Shown here: one piece after another, positions 1 through 10,777 of the stretch
Numbering within the stretch: the stretch's first letter is position 1
Layout of the letters: the number at the start of each line of letters is the position of its first letter
DNA from: a virus
DNA length: 10,777 bases
Reading direction: 5' to 3' (one strand)
Virus genome (UHGV): UHGV-0117503
Made by a program: the position numbers and the translations under genes
Notes under the pieces: model-generated
Told to the model about the DNA's origin: nothing
The model's database searches: none
The model's input: the letters and a program-made list of their open reading frames with translations, nothing else

Positions 1-262
1 TTCGCTCCGCTGCAACTGCAGGAAACCTACGACAACAGCGGGCTGAACATCGGATTCCCGGACGCCGAACTGACGGGCGTTCTGATCTGCGTGGACGTCA
101 CCGAAGCGGTCGTCGACGAAGCGATCGGGCACAGGGCCAACCTGATCGTGTCGCATCACCCGCTGCTATTCCACCCGTTACGCCGGATCGTCGGGGCCGA
201 CGCTTCGCAACGGATCGCCGCGCGCTGCCTGATCGCCGGCATCTCGCTCTATGCCGCGCACA
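1..262 (+). CDS. Nif3-family (YbgI/YqfO-like) protein, internal fragment; open at the window start and lacking its own C-terminus
   Basis: Frame 1 is open from nt 1 and reads ...YDNSGLNIGFPDAELTGVLICVDVTEAVVDEAIGHRANLIVSHHPLLFHPLRRIV...ISLYAAHTN, matching the Nif3 signature from memory (WDNxGL, HHPLIF, LYxAHTNLD). My own count gives about 65% G+C over nt 1-240, unlike the rest of the window. The end coordinate is approximate. Confidence 0.5.
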
Positions 263-523
263 CCAATCAGGCTCTTGCAAACTTCGCAGGTTTCGTTGTG
301 GCTGTGAGCTTTAGCTTCTTCGCGAATGCAAAATTCACATTCAAAGCTTCGACTACAACGATGCGCTACATGTTATATGTAGGATTCATGGGAACACTGA
401 GTGCTACTGTTGGATGGGCTGCCGATAAATGTGCACTTCCTCACTCTTGTCACCTTCTCCGCCATCAGCCTGGTTTGCGGTTTCGTCTATTCAAAGTTCA
501 TTGTCTTTAGGGATGCGAAATGA
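263..523 (+). pseudogene. gtrA: gtrA-like bactoprenol-glucose flippase remnant: N-terminus replaced and body frameshifted
   Basis: From about nt 263 the same frame reads QALANFAGFVVAVSFSFFANAKFTFKASTTTMRYMLYVGFMGTLSATVGWAADKCALP, which matches GtrA as I recall it. The expected C-terminus [26 protein letters not shown] is in the adjacent frame (open 401-523), ending at TGA 521-523 in an ATGA overlap with the gtrB start. The frame switch lies at about nt 439-445. Confidence 0.55.
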
Positions 524-1431
524 AGATATCTCTTGTAGTTCCTGTCTTCAATGAAGAAGAAGCAATACCAATTTTTTATAAAACGGTACGTGAATTCGAA
601 GAGTTGAAGCCATATGAAGTGGAAATTGTTTTCATAAATGACGGAAGCAAAGACTCTACGGAGTCAATTATTAATGCTCTGGCTGTTTCAGATCCCCTAG
701 TTGTTCCGCTGTCATTTACACGCAACTTTGGTAAAGAACCAGCATTGTTTGCAGGATTAGACCATGCAACAGGTGATGCCGTTATTCCTATTGATGTTGA
801 CCTGCAAGACCCGATTGAGGTTATTCCTCATCTTATTGAAAAGTGGCAGGCAGGCGCTGATATGGTGCTTGCTAAACGTTCGGATCGTTCAACCGATGGA
901 AAATTAAAACGAAAAACAGCTGAGTGGTTCTACAAACTTCACAATAAAATAAGTAATCCAAAGATCGAGGACAATGTTGGCGACTTTAGACTAATGTCCA
1001 GACATGTTGTTGAGAATATTAAACTTCTACCAGAACGAAATCTATTCATGAAAGGAGTTCTAAGCTGGGTTGGTGGAGAAATAAGTATTGTTGAGTATGC
1101 CAGAGCGGAACGCATTGCGGGGACGACTAAATTTAATGGCTGGAAATTATGGAACTTAGCTCTTGAGGGTATAACTGGTTTTTCAACATTTCCTCTACGA
1201 ATGTGGACATATATAGGATTATTTGTTGCAACAATATCATTCATGTACGGAGCATGGATGATATTGGATAAAATTTTATTTGGAAACAACGTACCAGGTT
1301 ATCCCTCACTTCTTGTTTCTATTCTTTTTCTTGGTGGGATTCAATTGATTGGCATTGGAGTCCTAGGTGAATATATAGGAAGAATCTATATTGAAACCAA
1401 AAAAAGACCTAGATACCTTATAAAAAAATAG
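520..1431 (+). CDS. gtrB: GtrB, bactoprenol glucosyltransferase (GT2 family)
   Basis: The 303-aa ORF starts [29 protein letters not shown], contains DGSKD and a DVDLQD-type GT2 motif, and ends in two C-terminal transmembrane helices and ...IETKKRP. It is near-identical over its length to enterobacterial prophage GtrB/YfdH as I remember it. Confidence 0.93.
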
Positions 1432-1432
1432 G

Positions 1433-2893
1433 ATGCATATGAACTTTTTAATTAGAGAAAGCGAAAAGAAAGCATTTGCTTTATTATTTGCAACCGCATT
1501 GCTTTTTATATATCCATTAATGCATTATGGTATATATTTTCGAGACGATCTACACAGATCTGTAACTGGATACTATGGATGGAGCGGCCTTGGTAGACCA
1601 CTCGCAGATATAGTTATAAAAGTAGCATCAGCAAGCGGAGATAGACTATTAGATATTTTCCCGTATAACTTAATACTATCTTGCGCCATGCTATCACTAG
1701 CATGTATACATATAGCTAGATTATTACAACATCTAAACATAAAGAAGCCAACGTTTTGTGCCTCATTGTTTATCTTTAATCCATTTTTTCTACAAAATCT
1801 AGCTTATAGATTTGACTCCACAGGAATGTCTTTAGCACTTCTTCTTTGTGCGCTTTCATACACCTACCAAAATAACAATATTTATATATCATTGGTAATT
1901 AAAATTTCACTTGGTGTCGCAACACTTTCACTGTATCAACCATGTGCAAATCTATTCATTGGGTTGCTATCAATCGAGCTCTCTGCATTATTCATTACTA
2001 ACAACACAAACAACAAAAAATTATTTTTAACATTAATCAAAAAAGCTGGAGTATTTTTATCATTCTACTCTATTTACTTTCTAATCGTAGCAAGAATATG
2101 GGGTTCAGAAAACAATAGATCTGAAATCGTCAAGTTAAATACAGATGGATTAAATCATATTTATAATACATTCCAAAGACTCAATACCTTGCTTGAGTCA
2201 TTTTTTAATGGTCCAGTTATTTTTTATTTTATACCACCGGTTATTTTATTATTTATTTTTATTATCCTTACCGTTTACAAAAATAGAAACAACTCGTTGG
2301 CAACCAAGATGCTTTTATTATTGCTATCATTGAGCTCGGCATATATATCTCTTCTTGGGCCGACATTTATTCTTGTTGATGCGCCCGTATTTCCAAGAAC
2401 GCTGGTAAGCTTCTCAATCCTCTTTGTTTTATTTTCCATGTATATAATTTCACTTTGTGATAAGCTAAAATGCATTGCATTAATACCTGTAGTAACAGTA
2501 ATAGCATTTAGCTCTCAATTTGCCAACGCACTGAACACCCAAAGAGAACATGAGAACTTTGTTTTAAATATGGTTGCATATGATTTAATGAATATAAATG
2601 GAATACAAAAAATTAAGACAGTGGGCAAGATAAGATTCAGTAAAAGAGCTGAATTACTCACAAATGATAAGCCTCTAATAAGCCAATCTATAAGCAGGGC
2701 TACTGAATTTCTTGCAACTTATCAAATGGTTAACAAGGGCTTGAAAGGTGTAAGCGATGGTTATGGCATAGAAAAATCCAATAAGGAAGAGTTGGACTCA
2801 TTCAAAAGCAATGGTGTTAAACCATATGTTGATAACAATGAATACTCAATATATGAAAATAATGGCGTTGCAATTGTAGTTTTTAAGGGATAA
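1433..2893 (+). CDS. GtrC-family serotype-specific O-antigen glucosyltransferase (polytopic membrane protein); type not identifiable by eye
   Basis: The 486-aa ORF lies immediately after gtrB (gtrB stop 1429-1431, ATG 1433; an alternative ATG at 1439 has AGGA 5 nt upstream). It is very AT-rich, with many hydrophobic segments and a hydrophilic C-terminal domain, which is the usual third gene of a gtr cassette. Confidence 0.75.
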   Translation: MHMNFLIRESEKKAFALLFATALLFIYPLMHYGIYFRDDLHRSVTGYYGWSGLGRPLADIVIKVASASGDRLLDIFPYNLILSCAMLSLACIHIARLLQHLNIKKPTFCASLFIFNPFFLQNLAYRFDSTGMSLALLLCALSYTYQNNNIYISLVIKISLGVATLSLYQPCANLFIGLLSIELSALFITNNTNNKKLFLTLIKKAGVFLSFYSIYFLIVARIWGSENNRSEIVKLNTDGLNHIYNTFQRLNTLLESFFNGPVIFYFIPPVILLFIFIILTVYKNRNNSLATKMLLLLLSLSSAYISLLGPTFILVDAPVFPRTLVSFSILFVLFSMYIISLCDKLKCIALIPVVTVIAFSSQFANALNTQREHENFVLNMVAYDLMNINGIQKIKTVGKIRFSKRAELLTNDKPLISQSISRATEFLATYQMVNKGLKGVSDGYGIEKSNKEELDSFKSNGVKPYVDNNEYSIYENNGVAIVVFKG

Positions 2894-2920
2894 TACGCAA
2901 CTAAAATAGTTCTGCATTGC

Positions 2921-2960
2921 TCATTAAGACCAATCAATCACATCAGATTGGTCTTAATGA
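2921..2960. terminator. Perfect 15-bp inverted repeat (hairpin) between the convergent gtrC-type and tailspike genes
   Basis: tcattaagaccaatc (2921-2935) pairs with gattggtcttaatga (2946-2960) around a 10-nt loop, 28 nt after the gtrC stop and 21 nt before the tailspike stop. There is no clear U-tract on either side, so intrinsic-terminator function is uncertain. Confidence 0.4.
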
Positions 2961-2980
2961 AATTACGCCGCGACCAGTTA

Positions 2981-4957
2981 TCACCTCCATTTAAACCGAG
3001 GTGAATATTCCCCGTTATTGAATCTTCCTATACTTACCTGTATTGTCGCCGGAGAATCAGAAAGAACCTCGGTGCTATGCAATGATAGTATAAGTGATGA
3101 TGATTCTATATCTCTATCTGCTTCGACCACATAACCATAATCTCGTTCTGGCTCTGTAAAATAAGCTATTGGTTTTCCGTTTGCTGCAATGGTAAATCTT
3201 CCACCAACAAATTTACCCTTGAACATAACATGTATTTTTATCCGAGTAACTCCCTTCGGTAAAACACAACCAGCATTTAATGATGCTGTAGAGTTTATAT
3301 TGAAATCTTTCCTTATCACTGTGTATGGAATTGCATATAAAGCTTCAGCAAAGTTTGATTGAGACTGATACTCTGTCGCAGCAATAGAGCTCCCCCCCAT
3401 AATTCTAAATCCTCCAACACCGGAGAACACACTATTAAAAGCATCCACAGCTTTCGTAAAGTTACCAATACAAACAGGTGTTTCTGCATCATTAATGAAT
3501 TGTTCCCTTGAATACAATGTCACACTGTTTATATATGTACTTTTATAACCACCAATATCATCAGGGCTTAAAAATCCATACCCATTGGAACCATCAGATA
3601 CGCCATTAAATTCTGTATAATAGCTACAAAATTCGTTAGATGATCTTGGAGATGTCTCAATCCATCCAAATCCAAAATTTCTCTCTGACTGAATATTGCT
3701 ATAAGTACACCCACTACTCCGCGTTATAAGGCCTGCGCCACTATAGCGCGTCGCTGAGTCTGGTGATGGGTCAAAATCACCATTGCGACCATTTGTGTGT
3801 GTACGTATACGTAAAAAACTAACAGAATTTACAGCCAAATCATCAGTTTCTCCTTGAGTAGGATAACCAATAACAACTCCGCGCCCATAGTTATCATGTG
3901 CAACTATTGTTCCAAATGAACAGAACCAAGACTGATAAACTGATATGCCGACGACACGAGCATTTATGGCTGTAATATTGTCGCAATGTGACTCATTTGT
4001 AAAATATCTAAAATAAAATCCATTTGTCGCCTTATTATCACAATCAGAAATTATATTTGTAATTCTTACTGAGCTTACATCTTCAGTTGGTGTAACTCCA
4101 ATTGGAGAGCGAGAGCATCTAATAACAGCCTTTTTAATTGCAACATCCCCAATCCATTTAATGGTTGTAGCAAATCTATTACCTGCTCGCAGAGAATTTC
4201 CATATCCTCTCATATCCAAGCCATTTGGAGGCACAAACTCATCTGTAATTCCAATAACACCAGCTGGAAGGATTAAAGGTAGTTTATTATCAGATGCGAA
4301 TTTAGCAGCACTGGTTAACTCATTAATTGAATCTTTTTCTCCATTTAAATTAACCCCCCACCATTTTAATAGAACTTCTCCATTGATATTTCGTTTCCAC
4401 CGCCTCCCAATTGCGTCAATAAGTATTGTTCCTCCATTATCTTGAGATGTAGAATCATACTTATCAATTTCAAATATTCCATTTCCACCATCAAATATAT
4501 TTCGCACACCATATACATAGCATCTATGCATATTCCCGCTATAATTTCTAATATCTTCGTAATTTGCTCCACCTATATATCCCAAACCGAAGCTTTGAGA
4601 TAATTGAACTTTAAATTGATCAGGTTCATACTTCAGCACATTCGGAAAATAAAACTGCTGAGCACCGTATGCATCATAAACAGCCATAGAATGGCCTTGC
4701 ACAGTTACGAACTTGGCAATCTGTCCGTTATATACCGGGTAACCAGCAGCGTTAATGATGATTGGTTGCGAAACAGGAACGTGAGAGCCGTCTTCGTTCT
4801 CCATATAAACCTGAATCTGGTTTTCTGGATTTACGGGGTCCGTGTCAATTTTACCGATATAAATTTTGCCATTGGCTACCGCTTTAAAAGAACGAGCCAT
4901 AGTGAAGAGTTGCGAAGGCATGCTTACCACAACATTGGCATTTATTGAATCTGTCAT
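2981..4957 (-). CDS. Tailspike protein: P22/Sf6-like head-binding N-terminal domain with a divergent receptor-binding (probable beta-helix depolymerase) domain
   Basis: The N-terminus [51 protein letters not shown]...[27 protein letters not shown] matches the conserved P22/Sf6 tailspike N-terminal domain from memory. The start is set at the internal ATG (4957..4955) that gives MTD..., not the upstream start at 5002 in the ORF track. The remaining ~540 aa are rich in G/N/S/T/I/V. Confidence 0.88.
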
Positions 4958-4982
4958 TTTAATTTCTCTATATGTTAAGCAA

Positions 4983-5016
4983 GCAATATTCATTGCTAGC
5001 ATGTTTTTTGTATAAT
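4983..5016 (+). promoter_or_regulatory. Putative sigma70 promoter for the HNH gene, in the divergent tailspike/HNH intergenic region
   Basis: A consensus TATAAT sits at 5011-5016 directly preceded by TTG, with a small palindrome GCAAT-ATTC-ATTGC at 4983-4996 upstream. No convincing -35 element at 17-bp spacing. Confidence 0.3.
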
Positions 5017-5044
5017 GAGTGAACTTTATTTAAAGGTGGTTAAC

Positions 5045-5554
5045 ATGAACTGGAACGAAGTATTCGTATTAAAAGACGATGGACTCCTGTACTGGAGTGA
5101 CCAATATCTTTCAAGACCCAAAATGTTCAATATTTCTAAAGAAAAGCCTACAGGACATATATTCAAGGACAAGAACAGGAAAACATCTTATATAATTATC
5201 AGGTATCAAGATAAAATATACGCCGCCCATAGGATAATATGGGAAATGTTTTATGGTGAAATCCCTTCAGGAATGCAAATTGACCATAAAGATGGTAATG
5301 GGTTAAATAATTCAATAGACAACCTGCGTCTAGTTAGTCTCGGTGAAAACCTAAAAAACAAATCTAAATACACAAACAATACATCTGGGTGCGCAGGTGT
5401 TTCATGGCATAAGACCCATAAAAAGTGGGTGGCATATATTAGCGACGCAGGGAAGCGCATTAATCTCGGATACTTTAAGTGTCTCGATGATGCAATTGCT
5501 GTAAGGCGTGATGCTGAAAAGACCTATGGTTATCATGAGAATCATGGTAGGTGA
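5045..5554 (+). CDS. HNH endonuclease with a C-terminal AP2-like DNA-binding domain (homing-endonuclease-like)
   Basis: Motif IDHKDGNGLNNSIDNLRLVS is HNH-like, followed by GVSWHKTHKKWVAYIS...KRINLGYFKCLDDAIAVRRDAEKTYG, which is AP2-like. The start is set at ATG 5045, which has AAGGTGG 5 nt upstream; the ORF track begins at 5015. Confidence 0.8.
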   Translation: MNWNEVFVLKDDGLLYWSDQYLSRPKMFNISKEKPTGHIFKDKNRKTSYIIIRYQDKIYAAHRIIWEMFYGEIPSGMQIDHKDGNGLNNSIDNLRLVSLGENLKNKSKYTNNTSGCAGVSWHKTHKKWVAYISDAGKRINLGYFKCLDDAIAVRRDAEKTYGYHENHGR

Positions 5555-5685
5555 TATCTGACATTTCATTGCTCCAGACGAATGATATGATGCAACCATG
5601 ATGTGATTGCATACCGAAATGGTACTATTGAGTATTTATCCAGTAGGTTACGATGCCATTCCACCCAACTGGTGAGGCATCAAGG

Positions 5686-5946
5686 ATGTACAGCAAATAC
5701 GACGAGGCGCAGTTTCACTTGAGACTTCCGCATGAACTCCACGCGAAAATTAAACAGCGCGCGAAGATGAATAACAGGTCGCTGAACTCAGAGATAATTG
5801 CAGCGATTGAAGAATCATTGGCTAAACAAAGCTCTGCATCAGTTTACATTGACGATGCAGAGCGTATGGCAGAACAACAATCTGATATGGTTAAGAAAAT
5901 TGTCTTTGATACGCTCAAAGAGCTATATAAAAAAGACAGCAGCTAA
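5686..5946 (+). CDS. mnt: Mnt-like ribbon-helix-helix repressor (P22 immI-type)
   Basis: The C-terminal half DDAERMAEQQSDMVKKIVFDTLKELYKKDSS closely matches P22 Mnt (...NDAERLADEQSELVKKMVFDTLKDLYKK) as I recall it, and the N-terminal region FHLRLPHELHAKIKQRAKMNNRSLNSEI is RHH-like. The start is set at ATG 5686 (GAGG 8 nt upstream), not the track start at 5653. Confidence 0.8.
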   Translation: MYSKYDEAQFHLRLPHELHAKIKQRAKMNNRSLNSEIIAAIEESLAKQSSASVYIDDAERMAEQQSDMVKKIVFDTLKELYKKDSS

Positions 5947-5966
5947 CTATCAGTTACGGAGGATTT

Positions 5967-6044
5967 ATGCAAAGAGATATGCTGAATATTGCGTTCTACA
6001 TATTTGGTTTTTGCACGTTCCTGGTGTTTGCGAAGCTATTCTGA
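5967..6044 (+). CDS. Hypothetical 25-aa hydrophobic peptide (possible single-pass membrane protein)
   Basis: GGAGGA at 5958-5963 is followed by ATG at 5967. The ORF encodes MQRDMLNIAFYIFGFCTFLVFAKLF and stops at TGA 6042-6044, 21 nt after mnt on the same strand. It is absent from the ORF track because of its size; it is unproven. Confidence 0.25.
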   Translation: MQRDMLNIAFYIFGFCTFLVFAKLF

Positions 6045-7199
6045 CAACGCATCAGACTTGGCACCTTGAGTCAGGGCGTTAATGGCCTTTTGCGCCTGCT
6101 GCATGGCTTTCTCAAACGCTGTTGATCCGCGTGGGGTGTTTGCCATTCGGAGCATTGCATTTCTGAATGGCTCGCTCTCATAGGCGCGAGTAAGAAGTCC
6201 GTAGCTTACCGCTGCGCCAGTTGTCGCCGGGTTCATTGCCGTCCCATATCCGATAATGAACGGGATGGTTTGCTGCCCTGTTGGTGTTGTTACTGCTGCT
6301 TTTGCAGCCTGCTGCGTGGATTGCAGGTAGTTTTTCAATCCTTTCAGATAAGCGGCTTCATGACCTTTAAATGTGATGCCAGTCTGGTTTTGCAGGATAT
6401 TAAGCTGCCGAAGGAACTGGTCAGGGGATCCGCCAGATTTCTCCATCGCCTTTCCAATGATGCCATTGCGCATTTGCGCCCTGCCAACACGACCAACTGA
6501 GTTATACAGCGTCTTAATTTCAGATTTGTTCTTGCTGAATAGCATGTTGTTGACAACTTCCGGCGTCAGGTCGCCTTTCATGAGAACATTCTTCAGCCTG
6601 GTATTCTTTAGTTTCGCCGCTTCGTCAGCGTAGACGGCATTGGCCTGCTGATATTTACGAAGAGTATCATTGCCAAGATTCTGACCAATGGCACCATTGA
6701 TATCGTCGGTCATCGCCTTGTAAACTCGCTGAATGGCAGCATCGGAACGGTTTGGTAACACTGGTCGCTCACCCTTCACGTCCATTCTGAACTGGCTGCG
6801 CAGATCGCTTAATTGCTTCAAATCCAGATTGACCGGACCATCAGGACCAGCATTGCGAACAAGCTCATCACGATATGACTGAAGTTTTGAAATAGTCTCG
6901 TTATCAGCCACCTTACCAAGCTTCTGCAGATTAGATATCTCAGTATCAATCTGCTGAATTGCTCGCGCAGGCTGAATGTTTACTCCAGCCATAGCATTCT
7001 GAACCTGCTCCAGTCGATTACCGGCGGCACGCCGAATTCCTGATGTTTTCGCTTTAAGGCTGTCAATAACAACTGCCGGATCGTACTCGCCGAATTTATC
7101 AGCAAATCTCTGCACCAACTGACTTCTCGCTTCCTGTTGCGTTGCTCTCATTCCGCTTGTGCCAGCCAGGGGGATATTTTCTGCTGTGGTCTGCGCCAT
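6036..7199 (-). CDS. Virion ejection/internal protein, probably the C-terminal part of the lytic-transglycosylase protein encoded upstream (387-aa ORF)
   Basis: Long ORF in the late-gene orientation. Its frame is open upstream of the ATG at 7199 as far as a stop at 7334..7332 and reads protein-like there (GAIAPEAQQAIRFAEREGVPLHTTDLLQPTSRVGK). It overlaps the upstream ORF by 52 nt. Confidence 0.6.
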   Translation of the reverse strand: MAQTTAENIPLAGTSGMRATQQEARSQLVQRFADKFGEYDPAVVIDSLKAKTSGIRRAAGNRLEQVQNAMAGVNIQPARAIQQIDTEISNLQKLGKVADNETISKLQSYRDELVRNAGPDGPVNLDLKQLSDLRSQFRMDVKGERPVLPNRSDAAIQRVYKAMTDDINGAIGQNLGNDTLRKYQQANAVYADEAAKLKNTRLKNVLMKGDLTPEVVNNMLFSKNKSEIKTLYNSVGRVGRAQMRNGIIGKAMEKSGGSPDQFLRQLNILQNQTGITFKGHEAAYLKGLKNYLQSTQQAAKAAVTTPTGQQTIPFIIGYGTAMNPATTGAAVSYGLLTRAYESEPFRNAMLRMANTPRGSTAFEKAMQQAQKAINALTQGAKSDALSE

Positions 7200-8413
7200 T
7201 TTCCCGACGCGGGAAGTAGGCTGTAACAGGTCTGTGGTGTGCAGAGGAACTCCTTCACGCTCTGCAAATCTGATAGCCTGCTGCGCTTCTGGCGCAATAG
7301 CACCACGAACGCCACGATACGTCCGGCAGCGTTAATAGCACCGCCAGCCAACACACCAACGCCTAAATCGGTGGCGAGTGCTTCCGCATCATCTTTCGCA
7401 CTATTTGCAGCAAGTGATCCAACTGCGTTTTCAGCGAGAAGGCGAGTTGCCCCCTGAGCAATTCGACCAGCAAGTGTTGGTGCCTGTGTTGCCGCTCTCT
7501 CAACGCCAGCAGGAGTGAGGTAAGGCAACGCTTCAGCAAATACCCTTCCCTCTGTCGTTTGTGGAGTCAGCGCGCCTTGCTGAAGGCCAAAGTCCTGCTC
7601 TAATCCCTGCGTTGTTACTCGTGGCGCTGGTTGATATGTACCATCGCCAATGCCGAGTTTACCGCCAGCCCAAGCCGCCGCGCTTGTTACAGCATCAGTG
7701 AGTTCAGCAGGTATGTTCGCTACGTTGATTCCTGCCTGTAGTAAGCCGCGCCCGGTTTCAGCAAGTCCATTACCAAGGTCAGACATTATTCCGCCTTGTT
7801 GCTGAACAGGTTTCGGTGCGACAGAACTTACGGGTTGAGGTGGCTGCTGACTGGCTGCCTGCTGCTCAATCTGAGCAAATGGATTATTTGGGTCTGACTG
7901 CACACCTGATGCCGATACTTGTTCGGATGACTGTACTTCCAGTTGTGCAAACGGGTTGTTAGGGTCTTGCTGAGGATGTACCTTTGCAGAGGTGGCGCGC
8001 TGTTCGACTGTTGAGTCTGTCACCGGGTCACCCGCCCATTGAGCAAAGCGATCATCAACGTAACCGCGGCCTTCAGGTCCTGGCGTATATTCACCACGCT
8101 TTGCCTTCATAACGTTGCCGGGACCGTCGTGATAAGCCTGAAGAGCGTCACGCCAGTTACCAAACTGCTGGTACATCTTTGCCAGATAGCGCGCGCCAGC
8201 GTCAGCCTGATATTCGGGGTTTTGCATTTGCTCATCGGTATAACCCATATCACGCCATGTCCCAGGCATGACCTGAGTCAATCCTACAGCCCCGGCGGAG
8301 CTTACTGCGGCAGGGTTGTAAGAAGACTCCTTGGCACCCAGTGCAGTCATCAACCCTTCTGGCACACCGTAACGTGCGCCAGCCTGCTCTAACAAATCAC
8401 GGTAATTAGCCAT
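7148..8413 (-). CDS. Virion ejection/internal protein with an N-terminal lytic transglycosylase (SLT) domain; the last ~55 codons of this frame are probably out of frame
   Basis: N-terminal GAKESSYNPAAVSSAGAVGLTQVMPGTW...YLAKMY is a classic SLT catalytic-region signature. A Q/P-rich linker carries a duplicated DPNNPFAQ motif. The C-terminal stretch of this frame (RIVAFVVLLRQKRSRLSDLQSVKEFLCTPQTCYSLLPASGKWRRPQQ...) looks like non-coding translation. Confidence 0.75.
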   Translation of the reverse strand: MANYRDLLEQAGARYGVPEGLMTALGAKESSYNPAAVSSAGAVGLTQVMPGTWRDMGYTDEQMQNPEYQADAGARYLAKMYQQFGNWRDALQAYHDGPGNVMKAKRGEYTPGPEGRGYVDDRFAQWAGDPVTDSTVEQRATSAKVHPQQDPNNPFAQLEVQSSEQVSASGVQSDPNNPFAQIEQQAASQQPPQPVSSVAPKPVQQQGGIMSDLGNGLAETGRGLLQAGINVANIPAELTDAVTSAAAWAGGKLGIGDGTYQPAPRVTTQGLEQDFGLQQGALTPQTTEGRVFAEALPYLTPAGVERAATQAPTLAGRIAQGATRLLAENAVGSLAANSAKDDAEALATDLGVGVLAGGAINAAGRIVAFVVLLRQKRSRLSDLQSVKEFLCTPQTCYSLLPASGKWRRPQQKISPWLAQAE

Positions 8414-9211
8414 TTACTGCCCCAAAGATGGAAGATATCCGTAGCGATTAATGAAGTCGATTGACAGCTCGGGGTGCTGCTTCAGGTAATCTATAGAAGC
8501 CTGAGGCGCTTCCACTCGCTTGATACCGTTTTGCTGAACGTACTTACCAACCGCCTCATTACGCTTCTGGTTGAGCGTGTTCAGGATGACGCCAGCGTTG
8601 CGACGAAAGGACTCCTCGCTCTGCGAGTTCTGCAGCGAACCAACAGCCTGGTCGAGCTTTTTGCCCTCGGCATCAGAAAGTGCGCCCATGCCTCGCATGG
8701 CCTGAACCGCTGTCAGGTATGCTTGTGATTTAAAGGTATCAAGTCGTGCCTGAGTGTCTGCAGCCTGTGAGCCTGGAACGTTGGGGATTACTCCACGTAA
8801 GCCTGTAATGCTCTTAAGTGAAGGAGAACTAACGATATCGTTCAGAGTGAACATGCTGGTTGTGAGGGTGTTGATGCCGTCTTTGTAGCCATCATTTAGC
8901 GCTTGCTGCTTCTGCTGCAACTGCTGGTTGTTGGCTGCTATGCGGCTCTGTATTTCCTGGCGCTTCAGGTCGTTAGTTTCTGCTGATAGCATCCGGTCAA
9001 GGCGCTTATTTTCGTTGTTAATGCGGTTTGTTTCTGCGTCCAGATTAATGCGCTGCTGACCTAAATTCGCCTGGATATCTTGCCCGCGCATTGTGATTGC
9101 CTGATTCCGAGCGGCGGTTTGCGAATCCAGATCCTGACCGCGCATGGTAACCTGGCGACCCTGCATTTTATCCTGTAGGTCAAAGTATTTTTCGGGTCCG
9201 AGACTGTTCAT
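8414..9211 (-). CDS. Virion ejection/internal protein (265 aa) with a Q-rich coiled-coil-like region
   Basis: Its start ATG overlaps the stop of the upstream gene (ATGA at 9208-9211), and its stop TAA (8416..8414) directly abuts the ATG of the SLT protein. The content RIAANNQQLQQKQQALNDGYKDG is typical of phage internal proteins. It sits between the gene-7 and gene-16 positions of P22. Confidence 0.7.
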   Translation of the reverse strand: MNSLGPEKYFDLQDKMQGRQVTMRGQDLDSQTAARNQAITMRGQDIQANLGQQRINLDAETNRINNENKRLDRMLSAETNDLKRQEIQSRIAANNQQLQQKQQALNDGYKDGINTLTTSMFTLNDIVSSPSLKSITGLRGVIPNVPGSQAADTQARLDTFKSQAYLTAVQAMRGMGALSDAEGKKLDQAVGSLQNSQSEESFRRNAGVILNTLNQKRNEAVGKYVQQNGIKRVEAPQASIDYLKQHPELSIDFINRYGYLPSLGQ

Positions 9212-9732
9212 CCCAGGTGATCGAACTGCCGCGGGTTCTGTTGGTACATCTGAGCGACGTCCTGAGGATTAACGCCAACACGAGCTAACTCACCGGCGTT
9301 GTTTTGCAGCCATGATTGCATTGCTTCTGGAGACGATGACGCAAGGCGTGCGCCAGCCGCTAAGGTGCCGATAGAATTACGCTGATCTTCATCAATGAAT
9401 CCCATGCCTTTACGAACGGATTCAATCTGGTCTGGATATTGAGTAGCCAACTGACGCAAAGCACTGCGATCACCAGACGCATAAGCATTAGCGTACGCCT
9501 GCTGAAATTCTTTCTGCCGCTGAGCCTGCTTTTCCTGCTGAAACACCCCTGCAATACCTGAAAGGCCTTGCAAAGCAGTCAGCCCAACATTGTTAGCGCC
9601 TGAACGCTCAATATCATTGTTCTGCCTGATAAGCTGAAGCGTATTGCCGATGTCATTTACGCTCGGAGCGTTTGAGTTGACGCCGCCGATACCAGCCAAC
9701 AATCCGCCGTTTGTTCCTTGCCAAGTAGCCAT
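9208..9732 (-). CDS. Virion ejection/internal protein (174 aa)
   Basis: ATG at 9732..9730 has AAGGGG upstream. The product is G/A/Q/N-rich, and the gene is tightly coupled to its neighbours on both sides. Confidence 0.7.
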   Translation of the reverse strand: MATWQGTNGGLLAGIGGVNSNAPSVNDIGNTLQLIRQNNDIERSGANNVGLTALQGLSGIAGVFQQEKQAQRQKEFQQAYANAYASGDRSALRQLATQYPDQIESVRKGMGFIDEDQRNSIGTLAAGARLASSSPEAMQSWLQNNAGELARVGVNPQDVAQMYQQNPRQFDHLG

Positions 9733-9741
9733 GATTACCCC

Positions 9742-10434
9742 TTAAAACAACGAGCCAAGCAATCCGATACCAGCACCAATGCCAGCGCCCCAAGGCGTTG
9801 ATGTTCCCAAAAGGCTGGCAAGACCTGCACCGGCAATCGCACCAGACGTGCCACCGCTAATTGCTGTCTGAAGACTTGATGGTTTATTGGCATTAGCAGC
9901 GGAAAGAGCTGCGCTTTGCTGTGCAATGCTGCTCATGTTGTTGGCGTACGTCTGCCCGGCGTTTGCCTGACCTTGCAGCGCACCAAGCCCAACGTTTGCC
10001 AGATTGTTGTAATTGCTCATCTGATTTGATAACCAAGACTGACCGAGTGTCGGCGCGATCGTAGCCAGTTGATTGCTTGTGGCTGTCGAACCAAGTCCAC
10101 CCGTCGCCTCCGCAGCAGCAAGACTCTGGTAACGCGCCTGCCCTGCAAGGTCTTTATACTGCTGAGAGTTGTAATACTGATTAAGTGCCTGCCCCTGACC
10201 TTCTAAACTGGAAAGGTTCTGAAGCTGGTTAACATACTGCTCCGCAAGCGGCGTGAACGGAGCAAGGTTTTTCATGATCGTCTGCCACTGCTGATTTTGC
10301 AGGTCTGCGGCATACTTCTGAGCTTCTGCTGCATACTTTGCGCTTTTATCAGAGCTACCACCTTTCCCGCCTTTTTCAGGGCACCAAGGTTCCTCGCCGC
10401 GCAGTTTTCTGCCCAGCTTAAATGCATATAACAT
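9742..10434 (-). CDS. gp7-like ejection protein (P22 gene 7 family)
   Basis: The 230-aa ORF begins MLYAFKLGRKLRGEEP..., which matches the start of P22 gp7 (229 aa) as I remember it. It has GGGAGA upstream of its ATG and a G/A-rich hydrophobic C-terminus ...GAGIGAGIGLLGSLF. Confidence 0.75.
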   Translation of the reverse strand: MLYAFKLGRKLRGEEPWCPEKGGKGGSSDKSAKYAAEAQKYAADLQNQQWQTIMKNLAPFTPLAEQYVNQLQNLSSLEGQGQALNQYYNSQQYKDLAGQARYQSLAAAEATGGLGSTATSNQLATIAPTLGQSWLSNQMSNYNNLANVGLGALQGQANAGQTYANNMSSIAQQSAALSAANANKPSSLQTAISGGTSGAIAGAGLASLLGTSTPWGAGIGAGIGLLGSLF

Positions 10435-10436
10435 GG

Positions 10437-10777
10437 CTATCTCCCGTGATTCAGGAAGTCGATTAGTTCTTCGCGTGTGGCGCTATAAAAAGTCACGTCA
10501 TCCACGCCTTTAAAGTATTTCTTGATGGTTCCGACACGCTTAAGGCCAATCATTGCGCAGTACATCTGACCGTGGCGGAATTTGCGCGCAGCGAACGATG
10601 TGACGCACTGAACGGTGGTGTTAGTAAGAATGTATCGCCAGAACGCCAGCCCGATTTCCTTGCTGAATCCACGAACCTCTGGCAGGTACATGGCGTGGCA
10701 ATCAAAGGTCAAAGGCTGAATCTCCTGATAGTAAACAATGCCGCCGAACTGCCCGTGCACGTTCACCTCGAAGTAAC
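10437..10777 (-). CDS. Virion protein at the position of P22 gene 14, 5'-partial (runs off the window end)
   Basis: The frame is open to the last base of the window (...YFEVNVHGQFGG...). The first in-window start is a GTG, so the real start is probably outside. It stops at TAG 10439..10437, 2 nt before the gp7-like ATG. The gp14 assignment is by position only. Confidence 0.55.
   Translation of the reverse strand, partial: YFEVNVHGQFGGIVYYQEIQPLTFDCHAMYLPEVRGFSKEIGLAFWRYILTNTTVQCVTSFAARKFRHGQMYCAMIGLKRVGTIKKYFKGVDDVTFYSATREELIDFLNHGR

Follow-up and report, generated by a model that had tools for sequence, protein, structure and literature searches.

The in-frame join of a Nif3-family fragment to gtrA at the start of the analysed window (the whole stretch of DNA under study, 10,777 nt) is best explained, with a probability that we put at roughly 0.9, as a misassembly made in silico between two genomes, in which the Nif3 gene of an Alistipes-like bacterium was run into the gtrA gene of an Escherichia coli prophage. 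The Nif3-GtrA composite is almost certainly not a biological feature.

Source of the window

Exact look-up of the 139-aa ORF at 91..510 and of the 486-aa gtrC-type ORF gave no match. The forms made by the gene caller were a partial 169-aa product (1..510) and a 484-aa product, and the 169-aa form led to the source contig. In the gene-position index, this fusion product (partial, nt 1-507) is on record for one contig from one sample, and its sequence was not found by exact look-up in a collection of 15 billion proteins. Since the 169-aa product is recorded in the NODE_4094 contig alone, the window is the entire contig ena:ERZ651849:NODE_4094_length_10777_cov_2.537773 of an ENA metagenome assembly, which has a k-mer coverage of about 2.5x. 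The NODE_length_cov name is in the SPAdes format, and from the contig name alone we infer the assembler and its k list.

The Nif3-gtrA junction

Frame 1 is open throughout nt 1-510 with no stop, and the Nif3 fragment and the gtrA part are read in the same frame across the join. In the product of nt 1-510, residues 1-89 matched DUF34_NIF3 (Pfam PF01784; E = 1.8e-28, 100.3 bits against a cut-off of 23.4) over profile positions 13-101 of 256, and residues 82-130 matched GtrA_DPMS_TM (Pfam PF04138; 28.6 bits, cut-off 26.1) over profile positions 20-74 of 117. The G+C content was 0.648 in nt 1-247, 0.459 in nt 269-523 and 0.436 in the remainder of the window, and in the sliding profile values of 0.62-0.67 gave way to about 0.45 within nt 200-300. 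These results agree with the first-pass annotation, which had described an in-frame Nif3/GtrA composite with a break in G+C content and had named the sliding profile as a check on it. The features around the join are as follows.

1..247, + strand: Nif3 (DUF34) fragment, codons 13 to about 94 of 263 (PF01784), at the contig terminus and apparently specific to an uncultured Alistipes-like (Rikenellaceae) gut bacterium
248..268, + strand: shared 21-mer TCTATGCCGCGCACACCAATC, identical in both parents and holding the join
269..523, + strand: 3' three-quarters of gtrA (yfdG-type) of a P22-like E. coli prophage, identical to ECCHD184 and Z1323HEC0300 except for an 8-bp gap, with the GtrA Pfam match
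520..1431, + strand: intact gtrB (yfdH-type bactoprenol glucosyltransferase; Glycos_transf_2, E = 2.5e-31), within the 99.2% prophage alignment and outside the probable artefact
1433..2893, + strand: gene for a gtrC-type serotype-specific glucosyltransferase (Glucos_trans_II, E = 2.1e-27), in the same gene order as in E. coli

The window is identical to the Nif3 parent through nt 268 and, from nt 248 on, to E. coli gtrA, which places the putative crossover somewhere within the 21-nt common run. The donor Nif3 departs from the window at nt 269 (T versus A), and E. coli gtrA departs from it at nt 247 (A versus C) and upstream. The run, which encodes (L/I)YAAHTN, is the only exact match of at least 16 nt between 102 kb of donor loci and the phage part of the window; the two have no 22-mer in common. 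The position 262/263, at which the switch had been placed, falls inside the run, and the guess of a microhomology join at an AHTN motif is substantiated by the 21 identical nucleotides. The suggestion that AHTN is common to both families holds for the present gtrA and Nif3 alleles, which have YAAHTN, but not for the GtrA family, as SfII has AHTS and SPN9CC has MHTH at this place.

Neither domain is complete in the window. A complete Nif3 domain, with its two metal-binding halves and some 250 residues, is absent; the part that is present corresponds to about one-third of the protein (263 aa in the donor) and breaks off at HTN within the HTNLD motif. An intact four-TM GtrA of about 120 aa is likewise absent: the first 79 nt of gtrA (about 27 codons) are missing at the join, the N-terminal 27 residues are replaced, and about 27-30 C-terminal residues are out of frame. 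The ORF 91..510 is, as had been noted, a Nif3/GtrA composite; however, the displacement of its last 27 or so residues by an 8-bp deletion had been overlooked.

The in-frame ORF, and nothing else, speaks for a natural Nif3-GtrA fusion, or for a naturally adjacent pair in a high-GC host that gained the gtr cluster. A GtrA domain occurs in none of the retrieved Nif3 homologues, all of which have the Nif3 domain. In the window, the Nif3 part ends in mid-domain at profile position 101, the GtrA part is frameshifted and lacks its beginning, and the gtr part has the base composition of E. coli. The natural fusion and the high-GC host were rejected because each half breaks off inside its domain and the gtr half has 99% identity to E. 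coli; the probability of this reading is close to negligible.

Parent of the Nif3 side

We searched for the donor in metagenome contigs with a wobble-degenerate DNA pattern made from nt 199-248. The pattern matched 17 contigs (L082-L098), several of which were labelled as human gut metagenome; because these donor-carrying contigs are so labelled, the sample of the window is presumably also from human gut. One contig (L091) has 100% identity to nt 1-268, and fifteen further human gut metagenome contigs have 98.5-99.6% and L083 has 97.8% identity (over nt 1-271). All of the contigs but L083 were compared across the junction, where 16 of 16 match the window through nt 268, diverge at nt 269 and continue as a normal 263-aa Nif3 (...HTNLDSADGGMSF... 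or ...YAAHTNLDSADGGMSF...); the full-length donor ORF is L085:3572-4363.

At the protein level, residues 1-89 have 99-100% identity to Nif3 proteins from gut metagenomes, and the cluster of the donor Nif3 at 99% identity consists of ENA metagenomes only. The outcome that the first-pass annotation had named as refuting, a match of nt 1-262 to GtrA homologues, did not occur: this part matched Nif3. The named relatives, all of them at 69% identity or less, are from Alistipes or Rikenellaceae, and among the matches listed for GTDB species representatives there was only Alistipes, with 75-78% amino acid identity (88-aa fragment). Because the named relatives and the listed GTDB matches are all of this affiliation, the donor appears, on sequence similarity, to be an uncultured Alistipes-like member of Bacteroidales.

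The donor recurs in the human gut, on contigs that reach 272 kb, and may represent a species close to Alistipes that has no named genome. A 243-aa protein (P0055), which sits on an ENA contig of 1,135 nt, has 100% identity to the donor Nif3 along 76% of the query length and bears PF00793 (DAHP synthetase) as an extra domain; possibly it, too, is a chimera or a frameshifted product of assembly, again from this organism.

Parent of the prophage side

In a megablast search of 5,426 complete E. coli genomes with nt 1-600, 679 genomes gave matches, none of which covered 80% of the query. All of the 15 matches listed among the 679 start at nt 248, and none of the 15 covers nt 1-247. In the alignment with ECCHD184, nt 248-600 have no mismatch to gtrA/gtrB and a single 8-bp gap at 442/443. 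Nt 248-4959 have 99.2% identity to the prophage of E. coli Z1323HEC0300, and the remaining segments of the window have 95-97% identity to this strain and another. Beyond the join, the window is a P22-like prophage with gtrA, gtrB, the gtrC-type gene, a tailspike gene, an HNH gene and arc/mnt, together with homologues of gp16, gp20 and gp7. The two E. coli genomes examined for gene order (ECCHD184 and Z1323HEC0300) both have tRNA-Arg and intS before gtrA, and the prophage in the sample presumably had this ordinary intS-gtrA arrangement.

The HNH endonuclease ORF (5015..5554, + strand), which lies between the tailspike gene and the arc/mnt-like gene, is found in E. coli 23CRST042 (L101) and is missing from the otherwise 99%-identical prophage of Z1323HEC0300 (L100); the ORF resembles a free-standing mobile HNH gene. 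The segment 7802-9232 has no alignment to the Z1323HEC0300 prophage and about 97% identity to 23CRST042, a difference that is ordinary mosaicism of the ejection-protein genes of P22-like phages.

Small deletions in the prophage part

Relative to E. coli gtrA, the window lacks 8 bp at nt 442/443 (TCCAATTG or an equivalent placement). The deletion shifts the frame, and the called ORF stops at 510; the native stop is at 521-523 and overlaps the ATG of gtrB. Among the 516 E. coli genomes whose matches cover most of nt 395-495, none reaches 95% identity, and the 8 extra bases are present in all ten genomes listed out of the 516.

Other genes of the prophage part are also interrupted. At about nt 7319, 16 bp of a minus-strand gene are missing relative to two E. 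coli prophages (L100 and L101), which splits the gene for a lytic transglycosylase/P22 gp16-like protein of about 797 aa (2394 nt in L101) into the ORFs 6036..7199 and 7148..8413 (- strand). Relative to L101, the loss of 1 bp from a C run at about 9211 and of 12 bp at about 9222 splits the gene for a gp20-like DNA ejection protein (1320 nt in L101) into 8414..9211 and 9208..9732 (- strand), and there is a 12-bp in-frame insertion at about 9526-9537. The number of frameshifted genes is three within 10.5 kb, at 2.5x coverage.

Collisions in the assembly graph were considered as the source of these deletions and rejected, since there is no repeat of about 20 nt at their edges. Their source is probably the reads or the DNA, and they would reflect decay of the prophage or, at this very low coverage, errors in the reads. 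In both cases, the ORFs on this contig are not to be taken at face value.

Occurrence of the junction in other sequences

The first-pass annotation had asked whether both pieces occur in any single genome. The join had no counterpart in the 679 E. coli genomes carrying the same gtrA, in the 16 donor contigs compared over this region or in the IMG/VR contigs, and no match to the gtrA side was found at the donor loci. The recurrence in independent genomes or samples that a fusion or a recombination scar would lead one to expect was, accordingly, not seen. Of the three readings that had been offered, the assembly chimera stands, whereas the recombination scar and the transfer into a high-GC host have no support, the join having been found in no other genome or contig among those searched.

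These searches bear directly on a physical junction, in which a chromosome fragment of an Alistipes-like bacterium (Bacteroidota) would have been joined by illegitimate microhomology recombination, over 21 nt, to a decaying P22-like E. coli prophage at the end near int; in a variant of this reading, foreign DNA could have been captured beside gtrA, replacing int and attP. Such an event would fit a join that is in frame and lies within the identical run, and the several frameshifting deletions of the prophage part are consistent with decay. However, in addition to the absence of the join from the sequences searched and the single sample that yields its product, each side is 100% identical to its parent right to the join, the foreign DNA amounts to only 268 nt at the end of a contig with 2.5x coverage, and the transfer of a housekeeping-gene fragment between phyla would have no obvious route or selection. 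We therefore regard a physical junction as very improbable.

The foreign part being a 268-nt terminal segment on so thinly covered a contig, the proposal that gtrB and gtrC are expressed by read-through from the Nif3 gene is not sustained. Like the proposed loss of the native gtr promoter, it concerns a molecule that in all likelihood was never present as DNA.

Origin of the junction

The misassembly that we favour would require that a low-abundance Alistipes-like bacterium and an E. coli with a P22-like prophage at argW were present in one sample. The Nif3 and gtrA genes coincide by chance in 21 bases, with YAAHTN written in the same codons in both, and in a de Bruijn graph at k = 21 both paths would cross one node. 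If reads were missing from E. coli upstream of this node (intS to the 5' end of gtrA) and from the Alistipes-like genome downstream of it, which is plausible at 2.5x, the node would look unbranched, and the assembler would run from Nif3 into gtrA and emit the two as one. The contig made at k = 21 would then carry the join through the larger k stages. In SPAdes and metaSPAdes the smallest default k is 21, and the contigs of each stage feed the next. The two parents, their 21-nt overlap, the origin of the contig in an assembly, its low coverage, the terminal place of the Nif3 piece and the uniqueness of the join are observed; the exact route through the graph, the k list and the read gaps are those that we infer for this contig.

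The properties of the contig are consistent with such an origin. The window is a product of de novo assembly from a mixed community, each side has near-100% identity to a different organism up to the breakpoint, the junction is missing from independent data, and the parents belong to different phyla, one being a Nif3 of the Alistipes/Rikenellaceae type and the other a P22-like enterobacterial prophage. The exact repeat of 21 nt is as long as the k expected from the SPAdes defaults. By simple arithmetic (2 x 3e6 x 5e6 / 4^21), about 7 chance 21-mers are expected to be common to a 3-Mb and a 5-Mb genome, so that such collisions should be routine. Chimeric contigs that metagenome assemblers make via shared k-mers, especially at low abundance, have been documented (PMC7299287), and chimeric metagenome contigs are treated as a documented problem also in the DeepMAsED preprint (10.1101/763813). 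The 21-nt overlap fits k = 21 without proving it, because real recombination within 248-268 would yield an identical sequence. A counter-point is that the small deletions of the contig are not normally made by a de Bruijn graph, and some of its oddities come from the reads or the DNA.

The deletions, which must have existed in the reads, also favour to some extent an in vitro chimera, that is, a template switch (PCR-mediated recombination) at 248-268 while the library was amplified. A Nif3 strand whose extension had stopped in the 21-nt run would have annealed to gtrA and been extended there, and the assembler would have joined the chimeric reads faithfully. The 21-nt identity is long enough for priming, and a single chimeric molecule could dominate at 2.5x. 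This route, however, needs a rare molecule to have been sampled exactly at the junction, whereas a collision in the graph takes nothing unusual and is to be expected wherever a run of at least k is shared; moreover, the assembler accounts better for an overlap exactly equal to the minimum k. We consider the template switch unlikely, and retain the misassembly as the preferred explanation of the join.

Significance

The join is of significance mainly for quality control. Taken at face value, the contig would suggest a Nif3-GtrA fusion, a high-GC or Bacteroidales phage host, or a transfer between phyla, and the 169-aa fusion "protein" has already been recorded in a public gene-position index. 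The contig can serve as a worked example of how one coincidental 21-mer between unrelated genomes at low coverage leads to an in-frame chimeric ORF. A physical junction, if true, would show directly that DNA is captured across phyla by microhomology in the gut; there is nothing in support of such a junction.

Comparison with known gene systems

As an assembly product, the window resembles the inter-genome (interspecies) translocation misassembly, which is a category of metaQUAST (PMC7299287; 10.1101/763813), in that it comes from a short-read metagenome and has unrelated sides that are each essentially identical to a parent, with an exact repeat of k-mer length, low coverage and a short foreign piece at the end. 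It differs in the cause, which is usually a conserved gene (rRNA) or strain-level similarity and is here a coincidental run of 21 nt.

With regard to the Nif3 side, residues 1-89 match PF01784 as does the Nif3/DUF34 protein (Nif3-like dinuclear metal centre hexameric protein) of Alistipes/Rikenellaceae, although the window holds only about one-third of that protein. On the other side, nt 248-2893 are the same cluster as gtrABC of the P22-like/Sf-type serotype-converting prophages at tRNA-Arg (argW), which have the order intS-gtrA(yfdG)-gtrB(yfdH)-gtrC, with 99% identity to E. coli prophages, and the tailspike, arc/mnt and ejection-protein genes follow as in E. coli. In contrast to these prophages, the 79 nt at the 5' end of gtrA and the upstream intS/attL are replaced here by the Nif3 fragment, and the gtrA of the window has the 8-bp frameshifting deletion.

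Follow-up and report, generated by a model that had tools for sequence, protein, structure and literature searches.

The gtrA gene of this contig, which is frameshifted and has a foreign 5′ end, is best explained as an artefact of a low-coverage gut-metagenome assembly and not as a property of any genome, a reading to which a probability of about 0.78–0.8 is assigned. The window, i.e., the whole stretch of 10,777 nt that was analysed, is itself an entire metagenome contig (ENA ERZ651849, NODE_4094_length_10777_cov_2.537773) with a k-mer coverage of approximately 2.5x. Of this contig, 10.5 kb (nt 248-10777) belongs to a P22-like (Lederbergvirus) prophage of E. coli, of which it forms the right end. 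The foreign N-terminus of GtrA is an inter-genome chimeric join, made on a 21-mer that both parent sequences share. The real prophage in the sample most likely carries an intact GtrA of 120 aa.

Gene Content of the Contig

The gtr cassette consists of three genes, encoding GtrA, a proposed flippase, GtrB, a bactoprenol glucosyltransferase, and GtrC, the serotype-specific transferase (PMC3688519). In complete E. coli genomes, the gene order is tRNA-Arg, intS, gtrA (yfdG), gtrB (yfdH), gtrC and tailspike gene. The order tRNA-Arg, intS, gtrA is likewise seen in relatives and in a second assembly discussed below, and the window has a Nif3 fragment at the upstream position instead. The features of the contig are listed in Table 1. 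GtrB, a family-2 glycosyltransferase, is encoded directly downstream of gtrA, with the gtrA stop codon and the gtrB start codon overlapping in ATGA. The third gene encodes a type-specific GtrC, i.e., a GtrII-type glucosyltransferase, the product of which has an exact match in 35 blocks of the searched collection. Further downstream lies an HNH endonuclease gene, which strains no107 and Z1323HEC0300 lack in prophages that are otherwise close. It is called as 102 or 169 aa by different pipelines, the DNA being identical.

Table 1. Coordinates of the features found in the 10,777-nt contig.
Feature	Position (nt)	Strand	Description
Nif3/DUF34-family gene fragment, foreign part	1..247	+	frame 1; Alistipes-like gut bacterium
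Chimeric junction, 21 nt TCTATGCCGCGCACACCAATC	248..268	+	exact identity between Nif3 gene and E. coli gtrA native nt 80-100
gtrA body, native nt 80-272, codons 27-91	248..440	+	frame 1; 100% identical to intact gtrA of same prophage elsewhere
8-bp deletion junction	440..443	+	native TCCAATTG absent between 440 and 441
gtrA 3′ part, native codons 94-120 plus stop	441..523	+	frame 2; identical to native sequence
gtrB, bactoprenol glucosyltransferase, GT2	520..1431	+	303 aa, PF00535 Glycos_transf_2 full length
gtrC-type serotype-specific glucosyltransferase	1439..2893	+	484 aa, PF14264 Glucos_trans_II E=1e-27
Tailspike gene	2981-4957	-	
HNH endonuclease gene	5015-5554	+	between tailspike and Arc/Mnt repressor genes
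Arc/Mnt-type repressor gene		+	
Ejection-protein genes: SLT-gp16, gp20 homologue, gp7 homologue		-	
16-bp deletion junction in SLT-gp16 gene (6036-8413)	7318..7321	-	421-aa + 371-aa ORFs vs 797 aa
12-bp in-frame deletion junction, upstream Inj_translocase ORF (9208-9732)	9223..9226	-	174 aa vs 178 aa

The Frameshift in gtrA

The contig was aligned to the intact gtrA genes of E. coli ECCHD184, no107 and Z1323HEC0300 (approximately 99.4% identity). Metagenome and genome contigs that match the window save for one substitution and three short deletions served as further references. An earlier note, made from the letters of the sequence, had described a frameshifted gtrA next to an intact gtrB and an intact gtrC-type gene, and for the contig this description is borne out by the open reading frames, the alignment and the Pfam domains. 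The note had also placed the GtrA body and its C-terminus in adjacent frames with a switch near nt 439-445, and had suspected a deletion of about 8 bp. The alignment to intact gtrA contains one single gap, which is of exactly 8 bp. It is located between nt 440 and 441, where the coding sequence passes from frame 1 to frame 2, and the native sequence reads CTTCC-TCCAATTG-TCACTC where the window has CTTCC-TCACTC. The placement of the gap is ambiguous by 2 nt (TC at 441-442), i.e., it can be shifted up to 442/443. The missing bases correspond to nt 273-280 of native gtrA, affecting codons P91-V94; across nt 440/441, the deleted form reads GCACTTCCTCACTCTTG and the native form CTTCCTCCAATTGTCAC. 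The native peptide at this site is CALPPIVTLVTF, a variant of the GtrA peptide CALPPMITLVTF with which the note had made its comparison.

The two parts of the gene can be followed in two overlapping open reading frames. In the ORF at 91..510 (frame 1), the GtrA body extends as far as MGTLSATVGWAADKCALP (...WAADKCALP) and is followed by a non-GtrA tail, HSCHLLRHQPGLRFRLFKVHCL. The ORF at 401..523 (frame 2) encodes the GtrA C-terminus, and its stop codon TGA (521-523) overlaps the gtrB ATG (520-522). It had been considered that the single frame 91..510 might be the conserved GtrA reading frame, which would have removed the frameshift altogether. This was rejected, as the conserved C-terminus is found in the next frame and the tail beyond CALP is without GtrA similarity.

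Besides the internal deletion, the N-terminus of GtrA had been said to be replaced, which is true of the sequence. The homology to gtrA begins only at nt 248, equivalent to native nt 80, and codons 1-26 of gtrA are therefore absent from the contig; a Nif3/DUF34 frame precedes the point at which the homology starts. The consequences for the protein are illustrated by the Pfam profile PF04138 (GtrA_DPMS_TM), of which the window ORF covers positions 20-74 of 117 and the restored native protein positions 1-117. Native GtrA is 120 aa long, and no GtrA of approximately 120 aa with a complete GtrA_DPMS_TM domain is found in the contig. The final portion of this domain is lost through the frameshift. 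As written, the contig thus encodes no functional GtrA.

A Chimeric Join Between Nif3 and gtrA

The region upstream of gtrA originates from a different genome. The GC content is 60-68% in nt 1-247 and 30-48% downstream, and residues 1-89 of the translated frame match the Pfam family DUF34_NIF3 (E=1.8e-28). Nt 1-247 were unmatched in 5,426 E. coli genomes, and every E. coli and phage BLAST match starts at nt 248. The nearest species representatives of the Nif3 fragment are Alistipes spp., with 75-78% amino acid identity. A pattern scan retrieved the Nif3 side on 17 metagenome contigs which, where their names describe the source, come from human gut. Four of these 17 contigs were aligned. A 230-kb gut contig is 100% identical to nt 1-268 of the window, and contigs of 153 and 272 kb differ from it at two positions. 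Past nt 268, the Nif3 contigs run on natively with TGGACAGCG. E. coli gtrA, from its side, equals the window from nt 248 onward and has its own upstream sequence in its native context. Since the Nif3 gene matches through nt 268 and gtrA from nt 248, the two parents share exactly one 21-mer, nt 248-268.

On both sides of the junction there is thus a different genome, each with a native continuation elsewhere, an exact overlap of 21 nt and a shift in GC content. The 21-mer TCTATGCCGCGCACACCAATC encodes Y-A-A-H-T-N in both genes and, because two unrelated proteins have the same hexapeptide YAAHTN at this point, the chimera reads as one ORF. The resulting Nif3-GtrA fusion of 169 aa is already on record as a called gene, on this contig only. 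The smallest default k of SPAdes is 21. At the same position, the second assembly (L088/L091) has the native 5′ end of gtrA with intS upstream.

The Same Prophage in Other Sources

At least six further sources contain this prophage and were used for comparison (ENA ERZ27255934; Logan SRR30265305, ERR1302117, ERR1302196 and DRR784774; NCBI GCA_052647395.1, ACARQB010000099.1). Relative to these, nt 248-10777 show 0-2 substitutions and deletions of 8, 16 and 12 bp. The only substitution that is private to the sample lies at nt 1003, where C replaces A (N162H in gtrB), and it is shared with one further assembly only (L096). All other sources contain the intact GtrA of 120 aa. The 16-bp deletion, at 7319/7320, removes AAGCAGCACCTAATCC on the + strand, with 1 nt of ambiguity, and is shared with the second assembly. 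The SLT-gp16 gene, which encodes 797 aa in the other sources, is split by it into ORFs of 421 and 371 aa. The 12-bp deletion, at 9224/9225, is in frame and flanked by a CGA repeat. Both the 174-aa product that results from it and the 421-aa product occur only in the window contig and in the second assembly (L088). The 10.5 kb contain no 1-bp indels, and on this ground indel noise of the general kind that long-read or Ion-type sequencing produces was rejected as an explanation.

The deleted gtrA allele was not encountered elsewhere. A search of 5,426 complete E. coli genomes did not recover the deletion junction, and all 476 matches in these genomes that cover at least 80% of the query (476/476) keep the 8 bp. 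Neither IMG/VR nor the searched metagenome-contig collection contains the junction. In addition, three candidate products, one of them with a restored N-terminus, were submitted to an exact protein look-up. The frameshifted GtrA product is absent from the approximately 15 billion proteins of this look-up, and the restored GtrA of 120 aa occurs on 428 other contigs. The lesion does not behave as a genuine pseudogene would, because it is not reproduced in any other sequence record searched.

Other irregularities of the prophage concern genes outside the cassette. The homologue of gp20 (DNA ejection) is one gene of 443 aa in phage IME10, and is present here as two ORFs on the - strand (8414-9211 and 9208-9732). 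The split involves an ATGA overlap and the shortening of a C4 run to C3 (window 9208-9215). Several independent sources (L100-L103, L105) call the same split, as 178 + 265 aa compared to 174 + 265 aa in the window, which makes it a real trait of the lineage. It was accordingly rejected as a third frameshift artefact; only the extra 12-bp deletion within it is private to the sample. The integrase is called as 247 aa, compared to 385-386 aa for intS (L100 14569-15544; ERZ27255934 k141_76569). An IS-type HTH_Tnp_1 gene follows the short integrase, and several assemblies break there (contig starts of L092-L094). Judging from these genes, the prophage lineage may be defective. In one further assembly (L105, Logan SRR33442439), the SLT-gp16 gene is split by a private 7-bp deletion, GGGGATC, at the equivalent of window 6424-6430. 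Assemblies of this prophage thus seem to acquire short private deletions repeatedly.

Other Assemblies of Apparently the Same Sample

Three other assemblies are of particular interest. They were probably built from the same reads as the window, to judge by a contig end at the same base, by the SNP that is private to the sample and by the deletions in common. The second assembly (ERZ28575161, FENG16-1_SAMEA4378249_METAG-scaffold_3858; L088/L091) ends at the last base of the window. Compared to the same references, it has 0 substitutions and the same 16- and 12-bp deletions. In gtrA, 76 native bases are replaced by 69 N, and on its right side this gap ends exactly at the base equivalent to nt 441. 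It additionally has a private 7-bp deletion, TTAGACT, in gtrB (window 986-992), which breaks its gtrB, and it carries the common A at nt 1003. This deletion ends 11 nt upstream of the window SNP at nt 1003, and the region of nt 986-1003 looks like another spot of thin coverage. The two remaining assemblies break off where the 16-bp deletion has its left edge. L096 (ERZ27229519), which is 100% identical to nt 510-7319 of the window and has the private C at nt 1003 as well, terminates at nt 7319, and L097 (ERZ917550) terminates at nt 7317.

The breakpoints of the window hence coincide with gaps and ends in the other assemblies, namely with the N-gap edge at nt 441 and with the contig ends at nt 7317 and 7319. 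As these edges illustrate, the departures from the otherwise invariant prophage fall where alternative assemblies break, leave a gap or disagree. The earlier note had gone on from the frameshift to propose that the flippase is inactive in the organism and that GtrA would have to be supplied in trans. This part of its interpretation finds no support, in view of the chimeric join, of a deletion that was found in no other record searched and of its coincidence with the edge of the N gap. The alternative assemblies instead point towards an indel that is an error.

How the Lesions May Have Arisen During Assembly

The lesions in gtrA can be accounted for in two steps. Firstly, as the alignments show, the assembly graph crossed from the Alistipes-like Nif3 gene to E. 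coli gtrA via the 21-mer that both share by chance, thereby replacing codons 1-26. Secondly, two islands of read coverage would have been joined at 440/441 on a TC overlap, and the 8 uncovered bp in between would have been dropped. Joins of the same type may have occurred at nt 7319 (16 bp, 1-nt overlap A) and at nt 9224 (12 bp, 3-nt overlap CGA).

Such gaps are expected at this coverage. Under the Lander-Waterman model, a k-mer coverage of 2.54 and reads of 90-150 nt give 1-5 uncovered gaps per 10.5 kb, with a mean size of 14-38 bp, and the three missing stretches (8, 12 and 16 bp) agree with this in both count and size. As a set of mutations, three short deletions against one SNP is not a natural spectrum. 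The probability that three out of four differences are multi-bp deletions is 4e-6 to 4e-3, on the assumption that such deletions make up 1-10% of natural mutations. The microhomologies of 1-3 nt at the junctions exceed what random abutment would give (p ~0.003). This fits real microhomology-mediated deletions as well as a joiner that seeks overlaps.

The software step that was responsible is probably a path-level join. The path writer of SPAdes overlaps neighbouring edges by k minus the estimated gap, and their identity is unchecked. The graph gap-closer of SPAdes, on the other hand, works on overlaps of 10 nt or more and tolerates up to 2 mismatches. Inspection by eye showed no self-similarity of this kind in the native sequence at offsets of 8 or 16 nt, nor any mismatches next to the junctions. 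The gap-closer is therefore unlikely to have been at work, which makes a path-level join the likelier cause. To go by the contig names alone, both the window and the second assembly would be of SPAdes type. As a counterpoint, if the two assemblies that share the 16- and 12-bp deletions used unrelated algorithms, these two deletions must be present in the reads.

Alternative Explanations

An unlikely, though not implausible, alternative is that the 8-bp deletion is a real mutation, i.e., that gtrA is a true pseudogene in a decaying P22-like prophage, in which case the Nif3 5′ end would still be a chimera. Real decay is not implausible because other genes already give the lineage a defective appearance, the integrase being truncated beside an IS gene and the gp20 homologue being split. 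In the contig, the frameshift is beyond doubt, its junction has a 2-nt microhomology as in deletions that arise by slippage or end-joining, and the 16- and 12-bp deletions are common to two assemblies, so that at least those might be in the reads. Moreover, interchangeability of some GtrA and GtrB proteins and natural degradation of gtr genes have been reported (PMC3688519), and some E. coli genomes have two gtrAB loci. However, a real mutation would have to be reconciled with 3-4 multi-bp deletions against 0-1 substitutions in 10.5 kb, and with the absence of the allele from all other genomes, contigs and proteins searched. The site of the deletion is, to the base, the edge of the N gap, and the site of the 16-bp deletion is that of the contig ends. 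A different deletion, private to the second assembly, lies in the gtrB of that assembly, and a coverage of 2.5x by itself predicts several uncovered gaps of such size.

A more specific form of this alternative, which is somewhat more doubtful still, takes the 8-bp deletion as real, possibly together with those of 16 and 12 bp. A gut E. coli clone would then have several short deletions, flanked by microhomology and unaccompanied by substitutions, in a prophage that is clonal across hosts in other respects. If so, the GtrA flippase would have been inactivated and gtrB and gtrC spared, and an unusual deletion-biased process, such as end-joining repair of repeated breaks, would be at work. Alternatively, within-host selection may have switched off O-antigen glucosylation. 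With a real deletion, the cassette would bring about less O-antigen glucosylation or none, barring complementation by another gtrA in the genome, and the allele would be an ordinary loss-of-function allele of a well-known cassette; the inactive flippase proposed earlier would then be a reasonable deduction.

It is quite improbable that a single read, or a small number of them, contained the deletion, be it from library preparation, from a sequencing artefact or from a rare subclonal variant, and was faithfully assembled where no other coverage existed. The very low coverage is in line with this, as is the second assembly, in which nt 373-440 are unassembled, suggesting the support of a single read. 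The distance of 11 nt between the SNP at nt 1003 and the private deletion of the other assembly likewise suggests error-prone read ends where coverage is thin. Nevertheless, multi-bp deletions are rare in short-read data, the 10.5 kb are free of 1-bp indels, and three such reads would be needed in one contig. The fact that contig ends and an N-gap edge fall exactly on the breakpoints would also be left unexplained.

Finally, there is hardly any chance that the Nif3-gtrA fusion is real, with Alistipes DNA recombined into the E. coli prophage via 21 bp of identity to give a hybrid ORF: the reading frame is kept across the join, which coincides with 21 bp of exact identity, and one ORF of 169 aa is called across it, but native gtrA and intS occupy this position in the second assembly, whose contig end is the same, the product is known from this contig only, both parents continue natively in many other contigs, 21 matches the smallest default k of SPAdes, and the foreign part amounts to only 247 nt, after which the contig ends.

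Relation to Known gtr Cassettes and Significance

The cassette resembles the gtrABC cassettes of other phages and prophages, such as those of Shigella phages SfII, SfV and SfX, Salmonella phage P22 and the E. coli CPS-53 genes yfdG-yfdH-yfdI, in having gtrA, gtrB and a type-specific gtrC in this order, the first two overlapping in ATGA. Relatives have the cassette in a P22-like prophage, where it is flanked by intS, at tRNA-Arg, and by the tailspike gene. At the nucleotide level, identity amounts to 83-85% with SfII, SfV and K-12 yfdGH, and to 99-100% with E. coli prophages. In contrast to the members of this family, gtrA in the contig is without codons 1-26 and without 8 internal bp, and both lesions are unique to this assembly.

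Natural decay of gtr genes is known from Salmonella, in which family II operons have internal deletions in gtrB and premature stops in gtrC, and it has been proposed that a second gtr operon provides complementation. Interchangeable GtrA and GtrB proteins have been reported in some cases as well (PMC3688519). The contig is similar to these degraded operons in that one gene of the trio is broken and the rest is intact. However, the Salmonella lesions are conserved across independent genomes, whereas the lesions described here are limited to a single low-coverage contig. A closer parallel is found in assembly errors, as chimeric contigs and erroneous insertions and deletions are recognized error classes of metagenome assembly (PMC9661791). 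The contig shares with short-read misassemblies a join of k-mer length between unrelated genomes, deletions at thin coverage and disagreement between assemblies at those very points. It is unusual among chimeric contigs only in that the join lies within coding sequence and preserves the same hexapeptide.

Taken at face value, the contig would supply gene catalogues with a pseudogene of gtrA beside intact gtrBC, and with a fusion of Nif3 and GtrA. It offers a clean example of how low-coverage metagenome contigs can contain in-frame inter-phylum chimeras and short frameshifting deletions. On the comparisons made here, the cassette is ordinary for the phage gtrABC family to which it belongs, the lesion in gtrA is most likely no real feature of it, and recognizing the artefact averts a false inference on serotype conversion.

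Follow-up and report, generated by a model that had tools for sequence, protein, structure and literature searches.

An O81-associated GtrC-type O-antigen glucosyltransferase gene in the right arm of a P22-like Escherichia coli prophage

The window analyzed here, i.e., the whole 10,777-nucleotide stretch of the virus genome UHGV-0117503, corresponds to the right arm of an E. coli prophage of the P22-like kind. On its plus strand, a remnant of gtrA (248–510), the gene for the flippase of undecaprenyl-phosphate-linked glucose (Und-P-glucose), and an intact gtrB (520–1431) are followed directly by an intact gtrC-type O-antigen glucosyltransferase gene (1433–2893); relatives carry an intact gtrA-gtrB-gtrC cassette. 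Beyond an inverted repeat (2923–2960) lies the convergent P22-type tailspike gene on the minus strand (2981–4957). The arm continues with an HNH endonuclease gene (5015–5554), an Arc/Mnt repressor gene (5653–5946), and the genes for the DNA-ejection proteins (6036–10766).

An ATG-to-stop open reading frame (ORF) of 486 aa in the ORF listing fills positions 1433–2893 of the plus strand exactly. At its composition, approximately 7.6% of random codons would be stops, and the chance of 486 open codons is about 2e-17, which bears out the first-pass annotation in treating this frame as a genuine gene. Translation likely begins at the second ATG (1439), giving a protein of 484 aa, which is also the start annotated in RefSeq; the motif AGGA (1430–1433) lies 5 nt upstream of this codon, and the TAG stop of gtrB (1429–1431) lies just ahead of gtrC. 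The encoded protein differs from the common allele at a single residue, Ser159 in place of Leu, at a variable transmembrane position, and a 100% identical GtrC is found in E. coli SCPM-O-B-8794, in which gtrA is intact and this HNH gene is present as well.

The G+C content of the ORF, which had been put by eye at roughly 30%, is 32.3%. The accompanying description of the gene as far more AT-rich than its neighbors is accurate relative to the DNA-ejection genes (49.5–54.7% G+C) but not relative to the flanking gtrB and the tailspike ORF (2981–5002), which have 37.7% G+C each. The further suggestion that AT-richness marks a separate, independent acquisition was rejected, as the seven other third-position, type-specific gtr genes compared all fall between 27.6 and 33.4% G+C; low G+C is a trait of type-specific gtr genes as a class and is therefore uninformative about the history of this one. 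A better sign of cassette exchange is the break in DNA homology, in that the similarity to gtrAB of K-12, SfII, SfV, and P22 (75–85% identity) stops at positions 1424–1429, i.e., at the gtrB/gtrC junction.

GtrB is a bactoprenol (Und-P) glucosyltransferase of family GT2, which matches Pfam Glycos_transf_2 (E 2.5e-31) and the GtrB family of PHROG (E 1.6e-177) and has amino acid identities of 90% to K-12 YfdH, 89% to GtrB of SfII and SfV, and 86% to GtrB of P22. Because of this 86–90% identity to known bactoprenol glucosyltransferases, the lipid-linked donor is almost certainly Und-P-glucose. The genes gtrA and gtrB also lie directly upstream in 16 of the 19 loci of other Enterobacterales that encode a GtrC homologue (25–44% identity), which makes this linkage a family-wide trait. 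On the other side of gtrC, the inverted repeat, with 14-bp arms (2923–2936 and 2947–2960) and a 10-nt loop, occupies the gap between the convergent gtrC and tailspike genes, where it probably terminates transcription in both directions; for the intergenic RNA, the folding energy is −24.0 kcal/mol on the plus strand and −27.7 kcal/mol on the minus strand, with the 14-bp hairpin dominating the fold. A consensus terminator scan flagged nothing between the two genes since the hairpin has neither a T-run nor a G+C-rich stem; it was found by eye and by folding.

The left end of the window is foreign. Positions 1 to approximately 247–265 (57% G+C) are part of a NIF3-like gene whose product is 99–100% identical to ENA metagenome proteins with Bacteroidales metagenome-assembled genomes as their named relatives. 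This fragment runs in frame into mid-gtrA at a shared 20-nt stretch, TCTATGCCGCGCACACCAAT, which encodes YAAHTN in both genes. As assembly chimeras typically show such a stretch that fits either gene, the junction is most likely an artifact of metagenome assembly. Exact-pattern scans did not find the junction in metagenome contigs or the foreign 5' fragment in genome contigs. Because the left end is foreign, the integrase side of the prophage is absent from the window.

The junction removes the first ~108 nt of gtrA along with its promoter, which leaves the window without a gtr promoter, as is evident from alignment with the intact gtrA of E. coli ECCHD184 and of a Logan contig. In the same alignment, an 8-bp deletion near position 443 shifts the frame of the last ~22 gtrA codons; what remains is recognized by Pfam GtrA_DPMS_TM on the 3' part of ORF 91–510. 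Since gtrA is both truncated and frameshifted, activity in this window would depend on another GtrA and a promoter. Relative to intact relatives, a 16-bp deletion (~7320) splits the lytic-transglycosylase (gp16-like) ejection gene into ORFs 6036–7199 and 7148–8413, and deletions of 1 bp and 12 bp (~9212–9222) split the next ejection gene into ORFs 8414–9211 and 9208–9732. These deletions break the frame, and the ejection genes therefore appear as split ORFs. The deletions at ~443, ~7320, and ~9212–9222 represent either prophage decay or assembly errors, whereas gtrB, gtrC, and the tailspike gene are intact.

The tailspike gene encodes a head-binding domain (Pfam Head_binding, E 8e-65) and a receptor-binding domain. 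Its true start is Met16 of the 673-aa ORF, and the protein is 98–99% identical to the 657-aa tailspikes that adjoin the same gtrC elsewhere. The receptor-binding part (2981–4600, minus strand) has no close phage relative, the best phage match, from Acinetobacter phage 3073b-K32, being a tailspike with 39% identity across 66% of the query. The HNH gene between the tailspike gene and mnt/arc encodes HNH_3 and AP2-like domains at 37% G+C; the prophages of 23CRST042 and SCPM-O-B-8794 carry it, whereas those of no107 and FHI_NMBU_03 and the Logan contig lack it, and this patchy presence is thus that of a mobile homing-type insertion.

Carriage by a temperate phage is seen in the tailspike, mnt/arc, and ejection genes of the window and in complete genomes, where the cassette comes after intS at argW, except in one lineage with the cassette near thrW. 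E. coli no107 (NZ_CP075374.1) contains one P22-like prophage in two copies, each with gtrABC, at argW, approximately 38 kb apart, one of them with many frameshifted genes, which is either a tandem lysogen or an assembly artifact. In the horse isolate E. coli SWYHX138.261ft, gtrABC and a truncated tailspike gene lie near thrW/proA between an IS30-family element and IS1, i.e., the cassette has been kept while the remaining phage is gone, and ECCHD184 holds a similar IS1-truncated remnant at argW. Upstream of the intact gtrA of ECCHD184 (positions 10579–10728 of locus L001, outside the window), a single GATCGATC is present, as opposed to the two pairs of spaced GATC sites upstream of P22 gtrA; this four-GATC Dam/OxyR layout is absent from the relatives with an intact cassette. 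With a single GATCGATC, P22-style Dam/OxyR phase variation may not apply.

At the protein level, GtrC matches PF14264 (Glucos_trans_II, 'Glucosyl transferase GtrII') with 96.6 bits against a gathering cut-off of 30, covering model positions 11–316 of 317, and PHROG 4829, 'GtrC-like O-antigen conversion', over its full length (E 1e-63). A sequence search of the PDB gave no match at E ≤ 1, and NCBIfam has no model for the protein. Hydropathy analysis places recurrent hydrophobic 19-residue windows between residues 12 and 367, so that the transmembrane helices looked for in a GtrC protein are present and repeated; a hydrophilic tail of approximately 120 residues follows the membrane segments. In an alignment of 19 homologues reaching down to 23% identity, Asp38, Asp39, Arg42, Arg55, Asn116, Pro117, Asn122, Tyr125, Asp128, Leu165, Tyr168, Gln169, Arg322, and Glu374 are invariant. 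The AlphaFold model, for which 17 of the 19 aligned homologue sequences served as input, is confident (pLDDT 88.4, pTM 0.88) and has a GT-C fold with acidic residues in the first predicted external loop, which is where the catalytic acidic residues of GT-C enzymes are located.

Based on the model helices and the positive-inside rule, we propose a topology with a cytoplasmic N-terminus, approximately 11 helices, and an external C-terminus. The density of Lys and Arg is 0.19 for the loops placed in the cytoplasm and 0.095 for the short loops placed in the periplasm, the sidedness following from the positive-inside rule only. Under this topology, Asp38 and Asp39 would sit in the first external loop, and all of the invariant polar residues would be periplasmic. 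The assignment to the GtrC class, which had been made from the sequence at first sight, is thus supported by gene position and order, PF14264, PHROG 4829, the predicted membrane topology, and the GT-C fold. The gene is an intact, ordinary, uncharacterized new member of the GtrC/PF14264 family and not a new kind of system.

The proteins compared directly were those of SfI, SfII, SfIV, SfV, P22, and the CPS-53 region of K-12, a set outside which lie GtrX, GtrIc, and the Salmonella GtrC families other than that of P22. Within this set, GtrC does not appear close in sequence to any characterized type, i.e., GtrI, GtrII, GtrIV, GtrV, YfdI, or P22 GtrC; the first five show no significant pairwise similarity to it (pairwise BLASTP E > 0.2), and the best match among them, P22 GtrC, shares 27.5% identity (E 4e-32). 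That no known Gtr type could be assigned by eye is therefore borne out, and near-identity to one of the characterized types compared was not found. P22 GtrC nevertheless has several features in common with the protein: it is also a PF14264 protein of 486 aa, its gene (31.8% G+C against 32.3%) follows gtrA-gtrB and converges with the tailspike gene, and an annotated terminator/hairpin occupies the same gap. It differs in its sequence and serves another host and O antigen. SfII GtrII, the namesake of PF14264, resembles the protein in passing this model, in its length of 486 aa, and in the low G+C and third cassette position of its gene; however, BLASTP and phmmer give no significant pairwise similarity, and the relation is visible at the profile level only.

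YfdI, GtrI, GtrIV, and GtrV share the Gtr pathway logic and low G+C with the present gene but have no detectable similarity to it, and none passes PF14264; they are distinct GT-C lineages, probably analogous or very remotely related. In most carriers, the gene occupies the same slot after intS-yfdG-yfdH that yfdI has in the K-12 CPS-53 prophage at argW. A tblastn search of 50,697 phage records returned no match above 34.7% identity and none in a record named as a Shigella phage; the putative GtrC of Hafnia phage vB_HpaM_Meifeng is 34% identical and passes PF14264. In a collection of 5.8 billion sequences, the closest proteins are a metagenome protein (57%) and one from Pseudocitrobacter faecalis (56%), both uncharacterized. 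Unnamed homologues occur in Pseudocitrobacter (56%), Yokenella and Serratia (44%), and Citrobacter, with gtrA-gtrB upstream where the context was read. As the closest relatives, including that of Meifeng, are uncharacterized and all below 60% identity, no specificity can be transferred from them.

The distribution of the gene points to the O81 antigen. Among 5,426 complete E. coli genomes, gtrC is present in nine, at an identity of at least 99.6%. One of these carriers, ECCHD184, has an O-antigen cluster labeled O81 by PGAP, and its wzy is found in only 11 genomes, eight of which carry gtrC (Fisher p = 8e-23, a nominal value that takes no account of phylogeny). The carriers span several core backgrounds and two integration sites. 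Of the remaining O81 genomes, two have neither gtrC nor the tailspike, and in KSC207 the tailspike is present but gtrABC is not. Within the 90% cluster, the member that is most widespread (244 contigs) goes under the name 'E. coli O81:H27' in one source. The tailspike's receptor-binding part follows the same pattern, being found, among the E. coli genomes, in exactly the nine gtrC carriers and in the O81 strain KSC207, in whose prophage the tailspike gene comes directly after intS and the last 44 bp of gtrC are kept. The two genes can thus be recognized as an apparent linked gtrC-tailspike module.

The ninth carrier, FHI_NMBU_03 (NZ_CP019455.1), matches an O81 strain exactly in its core flanks but has no detectable O81 wzy. 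It was rejected as a counter-example to the O81 link since, in addition to these flanks, the usual site holds no O-antigen region: yeeN is separated from wzxC by an IS3-family pseudogene alone, an order that leaves out, at their usual place, the his operon, wzzB, ugd, gnd, the O-antigen cluster, galF, and wcaK-M. Deletion, rearrangement, or misassembly at an IS could account for this gap.

P22-like tailspikes bind the O antigen of the host. The co-distribution of the tailspike with O81 therefore indicates a phage of O81 hosts, whose gtr cargo would most plausibly act on O81 as well; by the same token, the tailspike is a candidate O81-specific depolymerase. The genome distribution makes the O unit of E. 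coli O81 the most likely acceptor of GtrC. A 2018 article by Zdorovenko et al., going by its title as given in the reference lists of two open papers, reportedly describes an O81 variant, HS3-104, that differs by glucosylation of the O antigen; its abstract is also said to place a gtr cluster elsewhere in the HS3-104 genome, which was not used as evidence here. The GtrC described here is the obvious candidate enzyme for the glucosylated O81 of that strain. HS3-104 is a horse isolate, and two of the gtrC carriers are also from horses. The specificity, noted at first as unknown, can thus be narrowed to O81 as the likely target, given the occurrence of gtrC in eight of the 11 O81 genomes.

In the Gtr model, GtrB makes Und-P-Glc, GtrA flips it, and a third, serotype-specific protein glucosylates the O unit in the periplasm (PMC7685785). 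Modeled on the established Shigella and Salmonella system, GtrB of this cassette would use UDP-glucose to charge undecaprenyl phosphate with glucose on the cytoplasmic side of the membrane, GtrA would flip the Und-P-glucose to the other side, and GtrC would there, in the periplasm, attach the glucose to a single defined sugar within the O-antigen repeat. Catalysis may involve Asp38, Asp39, and Arg42 after the first transmembrane helix, along with the other conserved residues of the periplasmic side. With the O81 O unit as the most likely acceptor, the product would be the glucosylated O81 variant that the HS3-104 title reports, and this modification would probably block re-adsorption through the phage's own tailspike, i.e., superinfection exclusion. 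We put at roughly 80% the probability of this overall reading, in which GtrC is a PF14264 GT-C membrane transferase, carried as lysogenic-conversion cargo by a P22-like prophage, that glucosylates most likely O81 and probably blocks re-adsorption. A further proposition, toward which we lean only slightly, is that the glucosylated O81 made by gtrC is the common natural form, to whose plain counterpart the tailspike adsorbs before gtrC excludes phages of its own kind; since eight of the 11 complete genomes with O81 carry gtrC, glucosylated O81 would be commoner than the unbranched structure of the type strain.

Three other explanations bear on parts of this reading. The damage in the window raises the question of whether the cassette is a dead remnant in the sampled organism, with gtrC open but non-functional. 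The truncated and frameshifted gtrA, the missing promoter, and the split of both large ejection genes would fit such a state, as would the IS-truncated prophage remnants in several other gtrC carriers. The loss at the left end is, however, most likely the work of an assembly chimera, given the 20-nt shared stretch and the Bacteroidales-like NIF3 part, while gtrB, gtrC, and the tailspike gene are intact and gtrC is one residue away from its commonest allele. Moreover, the gtr cassette is the very part that remnant prophages have kept, which suggests selection for it. We therefore regard a dead cassette as unlikely, and it would concern expression in one sample rather than the identity of the gene.

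The association with O81 is correlative, and a functional GtrC could also act on an acceptor other than the O81 O unit, such as a different O antigen or some other surface glycan, the link then reflecting phage host range or shared ancestry of the carriers. The presence of gtrC in FHI_NMBU_03 without a detectable O81 wzy is compatible with this, and so is the mosaic nature of gtr cassettes, the present one losing its homology to others precisely where gtrB meets gtrC. Shared ancestry, however, sits poorly with the several core backgrounds and two integration sites of the carriers, and FHI_NMBU_03 has the flanks of an O81 strain. P22-like phages adsorb via the O antigen, and in the characterized cases, those of P22 and the Shigella phages, the gtr cargo modifies that same antigen; with the strict co-occurrence of tailspike and gtrC and a glucosylated O81 variant on record, at least by title, a different acceptor seems quite improbable. 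As for the transfer itself, database labels such as 'GtrC-like O-antigen conversion translocase' would allow a protein that moves a sugar other than glucose or is no transferase at all. 'Translocase' is a legacy label, though; the partner GtrB, at 89–90% identity to bactoprenol glucosyltransferases, would fix the donor as Und-P-glucose, and the modeled GtrC shows the fold of a GT-C transferase, its first predicted external loop bearing invariant acidic residues, which together make this notion barely credible.

For approximately half of the O antigens of E. coli that bear a glucose side-branch, no matching transferase is present among the genes of the O-antigen cluster, and such side-branches are assumed to depend on prophage gtr genes (PMC7685785). 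Few prophage gtrC genes have so far been tied to a serogroup. Beyond its O81 link, the present gene is a routine example of a well-understood Gtr system; what is new is the occurrence of gtrC tied to O81 and a tailspike with the same distribution, an assignment that would add less if the 2018 HS3-104 paper already names this gtrC. The O81 link of gtrC and tailspike is nonetheless specific, testable, and cheap to check. It would help sequence-based serotyping to tell glucosylated from plain O81, and the tailspike is a candidate O81-specific reagent.

Follow-up and report, generated by a model that had tools for sequence, protein, structure and literature searches.

A three-part mosaic tailspike from a P22-like Escherichia coli prophage, with a receptor-binding module that very probably targets the O81 O-antigen

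The tailspike described here is that of a P22-like (Lederbergvirus-type) prophage of E. coli and carries an uncharacterised receptor-binding module. Judged by where its homologies begin and end, the gene is a three-part mosaic, in which an anchor is joined to an N-proximal domain and this in turn to a β-helix with a C-terminal domain. The host distribution of the receptor-binding domain makes the O81 O-antigen very probably its target, and we consider it likely that the protein serves an argW-integrating P22-like phage as a receptor-binding spike whose residues ~116-658 bind the O81 O-antigen and cleave it as an endoglycosidase. The stretch of DNA that was analysed, referred to as the window, comprises 10,777 nt of the viral genome UHGV-0117503, in which the spike and its modules are arranged as follows.

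2981..4957, minus strand: tailspike CDS, complete, 658 aa plus stop (from the ORF listing and its translation)
4613..4957, minus strand: module 1, head-binding (virion-anchor) domain, residues 1-115 (assigned by PF09008 and by identity to Sf6 and P22)
4280..4612, minus strand: module 2, N-proximal small β domain, helix and first β-helix cap, residues ~116-226
2981..4279, minus strand: module 3, main β-helix and C-terminal β-sandwich, residues ~227-658

A sequence-only reading of this DNA had placed a tailspike at 2981-4957; the tailspike is there, with the strand now corrected to minus. Its ORF of 1977 nt is full length and uninterrupted. A plus-strand reading of the same interval was discarded, its translation being riddled with stops. 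We take 4957 as the start because the first residue of the 658-aa form is where alignments with the solved Sf6 gp14 set in; a longer ORF from an in-frame ATG at 5002, which would add 15 residues, was rejected, as the homologues all begin at the MTD... methionine. Public assemblies of isolates and of gut metagenomes contain the identical 658-aa protein on at least 24 contigs, and the tailspike is 99% identical to a protein cluster of 223 member sequences. RefSeq proteins at 99% identity carry the annotation 'phage tailspike', and PF27114 (Phage_tail_beta) is a precomputed match (E ≤ 1e-5) for the exact protein and for 14 homologues; our own Pfam search did not return PF27114 for the tailspike, and the assignment is that of the precomputed match. 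Databases thus know the domain that had earlier been called unrecognised. No NCBIfam model matched the spike, gtrC or the HNH protein.

The N-terminal ~115 residues are Sf6/P22-like, as the sequence-only reading had proposed, with P22 the more distant of the two. Residues 4-114 match PF09008 (Head_binding) at an E of 7.8e-65, covering profile positions 3-113 of 113, and the anchor aligns over its full length to the solved head-binding domains of Sf6 and P22. Identity amounts to 87-90% for residues 1-115 against Sf6 gp14 (PDB 7sg7), to 83-91% against HK620 (83%), CUS-3 and other coliphage spikes, and to 74.5% over ~110 residues against P22. Homology thus shows residues 1-115 to be the part that docks the spike onto the tail.

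Where P22-like prophages bear another spike, as in 23CRST042 and E41, DNA homology to them ends at 4611-4614, which corresponds to residue 115/116. The earlier claim of a mosaic therefore stands, but its two-module form gives way to three modules: a second breakpoint lies at residue ~226, near-identity to a siphovirus beginning only at window position 4279. Across the 1300 nt of module 3 (window 2980-4279), nucleotide identity to the spike gene in a contig from Logan SRR10822050 is 98.9%. Outside the spike gene this contig, 44.8 kb long, has genes for a tail tube, tape measure, DNA polymerase A and SNF2 helicase, and it matches Escherichia phage 26 and Raoultella phage RP180 there at ~90% identity; it therefore represents a Kagunavirus-type siphovirus. 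The distal 433 residues of its spike are nearly the same as in the tailspike studied here, implying equal receptor specificity, whereas its N-terminal adaptor is of another kind (a faint PF18668 match, TSP1/gp66-type), residues ~116-226 are divergent, and the phage itself is virulent-type and long-tailed. Module 2 is the sole part beyond the anchor with sequence matches in the PDB, namely to WceF (6tgf) and the Acinetobacter AM24 tailspike (5w5p), and residues 4-307 are 45% identical to the spike of Salmonella phage SEN22.

Among 24 homologues, the receptor-binding body is mounted on three kinds of N terminus: the P22 anchor, the TSP1/gp66 type and a very short one in proteins of 540-549 aa. 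An exhaustive HMMER search revealed a broad superfamily of 1247 cluster representatives at E ≤ 1e-3, of which only about eleven match strongly over the full length. We posit that modular recombination would have built the gene from an anchor common to many coliphage spikes and a distal part held in common with a virulent siphovirus. Next to the spike lies a gene for an HNH_3 plus AP2-type endonuclease (CDS 5015-5554, plus strand), a presence/absence insertion that occupies window 4960-5549 and begins just 3 nt before the start codon of the tailspike; 23CRST042 has it, no107 and E41 do not, and several metagenome contigs have a truncated 102-aa form. A mobile endonuclease that borders an exchangeable spike gene could promote recombination there.

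Beyond the anchor region the protein is unlike the P22, Sf6 and HK620 catalytic domains, as had been surmised: in phmmer searches of all PDB sequences and tblastn searches of 50,697 phage records, these three spikes align only from residue 1 to ~125-143. The AlphaFold2 monomer model of residues 116-658 (pLDDT 87.9, pTM 0.81) predicts, in order, a small N-proximal β domain, a helix, the strands of a right-handed parallel β-helix (~residues 233-522; window 3392-4261) and a C-terminal β-sandwich (~residues 543-645; window 3023-3331). Foldseek against the PDB matches this model to the Klebsiella K2 depolymerases Depo32, K2-2 TSP and DpK2 and, within the same range of E values (3e-13 to 1e-8), to the Acinetobacter AM24 and Fri1 spikes, CBA120 TSP2 and TSP4, and WceF; the Sf6 spike is a weaker match (E 1e-5), and structural matches in BFVD are models of phage tail fibres and spikes. 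The predicted β-helix and its depolymerase tailspike neighbours agree with the carbohydrate-active fold that the sequence-only reading had expected, and none of the characterised spikes shows high identity to the domain.

The best overall structural matches, Depo32 (7vz3), K2-2 TSP (8iq9), AM24 (5w5p) and Fri1 gp49 (6c72), have the N-proximal β domain and the β-helix in common with the tailspike but differ from it in sequence (9-16% identity), in their anchors and in their substrates, which are capsules of other genera. With Sf6 gp14, P22 gp9 and HK620 gp9 it shares the head-binding domain, the gene position and the plan of an anchor followed by a parallel β-helix. In sequence, the best annotated relative is an Acinetobacter K32 depolymerase record in GenBank, '3073b-K32' (39% identity, residues 209-562). 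Acinetobacter (pro)phage proteins are 36-42% identical over residues 209-560 and retain the invariant D/E/R residues, but are without the C-terminal β-sandwich (residues ~540-658). A PDB profile search with the 24-sequence alignment returned, beyond the N-proximal domain of AM24 (5w5p), only chance-level matches, a de novo protein among them. A link to the characterised K32 glycosidase APK32_gp46 was tried as support for a hydrolase mechanism and dropped, BLASTP (E 0.032, 153 residues, 22% identity) indicating that the two are unrelated; nor is APK32_gp46 related to '3073b-K32', which does match the tailspike, and a literature search for '3073b' yielded unrelated papers only.

The case for O81 is built on the hosts. 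Megablast of the tailspike gene against 5426 complete E. coli genomes located the anchor DNA in more than 1100 of them and the receptor-binding DNA in 10, six at full length and four as 3′ remnants only. Among the 5426, 11 have the O81 wzy gene; the receptor-binding DNA is present in nine of the 11, the other two being without the tailspike gene; the joint occurrence in nine genomes has a hypergeometric p of 5e-26, a value that ignores shared ancestry. In the carrier no107, wzx and wzy of the O-antigen cluster are both annotated O81, the cluster includes a CDP-glycerol glycerophosphotransferase, and uronic-acid genes were not found in it. The tenth carrier, FHI_NMBU_03, has lost its O-antigen region and is hence untypeable; we considered it as a counter-example to O81 specificity and rejected it as such, the record being without any O-antigen region. 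Although labelled 'complete', this record (NZ_CP019455.1) lacks a segment that begins with wcaK, takes in the O-antigen cluster, gnd and the his operon, and runs up to the genes adjoining yeeN. The first sequence of the record is an IS1397 remnant adjoining wzxC, and the last lies shortly after yeeN; the junction falls where the record opens and closes. The strain may have turned rough through an IS-mediated deletion, or the assembly may have a gap here.

The SpikeHunter preprint independently describes O81 as polyphyletic, spread over several E. coli clades that are strictly tracked by the prophage tailspike cluster cl60_897 (PMC10370184). The tailspike studied here is distributed in the way described for that cluster, nine of its ten carriers being O81, and its association with O81 has probably been reported computationally already, cl60_897 being the candidate. 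Vertical inheritance explains the host association in part: four of the nine O81 carriers hold truncated remnants beside a retained gtr cassette. The only experimentally supported O81-recognising phage protein that we found in the literature is LtfB of the T5-like phages DT57C and DT571/2 (PMC4728585), which is a lateral tail fibre, in contrast to the β-helix spike considered here.

The gtr genes converge on the 3′ end of the tailspike gene from the opposite side of an inverted repeat.

248..510, plus strand: gtrA remnant (PHROG GtrA matches ORF residues 47-122 only)
520..1431, plus strand: gtrB, bactoprenol glucosyltransferase, 303 aa (PHROG GtrB, E 1e-177; yfdH in no107)
1433..2893, plus strand: gtrC, serotype-specific O-antigen glucosyltransferase, 486 aa (PF14264 Glucos_trans_II, E 2e-27; PHROG GtrC-like)
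2922..2959, no strand: perfect 14-bp inverted repeat, arms CATTAAGACCAATC (2922-2935) and GATTGGTCTTAATG (2946-2959) separated by a 10-nt gap

Lying where gtrC and the tailspike gene converge, between their stop codons, the inverted repeat is probably a bidirectional terminator hairpin, to judge from its sequence. A consensus terminator scan, whose loop limit is 8 nt, missed it; the five terminator-like sites that the scan did report are all inside coding sequence.

The gtrC type of this locus (at least 99.6% identity) is present in nine of the same ten carrier genomes and nowhere else among the 5426. In the tenth, KSC207, only the last 44 nt of gtrC are left, and intS abuts the spike. The sequence-only reading had held the pairing of spike and gtr to be biologically meaningful; the co-distribution of gtrC, nearly all of it in O81 genomes, bears this out, whereas KSC207 shows that the pairing is not obligatory. 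Spike body and gtrC travel as one AT-rich cassette (GC 32-38%), yet they are separable. Across window 1400-4600, which comprises gtrC and the receptor-binding region of the spike, the GC content is 28-38%, versus ~50% in the ejection-protein genes, an AT-richness consistent with a horizontally moving specificity cassette. Two tailspike copies each are present in KSC207 (NZ_CP019558.1, 15,510-18,779) and no107, and KSC207 has the same type of phage in a derived form that has lost gtr, seemingly as tandem prophages. According to Zdorovenko et al. (2018), as cited in PMC7685785, the O-antigens of O81 and HS3-104 differ solely in glucosylation; gtrC probably explains the glucosylated O81 variant of strain HS3-104.

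Gene content and order mark the locus as a P22-like prophage occupying the classical argW site. Upstream of the spike, on the minus strand, are P22-type ejection-protein genes (homologues of gp7, gp20 and gp16 by PHROG), with the genes for an Arc/Mnt-type repressor and the HNH endonuclease between them and the spike. As in P22-like phages, the spike gene closes the late region and has the immI-type repressor and the gtr/int end as neighbours. The same gene order is found beside intS and tRNA-Arg in no107, 23CRST042 and E41; in no107, the block is next to intS and tRNA-Arg (argW), beside yfdC. The repressor ORF (5653-5946, plus strand) encodes 97 aa here versus the 86 aa (261 nt) annotated in related genomes, and its best PHROG is labelled 'partition protein ATPase', seemingly a mislabelled family. 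Two of the ejection-protein genes are split in this copy.

7148-8413 and 6036-7199, minus strand: gp16-type ejection protein (SLT domain), two overlapping ORFs, 16-bp deletion at ~7320
9208-9732 and 8414-9211, minus strand: gp20-type ejection protein, ORFs of 174 aa and 265 aa with an ATGA overlap

A scaffold from a human-gut metagenome, ENA ERZ28575161, agrees with the window at 99.9% identity from position 441 on, and its gp16 is split in the same way; the 16-bp deletion was called against 23CRST042 and E41. The gp20 split follows deletions of 1 bp and 12 bp at 9212-9222 (13 bp in total), and it may be tolerated, because the two-ORF form is also present in several independent contigs with an intact gp16. 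gtrA has unrelated sequence in place of its 5′ end, and its C-terminal frame is shifted by an 8-bp deletion at 443 (relative to no107); together these lesions make the gene non-functional in this copy. We rejected homopolymer sequencing errors as the source of the frameshifts, the lesions being deletions of 8, 16 and 13 bp. The first 247 nt of the window have 63% GC and contain a NIF3/DUF34 fragment (PF01784, E 4e-28) fused in frame to the 5′-truncated gtrA; they have no match in E. coli genomes, whose homology begins at 248, and the junction looks like a chimeric join in a metagenome scaffold. This copy is probably a defective prophage, a partly mis-assembled scaffold, or both, with the spike ORF intact.

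Residues 1-115 anchor the spike to the virion tail; we posit that the β-helix part would bind the O81 O-antigen, a glycerophosphate-containing polysaccharide, and that endoglycosidase cleavage of this polysaccharide would open the way for the virion to reach the outer membrane. In lysogens, gtrABC would glucosylate the same O-antigen and so present an altered receptor; this expectation comes from the likeness to P22, Sf6-type phages and Hf4s and from the gtr-dependent glucose side-branch published for an O81-type strain. Hydrolytic activity is suggested by the predicted fold together with invariant acidic residues. D209, E240, D305, E370, R280, R317, R385, Y315, W268 and W344 are identical in all 24 aligned homologues, and D239 is conserved in 23 of them, in an alignment that includes Acinetobacter proteins at 36-42% identity. 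This conservation makes D239/E240, D305 and E370 candidate catalytic residues, and the invariant arginines may be ligands of the anionic glycerophosphate.

That the β-helix acts on capsule, colanic acid or another exopolysaccharide, and not on the O81 O-antigen, seems to us improbable. The closest solved or annotated relatives are indeed capsule or EPS depolymerases (Klebsiella K2, Acinetobacter K-types, WceF and '3073b-K32'), and the best PHROG of the N-terminal part is labelled 'colanic acid degradation'; this latter match, however, covers residues 2-135 only, that is, the anchor, and a colanic acid locus that is near-universal in E. coli would not yield a distribution of 10 in 5426 tied to the O81 wzy. 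A capsular target is also at odds with the adjoining gtr cassette, which modifies O-antigen and has the same distribution; the target may be a K-antigen linked to O81 by chance. It is likewise unlikely, if a little less so, that the domain binds the O-antigen without glycoside hydrolase activity, as an adhesin, lyase, epimerase, esterase or phosphodiesterase-type modifier acting, for example, at the glycerophosphate. β-Eliminating lyases require uronic acid, and an O81 cluster without uronic-acid genes argues against a lyase; the fold is not that of esterase spikes such as G7C gp63.1, which speaks against an esterase. Invariant Asp/Glu along successive rungs are typical of hydrolytic spikes, and the assayed Acinetobacter Friunavirus spikes, which belong to the same fold class, are all hydrolytic glycosidases, though none is a close homologue (PMC8092837); both points favour the endoglycosidase over a non-hydrolytic binder.

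More weight is due to the possibility that the spike in this window is an unused relic in a decaying prophage, intact by chance or because decay is recent, with only gtr mattering to the host, although on balance we lean against it. The deletions in gp16 (16 bp), gp20 (13 bp) and gtrA (8 bp) and the lost gtrA 5′ end point that way, as do four complete genomes that retain gtrC with only a 3′ spike fragment, and given the lesions in gp16, gp20 and gtrA, the spike of this copy may never enter virions. Yet its ORF is full length, and the same 658-aa protein recurs unchanged on no fewer than 24 contigs; the gp20 split accompanies an intact gp16 in several independent assemblies and is maybe tolerated; gtrA is damaged here as well; and, since the window comes from a metagenome-type scaffold with one chimeric end, faulty assembly could have produced some of the lesions. 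Whether the spike is a relic bears on its activity in this host, not on what the protein is.

The argW-integrating P22-like coliphages of the Hf4s/Kapi1 type resemble the phage proposed here in combining an O-antigen spike with gtr seroconversion on one O-antigen. Hf4s, the closest analogue that has been tested, targets an O22-like O-antigen, and the C terminus of its spike is common with an unrelated virulent phage (bioRxiv 10.1101/2021.06.09.447823). These phages differ from ours in receptor-binding domain and serogroup, and they have been isolated and tested, whereas the phage here is known from sequence alone.

Tailspike receptor-binding domains set which serogroup a phage infects, and the present spike leaves current understanding unchanged, adding one further serogroup to a known pattern. 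It provides a sequence-defined candidate reagent for E. coli O81, whether as a depolymerase, as a typing probe or as a swap-in module for engineered phages, and the locus is a worked example of three-module spike mosaicism, in which 98.9% nucleotide identity marks a dated-looking exchange between a temperate podophage and a virulent siphovirus. A more far-reaching reading, to which we give little credence, is that the spike represents a subtype for glycerophosphate-substituted O-antigens, in which three invariant arginines would read the phosphate, the chemistry or the cleavage site could differ from those of the P22, Sf6 and HK620 endoglycosidases, and the siphovirus copy would testify that a specificity module passed between a temperate and a virulent phage very recently. 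Were this subtype reading true, the two spikes would be a matched pair in which one module can be compared on two tail architectures, and the same pair would show how the linked gtrC blocks both phages.

Follow-up and report, generated by a model that had tools for sequence, protein, structure and literature searches.

HNH-AP2 proteins are presented as a recognised family of homing endonucleases, with members in phages, cyanobacteria and protists, in the passage of PMC10448857 that refers to Magnani et al. 2004, and the same article places phage nuclease genes at boundaries of genetic exchange. In phages, the homologs of such proteins number in the thousands, often with several per genome, and are annotated as HNH or homing endonucleases. 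I-HmuI of Bacillus phage SPO1 (PDB 1u3e) is encoded by a group I intron and carries other C-terminal DNA-binding modules. Freestanding homing endonuclease genes of the T4 type and of ICP1 (seg, mob) are optional genes beside a conserved essential gene, normally placed between genes; the carrier's copy of the target differs by a local polymorphism, and the site is a mosaic boundary of module exchange. In mitochondria, freestanding endonuclease ORFs such as the atp6 insertion of Allomyces macrogynus invade the ends of genes and carry a substitute terminus with them. In phage P22, the immI module (mnt-arc-ant) lies upstream of the tailspike gene (gene 9), in the map interval from gene 16/mnt to that gene.

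Here we describe a gene found in that same map interval, next to mnt, in a 10,777-nucleotide stretch of the UHGV virus genome UHGV-0117503 (hereafter the window), which forms the right-hand end of a P22-like Escherichia coli prophage of the Lederbergvirus type (Table 1). The nearest complete match to region 4600-5700 together with the tailspike gene is E. coli SCPM-O-B-8794, at 99%. The encoded protein has the two-domain architecture of the HNH-AP2 family and of PHROG 99, but its clade (63-98% identity) is confined to the tailspike start in P22-like prophages of Enterobacteriaceae. Unlike I-HmuI, it is freestanding, lies antisense to the gene that it would target and has an AP2-fold domain. 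With the T4-type and ICP1 genes it shares its place as an optional gene beside a conserved essential one, the local polymorphism in the carrier's copy of the presumed target and the position at a mosaic boundary of module exchange, whereas it interrupts codon 5 of the neighbouring gene, restores the start of that gene and resides in a temperate phage. The likeness to the Allomyces-type ORFs lies in a foreign gene end that would keep the invaded gene functional, with its native end persisting as a dead remnant; those ORFs, however, enter in frame at the 3′ end and are of the GIY-YIG or LAGLIDADG type, whereas here an HNH gene on the opposite strand enters at the 5′ end and brings an RBS. Freestanding homing genes of phages are known, and what stands out is this arrangement: the cassette enters a gene at its coding 5′ end, brings a substitute start and leaves the native one as a dead remnant. 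Our search of the open-access literature turned up no account of an HNH gene at a P22-like tailspike start, which is weak evidence of absence; the HNH mentioned in the epsilon34 paper is another one, fused to eaE. Our main reading, to which we assign a probability of about 0.6, is that the inserted cassette is a freestanding HNH-AP2 homing-endonuclease gene targeting the 5′ end of the P22-like tailspike gene.

Table 1. Features of the window and of the inserted cassette (positions are those of the window)
Feature	Position	Strand	Remark
gtrA, 5′-truncated	left end of window	+	
gtrB	520-1431	+	
GtrII-type gene	1433-2893	+	
Tailspike gene (invaded host gene)	2981-4957	-	Pfam Head_binding, E=7.8e-65; start as called by PGAP in locus L004
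Whole cassette	4937-5549		613 bp; absent from empty-site alleles (BLAST against Sf101)
Replacement tailspike start, ATG ACA GAT TCA ATA AAT GCC (MTDSINA)	4937-4957	-	cassette-borne
Extra Ser codon (Ser4) of the replacement start	4946-4948	-	
Divergent spacer between tailspike start and HNH start	4958-5044		
Tailspike SD-like element AGAGA	complement of 4965-4969	-	
Palindrome AGCAAT-ATTC-ATTGCT	4982-4997		
Putative HNH -10 hexamer TATAAT	5011-5016	+	
HNH SD AAGGTGG	5033-5039	+	
HNH-AP2 endonuclease CDS	5045-5554	+	169 aa; stop TGA at 5552-5554
HNH motif	5249-5380	+	residues 69-112
AP2-like fold	5387-5527	+	about residues 115-161
Old tailspike start remnant, ATG TCA GAT ATC ACC (MSDIT)	5550-5564	-	overlaps last HNH codon and stop
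Old tailspike RBS region, GTCTGGAGCAATGAA	5565-5579	-	stranded upstream of the remnant
mnt (Arc/Mnt ribbon-helix-helix repressor)	5653-5946	+	Pfam Arc, E=1e-14; Repressor_Mnt, E=3.3e-14
Ejection-protein genes	right of mnt	-	split ORFs

The HNH gene is the only well-supported plus-strand gene in the interval from the tailspike start (complement of 4955-4957) to mnt (5653/5686-5946), and the original prediction of a single gene in this interval is confirmed by ORF, domain and PGAP evidence. Its start was assigned to ATG 5045, 5 nt past the SD element, which gives the same 169-aa protein as the PGAP calls of E. coli genomes and is common to all homologs; the alternative ATG at 5015 (mechanical ORF 5015-5554, 179-aa database cluster P0001) sits within the -10 hexamer and was dropped. 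The Pfam HNH_3 profile (PF13392) scores 73 bits against the protein (cut-off 24.8; E=1.5e-20; residues 69-112), and PHROG 99 'HNH endonuclease' matches it with E=1.6e-57. I-HmuI was the sole significant match in a sequence search of the PDB (E=5.9e-6) and is also the closest solved structure to the fold of the protein, which resembles a solved HNH endonuclease. Among the catalytic positions, D80, H81 and N93 are invariant and N102 is nearly so in an alignment of 72 homologs, and all four line up with the DHKDGN...N motif of I-HmuI. The C-terminal part forms a three-stranded antiparallel sheet packed on a helix that can be superposed on solved AP2/ERF domains. The AP2 profile (PF00847) stayed below its cut-off when run against the protein (23 bits versus 33.3; E=1e-4; residues 127-158), a precomputed match to PF00847 is present in some homologs, and the Plasmodium AP2 domain 3igm gave a weak match (E=0.34). 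The proposed HNH and AP2-like architecture of freestanding homing endonucleases thus held up, the HNH half by profile and the AP2 half by superposition of the fold, with its profile score falling short. By profile and fold the protein is an I-HmuI-type nuclease joined to an AP2-fold DNA-binding domain, and cleavage activity is predicted for it. The window copy is full length, retains all conserved residues and carries only 2 private substitutions. Against Salmonella and metagenomic homologs the gene has a dN/dS of 0.11-0.23 with saturated dS, and because synonymous sites between the lineages are saturated at such a ratio, the protein must have stayed functional over a long period.

The gene lies antisense to tailspike and late transcription and points in the same direction as mnt, and no minus-strand terminator able to block late read-through into the tailspike gene was found in 4850-5750. 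It had been credited with its own putative promoter and a strong RBS, of which the SD element and the TATAAT hexamer were recovered. The extended -10 element TTGATATAAT is kept at the same place and distance in loci whose HNH proteins are 63-82% identical, and TTCTCT is conserved in these loci as well. A sigma-70 consensus scan called no full promoter at the hexamer because the -35 is weak, so that the case for an HNH promoter is one of conservation: retention of the -10 in diverged relatives suggests a putative promoter with a weak -35. The palindrome in the spacer covers this -35 region and shows compensatory changes in the Enterobacter locus. It is perfect in the window and in one other locus (L005) only.

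Relatives without the gene define the boundaries of the insertion at the level of single bases. In a BLAST comparison with Sf101, homology stops at window 4936 and restarts at 5550, and comparison with Sf101 and E. coli therefore gives junctions at 4936/4937 and 5549/5550. On these alignments, the 613-bp cassette is not intergenic but splits the tailspike coding sequence behind codon 5. The invaded gene encodes a P22-type head-binding domain followed by a receptor-binding part of its own, which among HNH+ loci is common to one other (L191) only. At the left junction, the cassette supplies a replacement tailspike start that is preceded by AAATTAAA and the AGAGA SD-like element and that enters the resident frame at Asn8. 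At the right junction, the last HNH codon and the stop are read out of the remnant of the old tailspike start, which is identical to the live tailspike start of Sf101. The adjoining old RBS region is identical to the 15 nt upstream of canonical MSDIT starts in Sf101 and in 21 loci of our IMG/VR canonical-start scan, counted among the matches listed. Old start and RBS together form a dead 30-nt remnant (5550-5579), and the HNH gene in this way lies between two copies of the tailspike translation start that make up a degenerate direct repeat. As the cassette brings a new RBS-like sequence and a start, the essential tailspike gene remains complete. HNH-less tailspike proteins begin with MSDITANVVV (canonical alleles with Sf101-type upstream sequence, 21 IMG/VR loci) or with MSDITANIVV (Sf101 itself). 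The mnt gene, with a PGAP-type start at 5686 (PGAP coordinates in L004), is the right-hand flank and lies outside the cassette.

The same cassette recurs in other backgrounds. Among HNH+ loci the cassettes are 97.9-100% identical, while the flanks are 81-94% identical or cannot be aligned. Between the window and E. coli NRG857C there are 13 differences in the 613 positions of the cassette, as against 36 of 339 in the neighbouring sequence that codes for the head-binding part (p=4e-8 versus cassette) and 6 of the first 31 nt to the right of the cassette (p=1e-4 versus cassette), Fisher p-values that overstate independence because the loci are phylogenetically related and that are indicative only. 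Twelve E. coli HNH+ loci combine the gene with 8 different receptor-binding modules, 3 right-flank types and at least four variants of tailspike codons 8-13 in the left flank. The insertion point in NRG857C is at the identical nucleotide, and the remnant there reads ATG ACA GAC ATT ACC followed by TTAATTTGCTCCAGATACAAGG, which together make up the canonical start and upstream sequence of its own P22/HK620-type background. The same holds from one background to another, the remnant in each being that of its own canonical start, be it Sf101-type (MSDIT), P22/HK620-type (MTDIT) or Salmonella-type. Two further loci (L022 and L003) share a cassette variant and the left flank, and their right flanks diverge from the second base of the stop codon. 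Both of the corresponding empty canonical alleles are common among the matches listed in the IMG/VR canonical-start scan; the most frequent variants there are ATCTGGAGCAAATTAA followed by ATGACAGACATTACA... (three variants, with 21, 20 and 5 loci) and CGTCTGGAGCAATGAA followed by ATGTCAGATATCACC... (21 loci), again among the matches listed.

The original prediction had placed the gene as a mobile insertion rather than a core gene, and the census agrees. We found it at this site in 15 of 5426 complete E. coli genomes; set against the roughly 545 E. coli prophage regions that are related, these 15 make up about 3%. Hundreds of E. coli genomes give an empty two-piece match spanning 191 bp; this is a presence/absence polymorphism at one fixed site with base-level junctions. 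Nine of the 15 HNH+ genomes have the mnt flank of the window, and in the other 6 homology stops at window 5578. Sf101 and IME10 match the two flanks only, which lie 191 bp apart in these phages. At the DNA level the HNH gene had no match among 50,697 phage records (isolated phages), and in tblastn every match of the protein in phages was below 60% identity; the wider HNH-AP2 homologs (4221 phage records) come no nearer than about 47%. The window-type gene was found in prophages and UViGs only. HNH+ phage contigs in IMG/VR are full length, at 38-43 kb, and the viability of HNH+ phages is assumed from these contigs, because the gene is absent from the cultured phages in the collection. A terminase-associated HNH of cos phages (HK97 gp74 type) was also considered and ruled out by the tailspike-mnt location, at the far end of the late operon, as was a core packaging-module gene of that type, given that the gene is optional.

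The further proposal that the nuclease gene takes the place of arc and ant did not survive. E. coli NRG857C has, from one end to the other, tailspike(-), HNH(+), ant(-), arc(-) and mnt(+), and in a metagenomic locus (L009) a homolog 63% identical to the window protein lies between the tailspike gene and ant-arc-mnt. In HNH-less Sf101, by contrast, the tailspike ATG is 88 bp from mnt, and arc, ant and HNH are all absent. Since two loci have both and Sf101 has neither, the absence of arc and ant from the window is independent of the HNH gene, which is unrelated to P22 arc and ant and goes with the tailspike start rather than with immI.

The closest database homologs of the protein all divergently adjoin a Head_binding tailspike gene. 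Outside the near-identical E. coli loci, the window protein is 82% identical to a homolog in Enterobacter ludwigii, 74% to one in Salmonella enterica, and 66% and 63% to those of two metagenomic loci (the latter L009), and the site at the tailspike start is fixed across E. coli, Salmonella and Enterobacter. To the right, these diverged loci vary in having gene 16 itself, mnt or Bro/ant-arc-mnt as the next element. In most of them the HNH stop is still followed by the remnant start, which is degenerate in Enterobacter and is replaced by a hairpin in L009. Decayed copies are also found: one E. coli form is truncated to 152 aa (P0007), another copy (L056) is frameshifted by a 1-nt deletion, and the copy of E. 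whittamii (L192) is 5′-truncated with a premature stop, the head-binding part of its tailspike gene being gone. A scan of GTDB species representatives with a clade-specific peptide pattern returned 4 loci, of which 2 were relevant, namely one near-identical E. coli locus and the decayed E. whittamii copy.

The extra serine of the replacement start proved to be closely associated with the nuclease gene. It is a 3-nt insertion in the new tailspike start of all 18 of 18 HNH+ alleles, in which the old copy is truncated at codon 5, and it is present in all four diverged lineages (63-82% amino acid identity; MTDSITANVV and similar). A pattern scan of IMG/VR found 55 loci with Ser4-type tailspike starts, 10 with the HNH gene and 45 without; upstream of canonical starts (at least 120 loci) the gene was present in none of the 120 matches listed, so that the contrast is 10/55 against 0/120 among the matches listed (p=5e-6, a value to which the relatedness of the loci applies as above). 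This association may reflect simple physical linkage (<100 bp) and not selected immunity, if all HNH+ alleles descend from one ancient insertion. All 45 HNH-less Ser4 alleles, phage HK620 included, have P22/HK620-type upstream sequence, and none has the Sf101-type upstream sequence. The sole HNH-less counterpart of the window context is therefore the canonical allele, from which it follows that the HNH gene and the Ser4 start came into the window-type background jointly, in a single unit. HK620 uses a Ser4 start without any insert, and its allele is the exact product expected from deletion between the direct repeats TCTGTCATTT(T)AATTT of an NRG857C-type allele. The HK620-type allele may be a loss product of the HNH+ allele or else its ancestor. 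In complete E. coli genomes, a 100-nt query across the HK620 junction gave about 105 matches at ≥95% identity that look Ser4-type, and the remaining matches cover a 96-nt span; these counts are rough.

On the homing reading, the nuclease would be made from the prophage or early in infection and would recognise the canonical tailspike start (ATG NCA GAY ATY ACN GCN AAY GT, as suggested by the anatomy alone) in relatives that lack the HNH gene and share the cell as co-infecting phage, superinfecting phage or resident prophage. It would then nick or cut the target near codon 5/6, a nick rather than a double-strand cut being possible by analogy with I-HmuI, and recombinational repair from the HNH+ genome would copy the cassette into the target. 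The carrier itself should be immune, because its old site is truncated at codon 5 and its new site is split by the 3-nt Ser insertion. Deletion between the direct repeats would give HNH-less Ser4 alleles such as that of HK620, which would be resistant footprints. Three marks by which homing genes are recognised were found here, in that the element is present or absent at one fixed site in otherwise homologous genomes, in that it occurs in diverged backgrounds and is more conserved than its flanks, and in that it is not embedded in an intron or intein. The number of tailspike partners is a weaker guide: P22-like tailspike genes recombine often at the boundary between head-binding and receptor-binding parts, so many partners would arise even without action of the nuclease. 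More tentatively, and at somewhat less than even odds, we suggest that the cassette is harmless because it carries a substitute RBS and start, and that Ser4 makes the new allele uncleavable.

Several other explanations of the locus were weighed. It is possible, though we think it unlikely, that the gene is a prophage 'moron', an exclusion nuclease expressed by the lysogen, kept because it benefits the prophage by excluding or damaging superinfecting relatives or other incoming DNA, and spread by vertical descent and mosaic recombination with no self-promoted homing. The locus neighbours immI/sieA, a region in which P22-like phages carry exclusion genes, and the gene points the same way as mnt, runs antisense to late transcription, has a host-type -10 conserved in relatives, is under strongly purifying selection and is confined to prophages and UViGs. 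Ordinary crossovers, however, are not expected to give an identical nucleotide junction across three types of flank that each retain a remnant of their own, nor a step in divergence that coincides with the edges of the cassette, and frameshifted copies and the low frequency (about 3%) suit a selfish element better. A known anti-phage defence system was rejected on the PADLOC result, which consists of three 'HEase' models only (best E=3.3e-11), that is, of homing endonuclease models and no defence-system core protein, and which also speaks against an exclusion role. The moron and homing readings are not exclusive, since homing nucleases also cause marker exclusion.

That the window holds an inert relic, a once-mobile gene now decaying with no function in its prophage, appears improbable: decayed copies are known in other loci, and this prophage has split ejection-protein ORFs and a truncated gtrA, but its own HNH copy is full length, complete in its conserved residues and short of private substitutions, with dN/dS of 0.1-0.2. 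We regard as quite improbable, too, a domesticated DNA-binding regulator whose AP2 domain binds near the tailspike/immI control region while the nuclease goes unused. The catalytic HNH positions, all invariant or nearly so in the clade and in the 72 homologs, tell against disuse, and most P22-like phages manage without the gene; what a regulator would account for is the intact AP2 fold and the palindrome on the -35 region of the gene's own promoter, with its compensatory changes in Enterobacter. Autoregulation by a homing endonuclease has a precedent in I-TevI. Hardly credible is an intron-borne HNH, with a self-splicing intron after tailspike codon 5 and the remnant as exon 1. Its attraction is that the closest solved structure, I-HmuI, is intron-encoded and that an intact start with RBS occupies the 14-15 nt ahead of the insertion. 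Yet a homologous start, in frame and with an SD, closes the cassette, HK620 has the same Ser4 start without an insert, and the antisense ORF fills 510 of the 613 nt, which leaves no room for a ribozyme core. Rfam, intron families included, gave no match in 4700-5900 on either strand at E<=1, and RNA read from the cassette in the tailspike sense shows no more folding than shuffled sequence does (z=-0.17).

In practical terms the finding is a correction, since the HNH gene is a probably selfish add-on to the tailspike start and no substitute for the arc/ant immunity module. Should the homing reading hold, temperate phages of enterobacteria would provide a simple natural system that is open to test and has its substrates already available, with Sf101 and P22 as sensitive alleles, HK620 as the predicted resistant one and NRG857C-type lysogens as donors. 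It would also show a freestanding nuclease gene entering a coding sequence without killing it, and would explain a puzzling one-codon polymorphism in a much-studied tailspike family. If Ser4 in addition makes the new allele uncleavable, the HK620-type extra serine, seen in about a fifth of E. coli P22-like tailspike starts, would be the footprint of invasion and loss. The breaks made by the nuclease would fall at the boundary where P22-like phages swap receptor-binding modules, and the cassette would thereby help to drive host-range exchange, which would be relevant to phage typing and to the engineering of P22-like phages.

In the putative promoter of the HNH-AP2 endonuclease gene lies a perfect palindrome (table below). 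In the Enterobacter locus L005 the equivalent position is occupied by GTAAT-ATTT-ATTAC, with compensatory changes that are symmetric, while in the other relatives the palindrome at this position is imperfect. The element may act as an operator, for instance in autoregulation, or may have arisen by chance. A second palindrome and a promoter-like site lie between the HNH gene and mnt, the gene for an Mnt-type repressor. In the window mnt is an orphan, as the arc and ant genes that it would control are absent, and it is likewise an orphan in the HNH-less phage Sf101. The mnt homologue is probably mis-annotated in the Sf101 RefSeq record, where it carries the label ‘partition protein ATPase’.

Features of the window and of the compared loci
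Sequence	Coordinates	Strand	Feature
Window	1-247		NIF3/DUF34-like fragment, fused in frame to 5′-truncated gtrA
Window	248-700		gtrA/gtrB
Window	4982-4997		Palindrome AGCAAT-ATTC-ATTGCT, overlapping the -35 region of the putative HNH promoter
Window	5558-5586		Promoter-like site
Window	~5593-5613		Palindrome TGCAA-N11-TTGCA
Window	5653-5946	+	mnt
Window	6036-7199	-	ORF next to the SLT-domain ORF
Window	7148-8413	-	SLT-domain ejection protein ORF
Window	8414-9211	-	ORF of split gp20-type Inj_translocase
Window	9208-9732	-	ORF of split gp20-type Inj_translocase
L056	7570-8078		HNH gene copy
L192 (E. whittamii)	3001-3380		HNH gene copy
L002 (HK620)	2540-2600		Tailspike N-terminus with Ser4

Frameshifts or mosaic joins are possible in the ejection-protein genes of the window. 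The two ORFs that make up the Inj_translocase overlap by ATGA, and the ORF for the SLT-domain ejection protein shares 52 nt with the next one. Similarity of the SLT-domain protein to the single 911-aa protein of Sf101 is confined to its own first 286 residues. The left edge of the window has the appearance of a chimeric join or of foreign DNA: the first 247 nt have a GC content of 63% and gave no matches in complete E. coli genomes, while the adjoining gtrA/gtrB segment is matched at 98% in hundreds of them.

Among the loci that carry the HNH cassette, L037 (IMG/VR) has an adjoining tailspike gene of just 384 aa. An identical gene is found in L053 (IMG/VR), where the locus ends after residue 379. 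These genes may be truncated, as tailspikes in the remaining HNH-carrying loci are far longer (658-825 aa). The HNH gene copies in L056 and in E. whittamii are decayed. The former is frameshifted by a 1-nt deletion 3′ of the HNH motif; the latter lacks the first ~50 codons and has a TAT to TAA stop close to its end, and the head-binding region of the adjoining tailspike is lost.

The additional serine at position 4 is also found without the cassette. As part of the HK620-type tailspike N-terminus, it is present in 45 HNH-less loci in IMG/VR (within L015-L070) and in about 100 of the complete E. coli genomes. The sequence context of this Ser4 is exactly what would remain if the HNH cassette were lost through a deletion from one of its flanking direct repeats to the other.

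What the first reader, a model, noticed from the sequence alone, without database searches (positions are those of the whole stretch)
5555..5946. Orphan Mnt-like repressor without arc or ant
The Mnt homologue is well conserved in its C-terminal tetramerisation region, but its known target system (arc and ant under Pant) is absent from the window. What it represses here is unclear; candidates are its own promoter, the HNH gene, or late-region read-through into the tailspike. An imperfect inverted repeat CCACC-N5-GGTGA at 5661-5675 overlaps the mnt RBS, and ATGAT-type repeats at 5581-5606 lie upstream. Both are weak operator candidates.
Basis: partly seen in the sequence, partly recalled or inferred. 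Interest (0 to 1): 0.45.

Follow-up and report, generated by a model that had tools for sequence, protein, structure and literature searches.

The report
Lone Mnt repressor with own operator

Summary
The gene is real. The mnt CDS is 5686-5946 (86 aa), has Arc and Repressor_Mnt Pfam domains, and is 49% identical to P22 Mnt. The window holds the whole gene-16-to-tailspike interval and contains no arc, ant or sar.

The arrangement is ordinary. All 80 IMG/VR loci with a Mnt at least 95% identical lack arc and ant. Sf101, IME10, VSe13, L, ST160, Gally and JEP4 also place mnt directly against the tailspike. The literature already describes mnt-only "ant morons".

The gene is selectively maintained (pN/pS 0.14 overall, 0.03 in the DNA-binding domain).

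The best operator is ATACCGAAATGGTAC at 5611-5625. It lies 2 bp upstream of the Pmnt -35, exactly where Omnt lies in P22. It is invariant across divergent relatives, co-varies with the recognition residues across three Mnt classes, and occurs once in the complete Sf101 genome.

The ATGAT repeats belong to the tailspike leader.

The HNH gene is a later mobile insertion (4938-5549) inside the first codons of the tailspike gene, not a Mnt target.

The most likely function is autoregulation of mnt plus an unannotated 25-aa ORF. Silencing of residual leftward transcription is possible.

The parts
5686..5946 (+). mnt coding sequence (86 aa plus stop): N-terminal ribbon-helix-helix domain and C-terminal Mnt tetramerisation helix
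   Evidence: Pfam Arc and Repressor_Mnt. 49% identity to P22 Mnt. PDB 1mnt and 1qey. pN/pS 0.14 overall and 0.03 in residues 1-45 across 52 alleles.
5611..5625 (.). Predicted Mnt operator, ATACC-GAAAT-GGTAC (core TACC-N5-GGTA). It is the positional homologue of P22 Omnt.
   Evidence: Same position and half-site spacing as P22 GTCC-N5-GGAC, ending 2 bp before the Pmnt -35. TACC, AAA and GTAC are invariant in 9 divergent upstream regions. Present at the canonical place in 156 of 161 loci, with other hits at chance level. A single copy in the window and in the complete Sf101 genome.
5628..5654 (+). Predicted Pmnt: -35 TTGAGT (5628-5633), 15-nt spacer, -10 TACGAT (5649-5654), predicted start near 5661
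   Evidence: Positional homology to the annotated P22 Pmnt TTGAGA-17-TATCAT. ATTG and TTACGATGC are invariant. Homologues in JEP4, L and Gally score 8.4-11.2 with a 17-nt spacer. Not tested experimentally.
5661..5675 (+). Probably a small RNA hairpin, or a weak second site.
   Evidence: Present. The CACC/GGTG stem is kept while the loop varies in sequence and length, 4-5 nt. Lost or re-registered in L009, L010 and L155, which keep the main operator and the same recognition residues. RNA fold z = -0.45.
5590..5612 (-). 9-bp-arm inverted repeat ATGCAACCA-N5-TGATTGCAT (includes the ATGAT repeats). Hairpin of the former tailspike 5' leader.
   Evidence: -9 kcal/mol, z = -2.4. In other phages with the same Mnt class it is replaced by the unrelated P22-type hairpin CACCGTAGCCATGCTGCGGC, so it is not tied to Mnt specificity.
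5631..5659 (-). Vestige of the Pant position on the minus strand: -35 ATGGCA (5659-5654), 17 nt, -10 AATACT (5636-5631). The start would fall inside the operator.
   Evidence: PWM score 6.8, against 17.1 for P22 Pant and a median of 6.2 for random 136-mers of the window. The hexamers are not conserved across class C subtypes.
5550..5564 (-). Remnant of the original tailspike start (ATGTCAGATATCACC = MSDIT) left behind by the HNH insertion
   Evidence: Identical to the start of the tailspike gene in HNH-free relatives.
4938..5549 (+). Inserted HNH cassette. It carries new tailspike codons 1-7 (4938-4957, minus strand), an 87-bp spacer with a TATAAT promoter (5011-5016), and all but the last 5 bases of the HNH_3/AP2 endonuclease gene (full CDS 5045-5554; its TGA stop at 5552-5554 lies in the tailspike remnant).
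   Evidence: It replaces 3 bp of the empty site. Pfam HNH_3 1.3e-20. Absent from about 65 of 80 close relatives, and a different HNH (42% identity) occupies the same site in 7. The same HNH protein lies between tailspike and ant in E. coli NRG857C.
5967..6044 (+). Unannotated 25-aa hydrophobic ORF (MQRDMLNIAFYIFGFCTFLVFAKLF) 20 nt downstream of mnt, with a GGAGG Shine-Dalgarno. Probably the second gene of the mnt operon.
   Evidence: Intact in 77 loci and 30 nucleotide alleles, pN/pS 0.23, variable sites 14/8/5 at codon positions 3/1/2. No terminator predicted between mnt and the ORF. No family match. Not annotated in RefSeq.
2981..4957 (-). Tailspike gene (true start [11 protein letters not shown] at 4957)
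   Evidence: Pfam Head_binding 7.8e-65.
6036..7199 (-). C-terminal part of the gene 16-like DNA transfer protein. It marks the other edge of the ant-moron interval.
   Evidence: PHROG 770 1.6e-157.

Best explanation
The window is the late-operon end of a P22-like (Lederbergvirus) E. coli prophage. Its 'ant moron' has been reduced to mnt alone.

Shown:
- The gene encodes a bona fide Mnt-family repressor, with a ribbon-helix-helix DNA-binding domain and the Mnt tetramerisation helix.
- It is under strong purifying selection.
- It always travels with a 15-bp near-palindrome (ATACC-N5-GGTAC, 5611-5625). This site sits 2 bp upstream of the -35 of the mnt promoter, which is the place and geometry of Omnt in P22.
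- Three of the four P22 base-contacting positions (residues recalled from the literature) differ: R2 to Y, H6 to Q, N8 to H. The half-site differs in step: GTCC to TACC.
- No other copy of the site and no ant gene exist in a complete phage genome carrying the same mnt.

Inferred:
- A Mnt tetramer binds this single operator.
- The strong divergent Pant promoter of P22 has decayed. The main consequence of binding is therefore autoregulation of the lysogen-expressed operon from Pmnt, which comprises mnt and a conserved 25-aa membrane-peptide ORF.
- Binding would at the same time occlude any residual leftward initiation at the old Pant position. Such initiation would run towards the tailspike, and in this window it would first pass through the antisense HNH insert.
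- The HNH gene is an independent homing-type insertion. It targets the conserved 5' end of tailspike genes and is not part of the Mnt circuit.
For: Identity.

Orphan state is the norm. 0 of 80 close loci have arc or ant. Sf101, IME10, VSe13, JEP4, Gally, L and ST160 have mnt facing the tailspike. Literature: PMC2629481, PMC8022706.

Orphan state is derived by deletion. L153 keeps a 3' ant fragment and Tant beyond the operator.

Selection. pN/pS is 0.14 overall and 0.03 in the RHH domain. Nucleotide diversity at 4-fold sites of mnt is 0.072, against 0.013 in the intergenic region and 0.007 in the operator.

Operator. Positional homology to the annotated P22 Omnt and Pmnt. Three classes with covarying strand residues and palindromes. 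Invariance across E. coli, Buttiauxella, Serratia and Salmonella-phage versions whose leftward flanks are unrelated. 156 of 161 loci carry the site, with a chance-level background elsewhere. It is unique in the window and in the Sf101 genome, which has no ant. The one locus with an in-frame stop in mnt (L011) also has a mutated half-site.

Promoters. Pmnt homologues score 8.4-11.2. Leftward candidates score 6.8 or less, against 17.1 for P22 Pant.

Small ORF.

HNH independence.
Against: No binding or transcription data exist for this Mnt class. The operator assignment rests on homology of position, conservation and covariation only.

The window-type Pmnt has a 15-nt spacer and does not rank among the top PWM hits.

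Whether binding about 43 bp upstream of the start activates, represses or does nothing at Pmnt cannot be told from sequence.

This mnt class always abuts the tailspike, even in phages that carry antirepressor modules on its other side. That is equally what a tailspike-directed role would predict.

The low diversity of the whole intergenic region may partly reflect recombination history rather than constraint.
Confidence: 0.6

Rival explanations
1. Mnt here mainly silences leftward transcription into the tailspike gene in the lysogen. The operator still overlaps the start of a weak Pant-derived promoter. With arc and ant deleted, that promoter would read straight into the tailspike, passing first through the antisense HNH insert in this window. 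Repression would prevent prophage-borne tailspike from cutting the host's own O-antigen.
For: The operator is at the Omnt position relative to the old Pant. A minus-strand ATGGCA-17-AATACT keeps the critical -11A and -7T. In about 160 loci this mnt class always faces the tailspike, even when KilA/Rha antirepressor modules with their own repressors lie on its other side. A conserved hairpin and RBS follow directly towards the tailspike. Villafane et al. suggest Mnt and Arc may affect tailspike levels (PMC2629481). Prophage tailspike shortens the O-antigen in BTP1 lysogens that lack GtrC (PMC4413052).
Against: The leftward promoter scores 6.8, which is the median of random windows, against 17.1 for P22 Pant. 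Its hexamers are not conserved among class C subtypes or in class B orphans. The adjacency can be explained by history alone, as a deletion of arc-ant.
Confidence: 0.2
2. The gene is a decaying remnant of immI with no present function.
For: The phage L authors raise this possibility (PMC8022706). One Citrobacter locus has an in-frame stop and a mutated operator. One IMG/VR allele is truncated at 31 aa. The prophage in this window has indels that split its gene 16- and gene 20-like ORFs.
Against: pN/pS is 0.14 overall and 0.03 in the DNA-binding domain. 78 of 83 copies are full length. The N-terminal recognition strand is invariant. The operator and promoter are conserved across genera. A match to the queried 4900-6100 region is found in 651 of 5426 complete E. 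coli genomes, though this count also includes partial hits to the tailspike or gene 16 ends.
Confidence: 0.07
3. The reader's site CCACC-N5-GGTGA (5661-5675) is a genuine second Mnt operator at +1 of Pmnt, giving negative autoregulation.
For: It shares ACC-nAAnT-GGT (9 of 15 positions) and the 5-bp spacing with the main operator (comparison). It lies at the predicted transcription start. Its CACC/GGTG arms are kept in most E. coli variants while the centre varies.
Against: The spacer length varies between 4 and 5 bp. The repeat is lost or re-registered in L009, L010, L155 and L157, which keep the same recognition residues and the main operator. A homologous but different hairpin occurs in class B phages, whose Mnt recognises a different sequence. 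It is not above chance in the window. A Mnt tetramer is already satisfied by one 17-bp operator in P22 (established knowledge, recalled rather than tested here).
Confidence: 0.1
4. The orphan Mnt acts in trans as an immunity factor. It would shut off the Pant of superinfecting P22-like phages that carry the same operator class, protecting the resident prophage from antirepressor-driven induction.
For: This is what prophage Mnt does to superinfecting P22 (established knowledge). The gene is maintained without a cis target.
Against: No class C operator was found next to any ant, KilA or Rha gene in 161 loci and 1.1 Mb, so no target phage is known.
Confidence: 0.03

Closest known systems
Phage P22 Mnt repressor and the immI region (mnt / Omnt / Pmnt-Pant / arc / sar / ant)
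   Same: The domain architecture is the same (RHH plus C-terminal tetramerisation helix), with 49% identity. The genome position is the same: between gene 16 and the tailspike, on the strand opposite the late operon. A palindromic operator ends 1-2 bp before the Pmnt -35, with the same half-site spacing (XXCC-N5-GGXX).
   Different: There is no arc, ant or sar. The strong Pant (TTGACA-17-TATATT) is gone. Three of four base-contacting residues differ, and so does the operator sequence (TACC, not GTCC). No P22 Omnt-like sequence is found even at 3 mismatches.
mnt-only 'ant morons' of phages L, ST64T, ST104, ST160 and Gally (Salmonella and E. coli)
   Same: mnt faces the tailspike directly, without arc or ant, and a palindromic operator and Pmnt are retained. 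The function is unknown in the literature (PMC2629481, PMC8022706).
   Different: They belong to a different specificity class (strand RDDPQFNLRLP, operator AAGACCACGGTGGTCTT). The downstream gene differs (orf62 and similar, not the 25-aa ORF). They have no HNH insert.
Phages Sf101 and IME10, and E. coli prophages such as that of strain W
   Same: mnt, operator, promoter and intergenic region are 98-100% identical.
   Different: They lack the 612-bp HNH cassette, so their tailspike starts 121 bp from mnt.
Free-standing HNH homing endonuclease genes of phages (for the inserted cassette only)
   Same: HNH_3 plus an AP2-like DNA-binding domain, and its own promoter. Presence and absence are polymorphic at one precise site. 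Unrelated HNH genes occupy the same site. The same gene occurs in different flanking contexts.
   Different: It lies inside the first codons of an essential gene and restores that gene by supplying a new start and N-terminal codons. Cleavage activity and target were not tested.

Membership tests
Mnt repressor family (Arc/MetJ ribbon-helix-helix superfamily) | N-terminal ribbon-helix-helix (Arc-like) DNA-binding domain | tested here: met
   Pfam PF03869 7.5e-15, residues 7-49. PDB 1mnt 3.4e-19.
Mnt repressor family (Arc/MetJ ribbon-helix-helix superfamily) | C-terminal Mnt tetramerisation helix | tested here: met
   Pfam PF11423 3.4e-14, residues 57-82. PDB 1qey 1.7e-8.
Mnt repressor family (Arc/MetJ ribbon-helix-helix superfamily) | Located between the gene 16 and tailspike homologues of a P22-like phage, on the strand opposite the late operon | tested here: met
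   Gene map of the window, and the same map in relatives.
Mnt repressor family (Arc/MetJ ribbon-helix-helix superfamily) | A symmetric operator of about 17 bp abutting the -35 of its own promoter | tested here: met
   ATACCGAAATGGTAC at 5611-5625, 2 bp from TTGAGT. Positional homology, invariance and covariation support it. The site is present in the sequence.
Mnt repressor family (Arc/MetJ ribbon-helix-helix superfamily) | Sequence-specific binding of the tetramer to that operator | not testable with these tools
   Needs EMSA or footprinting.
Complete P22-type immI region | arc gene divergent from mnt | tested here: not met
   No Arc hit other than mnt itself in the window or in 80 close loci.
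Complete P22-type immI region | ant antirepressor gene downstream of arc | tested here: not met
   No Ant, KilA or Rha hit in the window. None in the complete Sf101 genome apart from the usual Rha-like gene near the lysis genes.
Complete P22-type immI region | Strong Pant promoter overlapped by Omnt | tested here: not met
   The best minus-strand candidate scores 6.8, against 17.1 for P22 Pant.
Type II toxin-antitoxin module (RHH antitoxin plus downstream toxin). Considered because of the small ORF after mnt. | Downstream gene belonging to a known toxin family | tested here: not met
   The 25-aa ORF has no Pfam, NCBIfam or PHROG match. The JEP4-type copies of this Mnt class lack the ORF.
Free-standing HNH homing endonuclease (inserted cassette) | HNH nuclease motif with an attached DNA-binding domain | tested here: met
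   Pfam HNH_3 1.3e-20. The AP2 match (8.7e-5, 23.2 bits) is below the gathering score. PHROG 99 1.6e-57.
Free-standing HNH homing endonuclease (inserted cassette) | Presence/absence polymorphism at a precise site among otherwise near-identical genomes | tested here: met
   A 612-bp insert replaces 3 bp. It is absent in about 65 of 80 relatives and present in different contexts.
Free-standing HNH homing endonuclease (inserted cassette) | Cleavage of the empty target site | not testable with these tools
   Needs an in-vitro cleavage or co-infection homing assay.

The most novel reading that the evidence does not exclude
The lone Mnt has been re-purposed as the autoregulator of a small prophage-expressed operon. 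The cargo of that operon is an unannotated, selectively maintained 25-aa membrane peptide (5967-6044). Its function is undescribed; a superinfection-exclusion or toxin-like role is possible. The same operator-bound tetramer would also keep the adjacent tailspike gene silent in lysogens. If so, 'orphan' Mnt repressors would be a family of exchangeable specificity modules (at least three repressor/operator classes) that control lysogenic-conversion cargo rather than an antirepressor.
Probability: 0.2. Interest if true: 0.45.

Novelty: new member of a known kind. Interest (0 to 1): 0.27.

Why it matters
The practical value is modest but concrete. It corrects the annotation: the mnt start is 5686, and many records name this protein 'partition protein ATPase'. 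It identifies the probable operator and promoter of a Mnt type that is widespread in complete E. coli genomes. It also shows that mnt-only regions are selectively maintained rather than decaying, which speaks to a question left open in the phage L and epsilon34 genome papers.

The three repressor/operator classes form a natural specificity series for ribbon-helix-helix recognition. They could be tested directly against the classic Mnt and Arc specificity work.

Two side observations may be more useful than the original finding. One is a conserved 25-aa ORF behind mnt. The other is HNH cassettes that insert inside the first codons of tailspike genes and rebuild the gene's start.

Tried and rejected
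- P22 Omnt itself (GGTCCACSGTGGACC) was searched in the window with up to 3 mismatches and gave no match.
- HNH as a Mnt target was rejected. The cassette is a minority insertion, has its own TATAAT promoter and has no operator copy. The same HNH gene also sits next to ant in another prophage.
- The ATGAT repeats and the 5590-5612 inverted repeat were rejected as the Mnt operator. Phages with the same Mnt recognition residues have an unrelated P22-type hairpin at that position.
- A second operator copy at the antirepressor modules of JEP4-type phages was searched for. Only chance-level hits were found.
- A sigma-70 scan and a PWM scan looked for a leftward promoter. Nothing scored above the random-window median.
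- A genome-contig scan with the single protein returned only 5 loci. These were useful as distant relatives but too few for statistics.
- Literature searches for transcription-start data on orphan mnt regions found nothing usable.
- The diversity comparison for the small ORF was invalid, because some loci in that set have a different downstream module. The restricted analysis was used instead.
- Structure prediction and the large protein-database searches were not run, because family identity was already unambiguous.

Full report
**What the window is.** The window is the right-hand end of the late operon of a P22-like (Lederbergvirus) prophage of E. coli. The 4900-6100 segment is 99% identical to a prophage next to tRNA-Arg and intS in E. 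coli 23CRST042. The gene order is:
- gtrA (partial), gtrB and a gtrC-like gene on the plus strand
- tailspike, 2981-4957, minus strand (Head_binding 7.8e-65)
- an HNH_3/AP2 endonuclease, 5045-5554, plus strand
- mnt, 5686-5946, plus strand
- the gene 16-, 20- and 7-like ejection genes, minus strand

**Check of the observation.**
- The Mnt homologue is real. Pfam gives Arc and Repressor_Mnt. It is 49% identical to P22 Mnt, with the C-terminal 30 residues the most similar. PDB hits are 1mnt and the tetramerisation-domain entry 1qey.
The conserved start is 5686, which is also the RefSeq call. The 5653 ATG overlaps the predicted -10 of the promoter.
- No arc or ant is detectable in the window. The window contains the entire gene 16-to-tailspike interval, so these genes are absent rather than merely out of view.
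- CCACC-N5-GGTGA is at 5661-5675. The ATGAT repeats are at 5582-5602. Neither exceeds chance on its own.

**The arrangement is common and already described.**
- All 80 IMG/VR loci encoding a Mnt at least 95% identical lack arc and ant. About 65 have mnt directly divergent from the tailspike, with a 121-bp spacer. About 6 carry the window's HNH gene, and 7 carry a different HNH (42% identity) at the same place.
- Phages Sf101, IME10, VSe13, JEP4, Gally, L and ST160 have the same mnt-against-tailspike layout.
- 651 of 5426 complete E. coli genomes have a match to the queried 4900-6100 region; this count also includes partial hits to the tailspike or gene 16 ends.
- Villafane et al. named this interval the 'ant moron' and noted that ST64T, ST104 and Para1 contain only mnt plus one unknown gene (PMC2629481).
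- Locus L153 still has a 3' ant fragment and the ant terminator beyond the operator. The orphan state is therefore derived by deletion, apparently at the short repeated sequence CACCGTAGCCAYGCTGCGGC. That sequence also flanks gene 9 in P22.

**The gene is not a relic.**
- Across 52 nucleotide alleles, pN/pS is 0.14 overall, 0.03 in residues 1-45, 0.66 in the linker and 0.19 in the C-terminal helix.
- 78 of 83 copies are full length, and the N-terminal strand is invariant.
- Within one set of 72 loci, diversity at 4-fold sites of mnt is 0.072. It is 0.013 in the mnt-tailspike spacer and 0.007 in the proposed operator.

**Where Mnt binds.**
- In P22, read in the mnt direction, the annotated Omnt AGGTCCACCGTGGACCT ends one base before the Pmnt -35 (A-TTGAGA-17-TATCAT).
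- The window has ATACCGAAATGGTAC (5611-5625), then TA, then TTGAGT (5628-5633), a 15-nt spacer and TACGAT (5649-5654). The half-site geometry is the same as in P22: TACC-N5-GGTA against GTCC-N5-GGAC.
- Comparison across phages gives three classes:
  - P22 and epsilon34: strand RDDPHFNFRMP, operator AGGTCCACCGTGGACCT
  - L, ST160 and Gally: strand RDDPQFNLRLP, operator A(A/G)GACCAC(G/T)GTGGTCTT
  - this class: strand YDEAQFHLRLP, operator (A/G)TACC-NAAAN-GGTAC
- In nine class C upstream regions from E. coli, another Escherichia, Buttiauxella, Serratia, Citrobacter and Salmonella phage VSe13, the leftward flanks are unrelated. TACC, AAA, GTAC, the ATTG of the -35 and TTACGATGC of the -10 are nevertheless invariant.
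- The motif is at the canonical place in 156 of 161 class C loci. Two of the five exceptions lack the upstream DNA and two have single substitutions. The 12 other occurrences in 1.1 Mb are what chance predicts.
- The motif occurs once in the window. It also occurs once, at 0-1 mismatch, in the complete Sf101 genome, which has no ant gene.
- The single locus whose mnt carries an in-frame stop (Citrobacter L011) also has a mutated half-site.
- No P22-type Omnt is present, even at three mismatches.

- 5661-5675 lies at the predicted 5' end of the mnt mRNA and overlaps the GGTGAGG Shine-Dalgarno region. Its CACC/GGTG arms persist while the centre varies in sequence and in length (4-5 nt).
- Class B phages have a different hairpin at the homologous place. 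L009, L010 and L155 lose or shift the repeat while keeping the same recognition residues and the main operator. That pattern fits a small RNA hairpin better than a repressor site.
- It does share ACC-nAAnT-GGT with the main operator, so a weak second site is not excluded.
- The ATGAT repeats are part of the inverted repeat at 5590-5612 (-9 kcal/mol, z = -2.4). In other class C phages this is replaced by the unrelated P22-type hairpin upstream of gene 9. It belongs to the tailspike leader, not to Mnt.

**What Mnt regulates.**
- With a simple PWM, P22 Pant scores 17.1 and Pmnt 13.5. Pmnt homologues in JEP4, L and Gally score 8.4-11.2. The best leftward candidates at the old Pant position score 6.8 or less, and the median for random 136-mers of the window is 6.2. 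The strong divergent promoter has gone, while the operator and Pmnt remain.
- The operator centre is about 43 bp upstream of the predicted mnt start.
- Directly after mnt, with no predicted terminator between them, lies an ORF with a GGAGG Shine-Dalgarno. It encodes a 25-aa hydrophobic peptide. It is intact in 77 loci, has pN/pS 0.23, and its variation is enriched at third codon positions. It has no family match and is not annotated in RefSeq.
- My best reading is that Mnt autoregulates a small lysogen-expressed operon (mnt plus this ORF) and incidentally blocks residual leftward initiation.
- The main rival is that silencing of transcription into the tailspike is the selected function. This mnt class always abuts the tailspike, even when KilA/Rha antirepressor modules with their own repressors lie on its other side. 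Prophage tailspike is also known to damage the lysogen's O-antigen in BTP1 (PMC4413052). Sequence alone cannot decide between the two.

**The HNH gene.**
- Compared with HNH-free relatives, window 4938-5549 is a 612-bp insert that replaces 3 bp after codon 5 of the tailspike gene.
- The original start ATGTCAGATATCACC remains as a remnant at 5550-5564 on the minus strand, and it supplies the HNH stop codon.
- The cassette brings a new tailspike start (MTDSINA), a new leader with its own hairpin and a TATAAT promoter for the HNH gene.
- The identical HNH protein sits between the tailspike and ant in E. coli NRG857C, with the same kind of junction. Kapi1 has an HNH gene at the same place.
- The cassette is therefore a mobile element aimed at the conserved 5' end of tailspike genes. 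It is unrelated to Mnt.

**Verdict.** The 'orphan' status is ordinary and documented, and the proposed operators are not the best candidates. What is new is limited to three things: a well-supported operator and promoter assignment for this Mnt class, evidence that mnt-only regions are maintained by selection, and two side observations (the 25-aa ORF and the HNH insertion site).

Noticed in passing
window 5967-6044 (+): Unannotated 25-aa hydrophobic ORF (MQRDMLNIAFYIFGFCTFLVFAKLF) with a GGAGG Shine-Dalgarno, 20 nt after mnt. It is intact in 77 related loci and 30 nucleotide alleles, with pN/pS 0.23 and variation enriched at third codon positions. It has no family match and is absent from RefSeq annotation.
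   Followed up: partly
window 4938-5549; also L046, L057, L065, L075, L083, L088, L091, L097 (Kapi1) and L179 (NRG857C): HNH endonuclease cassettes insert after codon 5 of tailspike genes and rebuild the gene with a new start, N-terminal codons and leader. At least two unrelated HNH genes (42% identity) use the same site, and the same HNH gene occurs in different flanking contexts. This looks like a homing hotspot in the conserved head-binding 5' end.
   Followed up: partly
window about 7280-7323 and about 9215: Relative to close relatives, the window has small deletions. They split the gene 16-like gene into two ORFs (7148-8413 and 6036-7199) and the gene 20-like gene into two (9208-9732 and 8414-9211). 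This is either a decaying prophage or sequence errors.
   Followed up: partly
window 91-about 280 (+): The ORF at the left edge begins with a GC-rich stretch (MDVTEAVVDEAIGHRANLIVSHHPLLFHPLRR...). By eye it resembles a NIF3/YbgI-type protein, and it is fused in frame to GtrA-like sequence (PHROG GtrA match from residue 47). This could be a junction or an assembly chimera.
   Followed up: no
window 4978-5000; window 5590-5612; L092 3390-3410; P22 L006 3158-3180: Every version of the tailspike leader has a hairpin about 25-50 nt upstream of the start codon, although the sequences are unrelated. The P22-type one (CACCGTAGCCAYGCTGCGGC) is also repeated after the ant terminator and marks deletion and recombination junctions.
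   Followed up: partly
L092 (JEP4) 3770-6430 and about 45 IMG/VR loci among L099-L172: Many phages with this Mnt class carry a KilA/Rha-type antirepressor module on the gene 16 side of mnt. That module is paired with a second Arc/Mnt-like or a C2-like repressor, so it forms a separate immunity-like module in the same 'ant moron'.
   Followed up: partly
L001 (Sf101), L006 (P22) and several RefSeq phage records: Mnt homologues are widely mis-named 'partition protein ATPase' in RefSeq phage records and in PHROG 795. Sf101 annotates the over-long 97-aa ORF.
   Followed up: no
L011 (Citrobacter) 3410-3520: The mnt gene has an in-frame TAG at codon 5, and the adjacent operator half-site is mutated (GGTAC to AGTAC). 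This looks like joint decay of repressor and site in one lineage.
   Followed up: no

Follow-up and report, generated by a model that had tools for sequence, protein, structure and literature searches.

A gene for a phage ejection protein with a lytic-transglycosylase domain appears in this DNA as two overlapping open reading frames, and the question is whether this split reflects a programmed shift of the ribosome, a genuine mutation or a fault in the data. The stretch analysed, referred to here as the window, is 10,777 nt long and is a metagenome contig (ENA ERZ651849 NODE_4094, cov_2.537773) from a gut sample. Its ORF listing and its sequence agree with a preliminary description in which frames of 421 and 387 codons overlap by 52 nt (7148..7199) in different registers, with the downstream frame open back to a TAA at 7334..7332 and without an ATG, GTG or TTG codon ahead of the ATG at 7199; its shift with respect to the upstream frame is −1 (equivalently +2). 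The last ~55 upstream codons, described there as junk-like, number 56 by our count, such that the upstream ORF consists of 365 native codons (...AINAAGR) followed by 56 that are out of frame (IVAFVVLL...LAQAE). Features of the locus and its surroundings are listed in Table 1.

Table 1. Positions of the split ejection gene, its lesion and neighbouring features in the window.
Feature	Position	Strand	Details
Foreign contig end	1..247	plus	61-69% GC; Nif3/YbgI-like gene fragment fused in frame to gtrA
Third private deletion	440..441		8 nt, CAATTGGA (ejection-gene orientation), inside gtrA
Tailspike head-binding domain	within 2981..5002		
Mnt/Arc	5653..5946		
Native frame, C-terminal 427 codons of the ejection protein	6036..7319	minus	gp16-like part
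Listed downstream ORF	7199..6036	minus	387 aa; native frame, without a start of its own until ATG 7199
ATGA stop/start overlap	7148..7151	minus	upstream TGA overlaps the in-frame downstream-frame ATG 7151..7149
Slippery-type heptamer GGGAAAA	7199..7205	minus	X_XXY_YYZ register (G_GGA_AAA) in the shifted upstream frame
Out-of-frame read-through	7318..7151	minus	codons 366-421, tail of the upstream ORF
Deletion junction	7320/7319	minus	16 nt, TGGATTAGGTGCTGCT, absent relative to relatives; encode G-L-G-A-A plus one base
Upstream ORF	8413..7148	minus	421 aa; codons 1-365 native; TGA stop 7150..7148
Native parts of the upstream ORF			SLT lytic-transglycosylase domain (residues 7-110), Q/P-rich linker, start of the gp16-like region
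gp20-type gene, C-terminal fragment	8414..9211	minus	265 aa; phrog_2534 positions 182-435
gp20-type gene, N-terminal fragment	9208..9732	minus	174 aa; Inj_translocase, E=1.2e-55; phrog_2534 positions 1-175
gp7	9742..10434		PF25688, E=9.6e-134

Alignment of the window with L001, L002 and the near-identical contigs L103-L110 locates a 16-nt gap at the boundary between the native and the out-of-frame codons, and putting TGGATTAGGTGCTGCT back yields one ORF of 797 aa, in agreement with WP_320555216.1 at 794 of 798 codon positions. The two-ORF pattern is not a matter of chance; it is exactly what is expected from a 16-nt deletion at this point in a gene that forms one ORF of 2394 nt in relatives. 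A lesion near 7300-7330 splitting a gene of about 800 aa had been anticipated, and its place and the size of the protein stand, although the single-base indel that had been proposed gives way to the longer deletion. Of the three causes suggested at the time, the programmed shift falls away with the finding that the homologues are single ORFs; sequencing error and pseudogenising mutation remain, with the balance tilting towards error in view of the contig's 2.5x coverage and its other demonstrable faults. The ATGA overlap, at which gene callers begin a 371-aa product (called gene 3627-4742, window 7151..6036), is an accidental by-product of the frame shift.

The intact gene encodes a virion ejection protein of a P22-like (Lederbergvirus) prophage, in which an N-terminal SLT domain is fused to a DNA-transfer protein of the P22-gp16/Sf6-gp13 type, and the profile matches divide across both ORFs as expected of the split SLT-domain protein that had been described. 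The Pfam scan places SLT (PF01464) at residues 7-110 of the upstream ORF (E=1.5e-25), there is a match to E. coli Slt70 (E=4.5e-10), and the translation contains GAKESS, GLTQVMP and AYHDGPG, which we take to be lytic-transglycosylase motifs, including the catalytic Glu in the E-S motif. Both profile and motifs are those of a family-1 lytic transglycosylase, an enzyme activity that is predicted here. The gp16-type profile phrog_770 ('DNA transfer protein', 668 positions) is itself cut in two: its positions 3-203 correspond to upstream residues 108-368 (E=1.4e-53), positions 257-666 to the whole downstream ORF (E=1.6e-157), and positions 203-257 to the out-of-frame stretch, so that the window has no single uninterrupted ORF over the whole profile, as its relatives do. 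The upstream ORF also matches phrog_21143 (E=1.1e-144), and for both profiles the match is confined to its residues 108-368. PF26808 (Phage_P22_gp16) is among the precomputed matches of the 371-aa product and of the 797-aa relatives; our own Pfam scan did not return it. The gene also has the position expected in an ejection cluster, following gp7 and gp20 homologues and preceding the immunity and tailspike region.

The adjacent gp20-type gene is likewise in two pieces. Its N-terminal fragment lacks 12 nt without loss of frame (TCGGCGAATTTG, between 9225 and 9224), a deletion private to the contig, and ends at a TGA that arises where 1 nt is lost from the G-run 9214..9212; its C-terminal fragment starts at a native internal Met in an ATGA overlap. 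The same gp20 split is found in L103-L106, L108 and L110; it is a lossless fission common to the whole lineage.

Elsewhere the ejection gene is intact at the site of the lesion. Among the top 30 E. coli genome matches, 29 have it as one CDS of 2394 or 2388 nt, and in a sample of 53 E. coli genome matches extending across the site, every one has about 16 extra nucleotides (15-17). All 76 complete IMG/VR ORFs, counted in contigs with the intact 32-mer, read straight across, and six near-identical contigs that differ from the window by 0-2 mismatches in up to 10.5 kb hold the 16 nt. A 28-nt sequence across the junction gave no match in genome_contigs, viral_contigs or metagenome_contigs, and the exact 421-, 371- and 174-aa products occur only in the window contig itself (L005) and in a sister assembly, L004. 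Apart from L004, we found no homologous locus with two overlapping genes of these ends and no homologue that ends in the RIVAFVVLL frame. No complete E. coli genome with the exact lineage was found, as none reaches a coverage of 80%. Other disruptions of this gene occur in other genomes: a relative, the Logan contig L108, has a private 7-nt deletion of its own, and the gene is a frameshifted pseudogene in strain Z1324SEC0014 and a truncated one in strain LR-03.

While the lesion, its restriction to this sample and the other faults of the contig are shown by the data, we infer that the 16-nt gap is most likely a sequencing or assembly artefact of low coverage and not fixed in the bacterial genome, a reading to which we give a probability of about 0.6. 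The absence of 16 nt moves the frame by −1, so that 56 nonsense codons follow the first 365 and the last 427 have no proper start. The gap itself is probably a fault of very-low-coverage metagenome data, arising from error-bearing or chimeric reads or from a faulty join where coverage is thin; the gene would then be intact in the actual prophage lineage. Besides its coverage of 2.54, the contig has other errors that can be demonstrated. Its first 247 nt are an inter-genome chimera: this segment matches DUF34_NIF3 (E=1.8e-28) and TIGR00486, the E. coli matches to the window all start at 248, and where the window has the foreign end, the relatives and the sister assembly go on with the 5′ end of gtrA and intS. 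In addition, a run of 69 Ns in the sister assembly begins at exactly the base of the window's 8-nt deletion.

The distribution of differences within the lineage points the same way. Compared with L103-L110, the window shows no mismatch in 8969 aligned positions (against L105) and one in 10566 (against L103, contig k141_76569 of ERZ27255934), and it has three private deletions, of 8, 12 and 16 nt; the other lineage contigs combined have a single private indel and a single private substitution over ~60 kb. This combination of three private deletions of 8-16 nt with no more than one private substitution over 10.5 kb is far from a normal mutation spectrum, and the excess of deletions is limited to one sample, with 2.5x coverage and a proven chimeric end. 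A Lander-Waterman estimate at 2.54x k-mer coverage, assuming reads of 90-150 nt and k=55, gives 1-5 uncovered gaps with a mean of 14-38 nt in 10.5 kb, which is close to what is observed. The sister assembly carries both the 16-nt and the 12-nt gap and has a 7-nt deletion of its own, 10 nt away from the one mismatch private to the window; the anomalies of the two are discordant at 986-1003. Because they have an identical contig start and differ by one mismatch, L004 and the window contig probably come from the same sample and the same reads; a literature search for the sample and assembly accessions gave no result.

The sequence context of the deletions does not discriminate between explanations. 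Microhomology, as read off the alignments, amounts to 1, 3, 1 and 4 nt at the four deletion contexts, including 1 nt (T) at 7320/7319, and a random junction averages 0.67 nt. Neither a hairpin nor a repeat is indicated as a cause, as none of the four contexts, folded as DNA, does better than shuffled sequences. A false-overlap join by the assembler is unsupported as a mechanism; by inspection there is no repeat of at least 6 nt at the junction and no overlap of 6-10 nt spaced 16 nt apart.

Several points count against an artefact. The same 16-nt and 12-nt gaps are present in the second assembly, and the junction therefore probably exists in one read or more, which makes it more than the whim of one assembler run; the common origin of the two assemblies is itself only probable; the junction has no repeat that could support a false overlap; the private 7-nt deletion in the ejection gene of L108 indicates that real small deletions may occur in this lineage; and multi-base deletions are untypical of Illumina errors. 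The presence of the gap in both assemblies and the deletion in L108 also lend weight to the second-ranked explanation, that a real and recent deletion, of microhomology type, has turned the gene into a pseudogene in the strain of one sample and persists under relaxed selection in a remnant that makes no virions. The element is indeed already dead, as the 1-nt deletion that splits gp20 is present in six near-identical contigs from other runs, an IS3-family element lies inside intS, and in L103-L108 a second IS truncates the coat gene, of which only the final 172 codons are left; this IS also terminates L004. The flanking IS elements were assigned to the IS3 family from their terminal sequences, an HTH_Tnp_1 match and their thousands of E. 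coli genome matches, and NCBIfam gave no match on the short IS end fragments. The independent lesions of the ejection gene in L108, Z1324SEC0014 and LR-03 also fit such decay. However, the skewed deletion spectrum described above and the absence of the lesion from every other sample or collection searched weigh against it, and we regard a genuine deletion as a tentative alternative, appreciably less probable than an artefact. If it were real, it would add a further neutral lesion to a prophage remnant that is flanked by IS elements and may persist for its gtrABC O-antigen modification genes. No open question is affected by these findings.

A third explanation, that the two frames are functionally connected by programmed −1 ribosomal frameshifting at G_GGA_AAA or form a two-gene arrangement re-initiated at the ATGA, is highly improbable. 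The preliminary description had raised a programmed shift, and the corresponding search for a slippery heptamer found one, GGGAAAA, the sole sequence of this type in the overlap, which stands in the proper register of the upstream frame and would require just the −1 slip that is needed; the stop/start overlap could likewise be thought suited to re-initiation. However, it is the deletion alone that brings the heptamer into register, the same bases in intact genes being read GTC GGG AAA ATG, and the two-frame arrangement occurs in no homologue examined. Programmed frameshifting was rejected because all of these homologues hold the 16 nt and read straight through in one frame. The heptamer also lacks a stimulatory structure downstream, where the minimum free energy of −14.7 kcal/mol is weaker than that of shuffled sequences (z=+1.06) and the heptamer itself is paired. 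Even after a slip there, 46 native residues would be replaced by 41 nonsense ones; moreover, the split falls inside the gp16-like region (phrog_770 203-257) and not at the SLT/gp16 boundary near residue 205, and the host element lacks genes needed for building a virion. A real deletion with continued function of the broken gene, as an SLT fragment plus a re-initiated C-terminal gp16 fragment or by occasional −1 slippage, is hardly to be expected, and if true would offer a snapshot of ejection-protein modules being split and reshuffled in P22-like phages.

With an artefact as the preferred reading, we suggest that 6036..8413 be annotated as a single disrupted gene for a P22-gp16-family ejection protein with an SLT domain. 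More generally, where coverage is 2-3x, a split gene in a metagenome contig calls for recourse to the reads before it is taken for a pseudogene or a recoding site.

The closest known counterparts are an unannotated ORF of phage IME10 (NC_019501 31064-33457) and E. coli WP_320555216.1, named 'lytic transglycosylase domain-containing protein' and found in P22-like (Lederbergvirus) prophages of E. coli, both with 96-98% nucleotide identity over the whole 2.4 kb; relative to these, the window gene lacks the 16 nt and is read as two ORFs. IME10 and the E. coli prophages have the same gene order, gp14, gp7, gp20, ejection gene, mnt/arc, tailspike and gtrCBA, which in the window appears reversed. Beyond these, the gene shares 94.6% identity over nucleotides 676-2378 with gene 13 of Shigella phage Sf6 (gp13, 665 aa) and ~74% with its counterpart in P22-like Salmonella phages (P22 gp16, 609 aa). 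Sf6 gp13 and P22 gp16 are inner-membrane ejection proteins of the same family as the window gene (phrog_770, PF26808), but both lack the N-terminal SLT domain. The first 618 nt, encoding that domain, are 99.7% identical to the gene for the 'transglycosylase / lytic tail fiber protein' of phage Sf101 (found also in phages Dewey and Huey), whereas the rest of that protein consists of another gp16-type module. The window gene is a mosaic with an Sf101-like head and an Sf6-like body. A similar architecture in outline is seen in T7 gp16 (1318 aa), an internal core and ejection protein whose N-terminal LT domain cuts peptidoglycan during ejection and is followed by a part that reaches the membrane and cytoplasm (PMC8954989), although there is no sequence relation outside the SLT fold and the window protein is much smaller. 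The gene itself is an ordinary phage ejection gene.

The two overlapping minus-strand open reading frames of the window had been described as a single SLT-domain ejection protein split by a frameshift, and the account of their arrangement is accurate. They overlap by 52 nt, with the second in frame -1 relative to the first; three-frame translation confirms that the downstream frame can be read back without interruption to a TAA at 7334..7332 and has no ATG, GTG or TTG before its ATG at 7199, and that the end of the 421-aa ORF, called junk-like, is a tail (IVAFVVLLRQKRSRL...) that differs from the remaining protein. The preliminary description attributed the split to a single-base indel near 7300-7330, which is correct as to place but not as to size: alignment to relatives shows that 16 nt (TGGATTAGGTGCTGCT) are missing between 7320 and 7319, the sole length difference in the alignment, with one base of microhomology at the junction. 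Restoring them yields one ORF of 797 aa, close to the roughly 800 aa expected of the joined protein, which is identical at 794 of 798 codon positions to the E. coli protein WP_320555216.1 and matches the phage IME10 ORF (NC_019501 31064-33457) at 791; the upstream ORF therefore has 365 native codons followed by 56 that are out of frame.

Coordinates of features in the window and, where named, in related contigs
Feature	Position	Strand	Basis
Upstream ORF, 421 aa	8413..7148	-	ORF listing of window
Downstream ORF, 387 aa	7199..6036	-	ORF listing of window
Native frame of last 427 codons	7319..6036	-	restoration of 16 nt
Private deletion, 16 nt	7320/7319	-	comparison with lineage
Private deletion, 12 nt	9225/9224	-	comparison with lineage
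Private deletion, 8 nt, inside gtrA	441/440		comparison with lineage
Only private substitution (G)	1003		comparison with lineage
gp20 split site	9208..9214; L103 5340..5360	-	comparison with intact gene
HNH_3 endonuclease ORF with weak AP2-like domain, between Mnt/Arc and tailspike genes	5015..5554	+
IS flanks	L103 1..134 and 15324..15544; starts of L104, L105, L108; end of L004

Exact-product look-up identifies the window contig as NODE_4094_length_10777_cov_2.537773 of ENA record ERZ651849, a SPAdes-style name in which 'cov' denotes the k-mer coverage. A sister assembly, L004 (ERZ28575161, FENG16-1_SAMEA4378249_METAG-scaffold_3858), begins at the same base, and over 10.3 kb the two differ by a single mismatch, a gap of 7 nt and 69 consecutive Ns. 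We infer that both derive from one set of reads; no other contig on record carries the 421-, 371- and 174-aa products. Six contigs of other runs (L103-L106, L108 and L110) are near-identical to the window, with one mismatch in 10566 positions for L103 (contig k141_76569 of ERZ27255934) and none in 8969 aligned positions for L105. All six contain the 16 nt, and the 797-aa gene is intact in all except L108, which has a 7-nt deletion.

Relative to this lineage the window has exactly three private deletions and one private substitution. The 12-nt deletion (TCGGCGAATTTG) is in frame, has TCG microhomology and removes 4 aa from the N-terminal gp20 fragment (174 aa vs 178); the window and L004 alone carry it, as is true of the 16-nt deletion. 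The 8-nt deletion in gtrA (440..441) begins at the exact base where L004 turns into 69 Ns, a coincidence that points to a thin or branched place in the read data, and a 7-nt deletion specific to L004 (AGTCTAA, with AGTC microhomology, in the 986..1003 region), which splits gtrB in that contig, lies 10 nt from the window's substitution. The two assemblies thus handle the same thin spots in different ways. The contig is also demonstrably chimeric: positions 1..247 (+) are not prophage but part of a Nif3/YbgI-like gene (61-69% GC; DUF34_NIF3, E=1.8e-28) joined in frame to gtrA, in place of the gtrA 5' end and intS seen in L004 and all relatives, which makes ORF 91..510 a two-organism chimera.

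We favor a sequencing or assembly artefact as the origin of the 16-nt gap, with a probability of about 0.6. Over 10.5 kb the window departs from its near-identical relatives by three multi-base deletions and no more than one substitution, compared with a single private indel and a single private substitution in ~60 kb for the other lineage members combined, a pattern that hardly resembles natural divergence. The excess of deletions is limited to one sample, whose k-mer coverage is ~2.5x and in which a chimera is proven, and a Lander-Waterman estimate for the contig (assuming k=55 and 90-150-nt reads) predicts 1-5 uncovered gaps with a mean of 14-38 nt, resembling the 8, 12 and 16 nt observed; chimeric or error-bearing reads at single-read depth are a possible source. 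A real private deletion of 16 nt is less likely. Several points speak against an artefact: the 16- and 12-nt gaps are common to both assemblies, multi-base deletions of this kind are atypical of classical Illumina errors, and we identified no assembler step that would produce them. Sequence inspection and DNA folding revealed neither a repeat of at least 6 nt nor a hairpin at the junction. Whether artefact or real deletion, the distinction is inconsequential.

That the two ORFs form a functional or programmed arrangement is extremely improbable, and programmed frameshifting, among the causes offered initially, is contradicted by the presence of the 16 nt elsewhere: the intact 32-mer spanning the site is present in 97 IMG/VR contigs, whose complete ORFs all read through uninterrupted (76 of 76; 665 aa, n=55; 797 aa, n=16; 759 aa, n=4; 660 aa, n=1), and a spread sample of E. 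coli genome hits to 6900..7700 includes 53 that cross the site, each with ~16 extra nt (15-17). The 28-nt junction sequence has no occurrence in the contig collections searched (genome, viral and metagenome). The split is neither conserved nor programmed, and is a lesion rather than a new arrangement. A slippery heptamer, which the preliminary description proposed looking for, is present (G_GGA_AAA at 7205..7199) and in register for the -1 shift needed, but we reject it as a programmed site; its register is a by-product of the deletion, and intact genes read GTC GGG AAA ATG. RNA folding showed no stimulatory structure downstream, and even after a -1 slip here 41 residues would be wrong. Gene callers start the 371-aa product at an ATGA overlap (7151..7148), which is accidental as well.

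The gene order is that of the late right arm in a Lederbergvirus (P22-like) prophage, one that integrates at argW, beside intS. On the minus strand, gp14 (partial), gp7 (PF25688), the gp20-type gene and the SLT ejection gene are followed by mnt/arc and the HNH endonuclease (plus strand), after which come tailspike, gtrC, gtrB and gtrA. The HNH_3 ORF, for which gene callers use a later start (102 aa), resembles a homing-type HNH gene that stands alone within the immunity/tailspike region. Independent lesions of the ejection gene are seen elsewhere: a prophage remnant in E. coli LR-03 (L003 11187..12494) has a copy truncated ~24 nt upstream of where the window has its deletion, the copy in Z1324SEC0014 (L111 1501..3893) is a frameshifted pseudogene, and the deletion private to L108, at ~8040, leaves 692 + 66 aa.

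The element of this lineage is a dead remnant. The phage-derived part of L103 is limited to 135..15323 (~15.2 kb) and is IS-bounded; on one side an IS truncates the coat gene, leaving its last 172 codons, and on the other an IS3-family element interrupts intS, with no portal, terminase or early genes between the two. L004 terminates in the same IS as the lineage contigs. Since gtrABC and the tailspike gene are intact, the remnant may be kept for O-antigen modification. Every lineage member has the gp20-type gene in two pieces, the result of one lost G (GGGG to GGG), and this split is common to the six near-identical contigs of other runs. The first piece ends in '...DHLG' (stop) and the second begins with 'MNSLG...', their stop and start overlapping as ATGA at the native internal Met, and the pieces (178 aa + 265 aa) make up the intact 443-aa protein with zero residues lost. 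Such a lossless fission might in principle have left the gene functional. In L107 (~100..140) and L109 (~120..160), from isolate assemblies GCA_900195855.1 and GCA_037197045.1, the same 265-aa product is called from another cause, an IS3-family end that meets the gp20 gene 20 nt before that internal Met.

Megablast with 6036..8413 gives matches to 80% or more of the region in phage IME10 and in 52 complete E. coli genomes; of the best 30 genome matches, 29 span 2394 or 2388 nt (vs 2378 nt in the window) and are annotated as a single CDS, 'lytic transglycosylase domain-containing protein'. The phrog_770 profile ('DNA transfer protein') is divided between both ORFs (positions 3-203 and 257-666), so the family profiles agree with one gene broken by a deletion. 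The gene is a mosaic, the first 618 nt, the SLT head (PF01464 at residues 7-110, E=1.5e-25), being 99.7% identical to the Sf101 'transglycosylase', and the body (nucleotides 676-2378) sharing 94.6% identity with gene 13 of Sf6, the equivalent of gp16. Its product belongs to the P22-gp16/Sf6-gp13 family of ejection proteins and carries an SLT domain in addition, a combination already known from annotations in IME10-like prophages and Sf101. Judged by family membership and by its analogues T7 gp16 and P22 gp16 (PMC8954989), the intact protein would exit the capsid on infection, its SLT domain would cleave peptidoglycan, and the remainder would help to build the inner-membrane section of the DNA conduit; in design it parallels T7 gp16.
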